Shown here: positions 1-64,000 of the stretch, in pieces
Layout: each line of letters opens with the position of its first letter
Position numbering within the stretch: position 1 is the first letter of the stretch
Source: a phage
Direction: 5' to 3' (one strand)
DNA: 64,000 bases
Assembly (NCBI GenBank): GCA_012441205.1
Contig: GCA_012441205.1_4705.1
Made by a program: the position numbers and the translations under genes
The notes under the pieces: model-generated
What the model was told of the DNA's origin: nothing
Seen by the model: the letters and a program-made list of their open reading frames with translations, nothing else
Databases searched by the model: none

Positions 1-1
1 G

Positions 2-787
2 CCGGAAGGTGCGGCGGAAGGTAGTGTCGCGTGGTGGCTCAACCGAGGCAATGTGTTACGCGATCCTGCGAAACGGGGTGATGTGCGCCAAGTTCGTTAT
101 CTGGTTAACGGTGGCTATAATGGATTACGTGACGTTGAACAGCGCTCTGCTTATTGGATTCAGGCGGCTAAGAATGGCACCCTGAAGAAAATGATGGATG
201 AGTTATCGGGATCAACATCAGGCGATCAAGCTGAAGGACCGACTACCGCCGAGCAGGTGAAGAATGAAGCAGCCCAAGAGGCAAACGGAACGCCAACTGT
301 AAGCAACGATCCGCAAGCCCCAGCACCTTCAACCACCCCTGAAGCTAAACCGTCTGCGGCTGCCGGTACGGCTCCAGCACCCGGAGAAGCATCACCAGCG
401 CCTGGAAGTTTCGAAACAGCGAAAGCTGCGGCAGGACAACCGACATCAACGCCAGCACTTAGCGATTTGCCGTCAAACCCTGGCGCAAATCGAGGGATAT
501 CGGTTCCGAATACGCCTGCACAGGTCGCGCAGTCTGCGACACAAACATCGGCCGCGAGTGAGAACTTCTACGGTAGCGCAGGTGAAATTCTCCGACAGCA
601 GCTGACCACGCAGCAGAACATCGAGAAGAACACCGGTAGAACGAATGAACTTATTTCGGAATTAATCCAAGCCGTTAAGGGTTCTTCTATCGGTAAGGGT
701 TCTGCAAGTCCTTCTCAACAACAGGCGATGTCGCTACCTAATCGTCCGCAAGGAATCTCTCCAACACGGACAAGGTACGCGCAGTAG
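2..787 (+). CDS. hypothetical protein, Ala/Pro/Thr/Ser/Gln-rich low-complexity; probably 5'-truncated by window edge
   Basis: Track ORF 53..787 starts with GTG; same frame is open back to nt 2 with no stop, so the gene likely begins upstream of the window. Confidence 0.5.
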   Translation, partial: PEGAAEGSVAWWLNRGNVLRDPAKRGDVRQVRYLVNGGYNGLRDVEQRSAYWIQAAKNGTLKKMMDELSGSTSGDQAEGPTTAEQVKNEAAQEANGTPTVSNDPQAPAPSTTPEAKPSAAAGTAPAPGEASPAPGSFETAKAAAGQPTSTPALSDLPSNPGANRGISVPNTPAQVAQSATQTSAASENFYGSAGEILRQQLTTQQNIEKNTGRTNELISELIQAVKGSSIGKGSASPSQQQAMSLPNRPQGISPTRTRYAQ

Positions 788-798
788 TCATTAGTTAA

Positions 799-824
799 GG
801 GCGGGAATCTCCCGCCCTCTTCTT
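799..824 (+). terminator. intrinsic terminator candidate (GGGCGGG-aatct-CCCGCCC followed by TCTTCTT)
   Basis: GC stem-loop immediately after stop of the first CDS, followed by a T-rich run, then an SD (GAGGAA) for the next gene. Confidence 0.5.
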
Positions 825-836
825 GAGGAATGTTAC

Positions 837-2978
837 ATGGGTATTCTTGTTCAAAACGCCCTAATCACCAAACAGGCGTTTTTATTACCGGGCGATAGCA
901 GCACGCTTAGTGCTGACATGATTAAAGCGAGACATACACCGTATTCCTACGATAACGTCGATGATACCACCTTAGGCGGGAACTGGGTGCTTAACCCACC
1001 ACCGCAATATACCAAATTTGCCGACATCAAGGAACGCCGACGTGCGGTTATGCCTGGATCAACGGGCATGGGCCGAGGCTATAGTGAAAGCATTAACAGC
1101 TTTAAAGAGGTCGTTACGTTACGATTCGGTAAACCTCGCTTTACAGGCGCAAGTATCTTCTTTACTGATTTCTACGATGCCGATGTTGCCGTAACGGTTA
1201 AAACCGGTCGCGATCCCGGTATTCTTTATTACGCAGCCAAAGCGTATACCACCGTTCTTTCTTACCTCACACCTCTACCCTACTTGTATATGGTTGGACG
1301 TATCGGTCGATATTTCCTGGGTAAGCCTACCAGTCAATATTACTATCAAGTACCAACCATGCACGTGTATTGGGCGTCTTTCCAAACGCTGGTAAACCAA
1401 ACAGCGATAAACATGGGTCTTATCGCCGGTGCCGGTAAAGATAAAGGCTATGTGGAAGAAGGGGGTACCGTACTCCACCAATATTCAATCGGTGGTCAGA
1501 ACGTTGAAGAATTCATCAACTACGCCTCTAAGACGCTACCGGGGATTTATAAGAAAGGTGGTGGGATCGATATCTACCAGATCGCAACACGACGTCAGCG
1601 CATACAGAACGCATGGGTACGTCGTATTCAATCCATGATGGAAAACGATTACTCGTCTTACGAGGAGTTCTGGAACGATCTTGATAAACGACTTGATAGC
1701 GGAGCATTTCCATCGGATGTAACCGGCCGTACGTTAACGCAGTATCTCGCCGACACGCAGAAGTCTGCTGTTTACAGTGCGACAGCTGGTGATAATAAAC
1801 AAACGATGGACGACCTTTTATTTGGAAGAGCCTCGTACACCAATAAAGATGCCGATGCTAACTTCAATGTCTCAGCGGCTACCTCCGACGGCGGTACGTC
1901 AACACAGAGTCAGGGTACAACAGCCAATGTCGGTAATTCGACGTCAGGGACAACGCAGGCTTCAACAACAGCATCAACGGCTGGAGGCGCGAACGTACAG
2001 AGCAAAGGAATCGGTCAAACGAACGCAGCCGAAGAAGCTACGTTTCTTGATCTGATGGATGCTGAACTGGCCGATGGTGCTCAGTTTATCAGTTTTCGAG
2101 TCGACTCTGTCACCAGTGTAACCGAAACGTTTTCAAACAGCGCTTCAGAAAGTTCAATCGCACAGACGATGAATAGCCGTGCACAAGCGAACATCGAACG
2201 TCGTTTCACCCTCTCCGGTGGTAATACAGGTTGGGCTGTACTAGACGAAGCCATCAAAGCCGGTTCCGATCTCGTTAATGGTGCTATTTCCGGGATGGGC
2301 CTGGATGGTATTTTTGGTGCCTTCATGGGTTCCGGCTTCGCCGACATTCCGAAATTCTATTCCGGATCATCGGTAAGTCTTCCGCGTGCAGATCTGACGA
2401 TGGAATTGCGTTCCTGGAGCGGGGACCGCTGGTCGATCTTTACGAACCTCATGGTACCTCTTTTAGCGATCCTTGCAGGTGGTTTACCTCAGGCTACCGG
2501 TAAATCGTCCTACGGGATGCCGTTCATGTGTGAGTGTTATATTCCAGGTAAAGTCCAGATTAAAATGGGCCTTATCGATAATATCACTGTGACGCGCCAT
2601 GTTGGAAACGTACCATCAACACGCGAGCGATTACCGTTGGGGATCGACGTCAGCTTCAGCGTTTATGACCTGTCGTCTATCGTCGCCATGCCGATCACAA
2701 CGACGGCCGCATCGATCGCAAAATTGGATCCTCGTGGCTTCTTAAGCGATCTTCTTGCTGACGATACGCCGCTCAACAACTATCTTGCTGTATTATCAGC
2801 ATTGACACTTACGGAACAAGTTTACATGATTCCGGATTTAAGTCGTCGCATGCATAAAACCATGGCTGATATCGATAGTTTCTGGAGCAAAGGTAATTTT
2901 GCTAGCTGGTTGTCTGACACCATGCCTGGCAGGATAGCATCAGGGCTGTTATGGAAACGTACAGAACGGCCGTTCTGA
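837..2978 (+). CDS. hypothetical 713-aa protein with Ser/Thr/Gly-rich linker and hydrophobic C-terminal segments (virion-associated?)
   Basis: Long ORF with ATG preceded by GAGGAA; no catalytic motif recognised. Confidence 0.6.
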   Translation: MGILVQNALITKQAFLLPGDSSTLSADMIKARHTPYSYDNVDDTTLGGNWVLNPPPQYTKFADIKERRRAVMPGSTGMGRGYSESINSFKEVVTLRFGKPRFTGASIFFTDFYDADVAVTVKTGRDPGILYYAAKAYTTVLSYLTPLPYLYMVGRIGRYFLGKPTSQYYYQVPTMHVYWASFQTLVNQTAINMGLIAGAGKDKGYVEEGGTVLHQYSIGGQNVEEFINYASKTLPGIYKKGGGIDIYQIATRRQRIQNAWVRRIQSMMENDYSSYEEFWNDLDKRLDSGAFPSDVTGRTLTQYLADTQKSAVYSATAGDNKQTMDDLLFGRASYTNKDADANFNVSAATSDGGTSTQSQGTTANVGNSTSGTTQASTTASTAGGANVQSKGIGQTNAAEEATFLDLMDAELADGAQFISFRVDSVTSVTETFSNSASESSIAQTMNSRAQANIERRFTLSGGNTGWAVLDEAIKAGSDLVNGAISGMGLDGIFGAFMGSGFADIPKFYSGSSVSLPRADLTMELRSWSGDRWSIFTNLMVPLLAILAGGLPQATGKSSYGMPFMCECYIPGKVQIKMGLIDNITVTRHVGNVPSTRERLPLGIDVSFSVYDLSSIVAMPITTTAASIAKLDPRGFLSDLLADDTPLNNYLAVLSALTLTEQVYMIPDLSRRMHKTMADIDSFWSKGNFASWLSDTMPGRIASGLLWKRTERPF

Positions 2979-2995
2979 TATTCACTGCATAAACC

Positions 2996-3027
2996 CCCTC
3001 TCCCTTCCCTGCTGGGTTGGGAGAGGG
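2996..3027. terminator. nested hairpin element (family copy, reverse orientation) between convergent genes
   Basis: CCCTCTCCC-ttCCCtgctGGGtt-GGGAGAGGG between stops of 837..2978 (+) and 3034..4101 (-). Confidence 0.55.
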
Positions 3028-3033
3028 ATTATG

Positions 3034-4101
3034 TTAACCTAACGTCACCGTCGGTAAATCAGGATAAAGTTTCTTCAAGCCTGCCATCGTGGTGGTAGTT
3101 GTATAATTCTTACCCATCGCAGCAAGAGATGCGTATTTCCTACTGCGAGAGAAAAGAGAATAGAACCCACTGGATGTTTCCATCCACATCGTGAGGAGTT
3201 CTGCATCGTTACCGTGATAGTTCGTTTTACCCCATCCAGGTTTAAACGCATCGGCAAAATCAATTAAACGCGAGGCTTCAGCGTCGTATTCTTTAAGGGT
3301 AAGGTACGATGGAATGCGGTAGTTACGAAACAGTAACGTAATGAGTTCAGGGACAACGCTACGGGCACGTTCAGCCGTGATAAGTTCGGTGATCACAGCA
3401 GCTGTACGGAAATCGCCGTTAAGACCAACGCTGCTTAACGATTCCGCTAAAGTGGTCGCCATCGCCACTTTATCCTCCGCTGACCCAGAGTCATACAGAC
3501 TACGCACATCGATGTAGTTGCCTGCTAATGCGGCTTGACGAATCAACGATGTGACAACTGTCCGGTTCGTCTTATAGTCGTTGTAACTGAATTCGGTTCG
3601 CGTTTTCCCTTGATCGTCGAGATACCGATCGACAATCGTTGAAAGTTTATAATACTCATCGCCCGACATCAGACTATCGAGAAGCTTAACGTTTCCATCT
3701 TTATCAATAAGCTTCCCTAACGCACCATTGGATTGCTGGTTAATGGTACTGTAAATCTGGTCTTTTACTTGCGATAGAATGTTATCGGTTGACGATATAT
3801 TCAGGCCAGTAACATCTTTGATCTTATTCATCAACGCGTTTTCATTCAGGGAGATTTTGCCTCCGCTGATATCGATGAAAGAATTAAGATCGCTTATGGA
3901 AATCAGGTTTCCTGTTAACGCCGATAATGTACTATTGATACTGTTCGTAATACTGCTGCGAAAACTGGTTAACGCATCCGCCGCTGAAACAGCGGTACCG
4001 CTAACCGCTTTAAGGAGCGTATCACGCCCTGTCGAAAAATCGCTGGTGATGGTTTTGATCTTGGACGTATCTATACTCGGCAGTTTGTCGTAAAGACTCA
4101 T
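3034..4101 (-). CDS. hypothetical protein
   Basis: Track ORF 3034..4152; internal ATG (MSLYDKLP) at 4101 is preceded by AGGAGG, so I place the start there. Confidence 0.55.
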   Translation of the reverse strand: MSLYDKLPSIDTSKIKTITSDFSTGRDTLLKAVSGTAVSAADALTSFRSSITNSINSTLSALTGNLISISDLNSFIDISGGKISLNENALMNKIKDVTGLNISSTDNILSQVKDQIYSTINQQSNGALGKLIDKDGNVKLLDSLMSGDEYYKLSTIVDRYLDDQGKTRTEFSYNDYKTNRTVVTSLIRQAALAGNYIDVRSLYDSGSAEDKVAMATTLAESLSSVGLNGDFRTAAVITELITAERARSVVPELITLLFRNYRIPSYLTLKEYDAEASRLIDFADAFKPGWGKTNYHGNDAELLTMWMETSSGFYSLFSRSRKYASLAAMGKNYTTTTTMAGLKKLYPDLPTVTLG

Positions 4102-4183
4102 CACGTCCTCCTGAAAAAGAAAAAAGAAATACGGCATAAAGCCTACCCACACAATGGTGGGTAGGCTAAGATCAACATCGATG

Positions 4184-4696
4184 TTAAACTTCTTCGTTTT
4201 CTGAACCTAATGATTCAGCATCTGGATCGTCAACAGGAATGGTTGCATCAAAATACCGTTTCGTATGCGTGGTTGTATATCCTACGCTATCTGTGATGGA
4301 AATCGTAAACGTGACTTCCCTTGCACGGATTAAGCGTAGTTTATTCATGAAGTTACGGAACGGCATCGATCCCCGATTCAACTCCTTAATGACGTTTCCC
4401 CGAATACTGGAAATGTCTTTATTCGTTTTATCAGGGTGTCGTTTCTTCACATCACGCATATGTCGGGTAATATACGAATTGAGCTGATTTGCGCCGATCC
4501 CTCTCTCCGTATAAATCTGCAACAGGAACTCCGTAAGGAAATCCTGTCTACCCGTAGGCGTCCAGAAATTGTTACCGTGATTGTAGTTAGTCGCTCGTCC
4601 TCGATTGCTTTGAGGATTTTCATCATCGCTTTCATCACGACGCTTAAGCGGATTAATGCGTGCGCGGAAAGAGACTTCATTATATTTATTTGTCAT
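4184..4696 (-). CDS. hypothetical basic protein (putative early gene)
   Basis: Track ORF 4184..4741; start MTNKYNEV at 4696 overlaps the upstream stop in an ATGA arrangement (translational coupling). Confidence 0.5.
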   Translation of the reverse strand: MTNKYNEVSFRARINPLKRRDESDDENPQSNRGRATNYNHGNNFWTPTGRQDFLTEFLLQIYTERGIGANQLNSYITRHMRDVKKRHPDKTNKDISSIRGNVIKELNRGSMPFRNFMNKLRLIRAREVTFTISITDSVGYTTTHTKRYFDATIPVDDPDAESLGSENEEV

Positions 4697-5208
4697 AATA
4701 CACCAGTGTACTGACTGAGTGCGAAGGTTAGGAGTTCGCAACAGTCTCTCGCTAGTTTCCTTGTTTTGCGTAATCCATAAGCCGCATCCAAATCGTCACG
4801 TTCCGCCAGCGCGTCTAACCACGTCGCAAGTATGCGTCCATACTCGATAACGTCACGCATGAGAACGTCGAACCGGATAACACGACCATCGGCATCAGCA
4901 AGCCAACGATTGAACGTGATTTGTGGTGCTAGTATTGCATATGTTCTCTCCTCTAATGCGATTATGTTTATGTTGCCTTCGTTATCGAACGCTTGATGCC
5001 AACGGCGAAGGTCAAGCATCAACGACTCAGCGTCCATATACCACAACGGTAAATACGTTTTACGTGCAACGCGTATATCGTAGATGTTGTGAACCCAGGA
5101 CGTTGTTTTGTAAAGCAACAAGAGTTCGTTTAACCGTTGCCTATCATCTTGAAACGTCTTCCTTTTATAACGTTGGAACGCACGCCTCAAGAAAAAGCGA
5201 TGTAACAT
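4693..5208 (-). CDS. hypothetical protein (putative early gene)
   Basis: 171-aa ORF directly downstream of the promoter-like motif pair at 5258-5313. Confidence 0.55.
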   Translation of the reverse strand: MLHRFFLRRAFQRYKRKTFQDDRQRLNELLLLYKTTSWVHNIYDIRVARKTYLPLWYMDAESLMLDLRRWHQAFDNEGNINIIALEERTYAILAPQITFNRWLADADGRVIRFDVLMRDVIEYGRILATWLDALAERDDLDAAYGLRKTRKLARDCCELLTFALSQYTGVL

Positions 5209-5257
5209 GGCATCACCTATGTATCATTCTTGCAGGCATCAATGAAGCCATCACAAG

Positions 5258-5313
5258 AAGGTAACGTTATACGTCGCCTTCATGACTGTCATCATGAAGG
5301 TAATATAGTCCTG
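5258..5313 (-). promoter_or_regulatory. tandem promoter-like motifs (AAGGTAACGTTATACGTC and AAGGTAATATAGTC on + strand; minus strand reads ...TATATTACCTT)
   Basis: Same motif family recurs at 18418, 30976-31038 and 59181, each just upstream of a minus-strand gene block. Confidence 0.45.
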
Positions 5314-5341
5314 TTATTTTTTTCAATACGGAGAATGTAAA

Positions 5342-5971
5342 ATGAGCGAATATGGTGTTGCCCCCGTAGATGATGAACCGCAAGAAGCACCTGATAAATT
5401 CGAGGTCCGTCTTGACGAAACCCGTAATATCCGCCAACGATTTATTCAACGCCTTGAAATGCTGTTAGATAGCGAATTCAAAGATTTCGAGCTTAATCCT
5501 GGCGCTGATAACAAAGCCATCGTCGACGTCGAAAACGTCGACCGAATAGGTAAGCTGTTGTTGAAATCGTTGGGCGATAACGACAAAGTCGACTTAACGT
5601 TGAAACGTATCAGTGCCGACCAGGCCATGAATGACAGCGCACTGAAAACAGCACAAGCCCTAACCGAAACCATGCTGCGCCGCTTAGGTCAGATGGATCA
5701 ACATCCTCTCGCAGCAGGGGCTGTTTATGAAGGCGAAGTCGTGAAGCCAGTCACGCCTGAAGAACGTGATCGTCGACTTGGTTTTGCGTCATTGGAAGAG
5801 TTCGATAGCAAGGAGTTCTCACCAGGCGTTCTCATCCAGGGACGTGTCGAAGAAACCAGCGATGCTTTCTATGCTAGAATGGCTCAACTGACGGCGTCGG
5901 TTCGTGAGGAGGTATCTCAGAAGATGGCTGCAGATCATCAGTCTTCGGAGGCGTCACACGAGGAGGAATAA
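5342..5971 (+). CDS. hypothetical acidic protein
   Basis: ATG preceded by GGAGA at 8 nt; 209 aa, Glu/Asp-rich. Confidence 0.6.
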   Translation: MSEYGVAPVDDEPQEAPDKFEVRLDETRNIRQRFIQRLEMLLDSEFKDFELNPGADNKAIVDVENVDRIGKLLLKSLGDNDKVDLTLKRISADQAMNDSALKTAQALTETMLRRLGQMDQHPLAAGAVYEGEVVKPVTPEERDRRLGFASLEEFDSKEFSPGVLIQGRVEETSDAFYARMAQLTASVREEVSQKMAADHQSSEASHEEE

Positions 5972-6662
5972 AATAACTGAACCATTTTATTCCAAAGAAC
6001 CGCATGAACATCACAGGCGCGTTAGAAAGTTCGATTGCTTCGTAAAGTTTGTCATAAGCCAGATCGGAATCAGGGATGGTTTCACTGATTCGTCTGGCTA
6101 CAACCAATACGTTACAAATCGGATTGTCTTCTAACAGCATCTGATTGGGGAGGTGCCAGCGTTTGAAATCGTAAAAGAACATCGCATTATACGTCTTACG
6201 GATTTCTGACGGATGCAGTGTGGCCGGATGACGGTAAATAATCTCAACGCTATCTTGCGCGCCGAGGTATTGCTGGATGCCTTCTTTTAACGCAATTGCA
6301 GCATCTCCCACAAATTCAAACGGGTACGTATTCACATGAACCGAAAAATCCGGTGCGGCAATCCCTGTCAAGCGGTCTTTCATGTAGTCCGCAACCACGT
6401 AACATAATCGCCACATCAACTCCGTCGGAATACATTTATCAAGAATGGTTTCATCGATATTTGCCAACGCACCCTTAAACTCTTCGTAAGTGTAAGTAAC
6501 ACCCGCCTGCTTTTCCGGCTCCAGGTTATAGGGTCGGTAATGCCATTTCTTCCCCCACTTTCTGATAGCCTCAGGATCCAACGTTGTTGCTACCGCCATT
6601 TCGATATCAAGCAGCGCCTCGAGTTCTACGTACACCGTCACTAACGCCGCATTTCCAGTCAT
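5874..6662 (-). CDS. hypothetical protein (3' end overlaps convergent gene 5342..5971)
   Basis: 262-aa ORF; Pro-rich C-terminal ~30 aa lie in the 98-bp overlap with the + gene. Confidence 0.5.
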   Translation of the reverse strand: MTGNAALVTVYVELEALLDIEMAVATTLDPEAIRKWGKKWHYRPYNLEPEKQAGVTYTYEEFKGALANIDETILDKCIPTELMWRLCYVVADYMKDRLTGIAAPDFSVHVNTYPFEFVGDAAIALKEGIQQYLGAQDSVEIIYRHPATLHPSEIRKTYNAMFFYDFKRWHLPNQMLLEDNPICNVLVVARRISETIPDSDLAYDKLYEAIELSNAPVMFMRFFGIKWFSYFIPPRVTPPKTDDLQPSSEIPPHEPTPSVEPF

Positions 6663-7366
6663 CGTTGCTCTCCAGCTTCACCGGTTAACATCTGCATATC
6701 GGGAGACGTTTTAATTTTCTTCTCGTACTCTTTTGTTTGTTTGAATACCAACTCACCGATTTCTTCCAATTCTTCAACGGTGACGGTATGCAAATAAAGC
6801 AACGGAATAATCCAGGTATTCGCACGAAGCATATCCCGAATATCATCAATGGTGGGTAATTCCGTAAAGAACTGTTCGTCTACCGCGAATAAATCCCGGG
6901 CGATACCATCCACCAGTTTATGATTGCTTTCATGGATCCATGCAAAACTTCCAGCAAGATGATCGATAAGCATATCGATGTCATCGACAGTTGAGAACAC
7001 TGTACGCCGAACGTGCGTTGTGAGGTCCATCGTAAAACCCATTAACGAAGGGGTTTCCTCAGAACGGAGTTCACGCCAAAGACGGATCATGTTTTCAGGG
7101 ATAAACAAATCATGGATGAACGTCACACTGAATTTCGTAACCCAGTCACGAATTGTTGCCCCTTTGGAATATTGTTGCGGTGGGGAATACAAATACACCC
7201 AGCGTTTCGTGTACGCGATAACTTCCTTTCGCATCGCCGCATCTAAAACAAGCACGTAACGATCGGAAGCAAGCTCTTCTAATAAAAGCTCGAACGCAGT
7301 ATCACTCTCTGGGGAGAACGATCGTTTTATTTCTGCGATACGTCGTGATAACCGACCACGTAACAT
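6659..7366 (-). CDS. hypothetical protein
   Basis: 235-aa ORF, 4-bp overlap with downstream gene (operon-like packing). Confidence 0.55.
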   Translation of the reverse strand: MLRGRLSRRIAEIKRSFSPESDTAFELLLEELASDRYVLVLDAAMRKEVIAYTKRWVYLYSPPQQYSKGATIRDWVTKFSVTFIHDLFIPENMIRLWRELRSEETPSLMGFTMDLTTHVRRTVFSTVDDIDMLIDHLAGSFAWIHESNHKLVDGIARDLFAVDEQFFTELPTIDDIRDMLRANTWIIPLLYLHTVTVEELEEIGELVFKQTKEYEKKIKTSPDMQMLTGEAGEQR

Positions 7367-7368
7367 AA

Positions 7369-8043
7369 TTAGCCCTCATCAAGGTTATTCTGGAGATGCA
7401 TCGCGGTGAGGATAACGCCAACCGCCGAAACCGATTTTGCCTTGCTGTCTTCAGGGAGCTGCTCCAAGCTTACGGTACCTGTTTCTAACAGCATGCGGTT
7501 CATCGCGTTGAACTTCTTATCGTCACCACCACGAGCCTGCATCAGCTCTCGGTTCACGTTCGGCATCGACCGTCCTAACGTCGCTTGCATTTCCGGCTGG
7601 CTCCAAGTGGAACCTTTACTATCACCCGTCGGCTGATTGGTGAGCTGGTCCTTGGTGTTGTTGTTTTTCGGAATCGAAATTTTAGCACTCAACGTTTCGG
7701 CTTGTCGGCGGTTTGGAATCAGGTACAATCTGGTTGGGCGGTCACGAAGCACCAATTGCCCTGTTTTCTGGTCGGTGAGATAAATGCGTTGGAAGAAAGG
7801 GAAACCGTATTTCTTACCGACTTCCAACGCACGTTTTATCGTCACCTCGTTTTTGTTCATGTTGGGTACCCAGATGGGTAGAATCTCTTTCTTATCCCGA
7901 CATAAACGCATATAGGCATCAAACGTCTCATCATCGATTTCAGCAAAACGTTTTTTGTAAATAGCGTAAGTCGGGCTCGATTCACCCACCAGGTCTTTGA
8001 TATACCCAAGAATGAATTTTTCTGCTGCAGCGCGGTTGGACAT
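7369..8043 (-). CDS. hypothetical protein
   Basis: 224-aa ORF in tight minus-strand array. Confidence 0.55.
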   Translation of the reverse strand: MSNRAAAEKFILGYIKDLVGESSPTYAIYKKRFAEIDDETFDAYMRLCRDKKEILPIWVPNMNKNEVTIKRALEVGKKYGFPFFQRIYLTDQKTGQLVLRDRPTRLYLIPNRRQAETLSAKISIPKNNNTKDQLTNQPTGDSKGSTWSQPEMQATLGRSMPNVNRELMQARGGDDKKFNAMNRMLLETGTVSLEQLPEDSKAKSVSAVGVILTAMHLQNNLDEG

Positions 8044-8052
8044 AAACGTCTC

Positions 8053-8394
8053 CTATTGTCGTGTCTGTTGCGGAAATACCCGAAACACCTGGACAATGAT
8101 GTTCTTGTCCTCGCGGTTGGCGATGTCGATCATGTGTTTTGTTCCAGGACTTTTGAAATCCCAGAACGCAATTAAATGCGTAATGACATCGCCCATCCAC
8201 TCATTGCGTCTGAATCCAGCACCTTTACGATAAGGACCATCCCAATCGGCAGGAAACGTGGTGTATTTAAACCCGTAATCCTTCGCGTAGCGGCGCACAT
8301 GCAAATCAGCGCCTGAATGCGCACCGCCAGCAATGAGATGAACTTTGTCGTGAGGAAGGTTGTGTAACATCTGGTTCATACGCTTTTCGAACAA
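8053..8394 (-). CDS. small Rossmann-like protein, possible SLOG/DUF2493-like
   Basis: Motifs LIAGGAHSGADL ... FPADWD ... GAGFRRNEWM ... LIAFWDFKSPGTKHMI resemble phage-associated SLOG proteins (from memory). Confidence 0.35.
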   Translation of the reverse strand: MFEKRMNQMLHNLPHDKVHLIAGGAHSGADLHVRRYAKDYGFKYTTFPADWDGPYRKGAGFRRNEWMGDVITHLIAFWDFKSPGTKHMIDIANREDKNIIVQVFRVFPQQTRQ

Positions 8395-8447
8395 GGGATA
8401 ATCATCCCAGTAGCGTGATCCCGATACCCCTACACGATAGGGTTCGC

Positions 8448-8768
8448 TTATCTTCCACCGCGCAATGACTTTACGTTGCGTGCGATAAAGGGTGCAACGT
8501 AATCACGGAAATTATGGATCCATCCTTTAATGGGTTGGTTGTCTAGTAAGCACTCACGTACCGAAAACGTACTTACTTCTAATACACCAAACTGTAGTCG
8601 CCAATAGCGATTGATTTCAGCTTGGGTATGTTCTAATGTCATGTACTCAGGAACACGAGCCAATAGGTCGTGTTTAAATTGCTCAGCAATCGCTGGTTGA
8701 TGTGACGCAATTGTCTGCGTGATAACATCAATCAGTTCATGTGCATGCTTGATAGCAGGTGCGGTCAT
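8448..8768 (-). CDS. hypothetical protein
   Basis: 106-aa ORF in same operon-like array. Confidence 0.5.
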   Translation of the reverse strand: MTAPAIKHAHELIDVITQTIASHQPAIAEQFKHDLLARVPEYMTLEHTQAEINRYWRLQFGVLEVSTFSVRECLLDNQPIKGWIHNFRDYVAPFIARNVKSLRGGR

Positions 8769-8780
8769 TTATTTAGCCTT

Positions 8781-10271
8781 TTATTTTTTACTCGGACGAT
8801 TCAATGCGGGTACCGGGTTCTTTGGTTGCTTTGTCTTTTCATCCATCCAGTACGGGAAGTACTCACCAGTACGCATACGCAATAAGTCCATTGTGGACAG
8901 GAACGGCAGCGGGTTAGGATCGTCCAGATACGTCCAGTAACCACGCGTGTTTAACAATACATCCCAATCGAAACCTTTTGCTTTAAGATCGTCGTACAGT
9001 TCCTGTGGGGTGCAATACAGCTGTGGGTTTTCGTAAACCTCTTGACGCCAGAGATTATGCATTTGACACAGCTCCGACGTAATTTCCAGAGCACGCTGTA
9101 AATACTCATCCTCTTCGCAGAGAGAACGAATGGTCGTACGCTGCAACGCAACATCCGGATAAATATCCAAATATACCGTTGAAGCACCATCAGCTGACTT
9201 ACCACCTGACGCATGCATACCCCAACCACGCATCCAATCTTTATCACGCAGGTAGTGGTATTCCGTTAATGATGGTTTAACCCCTTCGCTCTGACTAACC
9301 ACAATCGGGAACGGTAAGCCGGTGGGTCCGTTTTTAGCGCGCATGTTAAAGACTTGAATCAACTGCAGATCGGTATCCCCGATAAGGTTGTCACCAGGCC
9401 CACGCGGATAAAGGACGCGTTTATCCGCGTTCTGAAGAATCGTCAGTTTATCGATTTTCCAGAGGTTATTCGTATAAAACGTGAAGCGTTCCGGGACGTT
9501 CTTAAACTTCTCATCGCCCTTAAACCCTTTCAGTTTTCGTACCGGTTGCTGTCCCGGCATACCACCAACGTTTACACCGTCACCAAGGTGGGCGGTCATG
9601 GTAATGTAGATACCCGCCGACGCTGTGAGTACTGGCATCTGTGATAGAATCTGGCTTTTCGCAGCTGCTGAACGCATCGCTTCAGCATTCAGTTTTGCGC
9701 CACCCGCGGTTTCTTTATCGAACAGTGCATCAACGGCATCGATTGGTAATCCAGAGAAACTGTCGATGAGTACAACGGTCGGCAACCACCAGGTATAGTT
9801 CTCACCGTGTTTATTAATAAACGGAACGGCTTTGCGTTGAGATTTATCTTTGACCTTGTCGTCACGGAATTTCTTAATCGCATCAAACCAAATGTTACCG
9901 CTCATCTGAACAGCATCGGTGATAAACACACGTTCTTCTTCGAAAAGATCGACACCTGCGATATTAGACATGTTCATCGCAAGCGTTAAGATACGTGTTG
10001 TCGTTAACGACATTTCTGTGTCGTAAACGCTACTATTGCTGTTTGCGTAACGATCGATAACGCGTAACAAGCGAAACATTATGAACGTGGTTTTGTTCAT
10101 GTTGCCGCGAGCGCCTGCGCCCTCAACAAGCATCATGCCGCCGTTACAAATGCTTTCACCGTGTTTACCGACATAGTACCGACCACCAGATGTGGGAATA
10201 TCCATTAAGCAACCAATGTTGAGATTAAAACGCATCTCTTCACCAGGAGAAAGGTACTTATTAAGATTCAT
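8781..10271 (-). CDS. hypothetical 496-aa protein, possible RecA-fold NTPase with atypical P-loop
   Basis: NGGMMLVEGAGARGNMNKTTF resembles RecA GG...hhhhEhxG....KTT, and TVVLIDSFSG resembles Walker B hhhhDS; P-loop is non-canonical. SD AAGGAG upstream. Confidence 0.3.
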   Translation of the reverse strand: MNLNKYLSPGEEMRFNLNIGCLMDIPTSGGRYYVGKHGESICNGGMMLVEGAGARGNMNKTTFIMFRLLRVIDRYANSNSSVYDTEMSLTTTRILTLAMNMSNIAGVDLFEEERVFITDAVQMSGNIWFDAIKKFRDDKVKDKSQRKAVPFINKHGENYTWWLPTVVLIDSFSGLPIDAVDALFDKETAGGAKLNAEAMRSAAAKSQILSQMPVLTASAGIYITMTAHLGDGVNVGGMPGQQPVRKLKGFKGDEKFKNVPERFTFYTNNLWKIDKLTILQNADKRVLYPRGPGDNLIGDTDLQLIQVFNMRAKNGPTGLPFPIVVSQSEGVKPSLTEYHYLRDKDWMRGWGMHASGGKSADGASTVYLDIYPDVALQRTTIRSLCEEDEYLQRALEITSELCQMHNLWRQEVYENPQLYCTPQELYDDLKAKGFDWDVLLNTRGYWTYLDDPNPLPFLSTMDLLRMRTGEYFPYWMDEKTKQPKNPVPALNRPSKK

Positions 10272-10370
10272 TGGGTAAAGACTCCTTCGATTCTTCGACT
10301 AATTCTTAGTGTTCAGAGAATAACTATTTTTTAGTTAAGACTGACAACCGCTATTTCCACGAGGACAATC

Positions 10371-11213
10371 ATGCATAAATTTACCATTCCTGAAGACCCG
10401 ATTACACTGCAGACCCTTTGGGATTCACATCGTGCTTTATCAATGGAAGGCTTTGCGCAAGACTTCGCTTCACTTACCGCAGTAACGAATCTTCGCAGTA
10501 TGTTTACCAACGGTAAGAAGTTTGTTACCGATTGGCTTAAGAAACGTGATGTGACGGTTTATCCTAAAGTTTTCGATGACCTCGATACGATTTTTAGCAA
10601 CAACGCTTACAGCGATCTCATTGGGTATCGTGCTTTTATTCCGAATGGTTTAAATGCGCCGATGTCAGATTATGTTGTTGCTTTAACTCAGAGCCTGGAT
10701 AGCGTGATTGGCACCATCCTACCTGATTTGGATAAGCTGACCGTAACGTGCGCTAAAGCCGTCAACGACGTTAACTTCCGTCGTAGTAGTGGTATGGCTC
10801 AAACGCTACCTAAAAACGATCCAGAGAACGTTCTAGAGACGTTACGTGCGATGTTCAAACAAGGGACGGTAACACAGACCACTGTAGGCCGTGCATATAA
10901 GAACGAAGATGATATTCGTCAGATCGGAAAAGATCTGGATGCTTCCCGTATCCGTGCGCTTGACGTTAATCCTAAAGACGTGAAGAAGGCAATCGAACGT
11001 TTCATGGAGGTAGCTGACCGTTTAACCGAAATCCTGGTTCAAGACTACAATGAAGGTGCGGTGAGCAACGCGATGATTCGCGATATTAGTGACGCTATCT
11101 ACCAAACAGCCAAGCAGGCTGAACTGTATGCGTTTCTCGTGAACGCTTTGGCTGAGGCGATCATCGCATATAACGACACTTGGGACGCCGTTAAAAAGAA
11201 CGCGAAAAAATAA
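10371..11213 (+). CDS. hypothetical protein
   Basis: 280-aa ORF, ATG preceded by GAGGA at 5 nt. Confidence 0.6.
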   Translation: MHKFTIPEDPITLQTLWDSHRALSMEGFAQDFASLTAVTNLRSMFTNGKKFVTDWLKKRDVTVYPKVFDDLDTIFSNNAYSDLIGYRAFIPNGLNAPMSDYVVALTQSLDSVIGTILPDLDKLTVTCAKAVNDVNFRRSSGMAQTLPKNDPENVLETLRAMFKQGTVTQTTVGRAYKNEDDIRQIGKDLDASRIRALDVNPKDVKKAIERFMEVADRLTEILVQDYNEGAVSNAMIRDISDAIYQTAKQAELYAFLVNALAEAIIAYNDTWDAVKKNAKK

Positions 11214-11221
11214 CATAATAA

Positions 11222-11257
11222 CCCACCCTACTACCCCGTTAAGGGCGGTAGGGTGGG
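11222..11257. terminator. nested hairpin element between convergent genes
   Basis: CCCACCCTAC-taCCCCgttaaGGGcg-GTAGGGTGGG between 10371..11213 (+) and 11265..11696 (-). Confidence 0.55.
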
Positions 11258-11264
11258 ATAAGGT

Positions 11265-11696
11265 TTATTTGCCGTATAGTTGTACCACTCGTTGTGTCGT
11301 AGGAACGCAGACTCTTACCAGAAGCTTTTTAATCTCCTGACGAATCGTTGCTTTATCATCATAATAAAGCCATGGCGGAACGCGTTGCATTATGCACTGC
11401 ACGGCTTCATCGTAGTTCGTCGTCTCATTAAGTAACGTCTCACTATCCAGATCTTTCCATGCAGTAATACCAAGTCGCGCAGCAAACATCAACGCTGAAA
11501 CCGACTCAGCTATCTCCAATCGCTCATTCATATCCGCAAGACCTTTTAGCATGATGTAATTATCGTCATGCTGGTGCAGGGTACCATACAAACTTCCGAA
11601 GAGAAGTATGCGTTTAGCTTTTGCGGTTAAGAGGAACGATAGGAGAGCGTGTTTCAACGGTTGTTTCTCACGTTCTACCTGTTCGACCATCACCAT
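11265..11696 (-). CDS. hypothetical protein
   Basis: 143-aa ORF. Confidence 0.5.
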   Translation of the reverse strand: MVMVEQVEREKQPLKHALLSFLLTAKAKRILLFGSLYGTLHQHDDNYIMLKGLADMNERLEIAESVSALMFAARLGITAWKDLDSETLLNETTNYDEAVQCIMQRVPPWLYYDDKATIRQEIKKLLVRVCVPTTQRVVQLYGK

Positions 11697-11699
11697 TGA

Positions 11700-13226
11700 T
11701 TACTCCAACACATAACGTGGGTTACTGTATATGTTAGCCCATATACCAACGTCGTCTCCCGACTCAATAATCACAGCGAAACGAAACGCAACATCAGACT
11801 CGCGATATGTTACCGCGTACGCTTTCGTTTCCGGTGATGCTAAATAGCTCAAGTTCAGACGTTGAGGCAGGTCTAACCCCAAGGACATGGTACAAGACGT
11901 AACGCCCTGCTTATCGGGGGTCAGTCTGTAATTCACGTCCACCTTCAAGCTTTTCGTAACCTGCGTAATCGCACTATGCACTTTGGTAACCGTTTTGCCT
12001 TTCTTATCCTTTTCTGTTTCGAAAAGAACGTCGGTAATTTCGGTTACGACTAGACGCGGTGTGGATTCGCGGTTAGCGTCAAGCCATTCATCCAGTAACG
12101 TCTTTAAGAAGTTCAAGGAATCAATCGCACGCCAAGCAAGGTTAGGCGGGTTGCACGCTTCCATTAAAATGGCTGTGTTGGATCCACCTAGCGGAAGATG
12201 CACGCTCTTACCGAGGCCTGTCGGACGCATCGTAAGATCGCACTCACCCTCAAGAATATCGCGATGATATTGACGATGATGAAGGTTATCCGTGTATGCG
12301 ATATACACTGACTCCGTTGTCCCATGCTCTAATACCCGAGATGCATGCGTACGCATAATCTCAACAGCATCATCCGGCTTGCTTAGATAGATAACACTGT
12401 ACGCACTATCGCTAATCCTTTTCCCTAACTCAAGACGTCCCTTGTTGTCTTTATCGGTGTTACCACCGAAATAGATGTAGCGGCCATCTTTCGCACGCTC
12501 TTGCTGCTGGTTGGTGGTAAAGTAGCAGCGTGAGAACGTAAAGAACGGGCTTATTTCCGGTTCGGGGCTCCAATACCCCTTAGCCGGAAGTTCGCGGCGT
12601 ATTTGGGTTCTTACAGCCCAGTCCTGGTTTTGTGATAGATATGTTCCACGCGTTGCCAACATATCCGCACGTTCGTTACCAACATTGCCCTCATGTCCAG
12701 GAACATAGCGCAGCGAAATATCGATAGCGTCGCGCTTCGCATCCCTTATCGCGCTATCGAGTTTCCGCCACCGTTCCGCATTCATTAACGGTTTATTGTC
12801 GGATTTAACCCAGTTGTTCTCTCGCCAATTAGCAAGATGGTTGGTGGCACCTACAACAACATATTGGCTGTCCGACAACAGCTGGATCCGTTTTGCCCCC
12901 TTTGCTTTTCCAAGTTCAATCGCACGTATTGCGGCATCCAACTCAGCCTGATTGTTCGTTACATTGAAACCCAAAGCCTCTAACTCATCCACGTATTCCT
13001 TGGGTTCGACCAGCACAGCGTCTTTAGGAAAGTCGAGTTTAGGGTCAACATAACCGTATTGCGTTGGTTTGGGCTTCCCACTTTTTGAAGGTTCCAAGGT
13101 GCCTTTTATTTCTTTCACCATATCGTAGGTGTAGCCATGCACGCCATAGCCACCATACCCACTCGATGTTGGACGGGATCCTCCATCACAGTAGAAAACG
13201 GCACCAAGCTCAGTATTTCCTGCCAT
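11700..13226 (-). CDS. RNase HI-domain protein fused to ~300-aa C-terminal domain of unknown function
   Basis: N-terminal FYCDGGS, GYGGYG, TNNQAELDAAIRAIE, LLSDSQYVV, GHEGNVGNERADMLA match the RNase HI D-E-D-H-D catalytic pattern; start placed at ATG 13226 (GAGG 6 nt upstream). Confidence 0.7.
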   Translation of the reverse strand: MAGNTELGAVFYCDGGSRPTSSGYGGYGVHGYTYDMVKEIKGTLEPSKSGKPKPTQYGYVDPKLDFPKDAVLVEPKEYVDELEALGFNVTNNQAELDAAIRAIELGKAKGAKRIQLLSDSQYVVVGATNHLANWRENNWVKSDNKPLMNAERWRKLDSAIRDAKRDAIDISLRYVPGHEGNVGNERADMLATRGTYLSQNQDWAVRTQIRRELPAKGYWSPEPEISPFFTFSRCYFTTNQQQERAKDGRYIYFGGNTDKDNKGRLELGKRISDSAYSVIYLSKPDDAVEIMRTHASRVLEHGTTESVYIAYTDNLHHRQYHRDILEGECDLTMRPTGLGKSVHLPLGGSNTAILMEACNPPNLAWRAIDSLNFLKTLLDEWLDANRESTPRLVVTEITDVLFETEKDKKGKTVTKVHSAITQVTKSLKVDVNYRLTPDKQGVTSCTMSLGLDLPQRLNLSYLASPETKAYAVTYRESDVAFRFAVIIESGDDVGIWANIYSNPRYVLE

Positions 13227-13276
13227 TGTAAACCTCATTAATCATTGTCCGTATGATAGCCCAAAGTTGTACGGTA

Positions 13277-13828
13277 TTACCGATTACCGTCAGTTGACGT
13301 TGGTTGATTGCGATCGATTTTCATTGACCGTAATTTTCCACCATTAGTTACACACTGATTGCGCTGTTCGACGGAGGCCAGACTGTTACAGACATAATAA
13401 GTATCGATAAAACGCTCAACGCGTTCTTGAAACTTCCTCCCGGCAACTTGCTCTTTTTCAAAAGTTCGTAATGCACGATCGACCTCACCTTGGAGAATCC
13501 GGTTCTGTTCAACCATACTGTCTATTAAACGGCCTCGCACTTCGTTCGATGTGTAGAGTTGATGAATCAGTTCTCGGTTGGTGTCTCGCGCATAACGCAA
13601 TGTTGCATTTTCCTGACGTAAACTACTCACGTCAGCCATCAAGGTAATGATTTTTTCGCCAGCGAATAACGTCACGATACCCAATACGATGAAAAAGCCC
13701 GTAATCAAGAATATCGAGGACTGTCGAGCTCCATCTCGACGATAGCGTGTGGGCGGTCGCTTACTTCGCCGAAACAACTCGCGAAGAAAAGGGAAAAGCC
13801 AGGGCAACGCCTTGAGTGTAGTAAACAT
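13277..13828 (-). CDS. membrane protein with one TM helix followed by coiled-coil (spanin-like or other membrane factor)
   Basis: Internal start MFTTLKALPW (AAGGA upstream); hydrophobic IFLITGFFIVLGIVTLFA then heptad-like charged region. Confidence 0.45.
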   Translation of the reverse strand: MFTTLKALPWLFPFLRELFRRSKRPPTRYRRDGARQSSIFLITGFFIVLGIVTLFAGEKIITLMADVSSLRQENATLRYARDTNRELIHQLYTSNEVRGRLIDSMVEQNRILQGEVDRALRTFEKEQVAGRKFQERVERFIDTYYVCNSLASVEQRNQCVTNGGKLRSMKIDRNQPTSTDGNR

Positions 13829-13882
13829 GCGTGTGTCCTTGATAGTATGAAATTTCCAATACAACTTAACCGAGGACGTCGA

Positions 13883-15223
13883 ATGATTAGTATTTTTGGT
13901 TTTTATACGTACAAAGGGTACGCTAATAACCACCCAAAAACCACGGCGAAATTCGGTGAGTTCAGTCAGCACAGTGCTACGTTCAGTCGCGAAATCGGCA
14001 TCTATACCAACACGGCGTACGCACGTACGACCTTATTAGTGTTGAATGCCGAAAACGAAGCTGGTGAAGCACAAACGCTGAATGACGACACCGCAGGCCG
14101 CATTCTTCAGGTTGGTCAATGGTTGCTGGAAAAAGCCTCATCAGGCGAAATCCAGGATGACCGAGACCAGGTTATCGGCTACCTAAAAGACGACTTCACA
14201 ACGTATCTGGATTCTATCGACATCCCAACACCCACCACCGATGGTACCGTCTATCTACCGGCGTGGATCAGTTTCAAGATAACCGCCACCGGCGATGTCG
14301 TCAAGATTTGGTTGTCTGATAGCGTATTCCAAAGTCAATATCCAAAATACGAATATGAAGTCGTTCCCCCTGTTCCTAAGGATCAGTTAGATACCTTCTT
14401 CGAAGATCTGGCAACATTGAAGAAACTGGTTGACAGTCGAAGCAGCGAGAAACTGACCGAAGAAATCAACGAGGTGCGCGACCAATTCCCAGACACACAA
14501 TTGTGGACGAAAACATATAAAGCGTACGATTACACCGACGATTCGAAATATATTAATACCGATTGGACGGTGATTATCTACGGTGCAGCAGGTAACAACA
14601 TTGATAATATCAAGGAGTTCCTGCAAAACTGGATTCTTAGCAATAGCACGCACGGACGTCCAGACTGGGAAATCGTTCTGCCGGATCTTTTTATTCCGAC
14701 GGAACACATCTTCATTCCAATCTGGAACCGCCACAGTGCGCCAGAAATGACCAATCAGGCACGTATCTATAGTCCTATATTCGATGATTCGTTGATGGAT
14801 ACCTACCTGAAAAACTTTGCTGATGGTTACGGCGAAACCGCCGAAGTCCGTAAATCGCTTCAAGCGGTGCCGACGTTGTGGCGCTCGATCGGTTTCTTAA
14901 GCGTTGGTAACTCACGTAACCGAGACGGTAAACTTAAGTTCTACGATCGTTGGCCGCAATACGCGCTCATCAGCACAACCAGCATCGATATTAACCGTAT
15001 CGATGATGCGACACGTGAATTCATCACGTTCACTTACGAAATGCTGAAACTGGCAGAATCGCTGACCGAAGACGACCCGGTACCGTTGGGTTATAGTCGT
15101 GTTACGCGTGGTAGCAATAGCTTCTTAGCGAAAAGCCACAACGATGTTCAGTATCTCTTCTTAACAAAAGAAGCGTTCCTGAAGAAAATGCCGGATGAAG
15201 CCGACACGCCTGTTGGAGGTTGA
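13883..15223 (+). CDS. hypothetical protein
   Basis: Track ORF 13847..15223; ATG at 13883 has GAGGA 6 nt upstream. Antisense ORF 14387..14863 judged spurious. Confidence 0.6.
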   Translation: MISIFGFYTYKGYANNHPKTTAKFGEFSQHSATFSREIGIYTNTAYARTTLLVLNAENEAGEAQTLNDDTAGRILQVGQWLLEKASSGEIQDDRDQVIGYLKDDFTTYLDSIDIPTPTTDGTVYLPAWISFKITATGDVVKIWLSDSVFQSQYPKYEYEVVPPVPKDQLDTFFEDLATLKKLVDSRSSEKLTEEINEVRDQFPDTQLWTKTYKAYDYTDDSKYINTDWTVIIYGAAGNNIDNIKEFLQNWILSNSTHGRPDWEIVLPDLFIPTEHIFIPIWNRHSAPEMTNQARIYSPIFDDSLMDTYLKNFADGYGETAEVRKSLQAVPTLWRSIGFLSVGNSRNRDGKLKFYDRWPQYALISTTSIDINRIDDATREFITFTYEMLKLAESLTEDDPVPLGYSRVTRGSNSFLAKSHNDVQYLFLTKEAFLKKMPDEADTPVGG

Positions 15224-15225
15224 TT

Positions 15226-15852
15226 ATGGCTGTAACACGCATGACGCCAAGTCCCGGTGCGGTCGGGGTATTCACAGTATCAGCGCCGTTTACCGTTGGT
15301 GCGTCAACGCTATATACCGTTACAGCGTTGCGAAGATTCAGCGAAGTCATCGGTAGTGGAATCGATCTATTTACGGAACTGTACGAACCGTTATCAATAG
15401 ACAAATCCACATTCGAAGCGCATCTCGAAGCGAATGCTTATCTCGTCACGTTGCAACCGGATTACGGTGCACCCGTACTGGTACCTGATACGTATATCAC
15501 GTCGTACCCAAAGAACGATTCATTGCGGTATCGTCGCATTATTCTGGGTATCGATTTCGGGCCTCTTCCTCCCGGTCTTGACCTTTCGTATTTAACAACG
15601 ATATTGAAAGGTAAGGCCAGTGATATTCTTGGTGTCGAACCTGAAGTTAAAACGATGGAAATCACTCTCGATGATACCGTTACTCAGGAACAACATCAGA
15701 TAAACGAAGCCCGTCGTCAGGCCGCGATAAAAGAGCGAGATACCATATACGCACGTTGTGAAACGCAAGAGAAGCAGATAACGGCTTTACTTGCAACCCA
15801 AAAGCAACTTATCAAATTGCTTCAAGACGCCGGTATCAATCCGACACCTTAA
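15226..15852 (+). CDS. hypothetical protein
   Basis: ATG at 15226 preceded by GGAGG; start overlaps stop of upstream gene. Confidence 0.55.
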   Translation: MAVTRMTPSPGAVGVFTVSAPFTVGASTLYTVTALRRFSEVIGSGIDLFTELYEPLSIDKSTFEAHLEANAYLVTLQPDYGAPVLVPDTYITSYPKNDSLRYRRIILGIDFGPLPPGLDLSYLTTILKGKASDILGVEPEVKTMEITLDDTVTQEQHQINEARRQAAIKERDTIYARCETQEKQITALLATQKQLIKLLQDAGINPTP

Positions 15853-15858
15853 CATATT

Positions 15859-15890
15859 CCCTCCTCCTTCCCTGTTGGGTTGGAGGAGGG
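15859..15890. terminator. nested hairpin element (reverse orientation) between convergent genes
   Basis: CCCTCCTCC-ttCCCtgttGGGtt-GGAGGAGGG; reverse complement is nearly identical to the copy at 43673. Confidence 0.55.
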
Positions 15891-15904
15891 TTATGCTGTC
15901 AAGC

Positions 15905-15920
15905 AAAAAAAAAAAAAAAA
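15905..15920. repeat. homopolymeric A16 tract
   Basis: 16 consecutive A between the hairpin and the stop of 15966..16667; reads as U16 on the minus-strand transcript. Confidence 0.8.
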
Positions 15921-15965
15921 TGATAGTCACAGGCTCTCCAATGAAGGAGAGCCGTGACCGTCAGT

Positions 15966-16667
15966 TTAAGATGCAGATAATCTCGCGTACTTCTGGCGAA
16001 CATGGTTCTTACGGCGAACTTCGTCGTCCTCGTCGCGCCATTCGAGGTAAGCAACGAATCGACGTAACTGCGCCGCCGTCATCGTTGACGAGCGGTCTTC
16101 TACGTCTAGAACAACGTAACGAACATCACCAACGCCATCGCAATCAACGTAACTGAATACCAAAAGGCCATCGCCGTACTCAACGATGGTAACTTCGAAT
16201 CGTTTATCGAACAAATAAAACAGTTCCGATTCAATGATCATCGGAATGACGCATAAATCAGCACGATTGAGGATTTCCATCATCACCCGTAACGCGCGAG
16301 GAGTATGGCGAGCGAACTGGTCGTTAAAACGTTGTTTCATCGCTTGTTCCACGCCATCTGTTTTTGTTCCAAACCACGGACGTACTACAGATTTCGGTGG
16401 TGTAAGACGAAAGCGATATGCTTGTATAAACAACAGAATATCAGCGACGTTAGGAAATTCTTCCTGGTCTTCGTATATCTTGCGGATAATATCCGGAATC
16501 GTAACCATCAAGTATTTCTTATCGCCTCCCACTTTCTCGAGATTAGCAATATGTCCTTCTACCACAGGCTGGTAAACGAAATTATACCAATGACGGTATC
16601 TTTCAGTACGTTGGTAGTTTGGGATAAAATTAAGAATAATACTCACTGCGCGTTTTAATGGGTTCAT
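15966..16667 (-). CDS. hypothetical protein
   Basis: 233-aa ORF, last gene of the minus-strand block starting at 18392. Confidence 0.55.
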   Translation of the reverse strand: MNPLKRAVSIILNFIPNYQRTERYRHWYNFVYQPVVEGHIANLEKVGGDKKYLMVTIPDIIRKIYEDQEEFPNVADILLFIQAYRFRLTPPKSVVRPWFGTKTDGVEQAMKQRFNDQFARHTPRALRVMMEILNRADLCVIPMIIESELFYLFDKRFEVTIVEYGDGLLVFSYVDCDGVGDVRYVVLDVEDRSSTMTAAQLRRFVAYLEWRDEDDEVRRKNHVRQKYARLSAS

Positions 16668-16681
16668 CGGAAGGATCCTTC

Positions 16682-17095
16682 TTATGTTTTAATATGCACA
16701 TCGTCAATCCCCTCGGTAATCCAGCCGATGGGAAGGACAATCGTTGTTATCCTGTTATGGGTGTAGTGGTTGAGAAAATGGAAATAGTAATTTTTGTTAG
16801 ACTGTTCGATCCGCAGGTCGAGATGCGCGTCTTCAGGTAACCGTAACCAAGCACCGTACAGTTCATTAAACTTACGCTGAATTTTACCGGGGTTCATTGG
16901 AACCCCACGACCACGACGATGTAGCTGACGTAATGATTCAATCAAACACTCAGAGATACCCGTTGTCGTTCCGTTATCGCTTGTATCAATAACGATGAAC
17001 TCTCGTGACCCACGACCGAGATAAAAGCCAGCGACAAAAGCTGCAGCAACAAAAATTATCGTACCGATACCAATATACCAATAGTAAGTATCCAT
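16682..17095 (-). CDS. N-terminally membrane-anchored protein
   Basis: Start MDTYYWYIGIGTIIFVAAAFVAGFYLG (GTGAGG upstream) gives one N-terminal TM helix then a globular domain. Confidence 0.5.
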   Translation of the reverse strand: MDTYYWYIGIGTIIFVAAAFVAGFYLGRGSREFIVIDTSDNGTTTGISECLIESLRQLHRRGRGVPMNPGKIQRKFNELYGAWLRLPEDAHLDLRIEQSNKNYYFHFLNHYTHNRITTIVLPIGWITEGIDDVHIKT

Positions 17096-17106
17096 AACGA
17101 CCTCAC

Positions 17107-17634
17107 TTATACCCAATAGTCGGCAAGCGGTTTTACCTTATTAATGGGCAACTGTACTTTACCGATGTTCTCTACATCCGCATCAGCGTAGAGAACAATT
17201 TTATCACCGTCTCTTTCCCAACGAATAATGAATCGACCAGGAAGAAGATTACTCTGTTCAAGAGACGCAGTAACCTGTTGTGTTAAAACAGACAACCAAG
17301 CAGGCATCAGTGTTGCAACATCTAAGTCATTTGACCATTCAGCGCGTTGCTCCACTGGACGTAACATACGTTCGACGGTGCGTTGAACTGTTGCGGTGAT
17401 ATAGCCTTTATCTTCGTCACTGATTGGATCAGGACGAGACACAAAACGTTCAGCAGGCTTGTGGGTAATATATTCATGCAAATCGATGAGTGGTGTTGTC
17501 ATAGTACTCGCTCCATCAGAATGTAATTGGGTAACCCGTAGGGTTGTCTGCATGCTATTCAGCAGCGCAAAAGCGCCATAAACAACAACGATACCAAGTA
17601 TAGCCAAAACAGAAATCATTAACGTGTATTGCAT
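17107..17634 (-). CDS. N-terminally membrane-anchored protein
   Basis: Start MQYTLMISVLAILGIVVVYGAFALL (GGGGAG upstream); single N-terminal TM helix. Confidence 0.5.
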   Translation of the reverse strand: MQYTLMISVLAILGIVVVYGAFALLNSMQTTLRVTQLHSDGASTMTTPLIDLHEYITHKPAERFVSRPDPISDEDKGYITATVQRTVERMLRPVEQRAEWSNDLDVATLMPAWLSVLTQQVTASLEQSNLLPGRFIIRWERDGDKIVLYADADVENIGKVQLPINKVKPLADYWV

Positions 17635-17682
17635 TGTCATCTCCCCTACATACGCATCTTGAAGATCGGTTAAAAACAACAA

Positions 17683-17732
17683 AAGAAAAAACGATATAAA
17701 GCAAGGTCCTCTGATATCAGAGGACCTTGGAT
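17683..17732 (-). terminator. rho-independent terminator candidate (perfect palindrome plus T-run on minus strand)
   Basis: AGGTCCTCTGA-tat-CAGAGGACCT followed on the minus strand by CGTTTTTTCTTTTGTTGTTT, just after the stop of 17736..18392. Confidence 0.6.
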
Positions 17733-17735
17733 CAA

Positions 17736-18392
17736 TTAGCTTGCAGCTTCTTCATTTGTATCAGGTTTGCTTCCCCCTAACAAACCGTCAAACAGACCCG
17801 TATGTTTCAGGTAGAAGAGAGCGATAGCGCCCATTGCTGCTGCGCTCGTCGCCGTTAACGCAACCCCGGCACGATACTGCCATTTACGGTCAGGCTTTTG
17901 ATCAAGAGCCATACGACGCATGTATTCAGCCTCTGCTTCATTCCGATGAATTTCGGATTCAGCCAAGCGGGCTAAGGTATCGCGGTCAAGGTTATCATAA
18001 CGTACGTTCATGGTGGTTTCCTCTTGTTTGGAAGTTGATTGCTTAGTGGATTCTTGGTCAACAGTCGTTTCAGATGGTTCAAACGGCTGGTTGTTCATTT
18101 TCTGATCTTTATTGGTCATGATAGACTCCTTCGATTTTTGAGACGAAATTGATTTAAACCATCGTGGATGGCGGTATTCAGTTTTACATGTGCAGTTAAG
18201 TTTCTCGTGCAGGAAAGCGTAAAAACGTTTTGCGCCTACACGTAAGGCTTTCAGCATTACCCATCCACGAGCACTCAAACGGTGTAGCTGTTGCGGTATG
18301 TCGAGTTTCCTAGCCAAGCGAAAGTATCTTTCAATCACTTCGATAGGAAACCATTGTTGTTCCACATCGGTGAGACTGAAAGTCTTATCCAT
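17736..18392 (-). CDS. tail-anchored membrane protein (basic N-terminal domain, acidic middle, C-terminal TM helix)
   Basis: C-terminal ALTATSAAAMGAIALFYL hydrophobic segment; first gene after promoter-like motif at 18418. Confidence 0.5.
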   Translation of the reverse strand: MDKTFSLTDVEQQWFPIEVIERYFRLARKLDIPQQLHRLSARGWVMLKALRVGAKRFYAFLHEKLNCTCKTEYRHPRWFKSISSQKSKESIMTNKDQKMNNQPFEPSETTVDQESTKQSTSKQEETTMNVRYDNLDRDTLARLAESEIHRNEAEAEYMRRMALDQKPDRKWQYRAGVALTATSAAAMGAIALFYLKHTGLFDGLLGGSKPDTNEEAAS

Positions 18393-18417
18393 GATTGAAA
18401 TCTCGCTGGCTTACTTC

Positions 18418-18438
18418 ACTTAAGTAATATAGCCGTGA
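18418..18438 (-). promoter_or_regulatory. promoter-like motif (TTAAGTAATATAGCCGTGAAA on + strand; TATATTAC core on minus strand)
   Basis: About 30 bp upstream of minus-strand gene 17736..18392; same family as 5298, 31018, 59181. Confidence 0.45.
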
Positions 18439-18542
18439 AAAATGTTGGATTAAGTTAAATACCGCAACCGCAGCTAATTTTATAGGCTTTTAGCCTAAAC
18501 CAATCATCTTCGGAATCATCATCTTTGAAACAGGAATCTATC

Positions 18543-19364
18543 ATGGAAAAAGTATTTGTTTGTAAGTTGTTTACCAACGGCAATAGCCAACCAATGTATC
18601 TGACCGATCCTGTTCTAGGTAATCGGAACAGTACCGTATTCAAAGAGGCTTTCGAATACGCTAAAAATAAAGCCGTGAGAACACTGACGTCTGATGACTG
18701 TATCAACGGTATCACGTGGGCAGAGTTAATCGGTGATGCCGTTCGACACTTCGTTCGGGATGCGAGAAAACGGGAAATCTGTCTCACGACTATTGTTGTG
18801 CGTGAAAACGCAGAAATTTTATCAAACGTTTTGGTTGATTTTAATGACGTTTGTGTGTTTAATCCAGAGAACACGTTTGAACAATACCTTACTGCCCTGA
18901 ACAACCAGCTCGGTAAAGATATTCATCCCGAATTCGCCAAGTTAACATATCAGTTACTTTTTGACGACGTCGATCCAAATACGAAGATCGATACCAGCTT
19001 ATCGCCCCTGGTAAAGAAATACGGATCGGTTCTCGCTACGGCAACACCCACCACCGATGGTGGTTATGATATCGAATTGGATGATCCATTAAAAGAACAA
19101 GAGCCTACTGGGGTTAGGGCGGTACATCACAACCTCGTCGTTAAATCTGATGGATGCGATGAACATTACGCTATGATAAACGATGAAAACAATTACCGTT
19201 TAAGTCAAGCGATTGGTGTTCTACGCTATACCGAACCCACTGTTGTAGACGATTATACATCGACAACAACGCACACCACGTGTTTCATTTTCATCTATCC
19301 CAATGAAAGTGTGTACATTACCGACTGCTATGGCAATACCGTAGATAGCTTACGTCGTTATTGA
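18543..19364 (+). CDS. hypothetical protein
   Basis: Track ORF from 18525; ATG at 18543 has AGGA 8 nt upstream. Confidence 0.55.
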   Translation: MEKVFVCKLFTNGNSQPMYLTDPVLGNRNSTVFKEAFEYAKNKAVRTLTSDDCINGITWAELIGDAVRHFVRDARKREICLTTIVVRENAEILSNVLVDFNDVCVFNPENTFEQYLTALNNQLGKDIHPEFAKLTYQLLFDDVDPNTKIDTSLSPLVKKYGSVLATATPTTDGGYDIELDDPLKEQEPTGVRAVHHNLVVKSDGCDEHYAMINDENNYRLSQAIGVLRYTEPTVVDDYTSTTTHTTCFIFIYPNESVYITDCYGNTVDSLRRY

Positions 19365-19370
19365 TTATCG

Positions 19371-19398
19371 AGCCTGTCCTTCGGGGCAGGCTTTTTAT
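19371..19398 (+). terminator. rho-independent terminator
   Basis: AGCCTGTCC-ttcg-GGGCAGGCT followed by TTTTTA, directly after the stop of 18543..19364. Confidence 0.75.
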
Positions 19399-19473
19399 GC
19401 TGTTAAATATCAGGAATAAGAATTAACAAAATAGGAAAATGGTGTGTATATAACACAAAGGAGGGAGATGATT

Positions 19474-19590
19474 ATGTTACTCATTCTAATGGAGAGAGCA
19501 TTGCTGGCGGGTATCTGCGCATTCTCTGTTAAACACGCTGTTGCTATCATGGCTGAAGAAAGGCGTAATACGCATAATGTATTACGCTGA
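19474..19590 (+). CDS. small hydrophobic peptide (38 aa), unannotated short ORF
   Basis: Strongest SD in the window (AAGGAGGG) 6-7 nt before ATG; MLLILMERALLAGICAFSVKHAVAIMAEERRNTHNVLR. Below the ORF-track size cutoff. Confidence 0.4.
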   Translation: MLLILMERALLAGICAFSVKHAVAIMAEERRNTHNVLR

Positions 19591-19658
19591 AAACACTGTG
19601 TGCATTAGTGTATGACGAGAAATCGTCGAGGCCCCCGTCTTCACGAGGGCCAACACCT

Positions 19659-20009
19659 ATGCATGATTATTCATCGTCTGTTAAACAAAAGGTTATAAAC
19701 ATGAGCAATTTGAACGTTGAATTTACTTCAACAACGCCTGTCATGAATGGTGTTGGCACTGAAACCAAAATCGTATTAGAACCCATTCCAGGGTTACGCG
19801 ATCTCGGTGATTTTTATCCACTGATGCCGCGTATACGGAAGGCCTTAAACAGTATCGATCTTGATTCCAATAAAGATTTCCAACACGATACAGAAAATAC
19901 CGATCATGTATTGCTGCCATCAGGGATCGCAAAATTCACCTACACGCAAACATTGAAAGCCTCTGATGGTGAAATCCGTCGTTTTATCGTTGAAGTAGAA
20001 AGCGCATAA
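19659..20009 (+). CDS. hypothetical protein (start uncertain: 19608 GTG, 19659 ATG or 19701 ATG)
   Basis: Track ORF 19608..20009; internal ATGs at 19659 and 19701 have weak SD-like sequences. Confidence 0.45.
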   Translation: MHDYSSSVKQKVINMSNLNVEFTSTTPVMNGVGTETKIVLEPIPGLRDLGDFYPLMPRIRKALNSIDLDSNKDFQHDTENTDHVLLPSGIAKFTYTQTLKASDGEIRRFIVEVESA

Positions 20010-20013
20010 AAAC

Positions 20014-20045
20014 CATCCTCCCAACCCGTAAGGGAAGGGAGGATG
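20014..20045. terminator. nested hairpin element between convergent genes
   Basis: CATCCTCCC-aa-CCCgtaaGGG-aa-GGGAGGATG with GNRA-type GTAA tetraloop. Confidence 0.6.
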
Positions 20046-20062
20046 AAATATGCCGTTAAACG

Positions 20063-20692
20063 TTATTCAACAAACCCTGCATTCAACAGATTGTCGTAAA
20101 CACGATTAGCGACATCAACAGGAGAATGTGTGTTACTGGTATCTATACGCAGCGTTTTCGCGTCGCCGAGATAGTCCATAAAATCCATGTAACGATAACG
20201 TCGTTTATTGAATGTCGCTTCATCGATGTTATCAAACATCTGATGTTTAGCGTGACGAACACGGAACCGCCTTAAATACGTAGGATAGTCGATATCCAGA
20301 TAAACATAGTAAGACGGCATGATAATCGACGGTAGGTTCGGCAACAATGCGTCAAACAACTTAACGTTGGCATCATTAACCTGATAAACATACGTCGAAG
20401 CAATCGAACGATCGCTAAGCACAGTCTTCCCTTCGTTAAGGGCTGGATGAATCACCTTGTTGAAGAGATGATTACGTTGCGACATCATCGCCAATAGTTC
20501 AGTTTCTGGATCGAATCTGTTCGTTGGTGTCTGATCTTCCAGGATAAGTTTACGAATGGCTTCTCCGTAGAGCGTACCACCGGGTTCACGTACGACACAG
20601 ACGTTGTTTAAACGACTGTGTAAAGACGAGATAACCGAACTCTTTCCTGAATAATCCAGACCTTCAATAACGATATATTTATTACGAGACAT
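20063..20692 (-). CDS. tmk: thymidylate kinase (dTMP kinase)
   Basis: KYIVIEGLDYSGKSS (P-loop), REPGGT, VLSDRSIASTYVYQ match the Tmk motif order; start placed at MSRNKY. Confidence 0.8.
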   Translation of the reverse strand: MSRNKYIVIEGLDYSGKSSVISSLHSRLNNVCVVREPGGTLYGEAIRKLILEDQTPTNRFDPETELLAMMSQRNHLFNKVIHPALNEGKTVLSDRSIASTYVYQVNDANVKLFDALLPNLPSIIMPSYYVYLDIDYPTYLRRFRVRHAKHQMFDNIDEATFNKRRYRYMDFMDYLGDAKTLRIDTSNTHSPVDVANRVYDNLLNAGFVE

Positions 20693-20708
20693 TCCCCGCT
20701 CCAATTAA

Positions 20709-21935
20709 CTACTTCGTTTTCGCCGTTATCGGCTGCGATACTGTAATCTCGACCCGATCGACATCGGTACGTTTAACGATGATAAGGCTGCGTTCATCAC
20801 CGAATGGTTCTGAGATCTTACAAGCCTCTTTAAGATTTTCGAGAATCGTGCCATGGGGTTCAAACACCGCAAAACCGGAACTAGCGTCGATTCTTATTAA
20901 ATATACACGCACATTGTTTACGGTAATGGTGTCATCCGTCTTGAACCCACAGCAGGAGGGTAGACAGAACTGACCATTAACGCAATTAGCTAAGTATGCC
21001 TCACCACCGAACATTTCTATTAACGTCACCGGTTTAAATGTTTTCTCTGGGAAAGCATTATTAAGAATATCGTTTCCATTCACAAACCAGATCGTTACTT
21101 TATCTTCGGAATACGCTAGTCTGTATGGTTGGGTTGCGGACGCCTGCGCTTTATGCTGGTTAAATAACTTTGATTTTGTCGCAATCACAGCACGACCTTG
21201 GGCGTCAAAGTACAGAACTTCATACCCAACACATCCGATAAACACGCGACGGTTATTAAGTTCCGGAATTCTGACTACTAACGCATTACCATCTTCCGTC
21301 GGTGTAATACCACGTAGGATGATAGATTCGTTGTTCAATGTTGAGTTGCTCACGATGACGCTTCGCATTACCGCTGGCGACACTATTTCATCTGCTGCAG
21401 GTTCAAGTTGCTCCGCTGTTACAGTCACGGATCTGTCTTCCTTTTCAACTGGCCAGTTGAAAAGGATTGTTTTATTAAGACAAACAATTGGGGTAATTTC
21501 GCCGATACTCCGTATCTTGACTGAGGGGCAATTGCACACATACGGAACAAAAACATCAATATCGTTGGTCGCTTCTTCAAGCATGCTAGCATACGCCATT
21601 GCTTCGGGACGATCGGTGAGATGAATAACAGCATAGACGATATCGTCTTTTAACCACGCACGTTTCACTCGTCCTATAACACGATTGATGTCTACAATAA
21701 CTCTCTGAGCTTTCATCTCCCATTTTACTGCATCAGTACCACCCGCAACCACGTTCGGTTTATCCGTGTTTACACGATGAAGGAAACTATTGATTATTTC
21801 CTCATCGATCTGGATATCCTTTCTCGCAAAATTCAACAACGGAATAACGAACTCATTGTTACCGCACTTCTCTGCTCCGCGAATGATAGGAGTACACTTC
21901 TTGTTCTCATCTGATCCCCAGATAACTTTAGTCAT
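20709..21935 (-). CDS. hypothetical protein
   Basis: Track ORF 20709..21962; ATG at 21935 has AAGGAAAC upstream. No motif recognised. Confidence 0.55.
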   Translation of the reverse strand: MTKVIWGSDENKKCTPIIRGAEKCGNNEFVIPLLNFARKDIQIDEEIINSFLHRVNTDKPNVVAGGTDAVKWEMKAQRVIVDINRVIGRVKRAWLKDDIVYAVIHLTDRPEAMAYASMLEEATNDIDVFVPYVCNCPSVKIRSIGEITPIVCLNKTILFNWPVEKEDRSVTVTAEQLEPAADEIVSPAVMRSVIVSNSTLNNESIILRGITPTEDGNALVVRIPELNNRRVFIGCVGYEVLYFDAQGRAVIATKSKLFNQHKAQASATQPYRLAYSEDKVTIWFVNGNDILNNAFPEKTFKPVTLIEMFGGEAYLANCVNGQFCLPSCCGFKTDDTITVNNVRVYLIRIDASSGFAVFEPHGTILENLKEACKISEPFGDERSLIIVKRTDVDRVEITVSQPITAKTK

Positions 21936-21968
21936 TTTCTGTTTCCTTCTTGGGTTTTGCACAAGTTT

Positions 21969-22583
21969 CTAACGGCGTTTTGTACCGACCTTCCCATTTC
22001 GATGGTCATCAAGAATACGCCATTCTTCGAACAGGAGTTCGGCTGCGAAATAACCTACAGCGATGCTGTCTATCGCATGCTCATCAAGATTCGCTAACAC
22101 AACACCGTTTCTGGGTGTGATGTTCATGAGGTTCAACACTTTCTGGCGAACATCGTCCTTACCAACACGGGACGTCATAATCCCAACAGCGCGTTTTGCG
22201 CTTCGGTTATCAACCCCTAAGAAAGATACCGTAGGATCAAAATCGATAACCGTTGTATGAATCGCTGAAAACAGCTCGCTGAGCGCCATACCGCTTTGCT
22301 TGAAACGACCGATGAATGGCGTCTCACAAGCGACCGCTTGCGGCTGGTACTCTTGCAATAACGTTGTCAGTGAACGACGGTGTTCTTGGATACGTGCGGC
22401 ACGATTACCGTATCCAAGCGCAATATCGCCATCGGGATCATATCGACGTGAAGCGTGCCATGTCCCTGCATACAGCAGTTCAATATCTTCGACACGCACG
22501 TCCAAACGTAGTAACGACGCACCGAGTGTATCGGTGCCAGGGTCGATTGCCAGAATATCGTAAGCGTATTCTGGTGGGATCAT
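21969..22583 (-). CDS. RuvC-like Holliday-junction resolvase
   Basis: ILAIDPGTDTLG (cf. RuvC ILGIDPGSRVTG), acidic E in ACETPF, and C-terminal DEHAIDSIAVG (cf. DAADALAIAI); start overlaps upstream stop as ATGA. Confidence 0.65.
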   Translation of the reverse strand: MIPPEYAYDILAIDPGTDTLGASLLRLDVRVEDIELLYAGTWHASRRYDPDGDIALGYGNRAARIQEHRRSLTTLLQEYQPQAVACETPFIGRFKQSGMALSELFSAIHTTVIDFDPTVSFLGVDNRSAKRAVGIMTSRVGKDDVRQKVLNLMNITPRNGVVLANLDEHAIDSIAVGYFAAELLFEEWRILDDHRNGKVGTKRR

Positions 22584-23395
22584 GGTGTTACAACAGCCTC
22601 TACTGACCATGGGAAGGTTTTCGCAACAACACCTTCCAGGAAGCGTTCAACTTCCGATTGCTCATACACCGAAAGCTTTTCGAACGGCGTTTGGTCTTCG
22701 GTTAAACCTATCGCGTGAATAGGACCCAGGTCTTTAACCAGAGTGACTTCGCCTTTAACGCCTTCGCGTTTAACGATGATCGCATGATCATTAACCTTGG
22801 GATCATACAGCACGCGCATCATGGTTACCGCGTCATCCGGTTCATGACCGAAATCGATGGCAACACGAGCATTCGTCCCTTCATCATCCAGAAGCTTGCT
22901 CAGCGCTTTACAACGGTCTTCAATCCAATCCAACGCAACCACGGTTTCTTGGCGTAGCTGAACCTCAACTTCTTTTCCTTGTTCGTCGATACGTTTCACG
23001 GTAACAAAATCGTGTAATAGGCGGTCAGGAAGGAGGGAAGCAATAAGCTCAATGTTGGGTTCAGGTTTTTCGTTTTCCAGAATGATGGTCGCTTGTGCGT
23101 CCAGATGTTCTTTAAAACGGATGTAGCGCGTTAATCGCAGAACTTCATCTTGGGATTTTGCGTCTTCGGGAATAATCTCCGTCATGACGTTATAAATCTT
23201 TTCAGCGAACGTCGGAATTACGGTGATTGTAATTCGTGCTGGTGTACCACGCTCCTGGTACTCATCGGCTAACTTCTTCGCCATCCCGTTAAAGTAGGTC
23301 TGGAGAAACGGTTGCTGCGTTAAAAACATTTTCTCCAGATCGGAATAGCGATGCTTGCGTGCATGGCCTAGCTTCTTCATGGGTTTTTTCATCAA
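22580..23395 (-). CDS. hypothetical protein (no metallophosphatase motifs, so not an obvious SbcD/Mre11)
   Basis: 271-aa ORF between the SbcC-like gene and the RuvC-like gene. Confidence 0.55.
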   Translation of the reverse strand: MMKKPMKKLGHARKHRYSDLEKMFLTQQPFLQTYFNGMAKKLADEYQERGTPARITITVIPTFAEKIYNVMTEIIPEDAKSQDEVLRLTRYIRFKEHLDAQATIILENEKPEPNIELIASLLPDRLLHDFVTVKRIDEQGKEVEVQLRQETVVALDWIEDRCKALSKLLDDEGTNARVAIDFGHEPDDAVTMMRVLYDPKVNDHAIIVKREGVKGEVTLVKDLGPIHAIGLTEDQTPFEKLSVYEQSEVERFLEGVVAKTFPWSVEAVVTP

Positions 23396-23413
23396 CAGAA
23401 ATCCTTATTTGTC

Positions 23414-25933
23414 TTAAATAATCGTGACGTGTTCGTTATATGTTTCAGGGAGAATGATGTTCGTTTTATCAAGAACCATACACTCGGCTTTACGGAATGA
23501 TGCATGGTTGATCACATAGTGACTGATGAACCACACCTGGCTTACGCGGTGACCATCAACCAGACGACGAACAAAATCCATGGCATTAGATTGGTGCTGC
23601 GGATCAAATGTTGATGCGAATTCATCTAACATCAACGGATAATCCGTAAACCCCTTGTAATGCATCATCGCGATGATGAACGCGATATTGATAATTTCCT
23701 TTTGTCCCTTACTCCCATAAACAATATCTTTTCGCGGTGTCGGATACTTCTCAGTTAAAAGCGGAAAACGATAGTTCAATCCTTGCGCGTCGATAGCACA
23801 CGGGAGTATCTGAAGTTGGTATTCCCAAATACTCGCAATGATGCCGTTCATGTACTCAACGAACGCGTTGATGGGACCCGCAATTGTTTCGGCAATCAGT
23901 CCGTTGGATGGACTCAACTCATCCAGAACAAGTTGTGCGTAACTGAGCTGTTCTTCCACCTCTTTTTGTGTCGTTTCCAACTGAGCCAGAAGCTGCTGGT
24001 CGGTTTTAGCTTCCTGTAGTTGCTGTTCGACATGACTTATTCGGCGAACTGTATCAGACATCGCAGCACGTAACGATTTCGTGTAGAGGTGTTGCAGATA
24101 CTCTAACCACAGTTGCGTTAACGCTTTATCGCTGTTATCAGAACGTACCTGATCTTCCATAATCGCCGTAATGGTTTCCAATCTACCTTCCGTAGCTGTG
24201 ATGGCTTGTGTTAACCGCTCAACGGTTGTTAACAACTCTGTCCTGTTCTTATAAAGCAATTCTCGACGTTGCTGTAACGGTTCAACATCAACCGCTTGTA
24301 CACGTTCGAGCATGCCTTGAAGATGTTTACGTTCTTGTTCGGCTTGTGTATAACGTGCGAGTTTCTCGAATGCAAGCAACCAATCATTAATGATTCCAAT
24401 GCTGCGGAATCCTAATCCGTTTTTACGTCCTTCTTCCAGCAGATTGTCCCACATGGGTTTAATGGCGTAATAATCCTTCGTCCAACGTGTTAACTGACGA
24501 TGTTGTTCCATCCAGAGCGTATAACGCTGAACCTTCTCGCTAAGCTCAGCTAACGATTTCTCTTGTTCTTCAACCCAAGCACGGCCTTTCTGAATGCGTT
24601 GTTCAATACTCGCTTTGCTGGTCTTTTCCGTTTCACCAACATGAAAGCGATAATTGCATTTTGGACAGCTGGTCTGGGGTTGATGATTCAGATGGTCGAG
24701 ATGCGCTTCCAAATCGGCTAACGCATGTTTCGCGTTACGCAAACGCATTCTTGCTGCCTCTTCCTCCTTGATGTAAGCTTCAGCATCGTAAACATGATAG
24801 GTGTTGTCGGTATCAATCCATTCTTGCAATAGTTCCGTTAACGGAGCCTGAACTTGTGTGAGCTGTTGTAAACAAACCGCAGCGTCCAGATTCATCGTTA
24901 AAAGCTCACCTGGATGATCTTGCTGAAGTTGTTCGTCCAAACATGCAATGCGGGCTTTAATTTGATCGATATCACCTTCGCCAGACTGTTTCAACTGGTC
25001 AAGGATATTATCGATACCCAACAGCTCGTCAACCTGACTTTCGAGTTTTGCATTCGCATTCGCGAGTTGCTCTCTTAGTTCAGCCAGATTCTGCTGTTCT
25101 TGTTGCGATGTTCCTCCTTGGTAACGAACAACCGCACGAAGAAGCTCGCGATTAAAATGATGGGCACGTTGTGCGGATTCCAGAAGCTGTCGTTGATCAA
25201 CATCGCTATCGAATAACGGCAATCCCATCATCGCTTCGAGCGCTGAGCGTTGCTGTTTTAACTCTGCTTCCAATCCCTGGTGGTCGGTGCCCGTGTATTT
25301 CGCTTCAATGCGCTGTGATGTTTCAACCAACTTATTCAGTGTATGCTCATTCACCGCTTTCAGTGAACGTACTTGTTGCTTAACAACCTGAAACAACTCG
25401 AGCGCATAATCGACGTTAACCGGACATATCTGTGTTAATCGTTCGCGGCGTTTCATCGGTCCCATTTCGGTGAACTGATAAGCCGTTTCGTAACCTAGCA
25501 ACAAACGAATGGTGTCATCATTAAGTTCGAAATGTTCTTCAATCAGTTTCCATTGGGCCGGTTGTGTGCCACCACCGTTCAGGTTCTCGCTGTCGTTAAC
25601 GTAGAACTCATGCTTAAACCCTTTTTCTAAACGACTGATAAGACGGTATTGCTTATTACGGTGTTCGCAGCGGTACTCGTAATACCCGTCTTTATCAAAA
25701 TCAGCACGCTCAGGAACGGTCGGATACAGCAAAGGCAATAGACTACTCTTACCGGAACCATTACTGCCTAAAATGAGTTGTACGGGATTATCTGGCCGGA
25801 TGACCAGCTCCCGAATCATCCCGGTATCAAAACGATTGAATCCACGTAAGTGGAGATAGGTGCATCGCATGCTATGATAATCCTTCTTCGATACCTTCTG
25901 AACCACGGGTTCAGAATGCGAAGCTGAAGCCAT
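23414..25933 (-). CDS. SbcC/Rad50-like SMC-family ATPase with zinc-hook
   Basis: N-terminal LILGSNGSGKSSLL (Walker A), long coiled-coil middle with CPKC hook motif, C-terminal LMLDEFAS (Walker B). Functional start may be internal Met at 25870. Confidence 0.7.
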   Translation of the reverse strand: MASASHSEPVVQKVSKKDYHSMRCTYLHLRGFNRFDTGMIRELVIRPDNPVQLILGSNGSGKSSLLPLLYPTVPERADFDKDGYYEYRCEHRNKQYRLISRLEKGFKHEFYVNDSENLNGGGTQPAQWKLIEEHFELNDDTIRLLLGYETAYQFTEMGPMKRRERLTQICPVNVDYALELFQVVKQQVRSLKAVNEHTLNKLVETSQRIEAKYTGTDHQGLEAELKQQRSALEAMMGLPLFDSDVDQRQLLESAQRAHHFNRELLRAVVRYQGGTSQQEQQNLAELREQLANANAKLESQVDELLGIDNILDQLKQSGEGDIDQIKARIACLDEQLQQDHPGELLTMNLDAAVCLQQLTQVQAPLTELLQEWIDTDNTYHVYDAEAYIKEEEAARMRLRNAKHALADLEAHLDHLNHQPQTSCPKCNYRFHVGETEKTSKASIEQRIQKGRAWVEEQEKSLAELSEKVQRYTLWMEQHRQLTRWTKDYYAIKPMWDNLLEEGRKNGLGFRSIGIINDWLLAFEKLARYTQAEQERKHLQGMLERVQAVDVEPLQQRRELLYKNRTELLTTVERLTQAITATEGRLETITAIMEDQVRSDNSDKALTQLWLEYLQHLYTKSLRAAMSDTVRRISHVEQQLQEAKTDQQLLAQLETTQKEVEEQLSYAQLVLDELSPSNGLIAETIAGPINAFVEYMNGIIASIWEYQLQILPCAIDAQGLNYRFPLLTEKYPTPRKDIVYGSKGQKEIINIAFIIAMMHYKGFTDYPLMLDEFASTFDPQHQSNAMDFVRRLVDGHRVSQVWFISHYVINHASFRKAECMVLDKTNIILPETYNEHVTII

Positions 25934-25984
25934 ACTTCAGCGTTATTTTCTATATCGTTATTTAAATCAGTAGGAGATTACAGC

Positions 25985-27073
25985 ATGAGCGACCTGGCAA
26001 CAGACAATCGCACAAAAGGGAGTCAGCTAGCTCCAGACAACAACGTAAGCGTTTTCCGTATCTATGCCTTGGGTACTGTTGCTGCCGACTTTTCCAATAA
26101 AAGTCTGGAGGAAGATCCTAACCAGACGCTGGAGGTCTTTCTTGATGAGATGATGTCAGGCGCTGATGGGAAAGTTGAAGCGGTGGGAAGCGTTAAAGAA
26201 GTCAGTGCAACAGACGCTCAAGGGAACAGCTATACGGCGAAAGCGGCAACAACAACCAGCATACAGTGTTACTGGTTACCCTTCGGCAGTAACCGGATGA
26301 CAGCACCTAACTTGAGGAAAGGTCAGCGTGTGGTGGTTTGGCGTACCGCGGATGAAGAACAACTCTATTGGCAACCCAAAGGAGGGGATAGCGAGCTGAT
26401 GACCATGGAATCGGTTATCCTCACCGTCAGCGCACGTCCTAGCGCCAAGAAGGACCGTAAATCGATTTCAACGGAAGACTGCTATTACCTAATGGTTGAT
26501 ACCTTCCTCAAGAAAGCGGTTATCGGCACCAGCGCACAGCTTGGTGAAGTTACCCAAGTCTACATGGAACTTAATCTGGACGAGGGTTACCTACAGGTTG
26601 CGGACAGCGTTCATCAAAATCTGTTGTTACTCCATTTTGTCGAGCATATGCTGCGTTATCAAAACCAGGACGACAGCATCATCGACGTGACAAAAAAGAA
26701 CATCACGTTCCAGTGCGAGGATACGCTCAAAGCAATCGCTAAGAACGATATCCGAATGAAAGCAAAAAATATTTATACGGAATGTGAGAACTTTGAACGT
26801 ACCAGCAAAACAGAAAGCGTTACGAGTCAGAATGTTTCTTTGAAGTGTGATCGTTACACCGCGCAAGTATCAGGACAGACCACGTTTAAATGTCCTAATA
26901 CGGTATTCACTGGAGCTGTAAGCTTCACAGGTGAAGACGGAAACACGATGACGTTGAATGGGAACTTCGTACACATCGCAGGCTCTTGGCGTTCACCAAC
27001 CGGAACAAACGTATACACCCACGATCACGGTGGTGTAGATCGTGGTAGCGGTCGTACAGACCCGTTCCAATAA
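25985..27073 (+). CDS. hypothetical protein, possible baseplate central-spike (gpV-like) with His-rich apex
   Basis: AGGAG 8 nt upstream of ATG; C-terminal NVYTHDHGGVDRGSGRTDP recalls the HxH iron-binding tip of P2 gpV / phi92 gp138-type spikes (from memory). Confidence 0.3.
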   Translation: MSDLATDNRTKGSQLAPDNNVSVFRIYALGTVAADFSNKSLEEDPNQTLEVFLDEMMSGADGKVEAVGSVKEVSATDAQGNSYTAKAATTTSIQCYWLPFGSNRMTAPNLRKGQRVVVWRTADEEQLYWQPKGGDSELMTMESVILTVSARPSAKKDRKSISTEDCYYLMVDTFLKKAVIGTSAQLGEVTQVYMELNLDEGYLQVADSVHQNLLLLHFVEHMLRYQNQDDSIIDVTKKNITFQCEDTLKAIAKNDIRMKAKNIYTECENFERTSKTESVTSQNVSLKCDRYTAQVSGQTTFKCPNTVFTGAVSFTGEDGNTMTLNGNFVHIAGSWRSPTGTNVYTHDHGGVDRGSGRTDPFQ

Positions 27074-27104
27074 ACAGAAGAAAAAAAAAAGAAATGCAAT
27101 ACAA

Positions 27105-27139
27105 CCTCCTTCCCTAGCCGTCAAGGCCGGGGAAGGAGG
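27105..27139. terminator. nested hairpin element between convergent genes
   Basis: CCTCCTTCC-ctaGCCgtcaaGGCcgg-GGAAGGAGG, preceded by an A10 run. Confidence 0.55.
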
Positions 27140-27154
27140 ATTATAGTTTATTTA

Positions 27155-27544
27155 TTAACGCGTTGCATTCTGGATGATTTCTTTTCCGATCTTAACCAAA
27201 GCGGGTATCTGTACAGCGGTTGCGCCTCGATGACGAAACGCGGTCGTTAACGCGGTATCGATACTCACCGCACGTCCGTGAAGACGATCGAAATAGACTT
27301 GAGTGATTGCGGTAGCGTAATCCTTTCGCTGTTTCTTGGTTTGGCTCAACAGCGCCGCACTATGACTAACGATGAAGTAAGCGATTAAGAAGAACGCCGC
27401 TGACCGAGAACCAGGTAGAAAACCTTGTCGCTTAGGGAGCATCTCACAATCGCGAACACTATTATCGTTCGCCAGCTCTTCCATATCAACACAGCATAAT
27501 TTTGCATAGGTGTGGAGATAGTGGGTAAAAGTTGAATTTAACAT
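27155..27544 (-). CDS. hypothetical small protein (putative early gene)
   Basis: 129 aa; last gene of the minus-strand array downstream of the 31 kb promoter-like motifs. Confidence 0.5.
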   Translation of the reverse strand: MLNSTFTHYLHTYAKLCCVDMEELANDNSVRDCEMLPKRQGFLPGSRSAAFFLIAYFIVSHSAALLSQTKKQRKDYATAITQVYFDRLHGRAVSIDTALTTAFRHRGATAVQIPALVKIGKEIIQNATR

Positions 27545-27649
27545 TTTCTTTCCTCGATTGCCATGAGTTCAATGTATAGCTTAAACGTCACAGAACGACG
27601 TATAACGGTTTGTTTTAATTTCTAAGGGGTTTCCTTATCTAAGATTGAT

Positions 27650-28012
27650 TTAAAGCGTTCTGAAGAGTTCTGTAGCGTTCTCGTCACGTAGGCAGGCTTC
27701 GTTCAACAATTCAGCTAACAGCTTCGACCGAACTTCAACAAATGTCCTGAGGCGATGCTCCCATTCTAAACGGATAGTGTACGTATTATCCAGGTTTTTG
27801 TAATCAACGACAGATGTAGAACAACGGGCCTCGCGTTTGTTCACAGCACTCCAAACATCACGGATAACCGTCACGCCTTTCTTGGTACACGTAAACGTTA
27901 AAATAAAGCGATTATTCGCAGCTTCTTCACGGACGCCAACAAATTCACTTCGCAACGATGAGACTTTGATCAGTCGGTCAATAGCTAACGATAAACCGAT
28001 ACGTTGTTGCAT
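27650..28012 (-). CDS. hypothetical small protein (putative early gene)
   Basis: 120 aa; stop 2 nt from the next start. Confidence 0.5.
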   Translation of the reverse strand: MQQRIGLSLAIDRLIKVSSLRSEFVGVREEAANNRFILTFTCTKKGVTVIRDVWSAVNKREARCSTSVVDYKNLDNTYTIRLEWEHRLRTFVEVRSKLLAELLNEACLRDENATELFRTL

Positions 28013-28013
28013 A

Positions 28014-28439
28014 TCAAATTCCTTCTTTCAGAATCTCATTAAGACCGTCAGTAATCCAGTCGAACTTCGTCTTAATCATGGCTGGGTTCAATCCATATAC
28101 TTCCCACACAAGCTGGGGTTTATGTGTTCCATCGTCCAAACAAAGCACATCGATTGAGAGTACCATACCACCCGTCAATTTCATGTTCTCGCAACTACGA
28201 AGATATGCGGATTCTAGCAATACTTTCCCTAACGCAGTGCAAGCAAATGTTAACCGGGAAGAGTACAGGTACGATGACGTTTTACAGTAGGTTGCTGATA
28301 TCGGTTGAATATGTTTGCGGAGTTTGGCGTCTTCACGTAAAAGCAATAACGTGTGATGTAACCGCGTATGCTCGGTAACCGATGAGCTATACTCACCGAT
28401 ACACTCTTCGGCGACTGATTTAGGCCATTTAATTTTCAT
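28014..28439 (-). CDS. hypothetical small protein, paralog-like with 28455..28898
   Basis: N-terminus MKIKWPKSVA resembles MEIKFCKSIA of the neighbour. Confidence 0.5.
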   Translation of the reverse strand: MKIKWPKSVAEECIGEYSSSVTEHTRLHHTLLLLREDAKLRKHIQPISATYCKTSSYLYSSRLTFACTALGKVLLESAYLRSCENMKLTGGMVLSIDVLCLDDGTHKPQLVWEVYGLNPAMIKTKFDWITDGLNEILKEGI

Positions 28440-28454
28440 GTTCGATTCCTCGTA

Positions 28455-28898
28455 TTAACACTGTGTTCCATTCGATAAGCGGGTGGTATCAAAACGATCC
28501 AGTTGGTGTACAATGCTATCAGCAACACGATGCAAATAGTGTATTTTGTCCATTCGTGAAATCGCAGAAATCGTCCAGCAAGCCTCTGACGTCCAATAGG
28601 TGCCGTCTTCACTAAGGCTAACGTTATAAACTAACTTCGTCATCACATTTCTCGCCTTATGCTCAGCAGACCAGAATATGTTTTCTAACACATCCTTCCC
28701 CGTTTGTGAAAACACGAACCCAAGCTTCACGTCGAAGTCGGATGCTTCAAGATTAACGCAGTGAAGATGATTCTCTAACGGCGCAAAAGAGGCTAAACGT
28801 TCCAGCGCATGTTGCAGTGTGGGATGATCGAGCTTTTCGAGATCATCCGCAGGTTGTTCAGGTACAATCGCGATCGATTTACAGAATTTAATTTCCAT
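28455..28898 (-). CDS. hypothetical small protein, paralog-like with 28014..28439
   Basis: 147 aa; similar N-terminus to neighbour. Confidence 0.5.
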   Translation of the reverse strand: MEIKFCKSIAIVPEQPADDLEKLDHPTLQHALERLASFAPLENHLHCVNLEASDFDVKLGFVFSQTGKDVLENIFWSAEHKARNVMTKLVYNVSLSEDGTYWTSEACWTISAISRMDKIHYLHRVADSIVHQLDRFDTTRLSNGTQC

Positions 28899-29010
28899 GG
28901 TAGGTTCCTCTTGATAGTGGTTGATGATAGTAACGGGGACGGCGATGTCCCCTTGGTTTCTTATTGCCCCGCCTGTACCCGATGGGGTACAGGCGGGTGA
29001 TGTTGATGCG

Positions 29011-29418
29011 TTATAGCGGCATCAGACGTTCTTTAAGTTGGGTTAACTTATTTGCAACGATGTTCTCAACGTCGATCATCTTGTTCATGTTGTCGAGGGT
29101 ATCCTGCCAGATGAAAATATCCACGGAACCGGTTCCGACTAACGCGTTCTCAGGACGATGGTCACGGGTCACGTAGCGTGGTCTCTGCGGGCAGGTTTGT
29201 AACTCGATCCAAAGCGCATCTAACGGACCACGGTCCGTGACACCTAAGGCGAAGAATTCACCTCGTACGACCAGAACATCATCAGCCGTCCTGACACGGG
29301 TTGATCCTTCGTACACCAATTCCATCTTTGCTCGACAGGCTGGGTTCTCGTTCCACGCCTGGACGGCATCGGCAAGGGCTATTGACGTTGCGGTGGTGTT
29401 CGTTTGATCATGTTGCAT
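29011..29418 (-). CDS. hypothetical small protein (putative early gene)
   Basis: 135-aa ORF. Confidence 0.5.
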   Translation of the reverse strand: MQHDQTNTTATSIALADAVQAWNENPACRAKMELVYEGSTRVRTADDVLVVRGEFFALGVTDRGPLDALWIELQTCPQRPRYVTRDHRPENALVGTGSVDIFIWQDTLDNMNKMIDVENIVANKLTQLKERLMPL

Positions 29419-29495
29419 TCTAAGCTCCTGTAACGCTCTCTAAGCGTCGTTTTAAGTTAAGGTATAGTTTCCCTTCTTTGGATTCGTTTATTGCG

Positions 29496-29771
29496 TTATA
29501 CGGCTTTTCTGTGCGCGTAGAACGCCTTCGTTCCGTTGTTGATTGCTTCAACCACATCCCGGGTTAACACAACGGCGTTATCGCTTCGAGACGACGGTGC
29601 GTAATACCCTTCACCGTTCTCGGTAATCAGGCGATAACGGACTAAGCCTATGCTCGGTTCAACACGTAGCACCTTCTCAAGTTTGTATTTGATGATCTTC
29701 GTCAGGCTAACCGTGTCTGACGCGTAGATCGCTTTATAAACTTTGTTCTTTGCTGTGGGTTTCATCAACAT
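29496..29771 (-). CDS. hypothetical small protein (putative early gene)
   Basis: 91-aa ORF. Confidence 0.45.
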   Translation of the reverse strand: MLMKPTAKNKVYKAIYASDTVSLTKIIKYKLEKVLRVEPSIGLVRYRLITENGEGYYAPSSRSDNAVVLTRDVVEAINNGTKAFYAHRKAV

Positions 29772-29811
29772 GATTTCTGTTGTATTTTCCTTTTCGCTTG
29801 TTGGTGTTGGA

Positions 29812-30111
29812 TTAATGTTTAGGTTCCGTTTTGTGTTGTGCGAGTAATGTGTTGATCTGCTCCCGTTGTTCTTTTAAGCATGCAGGAAGCTGGTCTTCCC
29901 GTACCGTTCCGATTTCCAACGTGATGTACCAACGTTGTTCGGAAGCCTGCCATTGAAAACTGCTCTGTAACCTCAGGATGCTAGGATCACGTACCTTGCT
30001 TGCACTGTAACGGTTGAACCAATCCAGGTATGCTGCTTTCCCTTCCTCGTCAGCGATGTAACGCTGCACGCTGTTCTTCCCTTTGTTCTCGTATCCCGTT
30101 GCACGTATCAT
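29812..30111 (-). CDS. hypothetical small protein (putative early gene)
   Basis: Track ORF 29812..30165; start MIRATGY at 30111 overlaps the upstream stop as ATGA. Confidence 0.45.
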   Translation of the reverse strand: MIRATGYENKGKNSVQRYIADEEGKAAYLDWFNRYSASKVRDPSILRLQSSFQWQASEQRWYITLEIGTVREDQLPACLKEQREQINTLLAQHKTEPKH

Positions 30112-30890
30112 GCGAACGTTTCTCCTGTAATGTGTTGCGGATGGCGTAGCATGGTAGCATCCCATTGTACGATCTGGCTTCGGCTTACCCGCATCATGAT
30201 GGATTCGTCATCAAGCCCCTGTTGCGCAACCGGCAACCAACGTTCCCCAAGCACCTTCGCTTCAACACGTTTCTTGCGTGGGTTGTAACGCACCTCGCTA
30301 ACCCAAGCGAATCCAAGCGGATGGACTACCCGTGGATAAAACATGCGAAGCAATTGATGCATCCGATCCGTTGCCTCCAATTTGCCATCCACCATGTAAG
30401 GTTTCACCATGGTAAGCTTTTTGGTGTAATACGTTCCAACGGTATGGTTACGCCAACTTGGCAAGGCATGATCCCCTTCTCTCAGTTTGCTATCCGAGTT
30501 CATTGACCAGACCTGCTGTTTACCGGCCAGCATCGCGTACTGCCGATCAACGCAACGAACCCGATCGGCGAACAATGGATCCAGGACATCATCCACCGCG
30601 CCCTTATTGCGATAACCGTGATGTACCACCAACCTGCTTGCGCTCATCGATGCGGGATGCTGGCTCTTATGCGCATACAGCCCTCCGTCACCGCGAGCGT
30701 CGTAAAGATAACCGCATGCGCCACGCCATATCACCTTGCCTACGGTTCTCTCGTCTTCAAGCAGCATCGTCGGCCCATCAAGCAAATTGGTGAACCACTG
30801 CACCTTCACGCATTCCGCTTGGACATGCTCAGGTAATGCCTGATACTCTTTTTGGGTGTATAAGGTATCAAAAATGATTTCTTCGTTCAT
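30108..30890 (-). CDS. hypothetical protein, first gene after the AT-rich control region
   Basis: 260-aa ORF; no motif recognised. Confidence 0.55.
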   Translation of the reverse strand: MNEEIIFDTLYTQKEYQALPEHVQAECVKVQWFTNLLDGPTMLLEDERTVGKVIWRGACGYLYDARGDGGLYAHKSQHPASMSASRLVVHHGYRNKGAVDDVLDPLFADRVRCVDRQYAMLAGKQQVWSMNSDSKLREGDHALPSWRNHTVGTYYTKKLTMVKPYMVDGKLEATDRMHQLLRMFYPRVVHPLGFAWVSEVRYNPRKKRVEAKVLGERWLPVAQQGLDDESIMMRVSRSQIVQWDATMLRHPQHITGETFA

Positions 30891-31717
30891 TTAAAAAGTT
30901 CCTCTGTTTCACGTTAATTAAACAACGTATTGATTTCTATTTGACAGAATACGAACATCGTACGTATCTATCACTTAGGTAACGCTTACGCGTCGCGTTC
31001 ATGATACCATGCATCATGAAGGTAATATAGCCGTGAAAGGATTTGTGTTAACGCAAGGGTTTTGTTTGTTTTTTAAGAAGGGATGGATTTAGAAGAGGTG
31101 TTTCAAGGAAGGTAAACGAGAATAGGTATTTTGATTTAAGTAAGATGTTATCTGTATCCGTTAGAAGTGTATTGTCTAAGTTATCTTGTTTATCTTAGGT
31201 TTAATCGTTTTTATCTTGGTATGTTTAAGTTGTTTTTATTTAACTGTTAAAATGCTTATCTTCAAAACAATGGATAACATGTGTTTACTACGCTCGTTGA
31301 GTTATAACTCAACGGTAACACATGTCATCTGTGCATTACACTACGTTACATGCTAGTTAAATCGGATAACTCAAAAAAACATTTGTGATACTCTTCTTCA
31401 CGTTGTTCATCAGAGTATCTCGTCTATACTCATTGCATTCGTATACGACATAACCGTTACACGCTAACGCTACGCTTATAGCTTGATAACTCTAAGGATA
31501 AAAACATAAACTCGCTTCGCTCGTTTAGTTTTTCTTTTTCTTAGAGTTATCCTGTTGCTCGTCTCTAAAGGACTTCGCTCCTCCCCCGTCCCCCGAAGGG
31601 GCCGAGGTCGTGGAAATTTTACTTTCCAAATACATTTACAACATCTGTAAACTTTTACTCCAGGTACTTAATCTTATCATTAGAAATTATAAAAGAGAAA
31701 ATAAACACAAACATAAA
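30891..31717. other. AT-rich ORF-free region with direct and inverted repeats (candidate origin / promoter cluster / ncRNA locus)
   Basis: About 830 bp with no ORF of 60 aa or more; five TTATCT(T/G) repeats (31150-31260), GGATAAC/GAGTTATC repeats, palindrome CGTTGAGTTATAACTCAACG; no tRNA-like T-loop seen. Confidence 0.5.
30976..31038 (-). promoter_or_regulatory. tandem promoter-like motifs (TTAGGTAACGCTTACGCGTC and GAAGGTAATATAGCCGTGAAA on + strand)
   Basis: Minus strand reads CACGGCTATATTACCTTC; 90-130 bp upstream of minus gene 30108..30890. Confidence 0.45.
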
Positions 31718-31750
31718 CCTTCCCCCGACCCGTAAGGGAAGGAGGAAGGG
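31718..31750. terminator. nested hairpin element downstream of minus-strand gene 31761..32654
   Basis: CCTTCCcccga-CCCgtaaGGG-aa-GGAGGAAGG. Confidence 0.55.
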
Positions 31751-31760
31751 AGAGATTAAA

Positions 31761-32654
31761 TTATTCGGAAACGTTATAACCGAATACTGCTTTACCGTAG
31801 GTGTGAGTACCGTCAGCTAACGACAGCACCAACACATGGTTGTATGTAGCGTTAACGCCTTTATCGGTAGACCCGGTGGTAGCACCGTTATAGACAAAGG
31901 TAGCTGTTTGCAGATTGGTTTTCAGTTCATTGATGATATCATCACTTACACCAGTCTGTTCTTTAATCAGGGTGGTCAGGTTACCCGCTAAGCCTGCATC
32001 GATCTTGGTATCGTTACTGGTAATAGCTTGTAAACCTGCGGTGTAAGTACTGAAGTCTAACGGATAGGTTAACAGACGTGCTGAGGTCTTGGTACCATCG
32101 CCTTCATCAACGTAGGTTAAGTTACCCAGATTGGTAACCTTGATGATGTTAGCCAGATCCAGCGTGGTGTTATAAACTTTAACTTGAACAGAGCCATACC
32201 ACGCCAACGAATCTTCTTTGGCTTCCAGGGTGATCGTCTGGATACCATGCTGGTCGAAGGTAACCGGCGTAGCTAACGTTTCGGCTTTGATGTCTTTCGC
32301 TTTATCCAGGAACTTCTCACCGGAAGGCGTGATCATACCGTAGCGTTGAGCTACAAGGTCAACCACATCACCGATGGTGGTGTTCGCCTCAACGTTAACA
32401 CGTACAGCGATCTTCTGGAACCACTTAGCCAGATCCAGACGATGGTAGGTGACATCTCGGTTATTGAAGTAAGGGGTACCTTCACCAGGACTAAGTGTTA
32501 AAGTTGCTTCTGGAGCAGAAGGATTCTTTTCTTTAAGGACGTATTTAAGGTCGGTATATTTAAAGCTGGCACCAGTGTCAGCGTTAAGCTGGTTGATCTC
32601 ATCAACGATAAGTTGCCAAGGTGTTTTTAAAGTAAGCGATACTTGAGCAGTCAT
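31761..32654 (-). CDS. YYDR-domain paralog family member (structural protein candidate)
   Basis: Internal start MTAQVSL with GAGGAAG SD; shares YHRLDL ... LAWYGSV ... GYNV motifs with 43714, 45536, 46398 and 32794 genes. Confidence 0.55.
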   Translation of the reverse strand: MTAQVSLTLKTPWQLIVDEINQLNADTGASFKYTDLKYVLKEKNPSAPEATLTLSPGEGTPYFNNRDVTYHRLDLAKWFQKIAVRVNVEANTTIGDVVDLVAQRYGMITPSGEKFLDKAKDIKAETLATPVTFDQHGIQTITLEAKEDSLAWYGSVQVKVYNTTLDLANIIKVTNLGNLTYVDEGDGTKTSARLLTYPLDFSTYTAGLQAITSNDTKIDAGLAGNLTTLIKEQTGVSDDIINELKTNLQTATFVYNGATTGSTDKGVNATYNHVLVLSLADGTHTYGKAVFGYNVSE

Positions 32655-32793
32655 TTTCTTCCTCGATAGTTGGTACATCACTCTCAAAAGATGTAAGTGT
32701 TTACAGAAATTAATATATTTTATATTAAATGTGAATATTATGGAGAACGACTCCGAATCTCCTTTTCGACCATCAAAATCAGAGGACACGAAC

Positions 32794-33339
32794 ATGTCTA
32801 CTTTAGACTTTAACAAAGCAGCGAAATCCCTTCTGCTTGATCTTATTAACACCAAAGCGACCCGCACATTGGCTGAAGAAGAACTGCAGTTCGGTACTCC
32901 GCAGGAATCTTCCGAACATGAAAAGAACACCGTTATTCAGCTGGACGCGGCGGCTGAAGCAGCTAACCTGCAGGGTACTCAGCAGTTCTACTACGATCGT
33001 CTGGCTCTGTCTGACGTTTTCGCTGATGTAACTGGTGATGTTACTTTCGAACTGCCGCACGGTACTGACAGCATTCAGGCTTCTGAGCTGGTAAGCAAGC
33101 TGGTCACCAAATTCGGTCTGGCTTCCCTGAATGGTGAAATCAGAGAAGAAACCTTCCAGCTGTCTGCCGGTACTGTTGATGAGGTAATTCTGAATGCGAT
33201 CGAGGGTGGCCTGGTATACACTGGTACTCTGCGAGTTGCCCTGACCTACGCACTGGCACCAAAAGACGAACTGGCAACCGTTCTGGCGAATAACGTAGCT
33301 GAAGGTTTCGAGAAACCGACCGTTAGCGTTGTTGGCTAA
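32794..33339 (+). CDS. abundant small virion protein candidate, minimal member of YYDR-domain family
   Basis: Strongly biased E. coli-like codon usage; FYYDRLAL ... FGLASL ... LVYTGTLRVAL matches the family domain; GAGGA before ATG at 32794. Confidence 0.6.
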   Translation: MSTLDFNKAAKSLLLDLINTKATRTLAEEELQFGTPQESSEHEKNTVIQLDAAAEAANLQGTQQFYYDRLALSDVFADVTGDVTFELPHGTDSIQASELVSKLVTKFGLASLNGEIREETFQLSAGTVDEVILNAIEGGLVYTGTLRVALTYALAPKDELATVLANNVAEGFEKPTVSVVG

Positions 33340-33632
33340 TAAGCACATAGAGCAATAGTATGGGTTTTGTACAGCTCGGCTATTGATCTTCTACAATTTG
33401 GTTGTAACAATCTGCGTGGTTGCACGCTTATCTTTCTCATTGAACGCTTCGTATGAAGCGTGGTGTTGAAAGGGTTGTGGATCTCCTCAAGCGGCCAGGG
33501 ACCCAGACCAACCTGAATAAACACAAACACATGTTAAGCCCCTCCTCATCCGTTATTGGGTGGGGGGGGTCTTATACGTCTTTATGCGTTCCGTTCGTTC
33601 TGGAGCGTTTTAGGACGGTTTATGATGGTGTT

Positions 33633-34268
33633 TTACTCAACACTGAACCCGTTCAAGATGATCGCTTCATAACGCTTACGTTCACGACGTTTGCGTGCCT
33701 GCCAACCGTAGATGAATTTCTCATCTTTCTCACGACGTTCCGCTAATTCGATGTAATAGGTGCTCTGCATGTCCAGCATCGCATCGATGAGATAATCCTT
33801 ACCGGTTGCACCACGCTTAGCGATGTAAGCGTCGAGCGCGCTTAACGTCGCAGGTCCCATCAAACCGTCGGCGTTGATATTCTTCCAGTACGTTTGTCGG
33901 TTGTTCATGACGTTCAGATAACGTTGGAGGTTCTTAACCGGGACGGTTTTGCCAGCATTGATACCCAGGTCAAAGAGACGGTCAGCTAAGAACACAGAAC
34001 GTTTCATGACTTCGTCAAGTTTCATCTTATCCCAGAAGTGGGTCTTGTAGATAAAGAACGCCATTTCCGTGGTAAGGTTACGCATGTTACCGTCCCAGCC
34101 GAATTTCGTTTTCAGCGTGGTTTTGTATTGATCGGCGAGTGTTTTCGTAATGCCGTGGTTCGTGATTCCACCCGAGTCATCGGGATCGTCGACGTAACCT
34201 GCTTCGATGCTGGTTTTATCGCGAATGATAAATTCGCACGTGAAATCTTTCTCAGTAATCTTAGCCAT
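33633..34268 (-). CDS. endolysin, GH108-type muramidase with C-terminal peptidoglycan-binding domain
   Basis: EAGYVDDPDDSGGITNHGIT matches the GH108 signature EGGYxxDPxDxGGxTxxGIT; Trp/Gly-rich C-terminal half is consistent with PG_binding_3. Confidence 0.75.
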   Translation of the reverse strand: MAKITEKDFTCEFIIRDKTSIEAGYVDDPDDSGGITNHGITKTLADQYKTTLKTKFGWDGNMRNLTTEMAFFIYKTHFWDKMKLDEVMKRSVFLADRLFDLGINAGKTVPVKNLQRYLNVMNNRQTYWKNINADGLMGPATLSALDAYIAKRGATGKDYLIDAMLDMQSTYYIELAERREKDEKFIYGWQARKRRERKRYEAIILNGFSVE

Positions 34269-34394
34269 TAGAACTCCTCGTTTAAATAACGATTTAGAGG
34301 AACAGGAAGGGTCTAGAACGCGATAAACGATTTAACCCAGGCAAACCCTAGATTAAACTTTTCGAAGCGTTACAACGCGTTCTAGAACGTTGAA

Positions 34395-36443
34395 TTAAAT
34401 ACCCTTGGTTCCCTTCACGTGATGTGCAATTTCTTCAACCATTGCACGCAGAGCACGAAGTTGTTGGTCATGTTCGTACCAACCACCCAACAGAACCCCG
34501 CTATACACCATGGTGTCAAGACTTAACAGCCCTTTATCTGATACGTTGATCATTTCCGGGAACTGTTCTTGAACACGCTGTGCGATAACACCGATCTTCT
34601 CGACATCAGGATCGTAGTTGTGACGGAAACGGGCAAGTCCGGTATACGCCATTTCACGTAAACGATCACTGAAAGATTCCGGATGATCTTTCAGATAACG
34701 AATGTCATGTTTACTACGTTCATCCGAGCGAATGTAAGCGTTAGGAACATCGATATTGCTGTTGAAGTACAGCGCACTACCACCGCCTGCAGAGTTCCCC
34801 CAATAGAAGCGTGTGATCTCACCGCCACCATTCTCCGTGATGATGACATGTTTACCTAAACGCGTACCGCCACTACCATCAACGAAGACCAGTTTGTTTC
34901 CGCTGTAAGAACCCCAGAACAAACGTGTATCGATGATGTGCGTTGCAGCGAGGCGGGCGTTACGTGGCGTAGAATACACGGTGTTAACATCTTGCTGCGC
35001 TTGCGCATCGGAAGCGATACCATAGTTCTGTACGTTACCTAACCCAACCTGCGCTTTCGTAACCGCGTGTGGGTTATCACGACGGTTAGCGTGAGCGTTA
35101 ACCAGATCACCCGCTAATTTCTGAATTGCCCAGTTGGTAGACTGTGGTGTCATGTAACGGTTAGTTGCAGAACCACCTTGCGCTTCAGCTTGGTTAGCGG
35201 TTGGATAGTTCTCAACGCTTCCCAAACCGACCTGCGCTTTGGTTACTCTGTGTGGGTTGTTCTTGTCAGCGATGTGCGCATTAAGCGGAACTAACGCAAA
35301 GGTCTCAATGGACGCTTTGGTTGTGTTCGGTGCCATTAATCGGTTAGCTGCAACACCGGCACGCGCTTCTTCTTCAGAAGCCATCGGATAGTCTTGCACA
35401 TTCCCTAACCCAACCTGCGCTTTGGTTACTCTGTGTGGGTTGTTGTAATCGGCTTTATGTGCATTAAGTGGAATCAATGCGAACTGTTCAATCGCTGCAA
35501 CAGTGCGTAGCGGCGTCATGAAACGGTTGTTCGCTGTTCCGGCTTTCGCCTCATCATCCGAAGCGGTCGGGAAGTTATCAACGTTCCCAAGGTTAACCTG
35601 TGCTTTGGTGACGCTATGCGGGTTGTCTCGACGGTTAGCGTGAGCGTCGACTAGATCGCCCGCCAGTTTAGCAATCGCCCATCCAACCGTTTGTGCTGTC
35701 ATGTAACGGTCTGGTGCGGTACCGGCTTCTGCCTCCGCCTTGTTGGCAGTAGGATAGTTCTGTACATTACCTAGTCCGACTTGGGCTTTTGTGGTTTCGT
35801 GCGGGTTATCGGTACGGTTAGCATGTGCGTAATGCAGATCGGTCAGATCTTTATCCGCTGCTTGCATGTCTTTGCGTAACTGATCGATTGCCGCCCAGAG
35901 ACGGTTATCGGATGCAGCATCACCGATAAGTATTGCGGCTTTCAGTGAATAGATCGCTAAGCAAAGATGTTCGGTACCGTAGATAGCACTAACGTGGTGG
36001 ATGTGTGGTTCAGGCGGATAAAGTTCCGGTTTGTTCTTGATGTCGTCCCAGTTGATCGGACGATCGTCAAGTTTGAGTTCTTCGATAGCCTGATACAACG
36101 CGTCAATAAGACTTACGTAAACACCACCGATGATACGATAGTCGTTAACTAACGTCCCCTCGATATCATCGTTGATGATGGCGATGGCTGCACAGATTTC
36201 TTTACCAGCGTAAAGCGTAGCGTCCTGATACAAGAAGATGGGTTTGTAATCCACGCCGCGTACCAGTGTCTTACCGGTAAGCTTTTCAGTGATGACCAGA
36301 CTTTCGGTGAAGAACGGTCCGCCATCAAGAGCGTAACATTTGTTCTCGGTTCGTGGAACGGTATGCTCTTCACCAACGATGTGGTTGCTATCGAGCGTGC
36401 CGGTCCAGTCCTCGGGGTACTTCAGGGTAATTGGTGTTGACAT
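34395..36443 (-). CDS. tail fibre protein with five ~45-aa fibre repeats and C-terminal intramolecular chaperone (S74-like) domain
   Basis: Five repeats of NRxDNPHxVTKAQVGLGNVxNY...NRYMT (about 35125-35835); C-terminal SDERSKHDI ... GVIAQRVQEQFPEM ... LRALRAMVEE resembles the autoproteolytic chaperone of endosialidase/T5 pb1-type fibres. Confidence 0.8.
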   Translation of the reverse strand: MSTPITLKYPEDWTGTLDSNHIVGEEHTVPRTENKCYALDGGPFFTESLVITEKLTGKTLVRGVDYKPIFLYQDATLYAGKEICAAIAIINDDIEGTLVNDYRIIGGVYVSLIDALYQAIEELKLDDRPINWDDIKNKPELYPPEPHIHHVSAIYGTEHLCLAIYSLKAAILIGDAASDNRLWAAIDQLRKDMQAADKDLTDLHYAHANRTDNPHETTKAQVGLGNVQNYPTANKAEAEAGTAPDRYMTAQTVGWAIAKLAGDLVDAHANRRDNPHSVTKAQVNLGNVDNFPTASDDEAKAGTANNRFMTPLRTVAAIEQFALIPLNAHKADYNNPHRVTKAQVGLGNVQDYPMASEEEARAGVAANRLMAPNTTKASIETFALVPLNAHIADKNNPHRVTKAQVGLGSVENYPTANQAEAQGGSATNRYMTPQSTNWAIQKLAGDLVNAHANRRDNPHAVTKAQVGLGNVQNYGIASDAQAQQDVNTVYSTPRNARLAATHIIDTRLFWGSYSGNKLVFVDGSGGTRLGKHVIITENGGGEITRFYWGNSAGGGSALYFNSNIDVPNAYIRSDERSKHDIRYLKDHPESFSDRLREMAYTGLARFRHNYDPDVEKIGVIAQRVQEQFPEMINVSDKGLLSLDTMVYSGVLLGGWYEHDQQLRALRAMVEEIAHHVKGTKGI

Positions 36444-36456
36444 AACCTGGAGGTCC

Positions 36457-39054
36457 TTATAACGTGACTGTACCTAATTTGGTTGTCTTATTGAGATTAA
36501 TGACTGAGATCTGGGTATCGCTGGTCGTGATGGTGCCGATATTAACGCGCTGTCCTTTATCATCCTCTTGCTTGTGGATGGTTAATTCCAGCTCTAACTG
36601 GTTACCATTAGGAACAACGGAAACGTACCATGTTTTATTACCTGGTGAGCTATTATAGTCTTTTAGGTTATAATGGCCTTTAGGTAAGGTCATGGCCTTA
36701 CCAGCAAACAAACATGAAATATCCTCGTTGATATAAACGTCGAAACCGGAAGAAGCGATGACTGTTGAGGCCATTATTCGAGACGCGACGATACCACGAT
36801 TATAGTCGTCGATTGTGGTACCTATGACATTGAATACTTGCCCCCCGTTACCCATAATGGTCGATTCGCTAGTGTTTACGTAGCCGATACCCCAAGTCGG
36901 ATGAATGTTCCAGCGGTACCCACTGTTTTGTAAATATGTATACAAGTCTTCATAGGCCGCATTCACCCAACTACCATCACTTTTTCGTCCAGCCCTAAAT
37001 TGGAATGTATTGCTATTTCCAGATGTTCCTCGGCCAAGAGGGACATGTCCCGCCACTAACCAACCATCTGTACTTTGCATATACGCGAACGAACCGTACG
37101 CTCTGTTATCGGCCCAAATATTCACGGTATCAACACGTTCAACGTAGGCGATCACCTTTTGTACGCCGGTTATAGCGATCGAACCCTTGCGTGCCGACAC
37201 ACTAACTTCAGCAATTACGACACCCATTTTCCGCTGGCTGCTGTTAAATCCCAATACAACCATTAAACACGGTGCGTTTGTTGTTTCTGGAGGAATCGTT
37301 ATCGATTGTTTCCAGTCGGTGATTCCGCTGAGTTTTGTTCCAGTATATGCGTTCCAGACGGTTTGTCCAGCCGATTTCAGATTCTGTTCAGAAATAGAAA
37401 TGGCCTCGCCCTCAGGGATTAACGTGTCGTAATTGAGACCAATGTTGCTGGATAGACGAAGGTCGTTTAAGTAAGATCCGCTGAGTGTGACGTTACCGTT
37501 ACGATAAATTGTCAAGAATGGCGCAGCCAGGGAGTTTAATACCGTAAAGTTACTCGATGGCATGAAACCATAGACATCGATGCCATTACCGTGGTAATGG
37601 TAGTTTGTCCAACTACCTTGATAACTTACGGTACGTGCATCGTAGTGGCCTTGTCCAAGACCGCTGCTGGATAACGTGTATATCTTGGTTGCTGATAGAA
37701 ATGCGAGATATCCATGCGCTGCCAGAGCTCCAACTACCCTGTCTTTTATCTTTAACCAAGCTGAAGTATACAACGTACTGTCGGGATTCATTTTGGCTAT
37801 TTCATCGTAAGCCGTGCCTGCGAAGTTTCCGATAGTGTACGTACGTATATCCGGCTGTCCGTTATTGTCGTTCTGTACAGCAATTACTTGCCCAGAATCA
37901 TTGATATCGATATTACCGATACAGTTGTGAGCCCCCCACACCCAATATCCATCTTTATAATTGGATTCTCCTTGTGTAAATGTCGACGGTCCTCGCCACG
38001 CGATGCCGTTCGATTCGGCGTAGTAGGTAGCTTGTCCCGATCCTGGATTCATGGCGTATCTGTTATTGGTCGGGTCAAAATCGATGTAAAAATGATGCAT
38101 TCCTTGACGTTGACGGTTGTCCCGATCATTTGTCCACCACGACGAACCGACCAGAATTCGCGCCTTACCATTTTTTACAGTGGACCATAAACGTATTGCG
38201 GCGCGCCAGACGATTTGACCGATCCCGTTGGACGGGAAACTATTCGTACTGATGCTGTTGCAGACAACGAGCTCGCTGCTGTTGTTTATTTGAGTCCCTT
38301 CAATTGTAACGCCGTTTATGTTAGTAATCAGTGTTGCCGATACACTACCCCCTGTAGGGGCGATAGAGGAACGTTGAACGGTGTAAATTTTTAGTGATAA
38401 TTTATAGCCGCTCCGAATAGCTATACCAATGTAAATAGTTCCGTTAATTTCCCAACAACAAACATCGGGCATTGTTTCTTTGAAATCGGATAAAGCACCG
38501 TCGATATACATCGCAACGTGTTTACTGGCGTCGAATGTGCCGTCCGTTAACGCGATGAACATTTTGGCGTTATTGCCGTTGATATCAGCCGCTAATCCGA
38601 GTAGTATGTTGTTCTGATGACAGTAGATGGCTTTAGGTGCTAGATCCAACATAGCTGGTTGGTACTGTCGGCTTGTTGGTATTACGCTAGTAACTGCACC
38701 ATTTTGATCCGTTTTACAAATAACGTAATATACACCGTGTATGATGCTGTTTGTCGCTGACCTCAGTAGGACGATCGTCCCGTCAGATTCACGACATATA
38801 CCGTAATGGCGATAGTCGGTGATTAAACCGATAGCGCCATCGGCCGAACCTTCGATTGCCAGAGGAAAATAACTTTGGTCCCCAACCTGTTCGATATCGG
38901 TTGCGCCGATATCGATGTATTTTTCCATCTCAGTGTTGAACTCAGCGGTACTGTAGGCACCGAGATCGCTCGCCTTTAGTCCCGTTGGGTTGTCACGACT
39001 GGCGATACGTGTAGTAACGCTACTCACCAGTTCGCTGAACTTTTTCATTGCCAT
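36457..39054 (-). CDS. distal tail fibre / receptor-binding protein candidate
   Basis: 865 aa, Gly/Asn/Ser/Thr/Trp/Tyr-rich; N-terminus carries one degenerate fibre-repeat-like motif (RDNPTGLKASDLG). Confidence 0.6.
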   Translation of the reverse strand: MAMKKFSELVSSVTTRIASRDNPTGLKASDLGAYSTAEFNTEMEKYIDIGATDIEQVGDQSYFPLAIEGSADGAIGLITDYRHYGICRESDGTIVLLRSATNSIIHGVYYVICKTDQNGAVTSVIPTSRQYQPAMLDLAPKAIYCHQNNILLGLAADINGNNAKMFIALTDGTFDASKHVAMYIDGALSDFKETMPDVCCWEINGTIYIGIAIRSGYKLSLKIYTVQRSSIAPTGGSVSATLITNINGVTIEGTQINNSSELVVCNSISTNSFPSNGIGQIVWRAAIRLWSTVKNGKARILVGSSWWTNDRDNRQRQGMHHFYIDFDPTNNRYAMNPGSGQATYYAESNGIAWRGPSTFTQGESNYKDGYWVWGAHNCIGNIDINDSGQVIAVQNDNNGQPDIRTYTIGNFAGTAYDEIAKMNPDSTLYTSAWLKIKDRVVGALAAHGYLAFLSATKIYTLSSSGLGQGHYDARTVSYQGSWTNYHYHGNGIDVYGFMPSSNFTVLNSLAAPFLTIYRNGNVTLSGSYLNDLRLSSNIGLNYDTLIPEGEAISISEQNLKSAGQTVWNAYTGTKLSGITDWKQSITIPPETTNAPCLMVVLGFNSSQRKMGVVIAEVSVSARKGSIAITGVQKVIAYVERVDTVNIWADNRAYGSFAYMQSTDGWLVAGHVPLGRGTSGNSNTFQFRAGRKSDGSWVNAAYEDLYTYLQNSGYRWNIHPTWGIGYVNTSESTIMGNGGQVFNVIGTTIDDYNRGIVASRIMASTVIASSGFDVYINEDISCLFAGKAMTLPKGHYNLKDYNSSPGNKTWYVSVVPNGNQLELELTIHKQEDDKGQRVNIGTITTSDTQISVINLNKTTKLGTVTL

Positions 39055-39066
39055 TATTCACCTCGA

Positions 39067-39552
39067 TTAAATAGGCGAGTCGGGTAGCTGACCATCATCG
39101 ATCTCGATGGTGGCCACCTTACGTGTTGCAGCAAGATGTGATGTACCCTGGATTTTGTTCCAGGTGCCGATACGCATGGCGTTTTTGTAGCTGCTATCGC
39201 TATCGTTCAGCGTGTAAACAAAACCGCTATCGGTTACGGCAAGATAGATCCAGCCTACAGACTCACTGATGCCTGACACATCCAAAGTTGCTGCTGGCAC
39301 CGTCCCTACCACCGTGTTGTATTCCGCTGTACCTTGACCAATGCTGATCCGGCCGTTGCTGTAAGTGGCTGCCGGAAGCGTTTTATTTCGACTGAAGAAA
39401 AGAAACGGAAGGTAACGCTGAGTAACAAGCGGTGCAAGTTTAGGAGCCACTTCGGTCTTAACGTAGACATTTGTTTGTGCTGGCGTTACCTCGTGAGGGT
39501 TCTTTTGGGTGAGATACGCTCCCCATTCAGAAAGCAATGTTGATAGCTTCAT
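39067..39552 (-). CDS. small tail-fibre-associated protein (paralog of 39557..40072)
   Basis: N-terminus LSEWGAYLTQKNPHEVTPAQ carries the NPHxVTxAQ motif of the fibre repeats. Confidence 0.5.
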   Translation of the reverse strand: MKLSTLLSEWGAYLTQKNPHEVTPAQTNVYVKTEVAPKLAPLVTQRYLPFLFFSRNKTLPAATYSNGRISIGQGTAEYNTVVGTVPAATLDVSGISESVGWIYLAVTDSGFVYTLNDSDSSYKNAMRIGTWNKIQGTSHLAATRKVATIEIDDGQLPDSPI

Positions 39553-39556
39553 GCGG

Positions 39557-40072
39557 TTACCCCATGTAACGTTTTTGGCCGAGGATGAAGACTTTGTTGA
39601 ATACCACCGAAGTGATTCCTGTTGCGTTACAGCTCACCTGCCCGACGCGAATTGCTGTTGATGTATCGACCCCAGCACTACTCTGCCAGATCCAATCGAT
39701 CGATCCGTCTTTCTGACGAATGAAAAGATAACCGGTTTTGTTCGCCCAGTCGGAAGTAAGTTTTTTGATGTCTAGCGTTCCCTTCGCCAGAATATAGTCG
39801 GTACCGGCGATCATGACGGGTATTTCAGGATACGAGATTACCGTACCGCTGGCAGTAACGTTGCTGATGCGTTCGCTACGAATATCGGTACAGTCACCGA
39901 AATACGCTACGGGGAGTATCCCCTTAGGGAGCTTTTTGCCGATTCTCGTATCGATCGTGTTTTTATCGGGTGCGTCGATTTGCGCTGCGGTGACTTGGTT
40001 AGGGTTATCCTTCCTTGCGTACCATGTCGTCATGCGAGCACCCAATTCACTCATTTTTGTGCCCATTTTCAC
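39557..40072 (-). CDS. small tail-fibre-associated protein (paralog of 39067..39552)
   Basis: N-terminus MSELGARMTTWYARKDNPNQVTAAQ; similar layout to neighbour. Confidence 0.5.
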   Translation of the reverse strand: MKMGTKMSELGARMTTWYARKDNPNQVTAAQIDAPDKNTIDTRIGKKLPKGILPVAYFGDCTDIRSERISNVTASGTVISYPEIPVMIAGTDYILAKGTLDIKKLTSDWANKTGYLFIRQKDGSIDWIWQSSAGVDTSTAIRVGQVSCNATGITSVVFNKVFILGQKRYMG

Positions 40073-40123
40073 ATCCTATCGAAAAATAAAAAGAAGGAAA
40101 GGTGGGTAGAACCCACCCATCCG

Positions 40124-42277
40124 TTATAACGTTTCGAAGTCGGTTGCTTTGATAACCGCGTTGAAGTTGGCAAGGAATTCCTTAAGCAGTGCTTGGAAGA
40201 CATCACGAAACGCTGTGTTCGTCTGCAAGCTGGTTAAATAATCGTTCTTAAGGTAATCGCTCAGCTTACCGATCTTCTGCATCTTCTCGCCGTCTTGGTT
40301 CTCTCCAGGTTCTTGGCTGTTGATGTTAACCCATTTGATCCCTTCGAGATCACCATCGGCAAGGAAGTTGGCGGGTGTCTCATCGTCGTTCAGGATTTTA
40401 ATCGTATCACTGGATTCAATGCCACCGTAAGCTTCCAGAAGCTGGTTGACTGTTAGCTTATTGGTGTTGATTGAACCATTGACACCATCGATACCGATGC
40501 CTGCACCTGTGATGGATGTCGCCGAAAGATCGATCGGTCCGGTTAACTTACCACCGTTGATCGGTAACGCACCAACTTGCTCAGCGGTGTGTGTATGGTC
40601 AGCTAACGCCGCAAACGCCACGATAGACTTATATGTCGAATACGGCGTCATATACGCTGATTGGTTGGTGTTGTCAGCCGCTTCAGTATCGGTAGCGACA
40701 TTAAAGTTCTGCACGTTGCTGAGACCGACCTGCACCTTCGTTACTTCATGCGGGTTGTTCTTATTGACAACGTGTGCTGCAAAACCATCACCAGCTAAAG
40801 CAGTGATTGCCGCTTTTGTCGCAGCCGGTGTCATATAGCGGTTGGTTGCTTCACCCGTTTGCGCCTCTTCGTCGGAAGCAACAGGATAGTTCTCAACGCT
40901 TCCCAAACCGACCTGAGATTTTGTTACTTGGTGTGGGTTTTCGGTATTCGCAATATGACTACTGAACCCTTGACCCGCCAGTTGCTCGATTGCGTAACGA
41001 ACAAGTATTGGTGTCATGTACTTGTTGTTAACTTGACCATCGATAGCTTCTTGGGTGGTGGCAACCCCGAAGTTTTGCACGCTCCCCAACCCAACTTGAG
41101 ATTTTGTTACCCCATGGGGGTTATTGGTGTTACCGATGTGTTCGGTTACAGTTGGGGTGATTAATGCTGCGATAGCGGCTGCTGTGGTCGCAGGTGTCAT
41201 GTATTTATCGTTAGCAACACCCGCAGCAGCTTCTACGTTAGATGCTAAACCGTAGTTCAATACACTACCCAACCCAACCTGAGCCTTGGTTACCCCATGG
41301 GGGTTGTTCTTGTCTCCGGTATGGGTTGTCAACGAAGCATTAACGTTATCGATACGTGTACTTAAGCCATCGGTGATTGCTTTGATTGCGGCTCGTACAC
41401 CCGCTGGAGTCGTGTACAGATTTGTGGCCGTACCGGTAATAGTTGTATTACTATCGGCTACACCGTAGTTCTCAACGTTTCCGAGTCCGATCTGTGCCTT
41501 GGTCACCTTGTGTGGGTTGTTGTAGTTGCTGATGTGCGCAGCGGCACTATCACCACTCAGGTTAGCGATCATCTTACGTGTCATCGCCAACGTCATGTAC
41601 AGATTTTCACCGATGGTTTCCAGATCGCTCTCGGTCGCCGTTGTGAAGTTCTGCACATTCCCTAACCCAACCTGAGCCTTGGTTACCCCGTGGGGGTTAT
41701 CGCGACGATTCTCGTGCTGCAACAATGCGGTCATTGCTTTATTGAACCCTTCTTCAAGCGGTTCTTTCAATGATTCGATTGCAGCTACCACATCGTCCCA
41801 CGTCATTGTGTCGGTTTCGACATTATGCTGGTGGTTAATTGGCGGGAATACGGAAGGAACGTCGGCAACCTTTTCCCAGAATGTAACGCGAGGGTCGTAA
41901 AGGTTGTTGGCTAAAACGTTAAGAATTTGCTGCTGATCGAGTGTAAACTCACCCCCCAGTGAATAGTAGTTCAGTTGCAACTGTCCACTGAATGCGGTGT
42001 CCAACAGCATGATGGAACCGTATAATTCCAGGCCGGTCAGCGCAGCCATGGCACGGAAGGGGTGAGTGCATAAAAAGTCAACGCCTTCTTCCAGATACGC
42101 GTTTGTTTCAGGGTTATAGATCTTTAACCCATTACGAAAATATGGCGCGTATTTAGGAACGAGAAAGTTAAATCCGGTCCCCGTGGAAGGACGGACAGTG
42201 ACGAGTTCTTCTGGAACCCATGCGCCATCCAAATTCCCCTGCGGGTTATACGGAAGGCGTTTAATTTCATCTGTCAT
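40124..42277 (-). CDS. tail fibre protein with six fibre repeats
   Basis: Six repeats of NPHGVTK(A/S)QVGLG(N/S)V(Q/E)N(F/Y) (about 40867-41710); N-terminal domain resembles that of 34395..36443. Confidence 0.8.
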   Translation of the reverse strand: MTDEIKRLPYNPQGNLDGAWVPEELVTVRPSTGTGFNFLVPKYAPYFRNGLKIYNPETNAYLEEGVDFLCTHPFRAMAALTGLELYGSIMLLDTAFSGQLQLNYYSLGGEFTLDQQQILNVLANNLYDPRVTFWEKVADVPSVFPPINHQHNVETDTMTWDDVVAAIESLKEPLEEGFNKAMTALLQHENRRDNPHGVTKAQVGLGNVQNFTTATESDLETIGENLYMTLAMTRKMIANLSGDSAAAHISNYNNPHKVTKAQIGLGNVENYGVADSNTTITGTATNLYTTPAGVRAAIKAITDGLSTRIDNVNASLTTHTGDKNNPHGVTKAQVGLGSVLNYGLASNVEAAAGVANDKYMTPATTAAAIAALITPTVTEHIGNTNNPHGVTKSQVGLGSVQNFGVATTQEAIDGQVNNKYMTPILVRYAIEQLAGQGFSSHIANTENPHQVTKSQVGLGSVENYPVASDEEAQTGEATNRYMTPAATKAAITALAGDGFAAHVVNKNNPHEVTKVQVGLSNVQNFNVATDTEAADNTNQSAYMTPYSTYKSIVAFAALADHTHTAEQVGALPINGGKLTGPIDLSATSITGAGIGIDGVNGSINTNKLTVNQLLEAYGGIESSDTIKILNDDETPANFLADGDLEGIKWVNINSQEPGENQDGEKMQKIGKLSDYLKNDYLTSLQTNTAFRDVFQALLKEFLANFNAVIKATDFETL

Positions 42278-42308
42278 GATGCGCCCTTTACAAGTTGTTA
42301 GTAAGAGT

Positions 42309-42326
42309 GGGATACCCTGGGGTATC
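42309..42326. promoter_or_regulatory. palindrome GGATACC-ctgg-GGTATCC in divergent promoter region
   Basis: Perfect 7-bp inverted repeat between starts of 40124..42277 (-) and 42382..43662 (+); followed by AAAATATTACTGTAACTATAAAATAAG. Confidence 0.35.
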
Positions 42327-42381
42327 CTGTGTTAACAGCGGTAAAATATTACTGTAACTATAAAATAAGGGGGCCTCTACC

Positions 42382-43662
42382 ATGTATACATTGGTAAAAA
42401 CTTACGGATTACCCGTAGGTTCTGGCACGGCCTGGACAGCACTTGAGGCGGGTGAAAGTGTCCTGAGTACGTTGTTCTCAACGTATCAAAAACTCAAGAT
42501 CCAGGTTCATGAAAGCTATGCTGACCAGCAACAAGTTATTGATCTGTACGCATTTCAATCCGAGCTTCAAAATAGTAGCGATACGCTTAATGCGTGGTTG
42601 AAAGCGAAATCGGATGCGCATACCAACCTTCGCGGACAGCCCGGCGAGCTGTCGATTAAAACCCACAAGCTCTATTGCCATGACGCTATTACAGTAGGCT
42701 TTCTTCCCAAAGTCGGTAATAGCGGCTATCATCCGAGCAACGCGATCCCTGAGTCGGAACGCACTGATATCCTGTTGACGAAAGCAAATACGAATTACGA
42801 AAATATCGGCAAACATTGTCTATTCACCGTAGGCGGTTATGTTCACCCTCATGTCTACGGTAAAGATGTTGGCGTCTATATCCAGGGTGGGTTCAAAACA
42901 GCACAGCGCAGCCAAGAAAACGATATCGGCATGATTGATTTTAGCCGTATCGGGAGTTTGGAAATTCATGCTATCACAGAAGAGATGATTGCTGATTCCA
43001 CGAAGCTCTTGCCGTATAAGGACGAGATGTACTTACGGCTACCGCGCAAGGTCGCCGAAGATGAAACCGTTGCGCTGGTGTTCGGGGGATATTTACATCT
43101 TCTTGACGATTGTTACACGATCGTTAGTGACACGACAGCGAAAATAAACTGCATTAATATGTTTCTGTATGAAAGATACTTCCGCTCCCGCAAATACCTT
43201 GATTTAACATCCCTTGGTATTCTGCTGAACGAAGAAGACCCGCAGTCCGACATTGTTGCCAATCGTTTACTGTCCGATAAAGCATTAAAAGCTTGGGTGA
43301 CGCACCCCTGCAGTTTCTGGGTGTATATCAAAGCAACATCGATTCAGGTTACGCAAGAACCTTTACCACGAAGTGGCGTACCAGGACAATATTTCTTAGG
43401 TAAGAAACCGGAAGGACTGATTCGAGCCGATCTCGGCGAGTTACCGGCTTACGTGCAGACCTATGAAAAACCGTTATGGGTACTTCACTCGCGTTGGGGA
43501 CTTCGTAAGAACATGTTGTTTGAAAATACATTGTACAAACATACCCGCGTTAAGAGACTTAACGATACGCCTTATCTTCACCAGGTTTGGTTGGAAACGC
43601 ATGCGACGTTACAGACAGTACACAAGCTCGAATTGATCGATTCCAGTCAGAAAAACAAATAA
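42382..43662 (+). CDS. hypothetical protein
   Basis: 426-aa ORF; no motif recognised. Confidence 0.6.
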   Translation: MYTLVKTYGLPVGSGTAWTALEAGESVLSTLFSTYQKLKIQVHESYADQQQVIDLYAFQSELQNSSDTLNAWLKAKSDAHTNLRGQPGELSIKTHKLYCHDAITVGFLPKVGNSGYHPSNAIPESERTDILLTKANTNYENIGKHCLFTVGGYVHPHVYGKDVGVYIQGGFKTAQRSQENDIGMIDFSRIGSLEIHAITEEMIADSTKLLPYKDEMYLRLPRKVAEDETVALVFGGYLHLLDDCYTIVSDTTAKINCINMFLYERYFRSRKYLDLTSLGILLNEEDPQSDIVANRLLSDKALKAWVTHPCSFWVYIKATSIQVTQEPLPRSGVPGQYFLGKKPEGLIRADLGELPAYVQTYEKPLWVLHSRWGLRKNMLFENTLYKHTRVKRLNDTPYLHQVWLETHATLQTVHKLELIDSSQKNK

Positions 43663-43672
43663 CCAAACATAA

Positions 43673-43704
43673 CCCTCCTCCAACCCGTAAGGGAAGGAGG
43701 AGGG
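43673..43704. terminator. nested hairpin element (archetype copy) between convergent genes
   Basis: CCCTCCTCC-aa-CCCgtaaGGG-aa-GGAGGAGGG: perfect 9-bp outer stem, symmetric AA bulges, 3-bp inner stem, GTAA tetraloop. Confidence 0.65.
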
Positions 43705-43713
43705 AATATGCTG

Positions 43714-44619
43714 TTATGCTACATATAACGTCAGATAACCGTCGATGAGCGTATTCATCACACTGAGTTGAAGTACGACAGCTTTACTACCATCTGTACG
43801 TACACCGAACGGTAGTGTTTTGAATTGCTCTGGATCGGCTATTACTTGCGCATTCTGCAAGTTGAGCGGTCCAGGCATTGCTGACAATACCCAGCGATCG
43901 TTGACCATAAGGCCGTCGATCTCTTCAGAGAGACCCAATTGCAGTGCGTTCATTTCTGCGATTAGTGCCTCCGATTGCGTATCGCCTGAGGTTAGCGTAT
44001 ACCCATCGGTAAGCGATGCCAGAACACCAGCAGATACGAACCAGTTGTACGAAACAATAGCGCCTGGGAGTTTACTGCTATCTCGATCGATGATATAATT
44101 CAACCCAGCCAACATATTGTTGCGAACGAGGTTGTTGAGGTCATTATGTCCTGAGGTTAACTCAACAAGTAACTGACCAACCCATACTTGGTTACCGGGT
44201 TTAGGTGTTATCATAACCTGTATCGGTGACTTGGACTTATCCAGATCCGCGTCGACAATCTCGGTTTTGTTGAGAAGGATACCGTACGTCGATGCTAAGA
44301 CAGGTAGGATCTCAGAGACCTTGGTTAATGCATCTAAGGTTTCGATCTCGATGGGCCAGCGGTGCTGTCCGCCAGACCAGGTACCCAGTTTACCAAGATC
44401 GATGCGGTTATAATAGATGTCGACAGAGTTCACCAACCCTGAACCCGGTTGGGGATGCACGGTTAACTTGCTGTTACGCTTGTACCATGTGCTTTCAGAA
44501 GCCTCACCGATAACCAGTTTATCCAGCGTTACGCCTCGAGCATCGAAATCGCTATGCTTTCGAATCAGCAGAAAGAGGATTTCTTTCGATTCTAACCCCA
44601 GGATTTCACTGTACTCCAT
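43714..44619 (-). CDS. YYDR-domain paralog family member (structural protein candidate)
   Basis: IYYNRIDLG ... VWVGQLLVEL ... DRWVLSAMPGPLNLQNAQV shared with 46398 (DRWVLDDNIAPYNLYNAKV). Confidence 0.6.
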   Translation of the reverse strand: MEYSEILGLESKEILFLLIRKHSDFDARGVTLDKLVIGEASESTWYKRNSKLTVHPQPGSGLVNSVDIYYNRIDLGKLGTWSGGQHRWPIEIETLDALTKVSEILPVLASTYGILLNKTEIVDADLDKSKSPIQVMITPKPGNQVWVGQLLVELTSGHNDLNNLVRNNMLAGLNYIIDRDSSKLPGAIVSYNWFVSAGVLASLTDGYTLTSGDTQSEALIAEMNALQLGLSEEIDGLMVNDRWVLSAMPGPLNLQNAQVIADPEQFKTLPFGVRTDGSKAVVLQLSVMNTLIDGYLTLYVA

Positions 44620-44634
44620 TTAACACCCCTTAGG

Positions 44635-45519
44635 TTACGGTAGGATTTCTGCGCCCGTCGGGCCTGCCTTACGAGCTTCCAACGCACCAAGGTCGTATTT
44701 CAACGTCAGCGTATCGTTGGTGGTAAATAGGTTGTGATAAGTCGAAATCAGATCGGTAACCTGTGCGCCTACGATTTCGTTCATGTCGAAGGCAGAACCT
44801 TGACCATCATCAGCACGAACGATTTTGTCGCCAGCAGAGACCATCCCAATTTCAGAAATAACCGCGTACTCTTCACCACCTTCGGTGAGTTTAGCCACAT
44901 TGAGGTATTCGCTGATATCCCACGGCGTCCAGACCAAAGAGACTTTACAGCTATAATCGTAGTACTCTCCGGTTGCCACCAGAATTCCTGTTGTTGGAAT
45001 ATCCGGTCGGGGTGGGTTGAGGTTCTTGTCGGTTGGATGCCATTCAATAGTCTGAGCAACACCATCGATGTACTTGGTATATCGCGTGGAGCGGACAACG
45101 TTATCGAAATCGATGCGACGGCCGTAATAACAGATGTACTTTTTACCGTTTTCCAGTGTCTCAATACGACGTAACCCAAATCTAGCACGTTCGTCCGTGG
45201 TTAAATCGTTACCAACTTCACGCATCACGAAAGGTTTGATTTTCCATGGTGAAAGATCGCTTGCTTCGTGAGCGATCGGCATCGAGGAAGGGATGCCGTT
45301 AGCGTTGCGGATGAATTCGTGACCTTGGTTGCCGATACAGAAGTAACGTACAGCAGGATTACCCTCGGGGTAAACCTTTGATTGAATCTGAAGCTTTTCG
45401 TTCAAGGTGCTGTGTTCTTCCCATGCGTGAGGAAGACCGAGCGTAAGGTTAGTTTGTACTTGACCGCCGATAATCGTACGGACGATACGATCGGTAGCAC
45501 GGATTTGTGTAGAAGCCAT
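44635..45519 (-). CDS. hypothetical protein, possibly divergent member of the same family
   Basis: YYGRRIDF ... SLVWTPW weakly matches the family motifs. Confidence 0.5.
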   Translation of the reverse strand: MASTQIRATDRIVRTIIGGQVQTNLTLGLPHAWEEHSTLNEKLQIQSKVYPEGNPAVRYFCIGNQGHEFIRNANGIPSSMPIAHEASDLSPWKIKPFVMREVGNDLTTDERARFGLRRIETLENGKKYICYYGRRIDFDNVVRSTRYTKYIDGVAQTIEWHPTDKNLNPPRPDIPTTGILVATGEYYDYSCKVSLVWTPWDISEYLNVAKLTEGGEEYAVISEIGMVSAGDKIVRADDGQGSAFDMNEIVGAQVTDLISTYHNLFTTNDTLTLKYDLGALEARKAGPTGAEILP

Positions 45520-45535
45520 GTCTTTTCCTATTTAA

Positions 45536-46387
45536 TCAGTTATATTGCATCAACAGGATACCGCCGTAGTTCGTGCAGTAATCTTGGCTAAGCGTAACGA
45601 TAACAGCGTTAGCGAACGCAGGGTTAACAGGATAACCCTGTGCGATAAGTTCTGTTGTTTTACCGGTTGCAAGCACGGTGGCTCCGTAAAGGTTGTTTTC
45701 GTCTTCACGGCCGTTATAAACCCATGGGGTTGGCGCAACGTTGTTGAATAAGCTAACCAATGCGCTTAAGTTACCACCAACTTTTAACCCGGCGAGATCG
45801 GAACGGATAGCTGTACAGTCTATAGCGTAACTGTAGACCAATGCCTGGATACGATTTGCGGTGTAGTACGGGAAATTGAGACCGGTCATCACCGAAGTCT
45901 TCATCATCCCCGCAATATCGTGGGCACTATCGAGGAGATAGAACGTAACACTTCCCGTCCAAGCCAATCCGGTTGTTTTCAATTCTACGGTGTGAGGGAA
46001 CGGATACTCATCACCTCGTACGATCGGAGAATCGACGCAGCTATCCTGATCGATAACGATTCCGTACGTTGATTGAATCAGAGGGATAAGATCGTGCGTT
46101 GTTTTAACCCCAGCATCGATAGCAAGCTTCGGTTCCATTCCCAAGAAGAAGTCTTGGATAGGGATACGATCGTACCACACGTAGCTGCTTTCGCGGTATT
46201 GTGCTGGTGTTACTGTTGCCGAAGGGGATACCTTAGCGCGAGTGTTTCGGCTATACGCGTGGTTTCCGTTTTCAGCAACATCCGTGATATCAATTGCATC
46301 GAAGTTAAAGTCGAAGTCAGGATTGGCTGCCTGAATAAGTTCAGCGACCAGTACTTTAGGACTTTTGTTTAACAATTTCTGACTCAT
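45536..46387 (-). CDS. YYDR-domain paralog family member
   Basis: VWYDRIPIQ ... LAWTGSVTFYL ... QDYCTNYGGILLMQYN. Confidence 0.6.
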   Translation of the reverse strand: MSQKLLNKSPKVLVAELIQAANPDFDFNFDAIDITDVAENGNHAYSRNTRAKVSPSATVTPAQYRESSYVWYDRIPIQDFFLGMEPKLAIDAGVKTTHDLIPLIQSTYGIVIDQDSCVDSPIVRGDEYPFPHTVELKTTGLAWTGSVTFYLLDSAHDIAGMMKTSVMTGLNFPYYTANRIQALVYSYAIDCTAIRSDLAGLKVGGNLSALVSLFNNVAPTPWVYNGREDENNLYGATVLATGKTTELIAQGYPVNPAFANAVIVTLSQDYCTNYGGILLMQYN

Positions 46388-46397
46388 TGTTTATTCC

Positions 46398-47333
46398 TTA
46401 GCCTTGTTCTTCTGGAGAACGACCCTGGAGGCTTGCGGTATGTCCGTCGACGTTGTAATAGAAAATCAATGGACCGCCGACAGCAGTACAGTAGTTTTCA
46501 TCCAGACTGATCTCGATACCGTATTGGTAACCTGCTCGTGCTGGAATACGTCCACCTAACTCGCCGTTGAAAGCCACTTTAGCGTTATACAGGTTATACG
46601 GTGCGATGTTGTCGTCTAATACCCAACGATCGGTAGTCATTTCAGCCAGAAGATCGGCAACCACCACATCGCTAATAACGGTACCTGTTACCAGCGAAGC
46701 CAGCAGTTCACCGTAATCAGAGGTATCACGACTGTAACTGTAAATCTCACCGCTAGCGCGTACGCCTTGACCAAAGAACTTAAGACCATCCAGCTCCTTG
46801 ATCGCGATAATATCATCAAGATTCGGTACACGCGACTTCATCAAGATACGAACGCTCCCCGTCCAAGCCAGGCAGTTAGATGCGACACGAAGCAATTGTC
46901 CGTTAACAGTATCCCAGTTAAGTTCGTCGTTGACGATTTCTTCCGCGGTAAGACCAAGACCGAAACGTTCTTTGATGATAGGCCAGATATCACGCATCTT
47001 GGCGGCGTCTGGCGCATCGATAAGAATAGGCGCTACGTTACGCAGATACGCACCGATATTGATACGATCGTAATACAGCGTCGTCGAACCTTCATAATCG
47101 TCTAACTCGGTAAGCTTAGCGGTTGCTGTCGCCGTAATCTGGGTGTCGCGCTCATAGGCGCTTTGGTTGGTGGTTGGTGTTCCTAAAACCAATAATTCAG
47201 GGGTTAGGATATGCTCTCCGTTCTGAGGTGGGTTATCGTGGTTGATAAGACCATACACGAGATCGGATGAGGGTAAAGAGACGTCGACCGGGTAAAGTTC
47301 GGTGTCGTCAATAGTTGTTACCGTATCACTCAC
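46398..47333 (-). CDS. YYDR-domain paralog family member
   Basis: LYYDRINIG ... LAWTGSVRILM ... DENYCTAVGGPLIFYYN. Confidence 0.6.
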   Translation of the reverse strand: MSDTVTTIDDTELYPVDVSLPSSDLVYGLINHDNPPQNGEHILTPELLVLGTPTTNQSAYERDTQITATATAKLTELDDYEGSTTLYYDRINIGAYLRNVAPILIDAPDAAKMRDIWPIIKERFGLGLTAEEIVNDELNWDTVNGQLLRVASNCLAWTGSVRILMKSRVPNLDDIIAIKELDGLKFFGQGVRASGEIYSYSRDTSDYGELLASLVTGTVISDVVVADLLAEMTTDRWVLDDNIAPYNLYNAKVAFNGELGGRIPARAGYQYGIEISLDENYCTAVGGPLIFYYNVDGHTASLQGRSPEEQG

Positions 47334-47392
47334 GGTGACCTCCTCGCCAGGAATTAGATAAAAAAGACTTTACGATTTGCTGCGCTATCACG

Positions 47393-49804
47393 TTAAACGT
47401 CCTCGATAGGCAAAGGTTTAACAATCAAACGATTGAGCGGATTCGATAGACGCATACTGATAGGCTTATACGCAGCATGATTCGTCTCACTTAGAGCCAC
47501 TGATCTGAAACGACCGTTCAACTGTTTGTAAATCGGTTCTATCCAGAGACCTCGAAGATCACGTTTACGGAAACGTTGTTCGAACGGTTTGATTGGGGTT
47601 ACGGTTAACCCACGCAACGACTCTGATGGCAGACGCTCACGAAGGTCGCGTGGTGCCCGACCTGGGAACGGTGCAAGCCACAAACCATCGAGCGGATTTT
47701 TACGGAAACGCAACGAGACAGGATCGCTAATGACTTGTGCCCAATATTGCGTACTGAATCGAACGGTTTGGGTGTTCTCGTAACCACTACAATCACACCA
47801 GGTTGGTTTCGGAGGCGCTTCCAAACTTTCAACCGCTGATTCACGCCAGTTCGTCATCGGGTTGTTATCATGCACGAATTTGATAACTTCCGTAGCCTGG
47901 TTATCCGTATCATGAACGTTTGCCTGTGCCCAGTCTTCCCACAGTTCTTCACTACCACTTACTAAACTCGAACCGAGACGAACGGCGATTTTATTTAGTG
48001 GTTTGATTGGGTCACTGTTGATTGTCTGGATAAAATGGATGGTGTAACTGCTCAATGTCTTAAGCAGCTGCAGCATTCCGTATTGAATATCCTTAAGACT
48101 GGTGACATCTTCCAAATCCTGGCCGGTGGCCTTTGTGAAGATATCGAGAGCCAGAATACCCGCCTCTTCTTGACTGATTGCGTCAAGCTCCCAATCCATC
48201 GATAAGAACCATTCCTTGTAAAGCTGTCCAATACCGAAGTCGACACCAACATCCATGTAGAAGTTTTCAACGATTGCTTCAGCCATGCCTCGAGCTTGAT
48301 AATGTTCTTGGAGCTGATACATGAACTGATGGCGACGCCAGCCCTGGTAAATCTCGGTAACGGCGCTCAGAAACTCTTCAGTACTGACGACAGCACGCAG
48401 CGTCACTTGCTTATCCAAACACCACCAGATCAGTTTATCGGGAATGATAGCAGGATCGGTAATGCTACGGAGATGGTCGAATGTCGGTAGCGTTAACACC
48501 CTGACGTGGTTAGCATGGATCTTAGGTACTTCAATCAGCGTCATGCCCATCGAATAGTTCAGCAAATACAAGAACAGCTTGTATGCATCTTTCATCGACA
48601 TCGTCATGGTATCACCCGTCACCGGGTTGGTTGTCGTTAACCGTGACTGATACATGCCTATCGCGCTAAGATGAATCCATTCGTTCAGCAGGAAATCATA
48701 CTTAGGATACAGTTCACTGTCTGTAAGGTCTTCGGCTTCACTTTCCAACACCTTGGTCGTTAAGGTATTGTTGTCATGCATCGACATCTTCTCTATCGTG
48801 CGGTTAAGCTCGGTATAATACTCCGCTTCGTTATCCCGCGCTAAAGGGAACTGTTGCTGCATCACGGTGGTGACCTTACGTCTTACCGTGCCATTACCGA
48901 CGATCTCTTGAAGGTTAAGCGGTTTACGCTCCATGTAAACAGCAGGTTTTAACGTCTGGGGTATCTCGGAAGCGTCTTGTTTGATCGAGAACGCACCGAT
49001 TGGAATTCCACGATCGGTTAATACCTTTTGAATGAGCTTATCGTAGTTTTCCGTTCTGCCCATGTTTCTTTCAACGTAAGCGATGTTACGATAGAACCAG
49101 AGCATTTGGGATTCGGTCATGTATCGCTTGAATCGATCGAGACCTTGATGGCTTGCCAGATAACTCCAGATATGGAAGCTATGGGCATAATGGGTATGAC
49201 AGTTTTCCCAACGAATACCTTTTATCATCTCAGGTATTTGTGTGAATAGGATGGCGTATAGCGCAGGCCAATGAAGCATATCGACGCTCTCGTATGCCGG
49301 ATGTTCCCAGCGTCTGAAGTAATCGTCGATTTCTTGCTGTAAACGTGGAATAAGATTGGCCTCGCGTGACTCAACCTCTTGTGTATCGTACCAGAGAATC
49401 TCATGATTGCGTGCCGCAATTGCTTTCTCGATATCGATGGGGTTAAGGATACCCAAGATCAACATACGTTGTTCCGGGTACCGCGCAATTAAACGATTGA
49501 AATAATCTCCACCATACGCGTACTCCCTTGCCGTCATGCGATGCCGTAACATGTTTTCCTTAGTGAACTCGATCTCTTCGAGCGTATCCAGGGAATTTAC
49601 GGTCATCATTGTCTGACAAGGATGATACTCGCCAGCGAGATTCATGTAGTATAACCACGTGCGTGGGTCGTCCCCGACGGCCATCTGGTAGACTTCGGAA
49701 ACCTTGAGGTTTAACCGTTCTGCCGTGATGTCGCTTTTAATAATCAGGGTGTCCGTTAGACGCTGCACGCTTTCCGAATAAAGCTGATAGTCAGTGTTGG
49801 ACAC
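47393..49804 (-). CDS. large hypothetical protein with C-terminal R/L/W repeat motifs
   Basis: Track ORF to 49873 (TTG); GTG at 49804 has GGAGGA 6 nt upstream. C-terminus repeats SLRFRKNPLDGLWLAPF / RKRDLRGLWIEPIYK / RFRSVALSE. Confidence 0.55.
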   Translation of the reverse strand: MSNTDYQLYSESVQRLTDTLIIKSDITAERLNLKVSEVYQMAVGDDPRTWLYYMNLAGEYHPCQTMMTVNSLDTLEEIEFTKENMLRHRMTAREYAYGGDYFNRLIARYPEQRMLILGILNPIDIEKAIAARNHEILWYDTQEVESREANLIPRLQQEIDDYFRRWEHPAYESVDMLHWPALYAILFTQIPEMIKGIRWENCHTHYAHSFHIWSYLASHQGLDRFKRYMTESQMLWFYRNIAYVERNMGRTENYDKLIQKVLTDRGIPIGAFSIKQDASEIPQTLKPAVYMERKPLNLQEIVGNGTVRRKVTTVMQQQFPLARDNEAEYYTELNRTIEKMSMHDNNTLTTKVLESEAEDLTDSELYPKYDFLLNEWIHLSAIGMYQSRLTTTNPVTGDTMTMSMKDAYKLFLYLLNYSMGMTLIEVPKIHANHVRVLTLPTFDHLRSITDPAIIPDKLIWWCLDKQVTLRAVVSTEEFLSAVTEIYQGWRRHQFMYQLQEHYQARGMAEAIVENFYMDVGVDFGIGQLYKEWFLSMDWELDAISQEEAGILALDIFTKATGQDLEDVTSLKDIQYGMLQLLKTLSSYTIHFIQTINSDPIKPLNKIAVRLGSSLVSGSEELWEDWAQANVHDTDNQATEVIKFVHDNNPMTNWRESAVESLEAPPKPTWCDCSGYENTQTVRFSTQYWAQVISDPVSLRFRKNPLDGLWLAPFPGRAPRDLRERLPSESLRGLTVTPIKPFEQRFRKRDLRGLWIEPIYKQLNGRFRSVALSETNHAAYKPISMRLSNPLNRLIVKPLPIEDV

Positions 49805-49831
49805 GATCGGTCCTCCAAGGAGCCAGTGTAA

Positions 49832-52741
49832 ATGAACGATATAAATAAAGGGCGCGTCGCCCTCGAACGTCAAATGAGCAATAATGACGTTGCGAAGGCA
49901 CTCATGAACAAATTTGTCGCTCCTGCTCCGCAGTCACGTCTTTATAATACACGTGATGCGGAAGGAGCGAACGGTCGTTTCGGGTTAGTTGTTCCCGACC
50001 AAATGACGATGAACACGGTTACGCGTGCTACCGCGACAAACATCGAGGATAATAAAAACATCCTCGAGCTGTTCCCTGAACTTAAACGCGTGATGCAGAT
50101 CTATGTTGCCGCGTTGACGAACCCTAACGATCTTAAGACGGTCGAGATGTTTATCGACAGCGAAGATTTCCCCGGCAGAGTCGCAGAAATCGTTCAGCCG
50201 ATGATCGATACCATCGACACGCATTTTAAGAATATCTATAAAATAAAGACGCTTATCCCTCGTATCATCGAAGACGTCTTCTTTATCAAGGGCAGTTATA
50301 ACTTCGTTGTTCTGCCGGAAAGCACGCTCGACCGCGCCATTAATGGTAACGGTCAACTGAAACTTGAAGAATACGGATTTAAAGACAACCATTTTGCAAG
50401 TTGGGGGCTTCTAGGTAACGACAGTCGCAAACGCCACGAAAATCAATTACCTGCGACGGTTTCGATGGAAGATTATTTCTCGGGTGTTAATGAAACCATA
50501 CCGTACGATCCTGTTGTTCGCATAGACAGCATCAAGTTTACCAATACCCTGCTTCGCGATAAGGACGGTAAATTCATTGAAGCGAAGATCGATATTCCGG
50601 ATATGGTTACGGTTGTCGATAACCCAGACATCCTCCGCATGCCTATTCTGCATCAACGTCGAGCAGCGACAGCAGTGCAGCGTGCGTTACGCGCAAACAC
50701 GTTAGGAGGTAGTGGTTTGGTAACGCTGTCAGGCGATCCGACCCTAACCGCTAACCGACGTGAGCTGTCGCAAGAACAGGTTAACGAGATCTGGAATAAG
50801 CTCAACATCCAGCGCCACACCAAGGTATCGCCCGTTTACGCGCTGGCAACCCCAGATACGCTTGATCGTCAAAGCGTTGGCCATCCTGGCGTGATGCATG
50901 TACCACCTGAGGCATTAGAACCCGTACATGCGCCCGGTGATCCTGAGAACCATATCGGGTATTTGGTTCAGTTGGATGAGTTTGGTTATCCAGTACGTTT
51001 GGTTGAAGATGCGGCGTATTACAAGCAGTTGGAAGGTCGGTTGTCGAAGATCACCGCAGATATCGCAGGTACGTCAAGCAACGGCATGGCGAGCGAGATG
51101 ATTGGTGCAGCCAAGAACATGATCCAAGGTACGTCATGTAATCAGGTAGACATGTCGGCCTTCGTATCATCGTACGAATCGCTGATGCAACGTTACATTG
51201 TCGAACGTATCGTTAACGGTTATCTTGGCAGTGCGGTGGAGATCGGTGCGACATCATCGTTTTATCTGTCGATGCTTGCTCGTAGCCTCGCTCACAAGCA
51301 GACCCGTGTTTTGTTTATTCCTCGAGAGATGGTGACTTACATCGCCTATGAATACAACAAATACGGTATCGGTCGTTCGCTGCTTGAAAGTACGAAGATG
51401 ATCTCATCGCAACGAGCCATGCTCATGGTTCAAGAACTGATGGCGAAAATCAAAAGTTCGTTGAACTATACGACGCTAAGCGTAATGCTTGAAGACACCG
51501 ACAGAAACCCGGTCGATACCGTCGAACAAGCACTGCATAGTTTCGCTCGTGTCTACCAGTCTGGTTTCCCGTTGGGTGAAACTAACCCGATGGATATCAT
51601 CAACGCGTACGAACGAAGCTCGATTAGATTGAAGGTTGAGGGGAATAACCCACGCTTCCCGAAATTGAATACAGACGTCAGTGTTGAGCAGCGTAACTAT
51701 CAGTCTCCTGATAATGAGCTGATGGATCGTTACCGTCGTGACCATTTCATGGGCTTGGGTGTGTCTCCGGAGATTATCGATACTTCCTACCAATCTGAAT
51801 TCGCAGCTTCTGTGATTACAGCTAACGCGATGCAAGAGAAACAGTTCACGGTTTGTCGTGAGGTGATCACGAATGGGTTATCGGACCACATCAAGAAATA
51901 TACGGCATACAGTCCCGTGTTGTTGACGTCGTTACGAAACACGGTTCGTGCGAACATGTCTAAGCTTTCCCAGGCACAATTGAAGCAGCTTTTTGGTAGC
52001 GATTTCGAAAACGGTGTTATCCGTAACGTTAACGCCTATCAGGAGATTGACGACCAATCAGCAACAATGGATCTGGATTACACTAAACCAGAAGTCCAGG
52101 AAGTTATTGCCGATGCTTATGTGTCCATGTTCTTAAACAGCCTGCGTGTGCGTTTACCGGATAGCAATGCCCGTCGCCTTGAAGATCAGGTACGTGAATA
52201 TAATCAGTACAAGGAAGCGATTACTGCGCAACTTGATGATTATTTAACGCCTGATTACGTCATGGGTCTGGGTGGGGTTGATGAAACAACGCTGCAGATG
52301 ATCCGCGCATGCATTATTGGTACCGCGATGCGTACGTGGGCAAAAGAGAACAACTTCAATCAGGAGCTGGCTGATCTCTTCAGTCTTGACGATAAGAAGA
52401 ATGCCGTGCAAGATTGGAAACGTATGTCCATGGAACATATTGAAGTCATGGGTAAATGCATGGGTGATTTTGCATTGTATATTCAGAATCTGACGAAGAA
52501 GATTGAAGAGAAGATGGGAGCTCAAGCACAGGACGGTAGCGTTTCATCTGATGGTTCGTGGTCATCCGATTCAAGTAGCGATACCGGTTCTTCTGATGAC
52601 TTCGGTGGCGGTGACGATTTCGGAGATACCGATTTCGATACCGAAACGATGGAGGAAACCTCAACAGAAGAAACAACCACATCTGAGGAAACGACGACCG
52701 ACACAACGTCAGAAGACGACACTTCAGGTGACATTGTCTAA
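49832..52741 (+). CDS. large hypothetical protein (969 aa) with extremely acidic Ser/Asp/Thr/Glu-rich C-terminal tail
   Basis: AAGGAG 9 nt upstream of ATG; last ~70 aa are DGSVSSDGSWSSDSSSDTGSSDDFGGGDDFGDTDFDTETMEETSTEETTTSEETTTDTTSEDDTSGDIV. Confidence 0.6.
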   Translation: MNDINKGRVALERQMSNNDVAKALMNKFVAPAPQSRLYNTRDAEGANGRFGLVVPDQMTMNTVTRATATNIEDNKNILELFPELKRVMQIYVAALTNPNDLKTVEMFIDSEDFPGRVAEIVQPMIDTIDTHFKNIYKIKTLIPRIIEDVFFIKGSYNFVVLPESTLDRAINGNGQLKLEEYGFKDNHFASWGLLGNDSRKRHENQLPATVSMEDYFSGVNETIPYDPVVRIDSIKFTNTLLRDKDGKFIEAKIDIPDMVTVVDNPDILRMPILHQRRAATAVQRALRANTLGGSGLVTLSGDPTLTANRRELSQEQVNEIWNKLNIQRHTKVSPVYALATPDTLDRQSVGHPGVMHVPPEALEPVHAPGDPENHIGYLVQLDEFGYPVRLVEDAAYYKQLEGRLSKITADIAGTSSNGMASEMIGAAKNMIQGTSCNQVDMSAFVSSYESLMQRYIVERIVNGYLGSAVEIGATSSFYLSMLARSLAHKQTRVLFIPREMVTYIAYEYNKYGIGRSLLESTKMISSQRAMLMVQELMAKIKSSLNYTTLSVMLEDTDRNPVDTVEQALHSFARVYQSGFPLGETNPMDIINAYERSSIRLKVEGNNPRFPKLNTDVSVEQRNYQSPDNELMDRYRRDHFMGLGVSPEIIDTSYQSEFAASVITANAMQEKQFTVCREVITNGLSDHIKKYTAYSPVLLTSLRNTVRANMSKLSQAQLKQLFGSDFENGVIRNVNAYQEIDDQSATMDLDYTKPEVQEVIADAYVSMFLNSLRVRLPDSNARRLEDQVREYNQYKEAITAQLDDYLTPDYVMGLGGVDETTLQMIRACIIGTAMRTWAKENNFNQELADLFSLDDKKNAVQDWKRMSMEHIEVMGKCMGDFALYIQNLTKKIEEKMGAQAQDGSVSSDGSWSSDSSSDTGSSDDFGGGDDFGDTDFDTETMEETSTEETTTSEETTTDTTSEDDTSGDIV

Positions 52742-52771
52742 ACGGATGTAAAAAAAATAACACATAGTTAA

Positions 52772-52806
52772 CCTTCTCCCCAACCCGATGAGGGAAGGGG
52801 AGAAGG
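52772..52806. terminator. nested hairpin element between convergent genes
   Basis: CCTTCTCCCC-aa-CCCgatgaGGG-aa-GGGGAGAAGG. Confidence 0.6.
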
Positions 52807-52826
52807 GCTATGCGCTATTTAATTTA

Positions 52827-53099
52827 TTACGAGGTTAACCACGATTCAATTGTGGTGAGTTTGCTTCTCAGTACGCGCCAACTAGGGTGTGGTGGGATCA
52901 CAGCGCCTTTGTCGATTACGGTTAACTGAACCTGGTACTTCTGCTGCATACGCGCTACCGTGTCGCTTATCGAGAGGAAAAGCTGGTAACGTTCATATGC
53001 CGTCAGTTCACTGTCCTGTTGAACTGCGTTGGCCGCTAACGTAATTTCGCGTAAGTCCTTTGCATCCACAGAGACGGTAATGAGTTTATATTGACTCAT
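52827..53099 (-). CDS. hypothetical small protein
   Basis: 90-aa ORF at the 3' end of the 59.2-52.8 kb minus-strand block. Confidence 0.45.
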   Translation of the reverse strand: MSQYKLITVSVDAKDLREITLAANAVQQDSELTAYERYQLFLSISDTVARMQQKYQVQLTVIDKGAVIPPHPSWRVLRSKLTTIESWLTS

Positions 53100-53160
53100 A
53101 CGGTTTCCTTATCAACTAGGGTATTGCAAATACAATACCCACCGTCGGACGATAAGTTAA

Positions 53161-55719
53161 TTACTGCTCTTCACGTTCCAGCAGATACTCGGAAGCGGTA
53201 ATACCGTTTACCGTACGTACTGCTTTCAGACGAGTATCATCGCTCAGAATTACAGTAACAGATTGCAGACCTTTTACTTTGGTTTCGAAGGTCTTGAACA
53301 CCTGATCCAGCATACGAGCAATGCTTGGGTTGGTTGCAGCCGATGCGTGGGTGTAACCGCTTTGGTTCAGCTTCAGAATCTTGGCGTTGGTCGGTACGCG
53401 AACAACAACATGCGGACGCATCGCGAACACGCTATGATTAAACCAGTAAGCATCGTTGCTATCTTCGTCGGTAACGATGTCTGGATTAACACGCATATCC
53501 TCGACAGCCGCATCCGCCAAACGACGTTCGATTTCATCGGCGTCCAGAGAGCCATCTTTCTCCAGTTCTGCACGATACTCACTCATGGCAACCAGATGAC
53601 GTTCACGATTCGCTGCGGATTTTTCGTGAGCGGCTTTCAGGTAGTCATGCATGTTGTACAGTTCTGCCATGGAAAGACGAATGTTCCACTGACCTTCGCC
53701 GTCACGATTGCAGTAGAGACACTTCAGCATGTTGACCCAGGTATAGTAGCAATTGGAGAATTCATCTTCAATGAACTTCTGGTCCATTTTAAGATCGTGA
53801 ATCAGCCAACCGGACAGTTCTCCGATATCATCAACGAAGCTAGAGATGGTGGTTTCAGAGAAGTTCTTCGGTACGATACGTTTGATCAGCTTATTGACGT
53901 CTTTGGTCATGCTATCGTTCAGGAAATGCCAGATACGCAGAGGAATAACATCTCGATACTGTTGCATGATCTGACGATAAGCTTTGATATCGTCGCTACG
54001 ACCTTTATCAATAGACAACGCATCCAGGAATTCATGGATTGCATCCAGCTCTTTGTCGGTATAGGTTCCCAGATAGGAATTGACGGTGGCAAGGAATGCT
54101 AATGCGTCGTTTTGGTTGACGTCGGTGTTGGTCTGCTGAATGATTGCCACTGAAGCTTTGGTTTCAGCATCCTCAACGCTTGACGCTGCGATTGCGTCGG
54201 TGACGGTAAACAGTTTCATTTCGCGCTGCTCACCGACAACGATTGGCTCACGTTGAACCGGTTTGTTAAGACTAACACGAACAACTTCTGCTTGCGCGAT
54301 ACGATCCAGTTTTGCCATTTCCTGCTCTGCCATACGACGAGCGGTTGGATCTGATTCAAGTTCGATGTATTCCACTTCTTCCTCCGTGAGGGATGTAATG
54401 TCAACAATGGTTTCATGAAGAATTCCGTTTTCGTCGATACGTGCTCGACGAGCGAAGTGCCTGAAGTCATACAACGTCGGCCAACGACTATTAGGTGCAA
54501 AGTCTTTGGCTTTCAGACGCATCTGCATAAATTCTTCATGTTGAACAACACGACCGTAACGCTTAGCATCTTCGGTCGCATCAATTGGATTAACGGTCTT
54601 TGTTACCGTAGCAGAACGAGCCGTACGAACGGGTTCCGGTTTCACCTGCGCAGGTTCAGGTTGAACGGGTTTCTGCTGCCCAGCCTTAACATGCCATTCT
54701 GGCTCTTCGTACTGTTCAGCAAACTGTTCAGCCGCTGCAAAGATATCGTTGATACCACCAATATCTCCTTCAGGATTTGTCGAGTAAATCCGTGGTTGTG
54801 GTGCCTCGTAACGCGGCGCTGTAGTAGCAGGCACCTCATCAACGATAGGATCGTCATCACCAACATCATACAAACGGTTGAACGCACAATCCTTCGAATC
54901 AATGTACGATGGCGCTTGTGGTTGGACAACCGTCGGCCGAGGTTGTGCACCGTATCCTGGTGTTGTTGGAGCCATGCCGCGCATAACTGCCGGACTAGGT
55001 TGGTATTGCGGTTGCGGATAGGTTCCACCATACATAGCGTACGCAGGCTGTTGTGGTTGACCATACCCGTTGCTAACCATCGCGCTTGCTTGCGGCCCAC
55101 GATAAGTCATCCCCATCTGCATCACCTGCTGCTTCAAACCACGTGACTTCTGAGCGATTTGCGCTAGGCTTCCGCTTTTATTCAGCTGCGTGTACTTATT
55201 CGCGGCTTCCGGGTTAATGCGTGATAATTCGATCGCGCGATAATATTCCGGGTACTGATTCGGTTCAAAGAGCCACGTTACAAGGTGATACAGCGCAACT
55301 GTGCTCACAGCAGCAGAGACGATCTGGTCGTCGGACGCGTTCTGCGGCATCGGGTTGATGTAAGAGAATACGTTCCAACAACAGTCTTCAACAAGCGATT
55401 CCATCATCATATCGTTATTGGTATAACGTGCGACGAACTCGGTTTGTATTTTGTCTTGCTGAGCGAAGTCTTTCAGGACATTAAAGATGGCTTGACGGAT
55501 TTTGACGATCGTCGCTTCTTGGGTGATGAAGTTATAGTTCTGCTGATATGAGGGTTGTTGGTATTGTGGTGGTTGATAGGCGTTATTCGGGTATGCGCCG
55601 TACGGAGATTGCTGATACTGTTGCTGACGAACCTGTTCAGCCGCATAATTAACCGTGCTCGTATAAGGGTTTTCGCTATAACCCATTTGTTGATACATGT
55701 TGTTACTGCCATTATACAT
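53161..55719 (-). CDS. 852-aa protein with prion-like Q/Y/P/G-rich low-complexity regions
   Basis: N-terminal ~60 aa (YQQMGY ... QQQYQQSPYGAYPNNAYQPPQYQQPSYQQNYN) and a second stretch (GYGQPQQPAYAMYGGTYPQPQYQPSP...); AAGGA upstream of ATG. Confidence 0.6.
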   Translation of the reverse strand: MYNGSNNMYQQMGYSENPYTSTVNYAAEQVRQQQYQQSPYGAYPNNAYQPPQYQQPSYQQNYNFITQEATIVKIRQAIFNVLKDFAQQDKIQTEFVARYTNNDMMMESLVEDCCWNVFSYINPMPQNASDDQIVSAAVSTVALYHLVTWLFEPNQYPEYYRAIELSRINPEAANKYTQLNKSGSLAQIAQKSRGLKQQVMQMGMTYRGPQASAMVSNGYGQPQQPAYAMYGGTYPQPQYQPSPAVMRGMAPTTPGYGAQPRPTVVQPQAPSYIDSKDCAFNRLYDVGDDDPIVDEVPATTAPRYEAPQPRIYSTNPEGDIGGINDIFAAAEQFAEQYEEPEWHVKAGQQKPVQPEPAQVKPEPVRTARSATVTKTVNPIDATEDAKRYGRVVQHEEFMQMRLKAKDFAPNSRWPTLYDFRHFARRARIDENGILHETIVDITSLTEEEVEYIELESDPTARRMAEQEMAKLDRIAQAEVVRVSLNKPVQREPIVVGEQREMKLFTVTDAIAASSVEDAETKASVAIIQQTNTDVNQNDALAFLATVNSYLGTYTDKELDAIHEFLDALSIDKGRSDDIKAYRQIMQQYRDVIPLRIWHFLNDSMTKDVNKLIKRIVPKNFSETTISSFVDDIGELSGWLIHDLKMDQKFIEDEFSNCYYTWVNMLKCLYCNRDGEGQWNIRLSMAELYNMHDYLKAAHEKSAANRERHLVAMSEYRAELEKDGSLDADEIERRLADAAVEDMRVNPDIVTDEDSNDAYWFNHSVFAMRPHVVVRVPTNAKILKLNQSGYTHASAATNPSIARMLDQVFKTFETKVKGLQSVTVILSDDTRLKAVRTVNGITASEYLLEREEQ

Positions 55720-55753
55720 TTCTTACGATCCTTTTTATTTATTCGGTTATGTG

Positions 55754-57553
55754 TCAATCGATTATGTCGTGATCGTTAATTTCTACAATTTCTTCATCGA
55801 ATCGACCGACGTCTTTCTTCAAGCCTGCATTGGTTGCTGCAACGTCATTTGCAATTTGTGGGGTAATGATTAACCGACCGCGCTCATCGATAGGTGCGTA
55901 CATACTGAACTTCTGACGTCCGGTTGGTTCGGAGTGTGGAAGATTCAGATAGCTTGCACAGAACGGGATGGAACCACTAACCAAACGACTCTCGTCAGCC
56001 AATGCAGCACCGCCTGCGTTTTGGCTCTGGAGAACAACATGCGTGCTCACTTTGAACAGCATGCAATCACCCGGTGACTGAATCGATGTTGCCACTTTCT
56101 CACGTTTATCACGATTGCTCTGGATATTGAGAATCGCTTCCGTTGCAACTTGATTTCGCAACGCCTTCTGTACATCACGATTGGTCATCTCTTTACGGTT
56201 GTTCTGTCGTTTACCACGTTCTGTGGTTTTAAGATGGAACCCCAGTTTAAAGATGCTCTTACGCACATCCTCCATGACATATTCCAACACCATCAATTCC
56301 TTACCGAACATCGTCGTGGTATCAACACGACTCATTTCGATAGTGACATTGTCAATCAGATACGCCATAAATTCGTAGAAGTCGTCGCAAGGAATATTTT
56401 CCTGTTTGAACTTCTTCTGTTGAATTTCATCAACGTAAAGATCGAGACTGTCGATGTGGTGGTTTACATCACGCAACAAACGCGCATCCGCGTTGTTGTT
56501 ATTAAAGATAATCAAACCGAGTAATGTACGCCAATGGTCTGGCGCATTCGCGAACTCTTCAACCGGATAGTCTTCCGGAAAACGATCGTAATAACGGTCG
56601 ATGAGATACAAGAATGCACCGACAAGGCCAAGAACAATACGTTCCGTGCCTCCACGTCTTACTGCAATTTGAATATCAGGATGTTTGTAACGTACAGCGC
56701 TAGCGCTACGGCTTTTACCGCTTTTGCTGATACTAAAACCTTTAGGAATAACCCCCATGGTGCGATAGATTACCCATTGGTCACGCGGAAAATCACGTTC
56801 AGCAAGGTTCCGTCCGGTTACGGCTTCGACACCTGCAAAACGTCGGAAACACTCACCCACCCCGTACTTCGCAAAGAGATAGTGACCCAGTGTGGTTACG
56901 CTGGTGTGGTTGATGTTGTCACCGTTCACTTTACTTTGTTTGGTAAGATGATAGATTTGTGACCAGGGTAATGACAGGTAATGACGATAATCGATACCGG
57001 TCGGTGTATCATTGCTCAGGAACTGATACGGTGTACGTTTAACCGTGATTTTGTCACGCGGAAGCATGATGAACGCCATGTCTTTCGTGTAACTGATTAC
57101 CGGGTCAGCGAGCACTGCACTGAGAATGAAGTTCGCACCACGTAGACGCATTTTACCACCCTGACCTACCGCGGGTAATAGGAGAGGATGTCGGATAATG
57201 CAGTAGTCCTTTCCGGGTTCACGACGGTCACCTGATTCCATCGCTCCGTACCAGCGGAATTCTAGCATCACCATAAACACATCGGATGGCGCAAGGTCGA
57301 AGGTCAGCTTACCGCTATCCTTCCCTTTGGTTTTCTTTCCTCCGCTTAAGTAGTGGAACTGTTCGCGGGCCATACAGCGACGCAGGCCATGATACACCAG
57401 ATCCTTAGGTAAACTATCTTTGCTGTTCCGCCAAAGACGATCAACATAGGACTCAACATCTTGCATCTTATCGACGACGATGTTGCGTGCTATCTTCTCG
57501 TTCATCTTCGGTGCAAGCCCAGCGACAGCTTTGCAGAATCTAGGATCCATCAC
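55754..57553 (-). CDS. 599-aa hypothetical protein in putative early operon (worth testing as nuclear-shell/chimallin-like)
   Basis: Long ORF tightly linked to neighbours; no motif recognised. The chimallin idea is pure inference from size and operon context. Confidence 0.55.
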   Translation of the reverse strand: MMDPRFCKAVAGLAPKMNEKIARNIVVDKMQDVESYVDRLWRNSKDSLPKDLVYHGLRRCMAREQFHYLSGGKKTKGKDSGKLTFDLAPSDVFMVMLEFRWYGAMESGDRREPGKDYCIIRHPLLLPAVGQGGKMRLRGANFILSAVLADPVISYTKDMAFIMLPRDKITVKRTPYQFLSNDTPTGIDYRHYLSLPWSQIYHLTKQSKVNGDNINHTSVTTLGHYLFAKYGVGECFRRFAGVEAVTGRNLAERDFPRDQWVIYRTMGVIPKGFSISKSGKSRSASAVRYKHPDIQIAVRRGGTERIVLGLVGAFLYLIDRYYDRFPEDYPVEEFANAPDHWRTLLGLIIFNNNNADARLLRDVNHHIDSLDLYVDEIQQKKFKQENIPCDDFYEFMAYLIDNVTIEMSRVDTTTMFGKELMVLEYVMEDVRKSIFKLGFHLKTTERGKRQNNRKEMTNRDVQKALRNQVATEAILNIQSNRDKREKVATSIQSPGDCMLFKVSTHVVLQSQNAGGAALADESRLVSGSIPFCASYLNLPHSEPTGRQKFSMYAPIDERGRLIITPQIANDVAATNAGLKKDVGRFDEEIVEINDHDIID

Positions 57554-57589
57554 ACACTCCTTTCAGAAAGTTGCTTAAGCAGATTAAAG

Positions 57590-59032
57590 TTACTTTTTCG
57601 ATGACACTTTCTCAAGAATCTTGAAAAAGGTCATACCTATACCGACAACGGCCGCGGTTATGCTCGCAGCGGCTTTCCAAACATCGACGTTACGTTGACG
57701 TCGCGCTTCTTCCGCTTCACGTTGTCTTTTTGCCTCTTCATCACGTCGACGTATCTCAGCAGCAAACTCGTCGTGCTTACGTTTGGATTCTTCGTCTCGA
57801 CGACGAAGTTCAGCGACGAATTCTTCATGTTTGCGTTTAGCCTCGTCGTCACGACGTTTTAAATCAGCTTGATAATCTTCGTGTATTTGTCTACGTAGAT
57901 CATCTTGACGCTTCATTTCGGCTTGGTGTTGTTCCATCCTACGTTTTTGTTCGTCTTTAAGCTGATCGAGTTCGGCTTTATGTTGTTCATCACGCAGCTT
58001 TGCGTCGGCGCGATGCGCCTCATGCATCTGTGCGATAACTGCCTTGTGTTCATCCGCCATACGTCGCATTTCAGCCATCACCCCTTTAAGGGTTTCTTCT
58101 GATGCCTTACGTTCGTAGCTACGTTGGTCGAAATCATTTTTGTAGGCTTCTTTTTGGATGGGGTCGCGCCAATGCAATGCCGATTCACGTGTCGGAAAAA
58201 CATTGTACTTCCACATCTCTTTTTCCAAATCTTCGACCGGTACGAAGATGGAGTCATTATTCCCGAAGGTAACCAACATACCTGGCGCGCCTGCTCCATT
58301 CGTTGGTTTTATTTCGAACGCTTTCCCCAACACGTTAACCCATAAGCTATACGGATTATGAAAGTCGGGCGGCGTCCAATGGATAGTGAGTTGCGTTCCG
58401 AGAATCCGGAAACCCTCTGTTTTTCCCGTCAAGCTCCGCGCGCACGTTGCGATGTAGGGGTGATCAATCCCTTTCGTAACGTGGTCTGCGCTTTTGTATT
58501 CTCCTTTAACTTTTACGATTGCCACGTTGATTTGCGCGACATAAGCGGGTTGATTAAAGTTCAGCGTGTTGAGGTCAATTTGACATATCTCATCCAGCGT
58601 ATCGTACCAGTCTTGCTGGTCTAATAGACGCGGCATTTTCTCAGCGTTAACAATACGACGGATATGCGGTTTCCTTATCGCGTAACCTGTACCGTTTTTA
58701 ACACGGAGTATATCCCGACGTCTACCCGCGTAGACGAAGTTTCTGAATGCACCATTCGCATTAGATACGTCATGGCTGTCAACTATTACAGGACTACGAA
58801 ATTTTGAACGTCGTACGATCCTGAATGTATTGCCGTCCTCAACCCTACCAGGAATGTACTGGAACATATTGTCGGAGGTGATAACCAACACGGTATGGCC
58901 AGATTCATTAATACATGCCCATCCTAATTCCAGGTCATATAACGGTTCAGCATAACCGTCAATGCGATAAGCGTGCGTACCATCCCACGGTTCGAACGCG
59001 GTATCACATATTGGCATGGAGGGCATCGTCAA
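57590..59032 (-). CDS. tail-anchored protein: globular N-domain, K/R/E/D-rich coiled-coil with tandem repeats, C-terminal TM helix
   Basis: Repeats KRRDDEAKRKHEEFVAELRRRDEESKRKHDEFAAEIRRRDEEAKRQ then AAASITAAVVGIGMTFFKIL at the C-terminus. Confidence 0.6.
   Translation of the reverse strand: MTMPSMPICDTAFEPWDGTHAYRIDGYAEPLYDLELGWACINESGHTVLVITSDNMFQYIPGRVEDGNTFRIVRRSKFRSPVIVDSHDVSNANGAFRNFVYAGRRRDILRVKNGTGYAIRKPHIRRIVNAEKMPRLLDQQDWYDTLDEICQIDLNTLNFNQPAYVAQINVAIVKVKGEYKSADHVTKGIDHPYIATCARSLTGKTEGFRILGTQLTIHWTPPDFHNPYSLWVNVLGKAFEIKPTNGAGAPGMLVTFGNNDSIFVPVEDLEKEMWKYNVFPTRESALHWRDPIQKEAYKNDFDQRSYERKASEETLKGVMAEMRRMADEHKAVIAQMHEAHRADAKLRDEQHKAELDQLKDEQKRRMEQHQAEMKRQDDLRRQIHEDYQADLKRRDDEAKRKHEEFVAELRRRDEESKRKHDEFAAEIRRRDEEAKRQREAEEARRQRNVDVWKAAASITAAVVGIGMTFFKILEKVSSKK
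57710..57880 (-). repeat. in-frame ~54-bp tandem repeat inside CDS 57590..59032
   Basis: DNA repeats encode the ~18-aa RRRDEE(S/A)KRKH(D/E)EF(V/A)AE(L/I) unit about 2.5 times. Confidence 0.5.
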
Positions 59033-59180
59033 CCTCCATCAGATTGAAAACTATCACGCATAATACATTTCCCTTTTCTTGTTCTTATCGAGCCGACAGC
59101 CGACGGTTTCAGCATCGTTCCTAGCGCGAGAACGACCTTACGTGTTGTCTATGCCTTATTCATCGCAGGCGTCTGTCACC

Positions 59181-59200
59181 TAGGTAATGTAAGCGTCAAA
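59181..59200 (-). promoter_or_regulatory. promoter-like motif (TAGGTAATGTAAGCGTCAAA on + strand)
   Basis: Same family as 5258, 18418 and 30976; about 150 bp upstream of minus gene 57590..59032 and downstream of the hairpin that follows the 740-aa gene. Confidence 0.4.
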
Positions 59201-59234
59201 TTTTTTCTATTCGCAACAATAAACGGCATAGAAA

Positions 59235-59264
59235 CCTCCCCCAACCCTTGCGGGCTGAGGGAGG
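59235..59264. terminator. nested hairpin element downstream of the 740-aa virion protein gene
   Basis: CCTCCCcc-aa-CCCttgcGGG-ctga-GGGAGG; a second small hairpin CCGGA-tgaatg-TCCGG lies at about 59285. Confidence 0.55.
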
Positions 59265-59363
59265 CTGACTTATGTATCACGGTGCCGGATGAATGTCCGG
59301 TGCAATGAAACCATCCGCAACGTTGTCGTCAAGAATATCATCCAACGAAGCAGCTACGGTAGT

Positions 59364-61586
59364 TCAGTTAGTCTGAACAGGCAGCTTGATGTTTTCAGTG
59401 TAGACCTTACGCAGGTTCACAACGTTAATCAGACCCAGCAGCGGGCAGTTGTTAACGAAGCGGCAGCGCGGCTGAACCATGGTTTCTTTAGAAACCTGAC
59501 CGTTACGGGTAACCTGAGCAACAGATACCAGTTCCGGTACATACAGGAACATACCGAAGGTCAGCGGATCCGGAGAACCCTGGATACCACGAGACAGGGT
59601 CACGAAGATCTTATCGCGCAGCATGACGTTCGGGTTATCTACAACTACGAAGTTGAAGCTTACACCAACGGTACGGAAATCACCATCGGTCTGCAGGAAC
59701 TGCGGGATGTAGTTGTCAGTTGCTACTACGCAACGCGGTTTCTCATCAGCGTTGGAAGACAGCAGCTGCAGAGCTGGCTGATAACCAGACTCGGAGTACA
59801 TGCGGTATGCCATCTCACGAATCACGTTCATGATCGCAGCAGACACTTCAGCACGACGTTCTGCAGTGGTGGTACCCTGAACAGATTTCTCCAGGTCCAG
59901 ATTGATTTCTTCGAACCACGGACGGATCAGGTAACGACCGAAACCTTCGATCTGGATGTCACCGAACTGACGGAAGCGAGAGGTCGCAACCGCTTTCAGT
60001 GCGTCTTTGTAGCTGAACAGTTTCTCAACCATCAGGTTGTCGAAACGTGCGTTAGCAGCTTGGATCAGAACGTCCAGGTCAGCAGCGTTTTCTTCCCAAT
60101 CCAGCGGACGAGGAATGGAGAACGGAGCCAGCAGGCCGATTGCGTAACGTTCTTGCTTCATGTTGAAGTCAAGGTGCTTACCGCGCTCACGACGGTTGCT
60201 GTTGTTACGGCGGATACGCAGTTCGTAACCAACCAGTTTGAAGCTCAGGTCTTCAGCCAGTTGTTTGAACTCTTCGCTCTTACGCGGTTGTTCGATGTTG
60301 TCCTGATCAACCAGGCGATACAGTTCAGCGTTAGCGCCGTTAACACGCAGACCGGCTTTCTCTACGTTGGAAGAACCGTAAACTTCGATCGCCAGCTGAG
60401 CAGCAGATTTCGCATCGATGATGTCCTGCAGCGCTTCAGCTTTCGCGCCTTTAACGTCTTTGGTGTTCTCATCAACGAAGATGGAGTGGGTGTCGAACGC
60501 CAGGGTCATTTTGCGGAAGTCGCCTTCCAGGGATTTCTGGAAACCGTTGGTGATCAGACCAGATACGTCGAACGGTACGTAAGAGGTTTTGCTGTGCTTG
60601 GTAGATTTGATTTCCACCAGGATTTTGGTCAGCGTGATCTGGGCGTCCAGCGCGTCGGTGTTGTCGCTGTAACCGTTAGCCAGGATGCTATCGTCTTCAG
60701 CAATACCGATCATGTCGATCAGTTTATCAACAGCCAGGTAAGACGTTTTGTAAGTTACGCCTTTAATTTCGATGTCGCGCGGAGCAACGATAGCTTTGTC
60801 AACGAAGTACTGTGCGTTAGCATCGTCAGCACGATAGATCGGATGCAGATCGGTCACGTCGTTGGACAGAACGTCGTTGTACATGAACGCATCCAGCAGC
60901 GGACGACGTACCCAATCAGCCGGAGTACCGTCAGCGTTACGACGCAGGTGGTTGAACACCAGCGGACGACGGAAAGATACGTCGTAACCGATCTGGTTCG
61001 GAGCCAGAACGATGGTGTTGTACAGTTCGTTACCCATGCGGCTCAGACGAGAAGCCTTCACGTTGAACACAACGGAGTACGGCATCATGTCACGCAGTTC
61101 TTTCTGGTCGTAGGACAGCTGAACCAGTTCTTCAGATTCGCAACCGCAGGAATCAGCAGCCATCATGACGAAGTTAGAGCTGTCAACTTCACGGCCAGAC
61201 GGAGTGGTGCTGATGTTCATGGAACGTGCTTGTTTAGCATATTCTACCGGGTTACCATGAGCCAGCATGATCAGTGCTGCTGCACGAGCCTGCTGTGCGT
61301 TCATGGTGAACAGCTGTTCTTCAATACGCTGCTTCTCTTCCGGAGTGGTGGTTTCGAAGCCCAGCATGGACAGAACCGGTTCTTCGGCTTTACGGATGTC
61401 GCTGCTGAAGCTCTTAACATCCATTTCGTTAACCAGTTTGTCCATGGATTTGAAATCAACCTTAGAAGCAGATTCCATAGACAGGAAGGTGTTCTCCAGA
61501 CCTTTGTCTGCTGGTTTGCTACCATTAGCGGTCAGGAACTGGCGAGTGGCCGCGACCTGTTGGCTAAGAAGGGTTTTATCATTCAT
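59364..61586 (-). CDS. highly expressed 740-aa virion protein; candidate major capsid protein of a jumbo phage (tail sheath not excluded)
   Basis: Strongest codon-usage bias in the window; size matches phiKZ-type capsid proteins (~740-750 aa, from memory). The antisense 766-aa ORF on + strand is a shadow ORF. Confidence 0.45.
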   Translation of the reverse strand: MNDKTLLSQQVAATRQFLTANGSKPADKGLENTFLSMESASKVDFKSMDKLVNEMDVKSFSSDIRKAEEPVLSMLGFETTTPEEKQRIEEQLFTMNAQQARAAALIMLAHGNPVEYAKQARSMNISTTPSGREVDSSNFVMMAADSCGCESEELVQLSYDQKELRDMMPYSVVFNVKASRLSRMGNELYNTIVLAPNQIGYDVSFRRPLVFNHLRRNADGTPADWVRRPLLDAFMYNDVLSNDVTDLHPIYRADDANAQYFVDKAIVAPRDIEIKGVTYKTSYLAVDKLIDMIGIAEDDSILANGYSDNTDALDAQITLTKILVEIKSTKHSKTSYVPFDVSGLITNGFQKSLEGDFRKMTLAFDTHSIFVDENTKDVKGAKAEALQDIIDAKSAAQLAIEVYGSSNVEKAGLRVNGANAELYRLVDQDNIEQPRKSEEFKQLAEDLSFKLVGYELRIRRNNSNRRERGKHLDFNMKQERYAIGLLAPFSIPRPLDWEENAADLDVLIQAANARFDNLMVEKLFSYKDALKAVATSRFRQFGDIQIEGFGRYLIRPWFEEINLDLEKSVQGTTTAERRAEVSAAIMNVIREMAYRMYSESGYQPALQLLSSNADEKPRCVVATDNYIPQFLQTDGDFRTVGVSFNFVVVDNPNVMLRDKIFVTLSRGIQGSPDPLTFGMFLYVPELVSVAQVTRNGQVSKETMVQPRCRFVNNCPLLGLINVVNLRKVYTENIKLPVQTN

Positions 61587-61735
61587 TGAAAGTATCCTTT
61601 ACAGAATTAACTTATATAAGTCGGTCGATAGACCATAGCGTACACGCGTGCATGCGCCACTATAGTATCAGTAAACACTTACCGTTATTGAGGTCGTGAT
61701 ACAACACTAAAAATGCCGCATAACTTTTCCCTACG

Positions 61736-62356
61736 TCACAAACGACGCAGGCGATAATGGATGGAACGATTGGTGCAATATGAACGGAACAGCGGCAATT
61801 GCGCAACTTCCGCAAGACTCATATTAATTCGCAGGTGTTCAATAACGGCGCTGTAGTTATCAGCAATACGATCGCTCAATAACTCTTCTGCCAATAAAGG
61901 AAGACAATCGACAACAATCGCGATCACATCCTCATTAACATAACGCACCCGAACACTCAACGGACGTTTGTCTGGGCTGTAAGTTGGATCCGCCAAACGA
62001 CGTTCAATATCACGCGGATAGCTCGTCAGTAAATGGTAATAACCATTGTCATAACGATTGATGTACTCACACAGCACATCAACATTCTTCTCTGGCGGCA
62101 AACCTGTTTCGTCATAGTGATACGCAAACATACCACCAAGCAGGTTGTTAAGATGAACCGCAGGGTTCGCTTGTTCGTGTTCTTTCGTGATGAAGAAAGG
62201 CACGTTCTGGGCTGCGAAATAAAAACCTACATCATTGGGCGATAGTATGCCGAAAAGACTTTTAGGGTCTAATAACACCTGTAAGTCATCACGCGCATTT
62301 CGAATAATCGCGTGTTCTACCCAATTCGGAACGACGAGATATCGGAGTTCCTTCAT
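61736..62356 (-). CDS. hypothetical protein
   Basis: 206-aa ORF upstream (minus strand) of the 740-aa gene. Confidence 0.55.
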   Translation of the reverse strand: MKELRYLVVPNWVEHAIIRNARDDLQVLLDPKSLFGILSPNDVGFYFAAQNVPFFITKEHEQANPAVHLNNLLGGMFAYHYDETGLPPEKNVDVLCEYINRYDNGYYHLLTSYPRDIERRLADPTYSPDKRPLSVRVRYVNEDVIAIVVDCLPLLAEELLSDRIADNYSAVIEHLRINMSLAEVAQLPLFRSYCTNRSIHYRLRRL

Positions 62357-62395
62357 TATGATTACCTCTTTGCAAGTATCGAAAGGATTGAGTCG

Positions 62396-64000
62396 ATGGA
62401 CCCAAAACAGATAGCCATTAAGATTATTACGTTACTGTTTCGTAATGCACAATTGAACCATCCCGATCCCAGTACGATCGAACATGTTAAATCCGTCTTA
62501 GATAAAGTCGAACCCCCGAAAAACCATCTCGCTACAGACGTAGATAGAGAGGTTTTCAACAACCTGATGAATACCATTCATTGGATGTTGGAACAACCAT
62601 TATCGGAACCTTTCGATAAACAACAGTTGTTACAAAGGATACGTTTGGATTGCCTTGAACAAAGCAATCTTTACGAGATTCTTGCCGACGGACTGTACGA
62701 TATCGAAGACGACGCTCATATCAGTAAGGTCTGTTCACTCTATTACAACGAATTACGTAATCTGATTACCCGTCGTCGTGTTTTCGAAACCTTTAGAAAC
62801 ACGTACATGGATATCAGTAACGGGCGACTTGGGGATAAAGAATTTTTCGATGCAATGGCGAATCTGAAATTATCGCTAGACAGTATCGAAATGGATACCG
62901 AAAATCCCGAAGAGATGTCGTGTATGATTGACGGCTTTATCGCTGACAGCGAAGACGATATCGAGAAAGTCGAACGTATGTTCGTCAAAGCGATGGAACG
63001 TAACAGTCCTGAAGGTGGATTTGTAACCGGCTGGCAAGGCTTTAATAAAATGTTGGGGTCGGTCGGTGTTTTACGTCGCGGTACCTTAGGACTGATTGGT
63101 GCAATGCAGCACCGGAACAAGTCAGGCGTGTTGTTAAAACTGTTCACACATCTGGCATTGTACAACAAACCCCATTTCTTTTTCCCGGAGCGAGCAAAGA
63201 AAGCATTACTGATTCATTTGTCGACAGAAAACGAAGTGGAAGAAAACACGCTTCAGATATACAAGAACATGCGAGAACAGGAAACAGGCGAATATGTCGA
63301 TATTCGTAAGATTGACCCTCGCGAGGCATCACGTTATGTGTTGAAGGTGTTCAACGATGCGGGTTTCTCTGTTTGTATGCGTCGTGTTGATGGGATGAGT
63401 TATAAACAACTCGCTAATCTCATCGACCATTTCGAACGCATGGGTTATGAAGTCATGGCGTTGTTCATTGACTATCTGAAAATGTTCTCATCGGAAGGGC
63501 TGGATAGAAATGGACCGACCGGCGCATGGCTCCAAGAACTCTTCAACAAAGTCCGTAACCTCTGCAGTGTTAAACGTATTTTAGGCATGACCGTACACCA
63601 GCTGTCATCCGATGCGAAGATGCGTGCACGTGATGGCAACGATGAAGAGTTTGTTGACCAAGTCGCAGGTTTAAGTTACTGGGATGGTTGTAAAGGGATT
63701 GACCGTGAGATTGACCTTGAAGTGATTGTTGATATCGTTAAGGAACCGGGCAAACGTCAAAGCTGGCAAGTCTTTGCATTAGGGAAAGACCGTCAACCGG
63801 ATAACGGTTCAACGAAACCTGAAGACAAACACTTCGCAATGCCATTCCAAACCATCGGGATGCTTCCTGATGATTACGGTAAGAAAGCAGTGTATTGCCG
63901 CAAGGTTGGCGGACAACCTGTCTCCGAGGGAGGTAAAGGTCCGTGGAACAAGTTCGATGAAAACGCAGCACCGAGTAATGAATTACAATTTGATTTAGAA
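62396..64000 (+). CDS. DnaB/SF4-like helicase candidate, 3'-truncated by window edge (not in ORF track)
   Basis: ATG at 62396 (AAAGGA 8 nt upstream) opens a frame with no stop to nt 64000 (535 codons, my own translation). GFVTGWQGFNKMLGSVGVLRRGTLGLIGAMQHRNKSG, LFIDYLKMF and HQLSSD resemble DnaB H1/H2/H3, but the P-loop is atypical. Confidence 0.45.
   Translation, partial: MDPKQIAIKIITLLFRNAQLNHPDPSTIEHVKSVLDKVEPPKNHLATDVDREVFNNLMNTIHWMLEQPLSEPFDKQQLLQRIRLDCLEQSNLYEILADGLYDIEDDAHISKVCSLYYNELRNLITRRRVFETFRNTYMDISNGRLGDKEFFDAMANLKLSLDSIEMDTENPEEMSCMIDGFIADSEDDIEKVERMFVKAMERNSPEGGFVTGWQGFNKMLGSVGVLRRGTLGLIGAMQHRNKSGVLLKLFTHLALYNKPHFFFPERAKKALLIHLSTENEVEENTLQIYKNMREQETGEYVDIRKIDPREASRYVLKVFNDAGFSVCMRRVDGMSYKQLANLIDHFERMGYEVMALFIDYLKMFSSEGLDRNGPTGAWLQELFNKVRNLCSVKRILGMTVHQLSSDAKMRARDGNDEEFVDQVAGLSYWDGCKGIDREIDLEVIVDIVKEPGKRQSWQVFALGKDRQPDNGSTKPEDKHFAMPFQTIGMLPDDYGKKAVYCRKVGGQPVSEGGKGPWNKFDENAAPSNELQFDLE

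Follow-up and report, generated by a model that had tools for sequence, protein, structure and literature searches.

SLOG domains of the DUF2493/YAcAr type are common in phages and have previously been noted in jumbo phages (PMC7824862, PMC9503650). The SLOG family is predicted to bind or process nucleotide-type ligands, and viral YpsA-like SLOG proteins have been linked with Macro and NADAR in the processing of ADP-ribose-derived signals (PMC9503650). In E. coli, no tetramer is more prone to shifting than A_AAG, at which frameshifting reaches up to 5.6% when a strong structure follows, and tetramer-type slippage without a stimulator occurs at about 0.15% (PMC4066793). Here, we examined a phage sequence of 64,000 nucleotides (the window; contig GCA_012441205.1_4705.1), which is 98.4% identical to the E. 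coli jumbo phage Goslar, and in particular its minus-strand ORF at 8053..8394, which is Goslar gp195. The explanation that we favor combines a SLOG identity, an N-terminus encoded upstream of the annotated start, expression as a –1 frameshift fusion with the preceding gene, and a nucleotide-type ligand; taken as a whole, it has in our estimate slightly less than an even chance of being right.

The assignment of this ORF to the SLOG/DUF2493 group, made in an initial annotation from four motifs, is borne out by our data. All four motifs (IAGGAHSGAD, ADWDG, GAGFRRN, and AFWDFKSPGT) are present, and their residues are invariant columns of a family alignment of 45–49 sequences. Pfam PF10686 (YAcAr, the YspA/cpYpsA-related SLOG clade, formerly DUF2493), whose curated gathering threshold is 28.2 bits, matches the 113-aa product of the mechanically defined ORF, running from TTG (8394..8392) to the stop, at 34.3 bits (E = 2e-8, profile positions 18–64 of 66). 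The boundary of the ORF did not hold up: it is N-terminally incomplete, and translation of 8056..8451 raises the PF10686 score to 52.5 bits (E = 4.5e-14, residues 6–71, profile positions 2–64) and restores the first β strand. The SLOG coding region occupies 8053..8451 on the minus strand, from an ATA codon (8451..8449) to a TAG stop (8055..8053), with 132 codons for one Rossmannoid domain. By tblastn, the extended translation matched 521 phage records, with alignments beginning at residues 1–9. Invariant or nearly invariant positions of the family alignment are G42, A44, G47, D49, S101, G103, and T104, together with G11 and R13 of the G-S-R loop. The loops typical of the SLOG family are present, namely G-S-R after strand 1, SGxAxGxD after strand 2, and S/GxGT after strand 4, the first of them only if the start-less upstream extension is counted. 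The catalytic motif of the LOG clade is PGGxGTxxE; gp195 has no PF03641 match and reads SPGTKHM at this place, where the Glu of the LOG motif is absent. NCBIfam profiles gave no match for any of the six proteins searched, and a PDB sequence search with the single gp195 protein returned spurious kinase matches only. The gp195 orthologue is a genuine small single-domain member of the SLOG superfamily, of the YAcAr/DUF2493 family, from a Goslar-like nucleus-forming jumbo phage.

Structure prediction agrees with this assignment. AlphaFold2 models extended gp195 (pLDDT 92, pTM 0.85) as a three-layer α/β Rossmannoid with a five-stranded central sheet and the predicted topology β1-α1-β2-α2-β3-α3-β4-α4-β5. 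With Foldseek, the best PDB matches to this model were SLOG structures, the Moco carrier protein, ShosA, and DprA, at a TM of about 0.7, and the best matches among viral proteins were DUF2493/YAcAr proteins at a TM of 0.8–0.88. A profile of the family reached the PDB chains of DprA (3uqz, E = 0.007; 4ljr and 5mll, E = 0.03) over profile positions 4–60 only. Domains of this type being already known in phages, the fold is unremarkable, and we believe that the interest of the locus lies in how the domain is translated.

The SLOG coding sequence starts upstream of both the TTG at 8394 and the start annotated in GenBank for Goslar gp195, an ATG at 8379..8381. Strand β1 (YRVGVSG, 8419..8439 on the minus strand), placed by the AlphaFold2 secondary structure (residues 5–11) and by alignments with start-bearing relatives, is encoded together with the G-S-R loop at 8439..8413, and the TTG ORF lacks β1 and the first two residues of helix α1 (residues 18–29). 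This stretch forms the core of the sheet and, by analogy with other Rossmannoid domains, a putative part of the ligand site (PMC9503650). Relatives having ATG or GTG starts align from β1 onward. In the window, no in-frame ATG, GTG, or TTG lies between the upstream stop (8505..8503) and 8394. The TTG at 8394 is not conserved, being TAT, AAG, or TTA in relatives, and the ATG at 8379, which metagenome gene callers also choose, encodes an internal Met of helix α1 that is kept as M in distant relatives and is preceded by no Shine-Dalgarno (SD)-like sequence (duplex energy –0.1 kcal/mol; the median for the window is –5.8). The same arrangement, with β1 upstream of the normal start, is found in four further lineages (L007, L008, L011, and L068; 58–70% identity). 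The absence of a start is strict in L007, L008, and L068, ATA being available in the window and TTG in L011, and in L008 neither a canonical start nor an ATA, ATT, ATC, or CTG occurs among the 44 codons that precede the internal ATG in frame.

Sequence variation argues that the start-less stretch is translated. Between L007 and L068, the 22 codons from β1 to the internal ATG differ at six synonymous and two non-synonymous positions. Among ten haplotypes of the Goslar species, all 18 polymorphisms upstream of the junction with the preceding gene fall at codon position 3 of the upstream frame, and all eight downstream of it fall at third positions in the SLOG frame; the start-less extension contains two of these eight. 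Purifying selection on this stretch across five lineages implies its translation. A different reading is that the annotated protein of 108–113 aa, started at ATG 8379 or TTG 8394, is the real product and that the upstream similarity is a decaying remnant. GenBank and all metagenome gene callers pick the internal ATG, and the short ORF passes the Pfam cut-off by itself, but such a protein would lack the central strand β1 and the start of helix α1 of a confident model, its ATG has no SD sequence, and its TTG is unconserved. Moreover, selection in the SLOG frame at 58–70% identity, together with within-species polymorphism at third positions only, is not expected of a remnant, and we consider this reading very improbable. 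The peptides ISEPYRVGVSGSR and YWDDYPLFEK would be incompatible with it. A sequencing or assembly error was ruled out, as the same junction recurs beyond the Goslar isolate: it is present in three genomes from IMG/VR, in five contigs from metagenomes, and in several assemblies from Logan/ENA. In the reference annotation, Goslar gp195 starts at the internal Met, as do its relatives in all metagenomic gene calls, and because this annotation omits a core strand and a likely ligand-site loop, an expression construct derived from it would probably misfold.

The genes around the SLOG gene were described at first as an operon of unknowns without recognisable motifs. The lack of motifs stands at the level of Pfam and NCBIfam but not at that of PHROG, which recognises three of the neighbors, and the operon contains a virion RNA polymerase (vRNAP) subunit and adjoins a recombinase. 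The gene immediately upstream (8448..8768, minus strand; Goslar gp194) encodes a 106-aa protein, predicted to be helical, of PHROG 6181, the family of PhiPA3 gp173 (BLASTP 9e-12), for which GenBank records a similarity to phiKZ gp150. Downstream, 7369..8043 on the minus strand (Goslar gp196) encodes a vRNAP β-subunit fragment (PHROG 3233 'RNA polymerase beta subunit', E = 1e-65), with tblastn matches in 290 chimallivirus records; its counterparts are the RAY 'vRNAP beta subunit 2' and PhiPA3 gp172, with a noted similarity to phiKZ gp149, and gp196 has been named as a vRNAP subunit in virions. Further out on the same strand lie a UvsX/RecA-like recombinase (8781..10271, Goslar gp193; PHROG 97, E = 2e-32) and a protein of PHROG 3328, a family whose function is unknown to PHROG (5874..6662); 6659..7366 had no family match. 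The order UvsX-like recombinase, small phiKZ-gp150-type protein, SLOG, vRNAP β fragment is a conserved block of nucleus-forming jumbo phages, seen in FLC1-1B, Moabite, PhiEaH1, and KpLz-2_45. In the same slot, Erwinia phage RAY carries a SLOG gene, another protein that contains a SLOG domain, and a Macro domain (PF01661, 1e-9), whereas PhiPA3 carries a DUF488-N3a protein and no SLOG gene, the block being otherwise kept. RAY gp153 has an N-terminal domain with no relationship to the small protein of the gp194 family.

With an essential β1 encoded upstream of any normal start, the SLOG domain is probably made through ribosomal frameshifting or non-AUG initiation. The SLOG ORF lies in the –1 frame with respect to the upstream gene and is open from a candidate slip site, the tetranucleotide A_AAG at 8469..8472 on the minus strand, which the upstream gene reads in its zero frame as GTA AAG (V K); following a –1 slip, reading would continue with the codon GTC in the SLOG frame. 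Five nucleotides after A_AAG begins the 5' arm (GCGCGGUGG, 8455..8463, minus strand) of a stem found by RNAalifold as a consensus and containing an 8-nt run invariant across lineages. The 3' arm (CUAUCGUGU, 8432..8440, minus strand) overlaps the β1 codons Y-R-V, whose synonymous sites are invariant, and TATCGTGTAG is a 10-nt invariant run at 8439..8430. Across five lineages, no variation touches the slip site, its synonymous positions included, the 5-nt spacer, or either arm. The junction holds three invariant runs of at least 8 nt within 47 nt, whereas in a 4.4-kb region such runs occur about once every 230 nt, and four of five invariant residues have invariant codons there, compared with 7 of 50 in the rest of the gene (hypergeometric p ~0.004). 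In the upstream gene, 5 of 32 codons are invariant, two of them being the V and K of the slip site, and a 37-nt zone without polymorphism spans the junction in the ten Goslar-species haplotypes. Distant relatives with normal starts have no A_AAG.

Based on these signals, we propose that a –1 frameshift fusing the virion-associated upstream protein to the SLOG domain is the most likely route of expression. Ribosomes translating the upstream gene would slip by –1 at A_AAG (8472..8469), helped by the hairpin that starts 5 nt downstream, and would then read ...NVK-VIARWKISEPY-RVGVSGSR..., giving a minor fusion of about 238 aa that joins the small virion-associated protein to the SLOG domain, while the majority would stop at 8448 and release the 106-aa protein alone. 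The P-site GUA could not re-pair after the shift, which leaves only tetramer-type slippage rather than a heptamer, and the low rate of such slippage without a stimulator counts against this route. A +1 frameshift or readthrough at AGA-TAA was ruled out, as a stop interrupts the +1 frame and SLOG is encoded in the –1 frame. Against frameshifting, it can be said that the trans-frame product is a prediction and that the hairpin is weak (9 bp including four G-U pairs, about –9 to –14 kcal/mol, z-scores of –0.5 to –1.8) and shows no compensatory pairs. A manual search for a pseudoknot between the hairpin loop and downstream sequence found no pairing conserved across lineages. AlphaFold2 modeling of the conceptual 238-aa fusion from a single sequence (pLDDT 44.7) was uninformative on domain packing.

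Non-canonical initiation is the main rival, and we regard it as possible, though doubtful. Ribosomes terminating at the TAA stop of the upstream gene (8450..8448) would reinitiate at the overlapping ATA (8451..8449) and produce a free SLOG polypeptide of about 132 aa at a low level, after first melting the hairpin that hides an SD-like GGTGG (8459..8455, within the 5' arm and 3 nt before the ATA). This ATA sits exactly where relatives have their ATG or GTG, the ATAA overlap resembles the common ATGA overlap of start and stop, the SD-like duplex (–5.1 kcal/mol) is of typical strength for the window, and AUA initiates at ~1–2% of AUG in E. coli (bioRxiv 10.1101/063800). In addition, its product would have the architecture seen in all other chimalliviruses. 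Given the canonical TTG at the same position in L011 and the GGTGG before the ATA of the window, L011 at least, and perhaps Goslar too, is accounted for by plain initiation. However, the aligned codon, which is ATA in L068, is GTA in L007 and L008, and both conserve β1, L008 with no near-cognate codon in frame before it. The upstream stop overlaps this codon in Goslar, L007, and L008 but lies 11–12 nt upstream of it in L011 and L068, whereas the spacing between slip site and hairpin is constant. Initiation at ATA also leaves the synonymous invariance of GTA AAG unexplained, and the ATA/GTA/TTG series can equally be read as a conservative I/V/L position. The window holds no tRNA genes, and so none that might read ATA or GTA as a start, and sigma-70 promoter and terminator scans gave counts at the level of shuffled sequence, chimallivirus promoters being outside the coverage of the scan.

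Comparative and proteomic data bear on both routes. In all the more distant chimalliviruses, the small-protein and SLOG genes are separate and have normal starts, which counts against frameshifting. A word-index search for in-frame fusions of the small protein with SLOG gave two hits, and an exhaustive HMMER search gave 74 representative relatives of the small protein, none fused to SLOG; all stand alone at 79–135 aa, except for one repetitive protein of 654 aa. This lack of natural fusions speaks for initiation at ATA. In Goslar virion mass spectrometry, gp194 was represented by one peptide, at ~7–17 copies per virion, and gp195 is not among the proteins in the covered portion of the listing (bioRxiv 10.64898/2026.04.21.720040 Table S4). 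As far as that portion goes, the absence of gp195 makes an abundant packaged fusion unlikely, and the same portion neither supports nor excludes a rare gp194-SLOG fusion. A bolder extension of the frameshift model is that a clade of E. coli nucleus-forming jumbo phages gave up the SLOG start codon and makes the domain only as a low-abundance –1 extension of gp194, whose copy number is like that of the virion RNA polymerase, thereby tethering a putative nucleotide- or ADP-ribose-signal module to a companion of the transcription machinery that the phage injects; we regard this scenario as somewhat unlikely.

The arrangement of invariant polar residues (R13, D49, D69, W70, R82, N83, S101, and T104) and of Gly-rich loops at helix N-termini suggests that the SLOG domain binds a phosphorylated, nucleotide-type ligand. 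With low confidence, we take this putative ligand to be most likely derived from NAD or ADP-ribose, which the domain could sense or degrade for the phage. The Macro domain beside the SLOG genes of RAY and the DUF488-N3a protein in the PhiPA3 slot count for a nucleotide-type ligand. A Pfam census of 146 neighbors of 49 SLOG homologues found no dominant partner, with genes of DNA and nucleotide metabolism mixed, and does not decide the function of the domain; in this census, the NAD/ADP-ribose-linked families NAPRTase, DUF4326, and cREC each appeared singly.

Alternatively, gp195 could be a minimal DprA-like mediator that binds single-stranded DNA and works with the adjacent UvsX/RecA-like recombinase, replacing a missing UvsY, a role that has been proposed for jumbo phages (PMC7824862). 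In every chimallivirus examined, the SLOG gene is the second one downstream of the UvsX-like gene. DprA ranks with the nearest solved structures and has the G-S-R and SGxAxGxD motifs in common with the gp195 family, fusions of family members with an SF1B helicase occur (ICP1 HelB), and the proteins of RAY and Moabite are annotated as DprA-like. Nevertheless, the DprA/Smf profile PF02481 does not match gp195 at E ≤ 1, a precomputed match to it exists in only a few distant homologues, and the profile similarity to DprA, at E = 0.007, covers the N-terminal half only, leaving the family-specific motifs ADWD, GAGxxRN, and SxGT outside the alignment. The Moco carrier protein and ShosA fit the structure equally well, RAY pairs its SLOG genes with a Macro domain, and adjacency to UvsX may merely reflect the collinear core genome of chimalliviruses, PhiPA3 keeping the block with no SLOG in the slot. 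We view a DprA-like role as unlikely, and nucleotide-type ligand binding as a tentative preference.

With its conserved lack of a start, the junction offers a compact candidate for recoding that is open to direct tests. Goslar is a model phage growing on E. coli, a host with routine reporters for frameshifting and for initiation. Should the frameshift prove real, a putative nucleotide-sensing domain would be physically joined to a virion protein, and the locus would be a non-structural addition to the short list of phage frameshift fusions.

Compared with known systems, the Goslar SLOG protein has the fold, the invariant motifs, and the size (~120–165 aa) of PF10686 phage proteins such as the DUF2493 protein of Ralstonia phage RSL2 and gp61 of mycobacteriophage D29. 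Unlike other stand-alone PF10686 phage proteins, the genes of the Goslar clade have no canonical start before β1 and share an overlap, in the –1 frame, with the gene before them; compared with them, Moabite, KpLz-2_45, and FLC1-1B have a longer C-terminal tail. With DprA/Smf (PDB 3uqz, 4ljk, and 5mll) and the DprA-like antitoxin ShosA (8zva), gp195 has in common the SLOG Rossmannoid core and the loops after β1 and β2, and its gene is also close to one of the RecA family; it differs from them in having no PF02481 match and no SAM or winged-helix accessory domain, and the sequence likeness is confined to the first ~60 residues. Weak non-AUG starts are represented in E. coli by infC, which begins with AUU. 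Like infC and the measured AUA starts (1–2% of AUG), the Goslar junction has a near-cognate codon after an SD-like sequence and an overlap suited to translational coupling, but two lineages have GTA, which is not a recognised near-cognate start. Finally, as in the tetramer frameshifting of IS3-family transposases (A_AAG plus downstream structure) and in dnaX (tau/gamma), the junction combines a zero-frame A_AAG with a second ORF in the –1 frame, a predicted structure that begins 5 nt downstream, a stop in the zero frame a short way past the slip site, and a low expected efficiency. It departs from these cassettes in its putative stimulator, a weak G-U-rich hairpin instead of a pseudoknot or strong stem-loop, in having no upstream SD enhancer, and in joining, in a fusion that is so far predicted, two halves that are independent genes in related phages.

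Window positions 5800..10300 share 98.4% identity with Escherichia phage vB_EcoM_Goslar, a jumbo phage of the Chimalliviridae that forms a nucleus. The minus-strand ORF 8053..8394 has as its orthologue Goslar gp195, a hypothetical protein in GenBank whose start is the ATG equivalent to 8379. The initial annotation took this ORF for a small SLOG/DUF2493-like protein from four motifs, all of which we found in the sequence, and that reading is supported because profile, PHROG, model and structure matches agree. Read from its TTG codon, the ORF matches Pfam PF10686 (YAcAr, 'YspA, cpYpsA-related SLOG family', previously DUF2493) at 34.3 bits (cut-off 28.2) over profile positions 18–64 only; the same frame read upstream to 8451 scores 52.5 bits over positions 2–64. 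Matches to PHROG 289 and two other PHROGs begin at residue 4–9 of this extended translation (8053..8451, minus strand), and 521 phage records (tblastn) likewise match it from its N-terminal residues. The confident AlphaFold2 model of the extended protein (pLDDT 92.2, pTM 0.85, 45 homologues as input) is a five-stranded Rossmannoid domain with residues 5–11 (YRVGVSG) as first strand, β1. Its top PDB matches (TM ~0.7) are the Moco carrier protein 6y01, ShosA 8zva and DprA 5mll/4ljk/3uqz, all of the SLOG superfamily, and its top viral structure matches (TM 0.8–0.88) are DUF2493/YAcAr proteins of RSL2, RAY, pandoraviruses and mycobacteriophages. A search of PDB sequences with the family profile found DprA (E = 0.007), in the N-terminal half only; membership in DprA proper or the LOG clade was unsupported by the Pfam search. 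The SLOG assignment is correct yet ordinary. Pfam already covers the family, relatives carry the names DUF2493, DprA-like or 'GTP-binding domain', and reviews have dealt with SLOG domains of jumbo phages.

Across the whole clade, the true 5' end of the gene lies upstream of any canonical start. The nearest upstream stop in the SLOG frame is TGA 8505..8503, and no in-frame ATG, GTG or TTG occurs between it and TTG 8394, the first canonical start, which is downstream of β1 and the G-S-R loop. In the AlphaFold2 model, a product begun at the TTG or the internal ATG would be without the central strand of the sheet, and the internal ATG has no SD-like sequence (duplex –0.1 kcal/mol vs a median of –5.8 for 50 window genes); we consider it very improbable that the annotated truncated product is the real one. 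In the more distant chimallivirus orthologues, those of FLC1-1B, Moabite, PhiEaH1 and KpLz-2_45, an ATG or GTG start stands three to eight residues ahead of β1; each has an SD and is set off from the gene before it by a short spacer. The window has ATA (8451..8449) at that position, overlapping the TAA stop of the preceding gene (8448..8768, minus strand) as ATAA. Sequence error is ruled out because the start-less junction is found in Goslar, where it is identical, and, in near-identical form, in three IMG/VR genomes, five metagenome contigs and one ENA scaffold.

Four further lineages from public assemblies, L068 (70% identity), L007 and L008 (66–67%) and L011 (58%), share the gene order of the window. 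Their gene calls all begin at the internal ATG; ahead of that codon and in its frame, all four encode E[PR]YRV[GV][VI]SG[ST]RKWD[DN]Y. The codon aligned to the window ATA is ATA in L068, GTA in L007 and L008 and TTG in L011; in L008, neither a canonical start nor ATA, ATT, ATC or CTG occurs among the 44 in-frame codons that lead up to the internal ATG. Patterns of sequence change indicate that the start-less stretch upstream of the TTG and ATG is translated. Between lineages, changes there fall mostly at synonymous sites. In ten Goslar-species haplotypes, the polymorphisms upstream of the junction (18/18) fall on third codon positions of the upstream gene and those downstream (8/8) on third codon positions in the SLOG frame; two of these eight lie between ATA and TTG.

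Relative to the upstream gene, SLOG is encoded in the –1 frame. On the coding (minus) strand, the candidate slip site GTA AAG, the V and K codons of the upstream gene (A_AAG, 8472..8469), is followed by a variable 5-nt spacer, GCGCGGTGG (8463..8455), 3 nt and the ATA/GTA/TTG codon; 8 nt further lies CTATCGTGTAG, which includes the second hairpin arm CUAUCGUGU (8440..8432). Sequence comparisons show this region to be unusually constrained. Its three conserved blocks, invariant over 8, 8 and 10 nt, fall inside 47 nt, and invariant runs of at least 8 nt occur about once per 230 nt over a 4.4-kb alignment. At residues invariant in the five lineages, codons are invariant at 4/5 in the junction vs 7/50 in the rest of the SLOG gene (hypergeometric p ~0.004), and at 5/32 in the upstream gene, two of the five being V and K of GTA AAG. 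The ten haplotypes have no polymorphism in 37 nt (8447..8483) spanning the slip site, 5' hairpin arm and ATA, with 18 in the preceding 86 nt and eight in the following 117 nt; this zone is columns 86–122 of the 240-nt junction haplotypes, with TATCGTGTAG at column 130 (8439). RNAalifold pairs GCGCGGUGG with CUAUCGUGU in a 9-bp stem with four G-U pairs, present in every lineage and altered only in L011, where the first pair is changed on one side and the closing pair is broken. It found no compensatory change in the stem among the five lineages, and single-sequence z-scores are –0.5 to –1.8. The invariant TATCGTGTAG also holds, in all five lineages, an out-of-frame GTG directly followed by TAG (8430..8435), a 'start-stop' in the upstream gene's frame.

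Two known mechanisms fit the junction, and low expression is expected under either. A –1 frameshift on A_AAG, which we put tentatively at a little under an even chance, would carry ribosomes from the upstream gene into the SLOG frame. No tetramer in E. coli is more prone to shifting than A_AAG, which gives up to 5.6% frameshifting with strong downstream structure and ~0.15% without (PMC4066793), and in L011 and L068 a zero-frame stop comes within one or two codons of the slip site. Frameshifting explains each of the three invariant blocks, with the ATA/GTA/TTG series taken as conservative changes among I, V and L, and it is the sole known route open to L007 and L008. Against it, the hairpin is weak and shows no compensatory change, no natural small-protein::SLOG fusion occurs among 74 representative relatives, and the frameshift product is hypothetical, none having been seen. 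Initiation at ATA, coupled to termination of the upstream gene, is possible but doubtful: GGTGG before ATA is SD-like, of typical strength and workable spacing, L011 has a canonical TTG there, and the product would have the architecture seen in other chimalliviruses, but two lineages have GTA, the upstream stop's position varies between lineages and the synonymous conservation of GTA AAG is unaccounted for. In E. coli, AUA initiation reaches ~1–2% of AUG (bioRxiv 10.1101/063800).

The upstream 106-aa protein belongs to PHROG 6181 and has a PhiPA3 homologue, gp173 (BLASTP 9e-12; GenBank note 'similar to phiKZ gp150'); its conserved body ends at about residue 97–98, just ahead of the slip site. 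In the virion mass-spectrometry table entries examined (bioRxiv 10.64898/2026.04.21.720040), this protein, Goslar gp194, was detected in purified virions at an estimated 7–17 copies, near the 8.5–20 of the virion RNA polymerase (vRNAP) subunit gp196, the orthologue of 7369..8043, and gp195 is absent. The UvsX-like recombinase gp193 (8781..10271) is comparable to gp196 at ~18–42 copies per virion, which makes it a packaged recombinase beside a vRNAP-stoichiometric gp194. The recombinase orthologue of the metagenomic relative L008 (L008:2029-4617) has 862 aa vs 496–505 aa in the window and L007, and given its LAGLIDADG_3/Hom_end Pfam matches, an inserted intein or homing endonuclease is probable.

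FLC1-1B, Moabite, PhiEaH1 and KpLz-2_45 keep the block of UvsX-like, small protein, SLOG and vRNAP beta genes, and what lies between UvsX and vRNAP beta differs among phages. The PhiPA3 slot lacks the SLOG gene and holds a DUF488-N3a protein (gp174, L075:2658-3113; PF22751, 8.5e-7; noted as similar to phiKZ gp151) and the small gp150-type protein, directly upstream of vRNAP beta. Erwinia phage RAY has gp151–gp153 there (L076:1701-3492): gp151 is a SLOG protein (PHROG 289), gp152 has a Macro domain (PF01661, 1e-9) and the annotation 'phosphatase', and gp153, of 293 aa, carries an N-terminal PHROG 652 and a C-terminal YAcAr SLOG domain. Elsewhere in the window, plus-strand ORF 5342..5971 and minus-strand ORF 5874..6662, annotated in Goslar as gp199 and gp198, converge with a 98-nt overlap (5874..5971).

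For viral YpsA-like SLOG domains, which often lie beside Macro and NADAR, a role in sensing or degrading immune signals derived from ADP-ribose has been proposed (PMC9503650). The Macro-domain gene next to SLOG in RAY and the DUF488 gene in PhiPA3 favour this proposal. We lean, short of conviction, towards a nucleotide or ADPr-type ligand. Jumbo-phage DprA-type SLOG proteins may instead act as ssDNA-binding UvsX partners (PMC7824862). The constant proximity of UvsX, helicase fusions of family members (ICP1 HelB) and DprA-like N-terminal motifs point that way, and we regard ssDNA binding here as unlikely. When the neighbours of 49 homologues (146 genes) were classified with Pfam, no dominant partner emerged.

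Our analysis corrects the reference annotation of gp195, moving its 5' end upstream of the canonical starts, and the junction, unusually conserved across the clade, carries the components of a –1 frameshift cassette. The 5 nt between A_AAG and the stem is classical frameshift geometry, and the SLOG protein and the candidate recoding at the junction are of already known kinds.

Follow-up and report, generated by a model that had tools for sequence, protein, structure and literature searches.

The window, that is, the whole 64-kb stretch of phage DNA analyzed, is approximately 97% identical to Escherichia phage Goslar (Chimalliviridae), a nucleus-forming jumbo phage of E. coli. Four open reading frames (ORFs) on its minus strand correspond to Goslar gp004, gp003, gp002, and gp001, and these are listed in Table 1 with their flanking and internal elements. 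The ORFs, transmembrane (TM) segments, hairpin, and promoter-like motif described in an earlier sequence-only reading were all found on this strand, in place or a few bases away. Each of the four genes is under purifying selection (dN/dS of 0.02 to 0.27), and gene order and gene lengths are retained in diverged Goslar-like contigs. The gp004 to gp001 region is a single early transcription unit of a Goslar-like chimallivirus. No Rfam RNA family was matched in the window, and no mention of Goslar gp1 to gp4 was found in the papers searched.

Table 1. Features of the gp004 to gp001 transcription unit, in order of transcription (coordinates are those of the window)
Feature	Coordinates	Strand	Description
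Early (virion RNA polymerase type) promoter element CCAACATTTTTCACGGCTATATTAC	18424..18448	-	25 nt, with core TATATTAC at 18424-18431
gp004 homologue, 218 aa, 25.3 kDa	17736..18392	-	ORF and Goslar identity
gp004 candidate internal in-frame start 1	18117..18131	-	AAGGAG (18126-18131), 6 nt, ATG (18117-18119), M92
gp004 candidate internal in-frame start 2	18009..18024	-	AGAGGA (18019-18024), 7 nt, ATG (18009-18011), M128
Intra-operon leaky terminator/attenuator	17672..17729	-	12-bp GC-rich stem and 4-nt loop (17702-17729), then interrupted T tract
gp003 homologue, 175 aa, 19.8 kDa	17107..17634	-	N-terminal TM at aa 5-25 (nt 17560-17622), then domain of ~145 aa
gp002 homologue, 137 aa, 15.8 kDa	16682..17095	-	N-terminal TM at aa 8-26 (nt 17018-17074), then domain of ~105 aa
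gp001 homologue, 233 aa, 27.6 kDa, soluble	15966..16667	-	ORF and Goslar identity
Operon-end intrinsic terminator	15905..15959	-	Hairpin (15925-15959), then T16 (15905-15920)

The 25-nt promoter element is invariant across five diverged Goslar-like genomes, with flanks that vary, and its core TATATTAC is one that we take to match the phiKZ early consensus. The sequence-only reading had placed a promoter-like motif at 18418; the motif was confirmed, with its core a few bases upstream, and 18418 itself falls where the transcript is expected to start (predicted at approximately 18415 to 18420). The bare 8-mer is present six times in the window versus 2.0 expected, a count reached in 4 of 100 shuffles and thus not significant alone. 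The extended motif and the positions it occupies depart strongly from chance expectation. Three further places in the window (5300, 31022, and 59184) hold related copies, and an early gene block follows each of them; all 4 sites in the window, as well as all 13 in Goslar, are oriented toward downstream genes. In the Goslar genome, the 13 sites matching the extended consensus, derived here as approximately TTTCACGGCTAyATTACyTnnGTGA, without exception lie just upstream of genes insensitive to ChmA knockdown and on the coding strand, and the chmA and picA operons are among those preceded by such a site. No published description of this consensus or of its 13 sites was found, and a full-text literature search with the bare motif string returned irrelevant papers only. 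A review of phiKZ-like jumbo phages describes a conserved AT-rich element, approximately 10 nt long, that precedes the start of early operons by approximately 10 nt. The unit resembles the phiKZ-like early units read by the virion RNA polymerase in its AT-rich upstream element, its hairpin terminators, and its independence from the nucleus and the non-virion polymerase, and differs from the published phiKZ-like descriptions in the extended consensus and the 13 sites that carry it.

Expression data agree with this assignment. In published RNA-seq of Goslar, a phage 97% identical to that of the window, blocking nucleus formation gave log2 fold changes of +0.2 to +1.3 for gp001 to gp004, compared with -3 to -7 for the neighboring genes gp005 to gp013; the flanking genes were reduced 30- to 100-fold. 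Genes behind the other Goslar motif sites had log2 fold changes of approximately 0 to +1.3 in the ChmA knockdown, with genes at -3 to -7 beside them. The promoter had been called early type from its sequence, and this was borne out by the 13 early-unit starts in Goslar together with the RNA-seq values for gp001 to gp004.

The hairpin that follows gp004 has a predicted ΔG of -24.1 kcal/mol (z = -5.75), a stability equaled by none of 200 shuffled sequences, and is invariant in five Goslar-like genomes; the Goslar record carries a terminator annotation at the same place. A strong stem followed by an interrupted T tract (17672 to 17701) is consistent with partial read-through. From the published Goslar table, the read density of the downstream genes relative to gp004 was computed as 0.62 to 0.71 in control cells and 0.32 to 0.42 in nucleus-blocked cells. 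The proposal of a terminator or attenuator at this position therefore held, given a stable, conserved hairpin beyond which read density falls to 0.32 to 0.71 of that of gp004. Our reading is that gp004 RNA is approximately 1.5 to 3 times as abundant as RNA of the downstream genes because a share of transcripts stops at the leaky terminator, but RNA stability or an additional promoter could instead account for the density ratios. At the end of the operon, a second hairpin (ΔG of -28.4, z = -6.0) is conserved across genomes, where changes are confined to one arm (G-C to G-U) or introduce a mispair, and no true covariation was detected among the genomes compared. This operon-end terminator was not part of the sequence-only reading.

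Hydrophobic segments were assessed by the Kyte-Doolittle mean over 19 residues (KD19) and by summed energy on a Hessa-type scale. By both measures the single N-terminal anchors that had been predicted for gp003 (aa 5 to 25; KD19 of 2.67, energy of -2.9) and gp002 (aa 8 to 26; KD19 of 2.24, energy of -0.8) are clear. In each protein, a hydrophobic helix no shorter than 19 residues lies at the N terminus and is flanked on its C-terminal side by basic residues, as is characteristic of signal anchors. In gp003, gp002, and their homologues on a distant metagenomic contig (L010), no Lys or Arg residues precede the helix and one to three follow it; a partial gp003-like ORF on a second distant contig (L009) has none before and one after. 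The topology of gp002 is predicted to be N terminus out and C terminus in. That of gp003 is ambiguous in the Goslar type, as a single Arg follows the TM segment and signal peptidase might cleave at an A-F-A triplet. The conserved start of gp003 is an ATG with a GGAG Shine-Dalgarno (SD) sequence 7 nt upstream, and the domain of gp002 carries the conserved motifs IQR[KR]FN and W..EGID. The two proteins share no cross-similarity, ruling them out as paralogues. For gp001, the expectation of a soluble protein was upheld, as no TM segment was detected (maximum KD19 of 1.26, energy of +8). Among the four genes of the block it evolves fastest, and its AF2 model (pLDDT of 61) yielded no significant fold match.

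The architecture of gp004 consists of a conserved helical N-terminal domain (aa 1 to 80, pI of 10), a variable disordered linker, a helix at approximately aa 137 to 164, a hydrophobic segment at aa 177 to 195 (nt 17808 to 17864), and an acidic tail of 23 residues; its structure model has a pLDDT of 38, so that only the secondary structure is usable. The quality of the gp004 and gp001 models was too low for a fold hypothesis to be judged from them. Two distant homologues, P0039 and P0040, share this architecture. With the hydrophobic segment at aa 177 to 195 of 218, its position is that of a tail anchor, and gp004 is predicted to be tail anchored with a cytoplasmic N terminus. The hydrophobicity of the segment is marginal, however, with KD19 values of 1.76, 1.82, and 1.12 and summed energies of +1.0, +2.3, and +3.2 in gp004, P0039, and P0040, respectively, and it could instead be a peripheral or oligomerization helix. 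The description of the block as encoding three membrane-anchored proteins is thus sound for the TM helices of gp003 and gp002 and weaker for the tail anchor of gp004. A role for gp004 as a nucleic acid-binding membrane tether was considered and rejected, as the basic charge of the N-terminal domain is seemingly not shared by P0039, the sequence of which appears acidic by eye.

Within gp004, SD sequences followed by an in-frame ATG are unusually frequent, with 3 in its 218 codons versus 4 in the 19,383 codons of 59 other genes. Initiation at M92 would yield a predicted 127-aa (14.3-kDa) tail-anchored form without the N-terminal domain, and the SKExxM motif at this residue is conserved within the otherwise variable linker; L009 has TAAGGAA and an ATG at the equivalent place. 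Initiation at M128 would yield a predicted 91-aa form (10.1 kDa), and the L010 homologue carries AGAGGA and an ATG (M129) at the aligned KEETTM position. These conserved internal ribosome-binding sites suggest that gp004 is also produced as nested short isoforms. In-frame internal ribosome-binding sites with an ATG, giving a shorter product with a common C terminus, are likewise found in lambda S105/S107, T7 gp4A/4B, and phiX174 A/A*. The gp004 forms differ from these in that they are predicted only and would be without the whole N-terminal domain, keeping the coiled coil and anchor. The alternative starts, along with a TM segment rich in small residues and followed by a charged tail, also fit a dual-start membrane protein that acts with its short forms as a holin/antiholin device for timing lysis. 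We consider this highly improbable. The alternative starts lie 91 and 127 codons from the main start, compared with 2 to 3 in lambda S, and the endolysins are far off (gp024 at more than 15 kb and gp098 at approximately 100 kb). Moreover, gp004 has an early promoter and is nucleus independent, whereas the annotated endolysin gp024 was down approximately 30-fold in nucleus-blocked cells, and a holin-like function is largely refuted by this early timing.

Homologues of the four proteins were sought in a range of databases. Using tblastn with gp004, gp001, and gp002 against 50,697 phage records, only Goslar was identified, with no match in any other chimallivirus. Searches of large protein collections with gp004, gp001, and gp003 recovered close Goslar-like relatives only, plus two metagenomic contigs for gp004, while scans of IMG/VR, metagenomes, and genomes returned Goslar-like contigs and one spurious TM match. 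No match with an E value below 0.01 was found for the four proteins in Pfam, PHROGs, NCBIfam, or PADLOC, nor any credible match for the distant homologues, and single-sequence and profile searches of the PDB returned nothing below an E value of 0.05. Family-wide homologues, as expected of genes in the Chimalliviridae core genome, were thus not found for gp004 to gp001 in these searches, nor was any homologue with a known function or structure. JADA, an activator of the Avs5 defense system, was considered as a relative and discarded, being described as a different, essential early protein.

The two metagenomic contigs, L009 and L010 (1.7 and 2.3 kb; samples ERZ1524542 and SRR23967707), encode proteins of approximately 25% identity in the same layout. 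In L010 the order of gp004-like gene, hairpin, gp003-like gene, and gp002-like gene is retained, with full-length homologues of gp003 (24 to 26% identity, also with an N-terminal TM segment) and gp002 (28 to 29% identity), and an unrelated 173-aa protein occupies the place of gp001. The partial L009 retains the first part only, and it carries the early-promoter motif, as GGGCTATATTACTTAA, upstream of its gp004-like gene. Both contigs have a hairpin followed by T7 to T8 at the position equivalent to the intra-operon terminator, although the sequence is unrelated. Beyond the Goslar type, one full distant contig and a second, partial one thus show conserved linkage of gp004, gp003, and gp002, and on this comparison the three genes constitute a conserved membrane module, as judged from sequence, to which gp001 is an add-on that lies outside it.

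Early regions of jumbo phages are rich in unrelated hypothetical genes, and the block could accordingly be read as four unrelated, adjacent early ORFans with no joint function, in which the hydrophobic segments, or at least the marginal one of gp004, are not anchors; the clear exchangeability of gp001 is in keeping with this. We regard it as quite improbable. Gene order is kept at approximately 25% protein identity in L010 and in part in L009, and the TM helices of gp003 and gp002 are unambiguous. In addition, approximately 12 of 60 genes examined were flagged as having a TM-like segment, three of them being the adjacent gp004, gp003, and gp002, and such adjacency is unlikely to have arisen by chance.

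The account that we favor, and hold to be somewhat probable as a whole, is that of an early unit with a leaky terminator that encodes a membrane-tethered platform with a lineage-specific accessory role. The virion RNA polymerase would start at the conserved promoter (approximately 18424 to 18448), the same motif being present at the Goslar chmA and picA operons, and would transcribe gp004 first. Part of the transcripts would end at 17702 to 17729, and the remainder would run through gp003, gp002, and gp001 to the hairpin and T16 of the operon-end terminator. gp004 would insert posttranslationally by its tail anchor, a weakly hydrophobic segment with many small residues, so that the conserved N-terminal domain stays in the cytoplasm, and may also be made from the internal starts as anchor-only forms of 14 and 10 kDa. 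For gp003 and gp002, insertion would leave the N terminus outside and the C terminus inside. Within minutes after infection, the three proteins would form a platform tethered to the inner membrane, or to a membrane derived from it, on the cytoplasmic side; physical association among them is inferred from their conserved linkage. The role of gp004 to gp002 is placed as lineage specific and accessory because the module is missing from other chimalliviruses, and it may be aimed at the host or at competitors, for example through the capture or inhibition of a host factor close to the membrane or of a second infecting phage. Their distribution argues for gp004 to gp002 being neither part of a universal vesicle-to-nucleus pathway nor core compartment machinery. 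If the genes are dispensable accessories, as this distribution suggests, the result is an ordinary one.

A rival account is superinfection exclusion, in which early membrane proteins alter the inner membrane such that a second Goslar-like or related phage is blocked from genome delivery or vesicle setup, as with T4 Imm and Sp. Early expression of gp001 to gp004, the predicted membrane location of gp004 to gp002, and a non-core, lineage-restricted spread typical of exclusion genes are all compatible with this, and exclusion would be useful to Goslar-like phages, which are mostly met as persistent infections of bacterial isolates. The gp003 domain could, moreover, be periplasmic if its TM segment serves as a signal anchor or belongs to a signal peptide that is removed. 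Like Imm and Sp, the proteins are small, early, predicted to be in the inner membrane, lineage restricted, and non-essential looking. However, gp004 to gp002 have no sequence relationship to T4 Imm or Sp, nor similarity to other known exclusion proteins or to models in Pfam, PHROG, and PADLOC; they are three proteins of 137 to 218 aa, and predictions place most of gp004 and gp002, and probably of gp003, in the cytoplasm, unlike Sp. Chimalliviruses, identical phages included, are also reported in a review to coinfect with separate nuclei, and multiple vesicles occur at high multiplicity of infection. Superinfection exclusion by gp004 to gp002 is possible but not specifically supported, and we consider it unlikely.

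Nucleus-forming phages start infection inside a lipid vesicle, a recent finding, and we know of no phage-encoded membrane protein that has been tied to the vesicle stage. Current work in the field seeks the factors that give this membrane its shape, pass RNA and the genome through it, and handle competitors. Roles for gp004 to gp002 in DNA entry and in forming the early compartment are disfavored by timing and distribution, because the infection vesicle is, according to published work, present before any phage gene is expressed, and because no homologue was found in other chimalliviruses among the 50,697 phage records. A later role is also conceivable, in which the proteins reside in the vesicle membrane and tether ribosomes or the nascent chimallin shell, or open the vesicle for genome release. 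In line with this are the promoter type shared with the chmA and picA operons and the membrane anchors with domains predicted to face the cytoplasm; genome transfer and vesicle channels are, moreover, published as open questions of the field, with no known phage membrane factor. Nevertheless, we think such a role distinctly unlikely, since the vesicle and nucleus are family wide and the genes are absent from other chimalliviruses in the 50,697 phage records and in IMG/VR, and since vesicle formation and mRNA export precede any new protein. Furthermore, where the text of the Goslar virion paper discusses virion proteins, it does not name gp004 to gp001. In its boldest form, which we view as improbable, gp004, gp003, and gp002 would be the first phage-encoded membrane components of the early infection vesicle of chimalliviruses, forming a cytoplasm-facing complex that docks it to the chimallin shell or ribosomes or opens it for genome hand-off, with anchor-only gp004 isoforms tuning the activity and other chimalliviruses using analogues unrecognizable by sequence.

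Among the nearest known counterparts are phiKZ gp16, gp22, gp238, and gp280, which are rapidly made early proteins reported with the injected gp93 complex, with apparent recruitment of gp16 and gp280 to the early infection vesicle. The Goslar-type proteins resemble these as rapidly made chimallivirus early proteins and differ in that tblastn and HMM searches detected no homology between them and gp004 to gp001. The word "transmembrane" is absent from the text of the phiKZ gp93 paper, no anchor is reported for the four phiKZ proteins, and, to date, the membrane proteins reported at the vesicle come from the host.

No new mechanism is demonstrated here; the operon supplies testable candidates for early host-membrane factors. 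RNA-targeting knockdown (CRISPRi-ART) already works in the E. coli system of Goslar, a model phage in which gp004, gp003, and gp002 are three coregulated, evolutionarily linked membrane candidates. The Goslar-type early-promoter consensus is now usable, with 13 sites that include those of the chmA and picA operons. The terminator behind gp004 offers a case in which leaky termination controls dose, and the nested isoforms of gp004 are a testable prediction.

Megablast comparison of window positions 15800-18700 returned 97% identity to Escherichia phage vB_EcoM_Goslar (MK327938/NC_048170), a nucleus-forming jumbo phage of the Chimalliviridae, which makes the window phage closely related to Goslar. 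Position 1 of the Goslar record lies at window position 15866, and the window crosses the arbitrary ends of that linear record at 15865/15866. Sequenced Goslar-like phages comprise one phage isolate and approximately 59 "persistent" phages within bacterial assemblies, in agreement with which some homologues bear the source names Shigella and Salmonella. The four minus-strand ORFs of the operon, whose coordinates in the sequence-only reading were confirmed, correspond to Goslar gp004, gp003, gp002, and gp001, all annotated as hypothetical proteins. Three diverged Goslar-like contigs (L002, L004, and L006) have the same gene order, although gp001 identity falls to 68%; gp004, gp003, and gp002 are 218, 175, and 137 aa in these contigs, and gp001 is 231 to 233 aa. 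Pairwise dN/dS values for all four genes ranged from 0.02 to 0.27, and gp001 to gp004 are real protein-coding genes. In the window, gp187 (plus strand) and gp001 (minus strand) are convergent neighbors with only their terminators between them.

An early-type promoter had been proposed upstream of gp004. By itself, TATATTAC was not significantly enriched within the window. It is contained in a 25-nt element, CCAACATTTTTCACGGCTATATTAC, that is invariant across five genomes and has variable flanks. The entire Goslar genome was assembled and scanned for the motif; TA[TC]ATTAC occurs 23 times, with 13 of these sites sharing an extended consensus (approximately TTTCACGGCTAyATTACyTnnGTGA). Each of the 13 lies on the coding strand, with a minus-strand gene or block of genes directly 3' of it. 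In published Goslar RNA-seq data comparing ChmA-knockdown with control cells (Armbruster et al., bioRxiv 10.1101/2023.09.20.558163, Supplementary Table 2), genes following 12 of the 13 sites had log2 fold changes of approximately 0 to +1.3, while the gene beyond each promoter, where part of another unit, had values of −3 to −7. The thirteenth site precedes chmA, which is transcribed at similar levels according to the same preprint. Values for gp001 to gp004 were +0.2 to +1.3, and those for gp005 to gp013 were −3 to −7. The knockdown transcriptome matches that of early wild-type infection (r > 0.93), and transcription under knockdown is that of the virion RNA polymerase (vRNAP) within the early infection vesicle (bioRxiv 10.1101/2023.09.20.558163). 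A review of jumbo-phage polymerases describes an AT-rich motif particular to each phage, approximately 10 nt long and centered near −10 of early operons. Promoter placement and the knockdown data thus make the early-type promoter well supported, directly for Goslar and, through 97% identity and an identical promoter, for the window phage. No published description of a Goslar-type early promoter consensus was found. Directly after two other early promoters, an inverted repeat is present at the transcript 5' end (5270-5299 and 30990-31021, minus strand; CTTCATGATGACAGTCATGAAG and TTCATGATGCATGGTATCATGAA); the gp004 promoter has no such repeat.

Features of the operon and related sites (window positions unless Goslar is stated)
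Feature	Coordinates	Strand	Details
gp004	17736-18392	-	
gp003	17107-17634	-	
gp002	16682-17095	-	
gp001	15966-16667	-	
Extended early promoter element	18424-18448	-	25 nt, contains TATATTAC
Related promoter copies	5300-5311, 31022-31051, 59184-59195	-	motif matches in window
Goslar extended-consensus sites	2567, 15067, 43266, 49732, 86705, 113797, 142800, 160791, 166069, 172978, 187639, 201944, 226695	-	genome scan
Genes 3' of Goslar sites			gp004, gp021, gp040, gp047/046, gp075, gp105, gp159, gp175 (picA operon), gp182, gp246 (chmA), gp225, gp214, gp200
Intra-operon hairpin	17702-17729	-	12-bp stem, dG -24.1 kcal/mol, z = -5.75
Operon-end canonical terminator	hairpin 15925-15959 + T16	-	
gp004 internal in-frame start M92	within 18009-18131	-	AAGGAG-N6-ATG
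gp004 internal in-frame start M128	within 18009-18131	-	AGAGGA-N7-ATG
gp004 internal in-frame start M158		-	weaker ribosome-binding site
CCTCC..CCCGTAAGGG..GGAGG hairpins at gene ends	11221, 15866-15900, 20011, 27103, 31715, 43670, 52770		

The stable hairpin between gp004 and gp003, read earlier as a terminator or attenuator, coincides with a putative terminator already marked in the Goslar record. The T tract of this hairpin is interrupted (CTTTATATCGTTTTTT), in contrast to that of the operon-end terminator, which the sequence-only reading had overlooked. In the Goslar RNA-seq table, gp003, gp002, and gp001 had 0.62 to 0.71 of the per-nucleotide read density of gp004 in control cells and 0.32 to 0.42 in knockdown cells, consistent with a terminator that halts between about one-third and two-thirds of transcripts; differences in RNA stability, or a second promoter past the hairpin, could add to this ratio. 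The repeated CCTCC..GGAGG hairpins resemble a conserved terminator motif, which may act in both directions; the gp001 terminator has one copy back to back with it.

Word-indexed searches in which gp004, gp001, and gp003 were queried against a large protein collection found nothing beyond close, Goslar-like relatives. Using an exhaustive profile search with gp004, two distant homologues were identified, P0039 (280 aa, E = 2e-9) and P0040 (224 aa, E = 7e-8), encoded on the short metagenomic contigs L009 and L010. Both share the layout of gp004, in which a conserved helical domain (LT..E..WF ... R.S.RG..M ... LH.KL ... PRWF) is followed by a variable linker and then by a long helix. The C-terminal part consists of a hydrophobic segment, small-residue-rich in both, and a short acidic tail. 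L009 carries GGGCTATATTACTTAA 5' of the gp004-like gene and a hairpin with T7 3' of it, beyond which an ORF begins that encodes an N-terminal transmembrane (TM) segment. In L010, the gp004-like gene is followed by a hairpin with T8, a gp003-like gene (173 aa, N-terminal TM, 24 to 26% identity over the full length), and a gp002-like gene (148 aa, N-terminal TM, 28 to 29% identity). The order of tail-anchored protein, terminator, and two N-anchored proteins has therefore been kept across lineages with only about 25% of residues in common; the hairpins occupy the same place and have unrelated sequences. gp001 is exchangeable; an unrelated 173-aa protein occupies its position in L010, and it is the fastest-evolving gene of the block among Goslar-like phages. 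Relative to L006, dS rises steeply across 15966-18392 from 0.19 (gp004) through 0.74 (gp003) and 1.07 (gp002) to 1.78 (gp001). At the nucleotide level, gp004 and its promoter form an island of conservation, and gp001 is hypervariable. The gene 5' of the early promoter in L009 (70-510) encodes a member of the SUKH_5/SMI1-KNR4 family, whose proteins are commonly found as immunity proteins.

Three in-frame internal ribosome-binding sites with an ATG, strong at M92 and M128 and weaker at M158, were found in the 218 codons of gp004 by one fixed rule, compared with four in the 19,383 codons of 59 other Goslar genes; by the same rule, no good ribosome-binding site precedes the annotated start of gp004. 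The peptides encoding the internal sites, SKExxM and EETTM, are conserved islands within the variable linker, and L009 (1127-1147) and L010 (379-401) each have one internal site at the equivalent place. This suggests that anchor-only gp004 isoforms of 14.3 and 10.1 kDa may be produced. With the near-identical window-Goslar pair left aside, dS was 0.08 to 0.22 for gp004, and the same pairs of genomes gave 0.33 to 2.96 for gp001; the internal starts may be part of the reason that no stretch is more conserved than gp004 at the nucleotide level.

Of the three proteins proposed to be membrane anchored, gp003 (aa 5-25; Kyte-Doolittle mean over 19 residues [KD19], 2.67; summed Hessa-type energy, −2.9) and gp002 (aa 8-26; 2.24; −0.8) have unambiguous TM helices, while the gp004 tail segment (aa 177-195 of 218) is marginal (1.76; +1.0). 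A hydrophobicity scan found no TM-like segment in gp001. Only approximately 12 of 60 genes examined reached the same threshold, several of them owing to a segment in the interior of a large protein, and this operon contains three of the clear cases side by side. Lys plus Arg counts in the 12 residues either side of each helix were consistent across lineages: 0 before and 1 to 3 after for gp003 and gp002 (window and L010 forms), with the partial L009 ORF agreeing with gp003, and 4 to 5 before and 1 to 3 after for gp004. The N terminus is therefore predicted to be out and the C terminus in for gp003 and gp002, and the N terminus in for gp004, so that most of all three proteins would face the cytoplasm. 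The weak point is Goslar-type gp003, which has a single Arg, eight residues past the helix, and an A-F-A triplet, missing in L009 and L010, that could be a signal-peptidase site.

Family-library, solved-structure, and fold searches gave no credible match for the operon's proteins, and AF2 models were of poor quality. A tblastn search of 50,697 phage records with gp004, gp001, and gp002 matched only Goslar, placing these genes outside the Chimalliviridae core set, and a literature search found no paper discussing Goslar gp001 to gp004. The operon is an early, vRNAP-type transcription unit with a leaky internal terminator and a strong terminal one, in which three linked genes encode proteins with a hydrophobic helix at one terminus. 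We infer that gp004, gp003, and gp002 would insert in the inner membrane, or in a derivative of that membrane, with their domains in the cytoplasm, and may act jointly, gp004 probably being produced in excess over its partners. As the module is lineage restricted, an accessory role is favored, which would be directed at the host or competitors from the cytoplasmic face of the membrane. Superinfection exclusion, as suggested earlier, and vesicle-to-nucleus hand-off are its rivals. Vesicle formation and DNA entry precede any phage gene expression, making the other two earlier suggestions, early compartment formation and DNA entry, unlikely. The sequence-only description is accurate and its "early" and "membrane" labels hold up; its functional suggestions are unproven. 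The unit is of an ordinary kind, a jumbo-phage early operon that encodes small accessory proteins and belongs to a known lineage; what it adds is a conserved membrane module of three proteins, together with some detail on regulation.

Elsewhere in the window, the gp040 homologue (57590-59032, minus strand), the first gene of another early block and without a Pfam match, encodes a small-residue-rich hydrophobic segment, AASITAAVVGIGMTFFKIL, 7 residues from the C terminus (KD19, 1.76), that resembles the gp004 anchor. Tandem 183-nt (61-codon) repeats of 60 to 80% identity are present at 35006-35864 and 40687-41716, inside two large virion or tail-fiber-like genes homologous to Goslar gp025 and gp029.

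Follow-up and report, generated by a model that had tools for sequence, protein, structure and literature searches.

The question raised by this locus is whether a short open reading frame, lying between a terminator and the next gene of a phage genome, encodes a functional peptide, and what part the RNA around its stop codon plays. The window, which was the whole stretch of 64,000 nucleotides analysed (contig GCA_012441205.1_4705.1), had been given a preliminary description from its letters alone. There the ORF was singled out for a hydrophobic product and a strong ribosome-binding site, and a holin-like, toxin-like or regulatory role was suggested.

Layout, relatives and transcription of the locus

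Over positions 18400-20100 the window shared 97.1% identity with Escherichia phage vB_EcoM_Goslar (MK327938 / NC_048170). This E. coli jumbo phage is a chimallivirus and forms a nucleus; a window position could be obtained by adding 15864 to the Goslar position. From about 19448 to 19670 both sequences were the same, nucleotide for nucleotide. By identity, equal length and synteny, the flagged ORF belonged to the orthologous group of Goslar_00006 / HOV27_gp006 (QBO63799.1, YP_009820691.1), which was annotated as 'hypothetical protein' of 38 aa. The DNA of the ORF and its 38-aa product were 100% identical to those of gp006, and so was the DNA of the RNA block described below. In Goslar the gene order was gp005 with an annotated terminator (-18.8 kcal/mol), gp006, gp007 and then a convergent thymidylate kinase gene. 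The small ORF was located in an intergenic gap of 336 nt, and the preliminary description had correctly put it after a canonical terminator and before the next gene. The features of the gap were as follows.

19370-19398, plus strand: intrinsic-type terminator after the gp005 homologue, with a 10-bp G+C-rich stem, a UUCG loop and a T-run
19413-19433, plus strand: AT-rich block GGAATAAGAATTAACAAAATA upstream of the small ORF, with only 2 variable columns in 22 genomes
19458-19465, plus strand: Shine-Dalgarno (SD) sequence AAGGAGGG, read from the sequence, with the strongest duplex among 43 annotated Goslar genes
19468-19473, plus strand: upstream in-frame ATG and one variable codon, read from the sequence and the 22-genome alignment
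19474-19590, plus strand: small ORF of 38 codons and TGA, product MLLILMERALLAGICAFSVKHAVAIMAEERRNTHNVLR, orthologue of Goslar_00006 / HOV27_gp006
19562-19588, plus strand: hairpin of 11 bp with a 5-nt loop, from folding and the 22-genome alignment
19589-19600, plus strand: unpaired linker of 12 nt, the most variable stretch within the conserved block (19595-19597 and 19600 vary)
19601-19663, plus strand: three-way junction of 63 nt, from folding, z-score and conservation
19664-19700, plus strand: poorly conserved spacer of 37 nt with 1-nt indels and the weak SD of gp007 (AAAGG), from the alignment
19701-20009, plus strand: gp007 homologue of 102 aa, from Goslar homology, always downstream of the small ORF

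The window and 21 related loci from IMG/VR, ENA, Logan, NCBI and JGI made up a set of 22 genomes, in which positions 19300-19760 were aligned. The lowest nucleotide identity to the window was about 87% (L024 and L007), and the total divergence among the Goslar-like relatives was 13% or less. The terminator hairpin was invariant in 21 of the 22 genomes, with L023 carrying a 1-nt deletion in the 3' arm. The AT-rich block occurred once in the window and could serve as a promoter or 5'-UTR element, a putative assignment. Every locus of sufficient length had this gene order; gp005 was missing only in L008, where it was largely deleted while the terminator, the small ORF, the RNA block and gp007 were kept. 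The small ORF and gp007 co-occurred in every locus covering both. The SD with the small ORF, the hairpin with the junction, and gp007 are thus a unit inherited together.

The distribution of the locus was narrow. A word-indexed search of 5.8 billion proteins gave nine cluster representatives of the peptide, all of 38 aa and 84-97% identical, and an exhaustive HMMER profile search of 1.84 billion representatives returned only the peptide's own family and one spurious match to a 492-aa protein. Against Pfam and PHROGs the peptide had no match at E <= 1. Among 50,697 phage records, blastn in distant mode and tblastn matched the intergenic DNA, the peptide and gp007 only to Goslar, and these phage-record searches gave no homologue of gp007 beyond the Goslar-like phages; gp005 had only weak matches, in Erwinia phages. 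Synteny in more distant chimalliviruses was therefore unusable as evidence.

In the published Goslar RNA-seq at 30 min, gp006 had 111, 137 and 117 reads in control cells (10.1101/2023.09.20.558163, Sup. Table 2). When ChmA (chimallin, the nuclear shell protein) was knocked down, which arrests infection at an early stage, its tabulated value was 1 in each replicate (10.1101/2023.09.20.558163). Under the knockdown gp005, gp007 and gp008-gp013 behaved like gp006, while gp001-gp004 were unaffected, gp004 being early, and in the per-gene counts gp006 and gp007 had a similar level and the same nucleus-dependent behaviour (10.1101/2023.09.20.558163). Since the reads were present in control cells and lost on ChmA knockdown, the region is transcribed and falls into the nucleus-dependent (middle/late) class; the non-virion RNA polymerase is presumably responsible. 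The published counts are per gene and cannot place a transcription start (10.1101/2023.09.20.558163), and placement of a promoter by reads per nucleotide was abandoned, because counts on a 117-nt feature were inflated by overlapping reads. A candidate early-promoter core, CTAYATTAC, had 4 matches against 0.8 expected, one of them 41 nt upstream of gp004. It was absent near the small ORF and the region was silent in early-arrested infection, so an early promoter used by the virion RNA polymerase was rejected for this ORF. For phiKZ the late-promoter core is TATG with +1 at the G (PMC4666361). The T-run of the terminator ended in an invariant TATG (19396-19399), and TATG also occurred at 19610 and 19658; as a late promoter the 4-mer at 19396-19399 is a candidate only and carries little weight.

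The small ORF and its product

Two in-frame ATGs were present, at 19468-19470 and 19474-19476, with a TGA stop at 19588-19590, so the 38-40 codons of the preliminary description were both correct, the first ATG giving 40 codons and the second 38. The GGAGG core lay 9 nt from ATG 19474 and 3 nt from ATG 19468. ATG 19474 was the start in the Goslar annotation and the choice of every gene caller, and the codon between the two ATGs was highly variable in the relatives (ATT/ATC/ACT/AAC). ATG 19474 is the likely start of the small ORF, and 19468-19473 is probably spacer instead of coding sequence, because the first ATG is only 3 nt past the SD core.

The duplex of AAGGAGGG with the 3' end of 16S rRNA reached -12.1 kcal/mol, the best of the 43 annotated Goslar genes, the next being -11.3. 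The preliminary description had called this the strongest ribosome-binding site in the window, which held among annotated genes and not beyond them: in a scan of all contexts in the window with ORFs of at least 30 codons, five start contexts, unannotated or variant, were equal or slightly stronger (-12.6 to -13.0), one of them the GTG of the gp034 homologue at 47333. Three copies of AAGGAGGG were found in the window, at 19458, 23030 and 26379, and only the one at 19458 lay at the start of an annotated gene. By the Goslar annotation, the copy at 23030 was inside the gp011 homologue on the opposite strand; that at 26379 was inside the gp013 homologue and was followed by an internal ATG (26399). 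AAGGAGG occurred 10 times in 128 kb. A strong SD well spaced from the ATG of a 38-codon ORF in a 336-nt gap is unlikely by chance (about 5e-4, a rough estimate and not a computed value).

Failure of the frame to be conserved in related genomes, together with lack of a translation signal, had been named beforehand as what would speak against the ORF. Instead, all 22 genomes kept the frame open at a length of 38 codons, in 19 distinct nucleotide versions, and the SD core and both ATGs were conserved (at least GAGG in all, and one genome with GTG at the second start). The open frame itself was uninformative, since the probability of no stop was about 0.85 under random placement of the substitutions. 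The antisense frame sharing the wobble positions was also open in all 14 genomes analysed, so conservation of an ORF is by itself uninformative at this locus.

The substitutions gave a mixed answer as to whether the frame is coding. Those shared by at least two genomes were 9 synonymous and 6 non-synonymous, with 4.3 synonymous expected under random placement of the same mutation types (P about 0.01), and in four of the five alternative frames only 2-4 of the 15 shared substitutions were synonymous; the antisense frame sharing wobble positions, at 8/7, was nearly as good. All 32 substitution events together (14 synonymous, 18 non-synonymous) did not differ significantly from random placement (P = 0.10), and the singleton changes looked neutral (5 synonymous, 12 non-synonymous). 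Pairwise pN/pS was 0.57 for the small ORF, compared with 0.12 for gp004, 0.17 for gp005, 0.07 for gp007 and 0.01 for thymidylate kinase. Its variable columns were distributed 11/5/9 over the three codon positions, with no third-position bias, against 3/4/28 in gp007, and nucleotide diversity of the ORF body equalled that of the upstream non-coding leader (pi 0.036-0.058 in both). Taken by itself, the pN/pS estimate suggested no coding signal; the split into shared and singleton changes showed this to be partly driven by singletons in near-identical metagenome assemblies.

In the most divergent lineage, L024 (with L007), the ORF had 7 synonymous changes and three conservative replacements (M to I, A to T, R to K), and E7, R8, K20, E28 and E29 were invariant across genomes. 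The codon-frame likelihood score was +7.1; 38-codon pieces of real genes scored 11.2 +/- 4.8 in frame and -22 out of frame, and random open ORFs scored -0.05 +/- 4.6, with 6% of them reaching the value of the small ORF. Codon usage was mildly better than chance, 6-10% of controls being as high. All these coding tests were low in power, because the divergence among the relatives is so low. The patterns suggest that the small ORF is probably a real gene on which purifying selection is weak to moderate, with substantial uncertainty since the relatives are so close. Conservation of the peptide C-terminus is partly apparent, because the overlapping RNA hairpin explains part of it.

The product was largely hydrophobic, as had been proposed, with 23 of 38 hydrophobic residues and a GRAVY of +0.61. 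Its N-terminal 27 residues were hydrophobic, with the conserved E7, R8 and K20 and the nearly conserved H21, and its C-terminal tail was polar and basic. AlphaFold, with an alignment of 10 sequences, predicted a single continuous helix over residues 2-37 (mean pLDDT 84). The best 19-residue Kyte-Doolittle mean was 1.97, the classical cut-off being 1.6. The charged pairs E7-R8 and K20-H21 interrupted the hydrophobic part, leaving a longest uncharged run of 11 residues, and the summed unweighted Hessa insertion energy was positive (+1.7 to +2.3 kcal/mol in the best 15-19-residue windows). A transmembrane helix is possible in view of these predictions, and is not confidently predicted because of the short uncharged run and the positive insertion energy.

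The predicted RNA structure over and after the stop codon

The best-conserved part of the intergenic region was 19562-19663, which was predicted by RNAalifold and single-sequence folding to form a hairpin, a linker and a three-way junction. The hairpin, with 9 Watson-Crick and 2 G-U pairs, spanned the last nine codons of the small ORF and the first base of its stop, and every pair was kept in 22 of 22 genomes; its two one-sided changes, G-U to A-U and C-G to U-G, left the pairing intact. The junction was closed by the helices UGCAU/AUGCA and GUGU/ACAC and carried two arms, GACGA-GAAA-UCGUC and the G+C-rich GGCCC.CGU-CUUC-ACG.GGGCC. None of its 22 pairs was broken in the 20 genomes covering it. 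It varied in three columns: 19635 in the bulge, 19652 at a junction base, and 19663, where U-A became U-G. Positions 19556-19668 folded at -42.5 kcal/mol (z = -5.2 against shuffles).

Counted over the 33 pairs and the 22 genomes, every one of the 682 pair-cells was a standard pair. Only 10 of 102 columns varied, 7 of them unpaired (hairpin loop, linker, bulge and junction base) and 3 paired and wobble-compatible. The two changes C-G to U-G and U-A to U-G would give A-C mismatches on the minus strand, which indicates a plus-strand RNA as the conserved form and not DNA or an antisense transcript. In a set of 14 genomes about 5% of the block columns varied; for third codon positions of the genes on either side the share was 24-47%. 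Such low variation indicates that the block of about 100 nt is under strong selection at the nucleotide level, much stronger, judging from the aligned sequences, than that on the peptide. There were 0 compensatory pairs, the stems being invariant; since the stems never vary and give no covariation, the structure is a well-supported prediction and is not proven. That the ORF was already annotated as Goslar gp006, and that its 3' end lies within an RNA structure better conserved than the peptide, had both escaped the preliminary description.

No known RNA family was found for the block. Rfam 15 gave no match at gathering thresholds over the whole window, and the sole matches of a permissive search were noise at the terminator, with E no lower than 1.2. 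ARAGORN predicted no tRNA or tmRNA, a covariance-model search of the window gave no structural paralogue of the block above noise, and short-word blastn showed no repeats of the intergenic region in the window. The structure was not recorded in Rfam or in the Goslar literature searched. A long-range pairing between the start of the small ORF and the gp007 leader, present in the minimum-energy fold, was rejected, as it was not conserved in L024, L021 and L022.

The gene after the block, gp007, encodes a virion-associated protein with about 250 copies per virion by mass spectrometry (10.64898/2026.04.21.720040). Its SD duplex was -3.8 kcal/mol, the second weakest of the 43 genes, and 110 nt separated the stop of the small ORF from its start. 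The 37-nt spacer bearing this SD was the least conserved stretch, and no conserved pairing with the SD was found in the 22-genome alignment. A longer gp007 whose N-terminus would lie inside the conserved block (a 133-aa ORF from 19608) was rejected, as 1-nt indels broke the frame in many genomes.

Possible roles of the ORF and the RNA block

We lean, at somewhat better than even confidence, towards a small ORF that is a genuine protein gene and overlaps, at its 3' end, an RNA element acting in cis within the gp007 mRNA. The small ORF would be the first cistron of a nucleus-dependent (middle/late) transcript continuing into gp007. Ribosomes would load at the strong SD (19458-19465) and start at ATG 19474, and the product would be a single helix of about 36 residues. 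It could be a lineage-specific accessory peptide, acting through its hydrophobic helix interface at a membrane surface or on a partner protein, and would be neither a holin nor a toxin. The RNA block may act in cis on its own mRNA, influencing its stability, its processing or the translation of the weakly initiated gp007. A ribosome that completes the small ORF would have to open the hairpin and should cover the mRNA as far as the base of the junction, so translation of the small ORF and the structure are probably functionally linked.

The main rival, a plausible though rather unlikely account, is a regulatory upstream ORF, in which the act of translating matters and not the peptide. The SD would capture ribosomes on the exported late mRNA, and translation to the UGA would remodel the hairpin and the junction, thereby setting translation or stability of gp007. 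Such an account would suit a peptide that evolves much faster than the neighbouring proteins (pN/pS of 0.57 against 0.01-0.17) with neutral-looking singletons, the strongest SD adjoining the second-weakest, a stop codon within a conserved hairpin with the conserved junction directly after it, the inheritance of ORF, RNA block and gp007 as a unit even where gp005 is deleted, and the confinement of both ORF and gp007 to the Goslar lineage. However, the excess of shared synonymous changes and the invariant charged residues suggest that the amino-acid sequence matters, 110 nt with a stable junction is long for termination-reinitiation, and the predicted pairing between the start and the gp007 leader was not conserved. 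In nucleus-forming phages transcription (in the nucleus) is physically apart from translation (in the cytoplasm) (PMC12908238), so classical transcription attenuation is excluded and only remodelling after export is left. We think it improbable that the ORF is not translated at all and is incidental in a conserved, structured non-coding RNA, which would be the long 5' leader of gp007 or else an independent small RNA, stable or processed, of about 19560-19665, with the SD-like purine run as a structural or protein-binding element. This would explain why the best-conserved part (19562-19663) is conserved as nucleic acid and runs seamlessly across the stop codon, why the ORF body is no better conserved than the leader and has no third-position bias, and why the antisense ORF is equally preserved in the 14 genomes analysed; in addition, the gp006 accession and the tryptic peptide ALLAGICAFSVK were not among the rows listed from the Goslar virion mass spectrometry table, which covers virions only (10.64898/2026.04.21.720040). 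Against it stand the perfect SD at ideal spacing from a conserved ATG of a 38-codon frame, estimated as improbable by chance, the shared substitutions and codon usage that favour this frame over four of the five alternatives, and the lack of an Rfam match or of a second copy in the window.

It is very improbable that the peptide damages membranes, either as a holin/antiholin-like lysis timer or as a type I toxin-like product with a structured mRNA restraining its translation, although its 38 aa, hydrophobic N-terminal part, basic C-terminal tail and Kyte-Doolittle mean, its nucleus-dependent (middle/late) expression and the strongly structured mRNA would all agree with such a role. The uncharged run of at most 11 residues and the positive insertion energy speak against it. 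No lysis cassette was nearby: the neighbours were gp005 (no assigned function), gp007 and thymidylate kinase, and the peptidoglycan-domain gene gp024 was 14 kb away. No homology to a holin, toxin or defence-related family was found in Pfam, PHROGs or the exhaustive profile search, a scan limited to sigma-70-type promoters gave none on either strand near the ORF that could drive an antisense RNA, and no toxin- or antitoxin-associated Rfam RNA rose above threshold or noise. Thus the holin-like and toxin-like suggestions of the preliminary description found no confident membrane span, no lysis context, no Pfam or PHROG match and no relatives beyond the Goslar-like phages behind them, while the regulatory one is still a live option. 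A bolder reading, which we consider quite doubtful, is that ORF, hairpin and junction together form one translation-responsive or protein-binding RNA device specific to nucleus-forming phages, with the ORF as ribosome entry and sensor. That such a device would control stability, localisation/export or translation of an abundant virion protein on exported late mRNA is just as speculative; if true, chimalliviruses would possess a cis-regulatory RNA of a new class.

Among nucleus-forming phages Goslar serves as the model for E. coli. The mRNAs of such phages must exit the phage nucleus before they are translated, and to our knowledge almost nothing is known about cis-acting RNA signals in such phages. 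The structure, about 100 nt in length and with every pair intact across 22 genomes, precedes a gene that encodes an abundant virion protein and has a poor SD; it is a testable candidate for such a signal. The small ORF is already annotated and lineage-restricted, and small phage ORFs and structured leaders are known kinds, so the interest is modest unless the RNA element controls expression or export of late mRNAs in nucleus-forming phages.

Compared with Goslar gp006, which has the same 38 aa and the same synteny, nothing of substance was different; the gp006 record comes without function, translation evidence or RNA structure. Hok, LdrD, TisB and AcrZ-type peptides are helical and hydrophobic, with 20-50 aa and a basic C-terminal tail, and are made from structured mRNAs with a strong SD. 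The small ORF shares size class, helicity, hydrophobicity, tail, SD and structured mRNA with these type I toxins and small membrane proteins, but it has no sequence or RNA-family match, an antisense RNA gene was not detected and a membrane span is not confidently predicted; it also belongs to a lytic phage, being expressed late from a phage RNA polymerase. In erm/cat leader peptides, and in translational coupling by the opening of a structure, upstream ORFs control the downstream cistron through mRNA structure. The likeness to the erm/cat type lies in a short ORF with an efficient SD before a gene with a poor one, a stop codon in a stable conserved hairpin, and a weakly constrained peptide; the differences are the gap of 110 nt, the lack of conserved pairing that would occlude the gp007 SD, and the impossibility of transcription-coupled attenuation. 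T7 RNase III sites, the T4 gene 32 leader and ompA-type 5' hairpins are structured elements that stabilise or process mRNAs. The Goslar block has no sequence or Rfam relationship to these, it overlaps a coding region and any processing is only putative, yet it has in common with them a stable conserved hairpin and a multi-helix element directly upstream of a highly expressed structural gene.

Deletion of gp005 and retention of the downstream unit

In the Goslar-like locus L008 (ENA ERZ28649724, scaffold_1), most of gp005 was lost through two separate deletions.

equivalent to 18537-19319 of the window: sequence deleted in L008, in two pieces

Since the gene was largely deleted in this genome, gp005 appears to be dispensable. 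L008 retained the final ~45 nt of gp005 and, likewise intact, the terminator, the small ORF (the 38-codon orthologue of Goslar gp006), the RNA block (the predicted hairpin and three-way junction) and gp007; thus the unit from the small ORF to gp007 is independent of gp005.

Extent and boundaries of gp007

19608-20009, plus strand: extended gp007 reading frame, open upstream to a GTG at 19608 (133-aa ORF)
20013-20045: hairpin CCATCCTCCC...GGGAGGATG, in the gap separating gp007 from the convergent thymidylate kinase gene

On the aligned sequences, the conserved form of gp007 is the 102-aa product starting at 19701, because 1-nt indels in an A-run (about 19684-19688) disrupt the upstream extension in Goslar, L011, L013, L015 and other relatives, by which the 133-aa form was ruled out. 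The gp007 start was annotated inconsistently among the relatives, with gene callers giving a 116-aa product from an ATG at 19659 in L009 and L010. The hairpin that follows gp007 is probably a bidirectional terminator.

Antisense and other short ORFs

19410-19550, minus strand: antisense ORF of 46 codons that overlaps the small ORF
33437-33532, minus strand: 31-aa mini-ORF, MCLCLFRLVWVPGRLRRSTTLSTPRFIRSVQ, with the SD-like site GAGGAGGGG 7 nt upstream
about 15875-15895, plus strand: 19-mer GGGTTGGAGGAGGGTTATG, copy 1
about 43666-43686, minus strand: 19-mer GGGTTGGAGGAGGGTTATG, copy 2

Each of the 14 genomes analysed kept the antisense ORF open, since the wobble positions of this ORF are common to the sense frame. 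Lacking a Shine-Dalgarno (SD) sequence and with a poor codon score (-2.8), it demonstrates that a preserved ORF on its own is no evidence of coding at the small-ORF locus. The 31-aa mini-ORF, whose SD-like site is very strong, lies just downstream of the gene with a peptidoglycan domain (gp024 homologue), overlaps an annotated terminator region, and is probably spurious. The two copies of GGGTTGGAGGAGGGTTATG are far apart and on opposite strands, and each provides a strong SD-like site preceding a short ORF.

Candidate promoter-related motifs

The motif CTAYATTAC occurred four times in the window (0.8 expected), and is a candidate early-promoter core for the virion RNA polymerase.

5300-5308, minus strand: CTAYATTAC
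9601-9609, minus strand: CTAYATTAC
18424-18432, minus strand: CTAYATTAC, 41 nt upstream of gp004 (an early gene)
31022-31030, minus strand: CTAYATTAC, upstream of the gp021 homologue
17690, 25950, 49835 and others: TTATATCGTT-like motif

With one mismatch allowed, the TTATATCGTT-like motif gave 13 matches against 6.8 expected, about a twofold enrichment, which weakly suggests that it may be a promoter-related element; in Goslar it was found upstream of gp013, gp035 and gp003.
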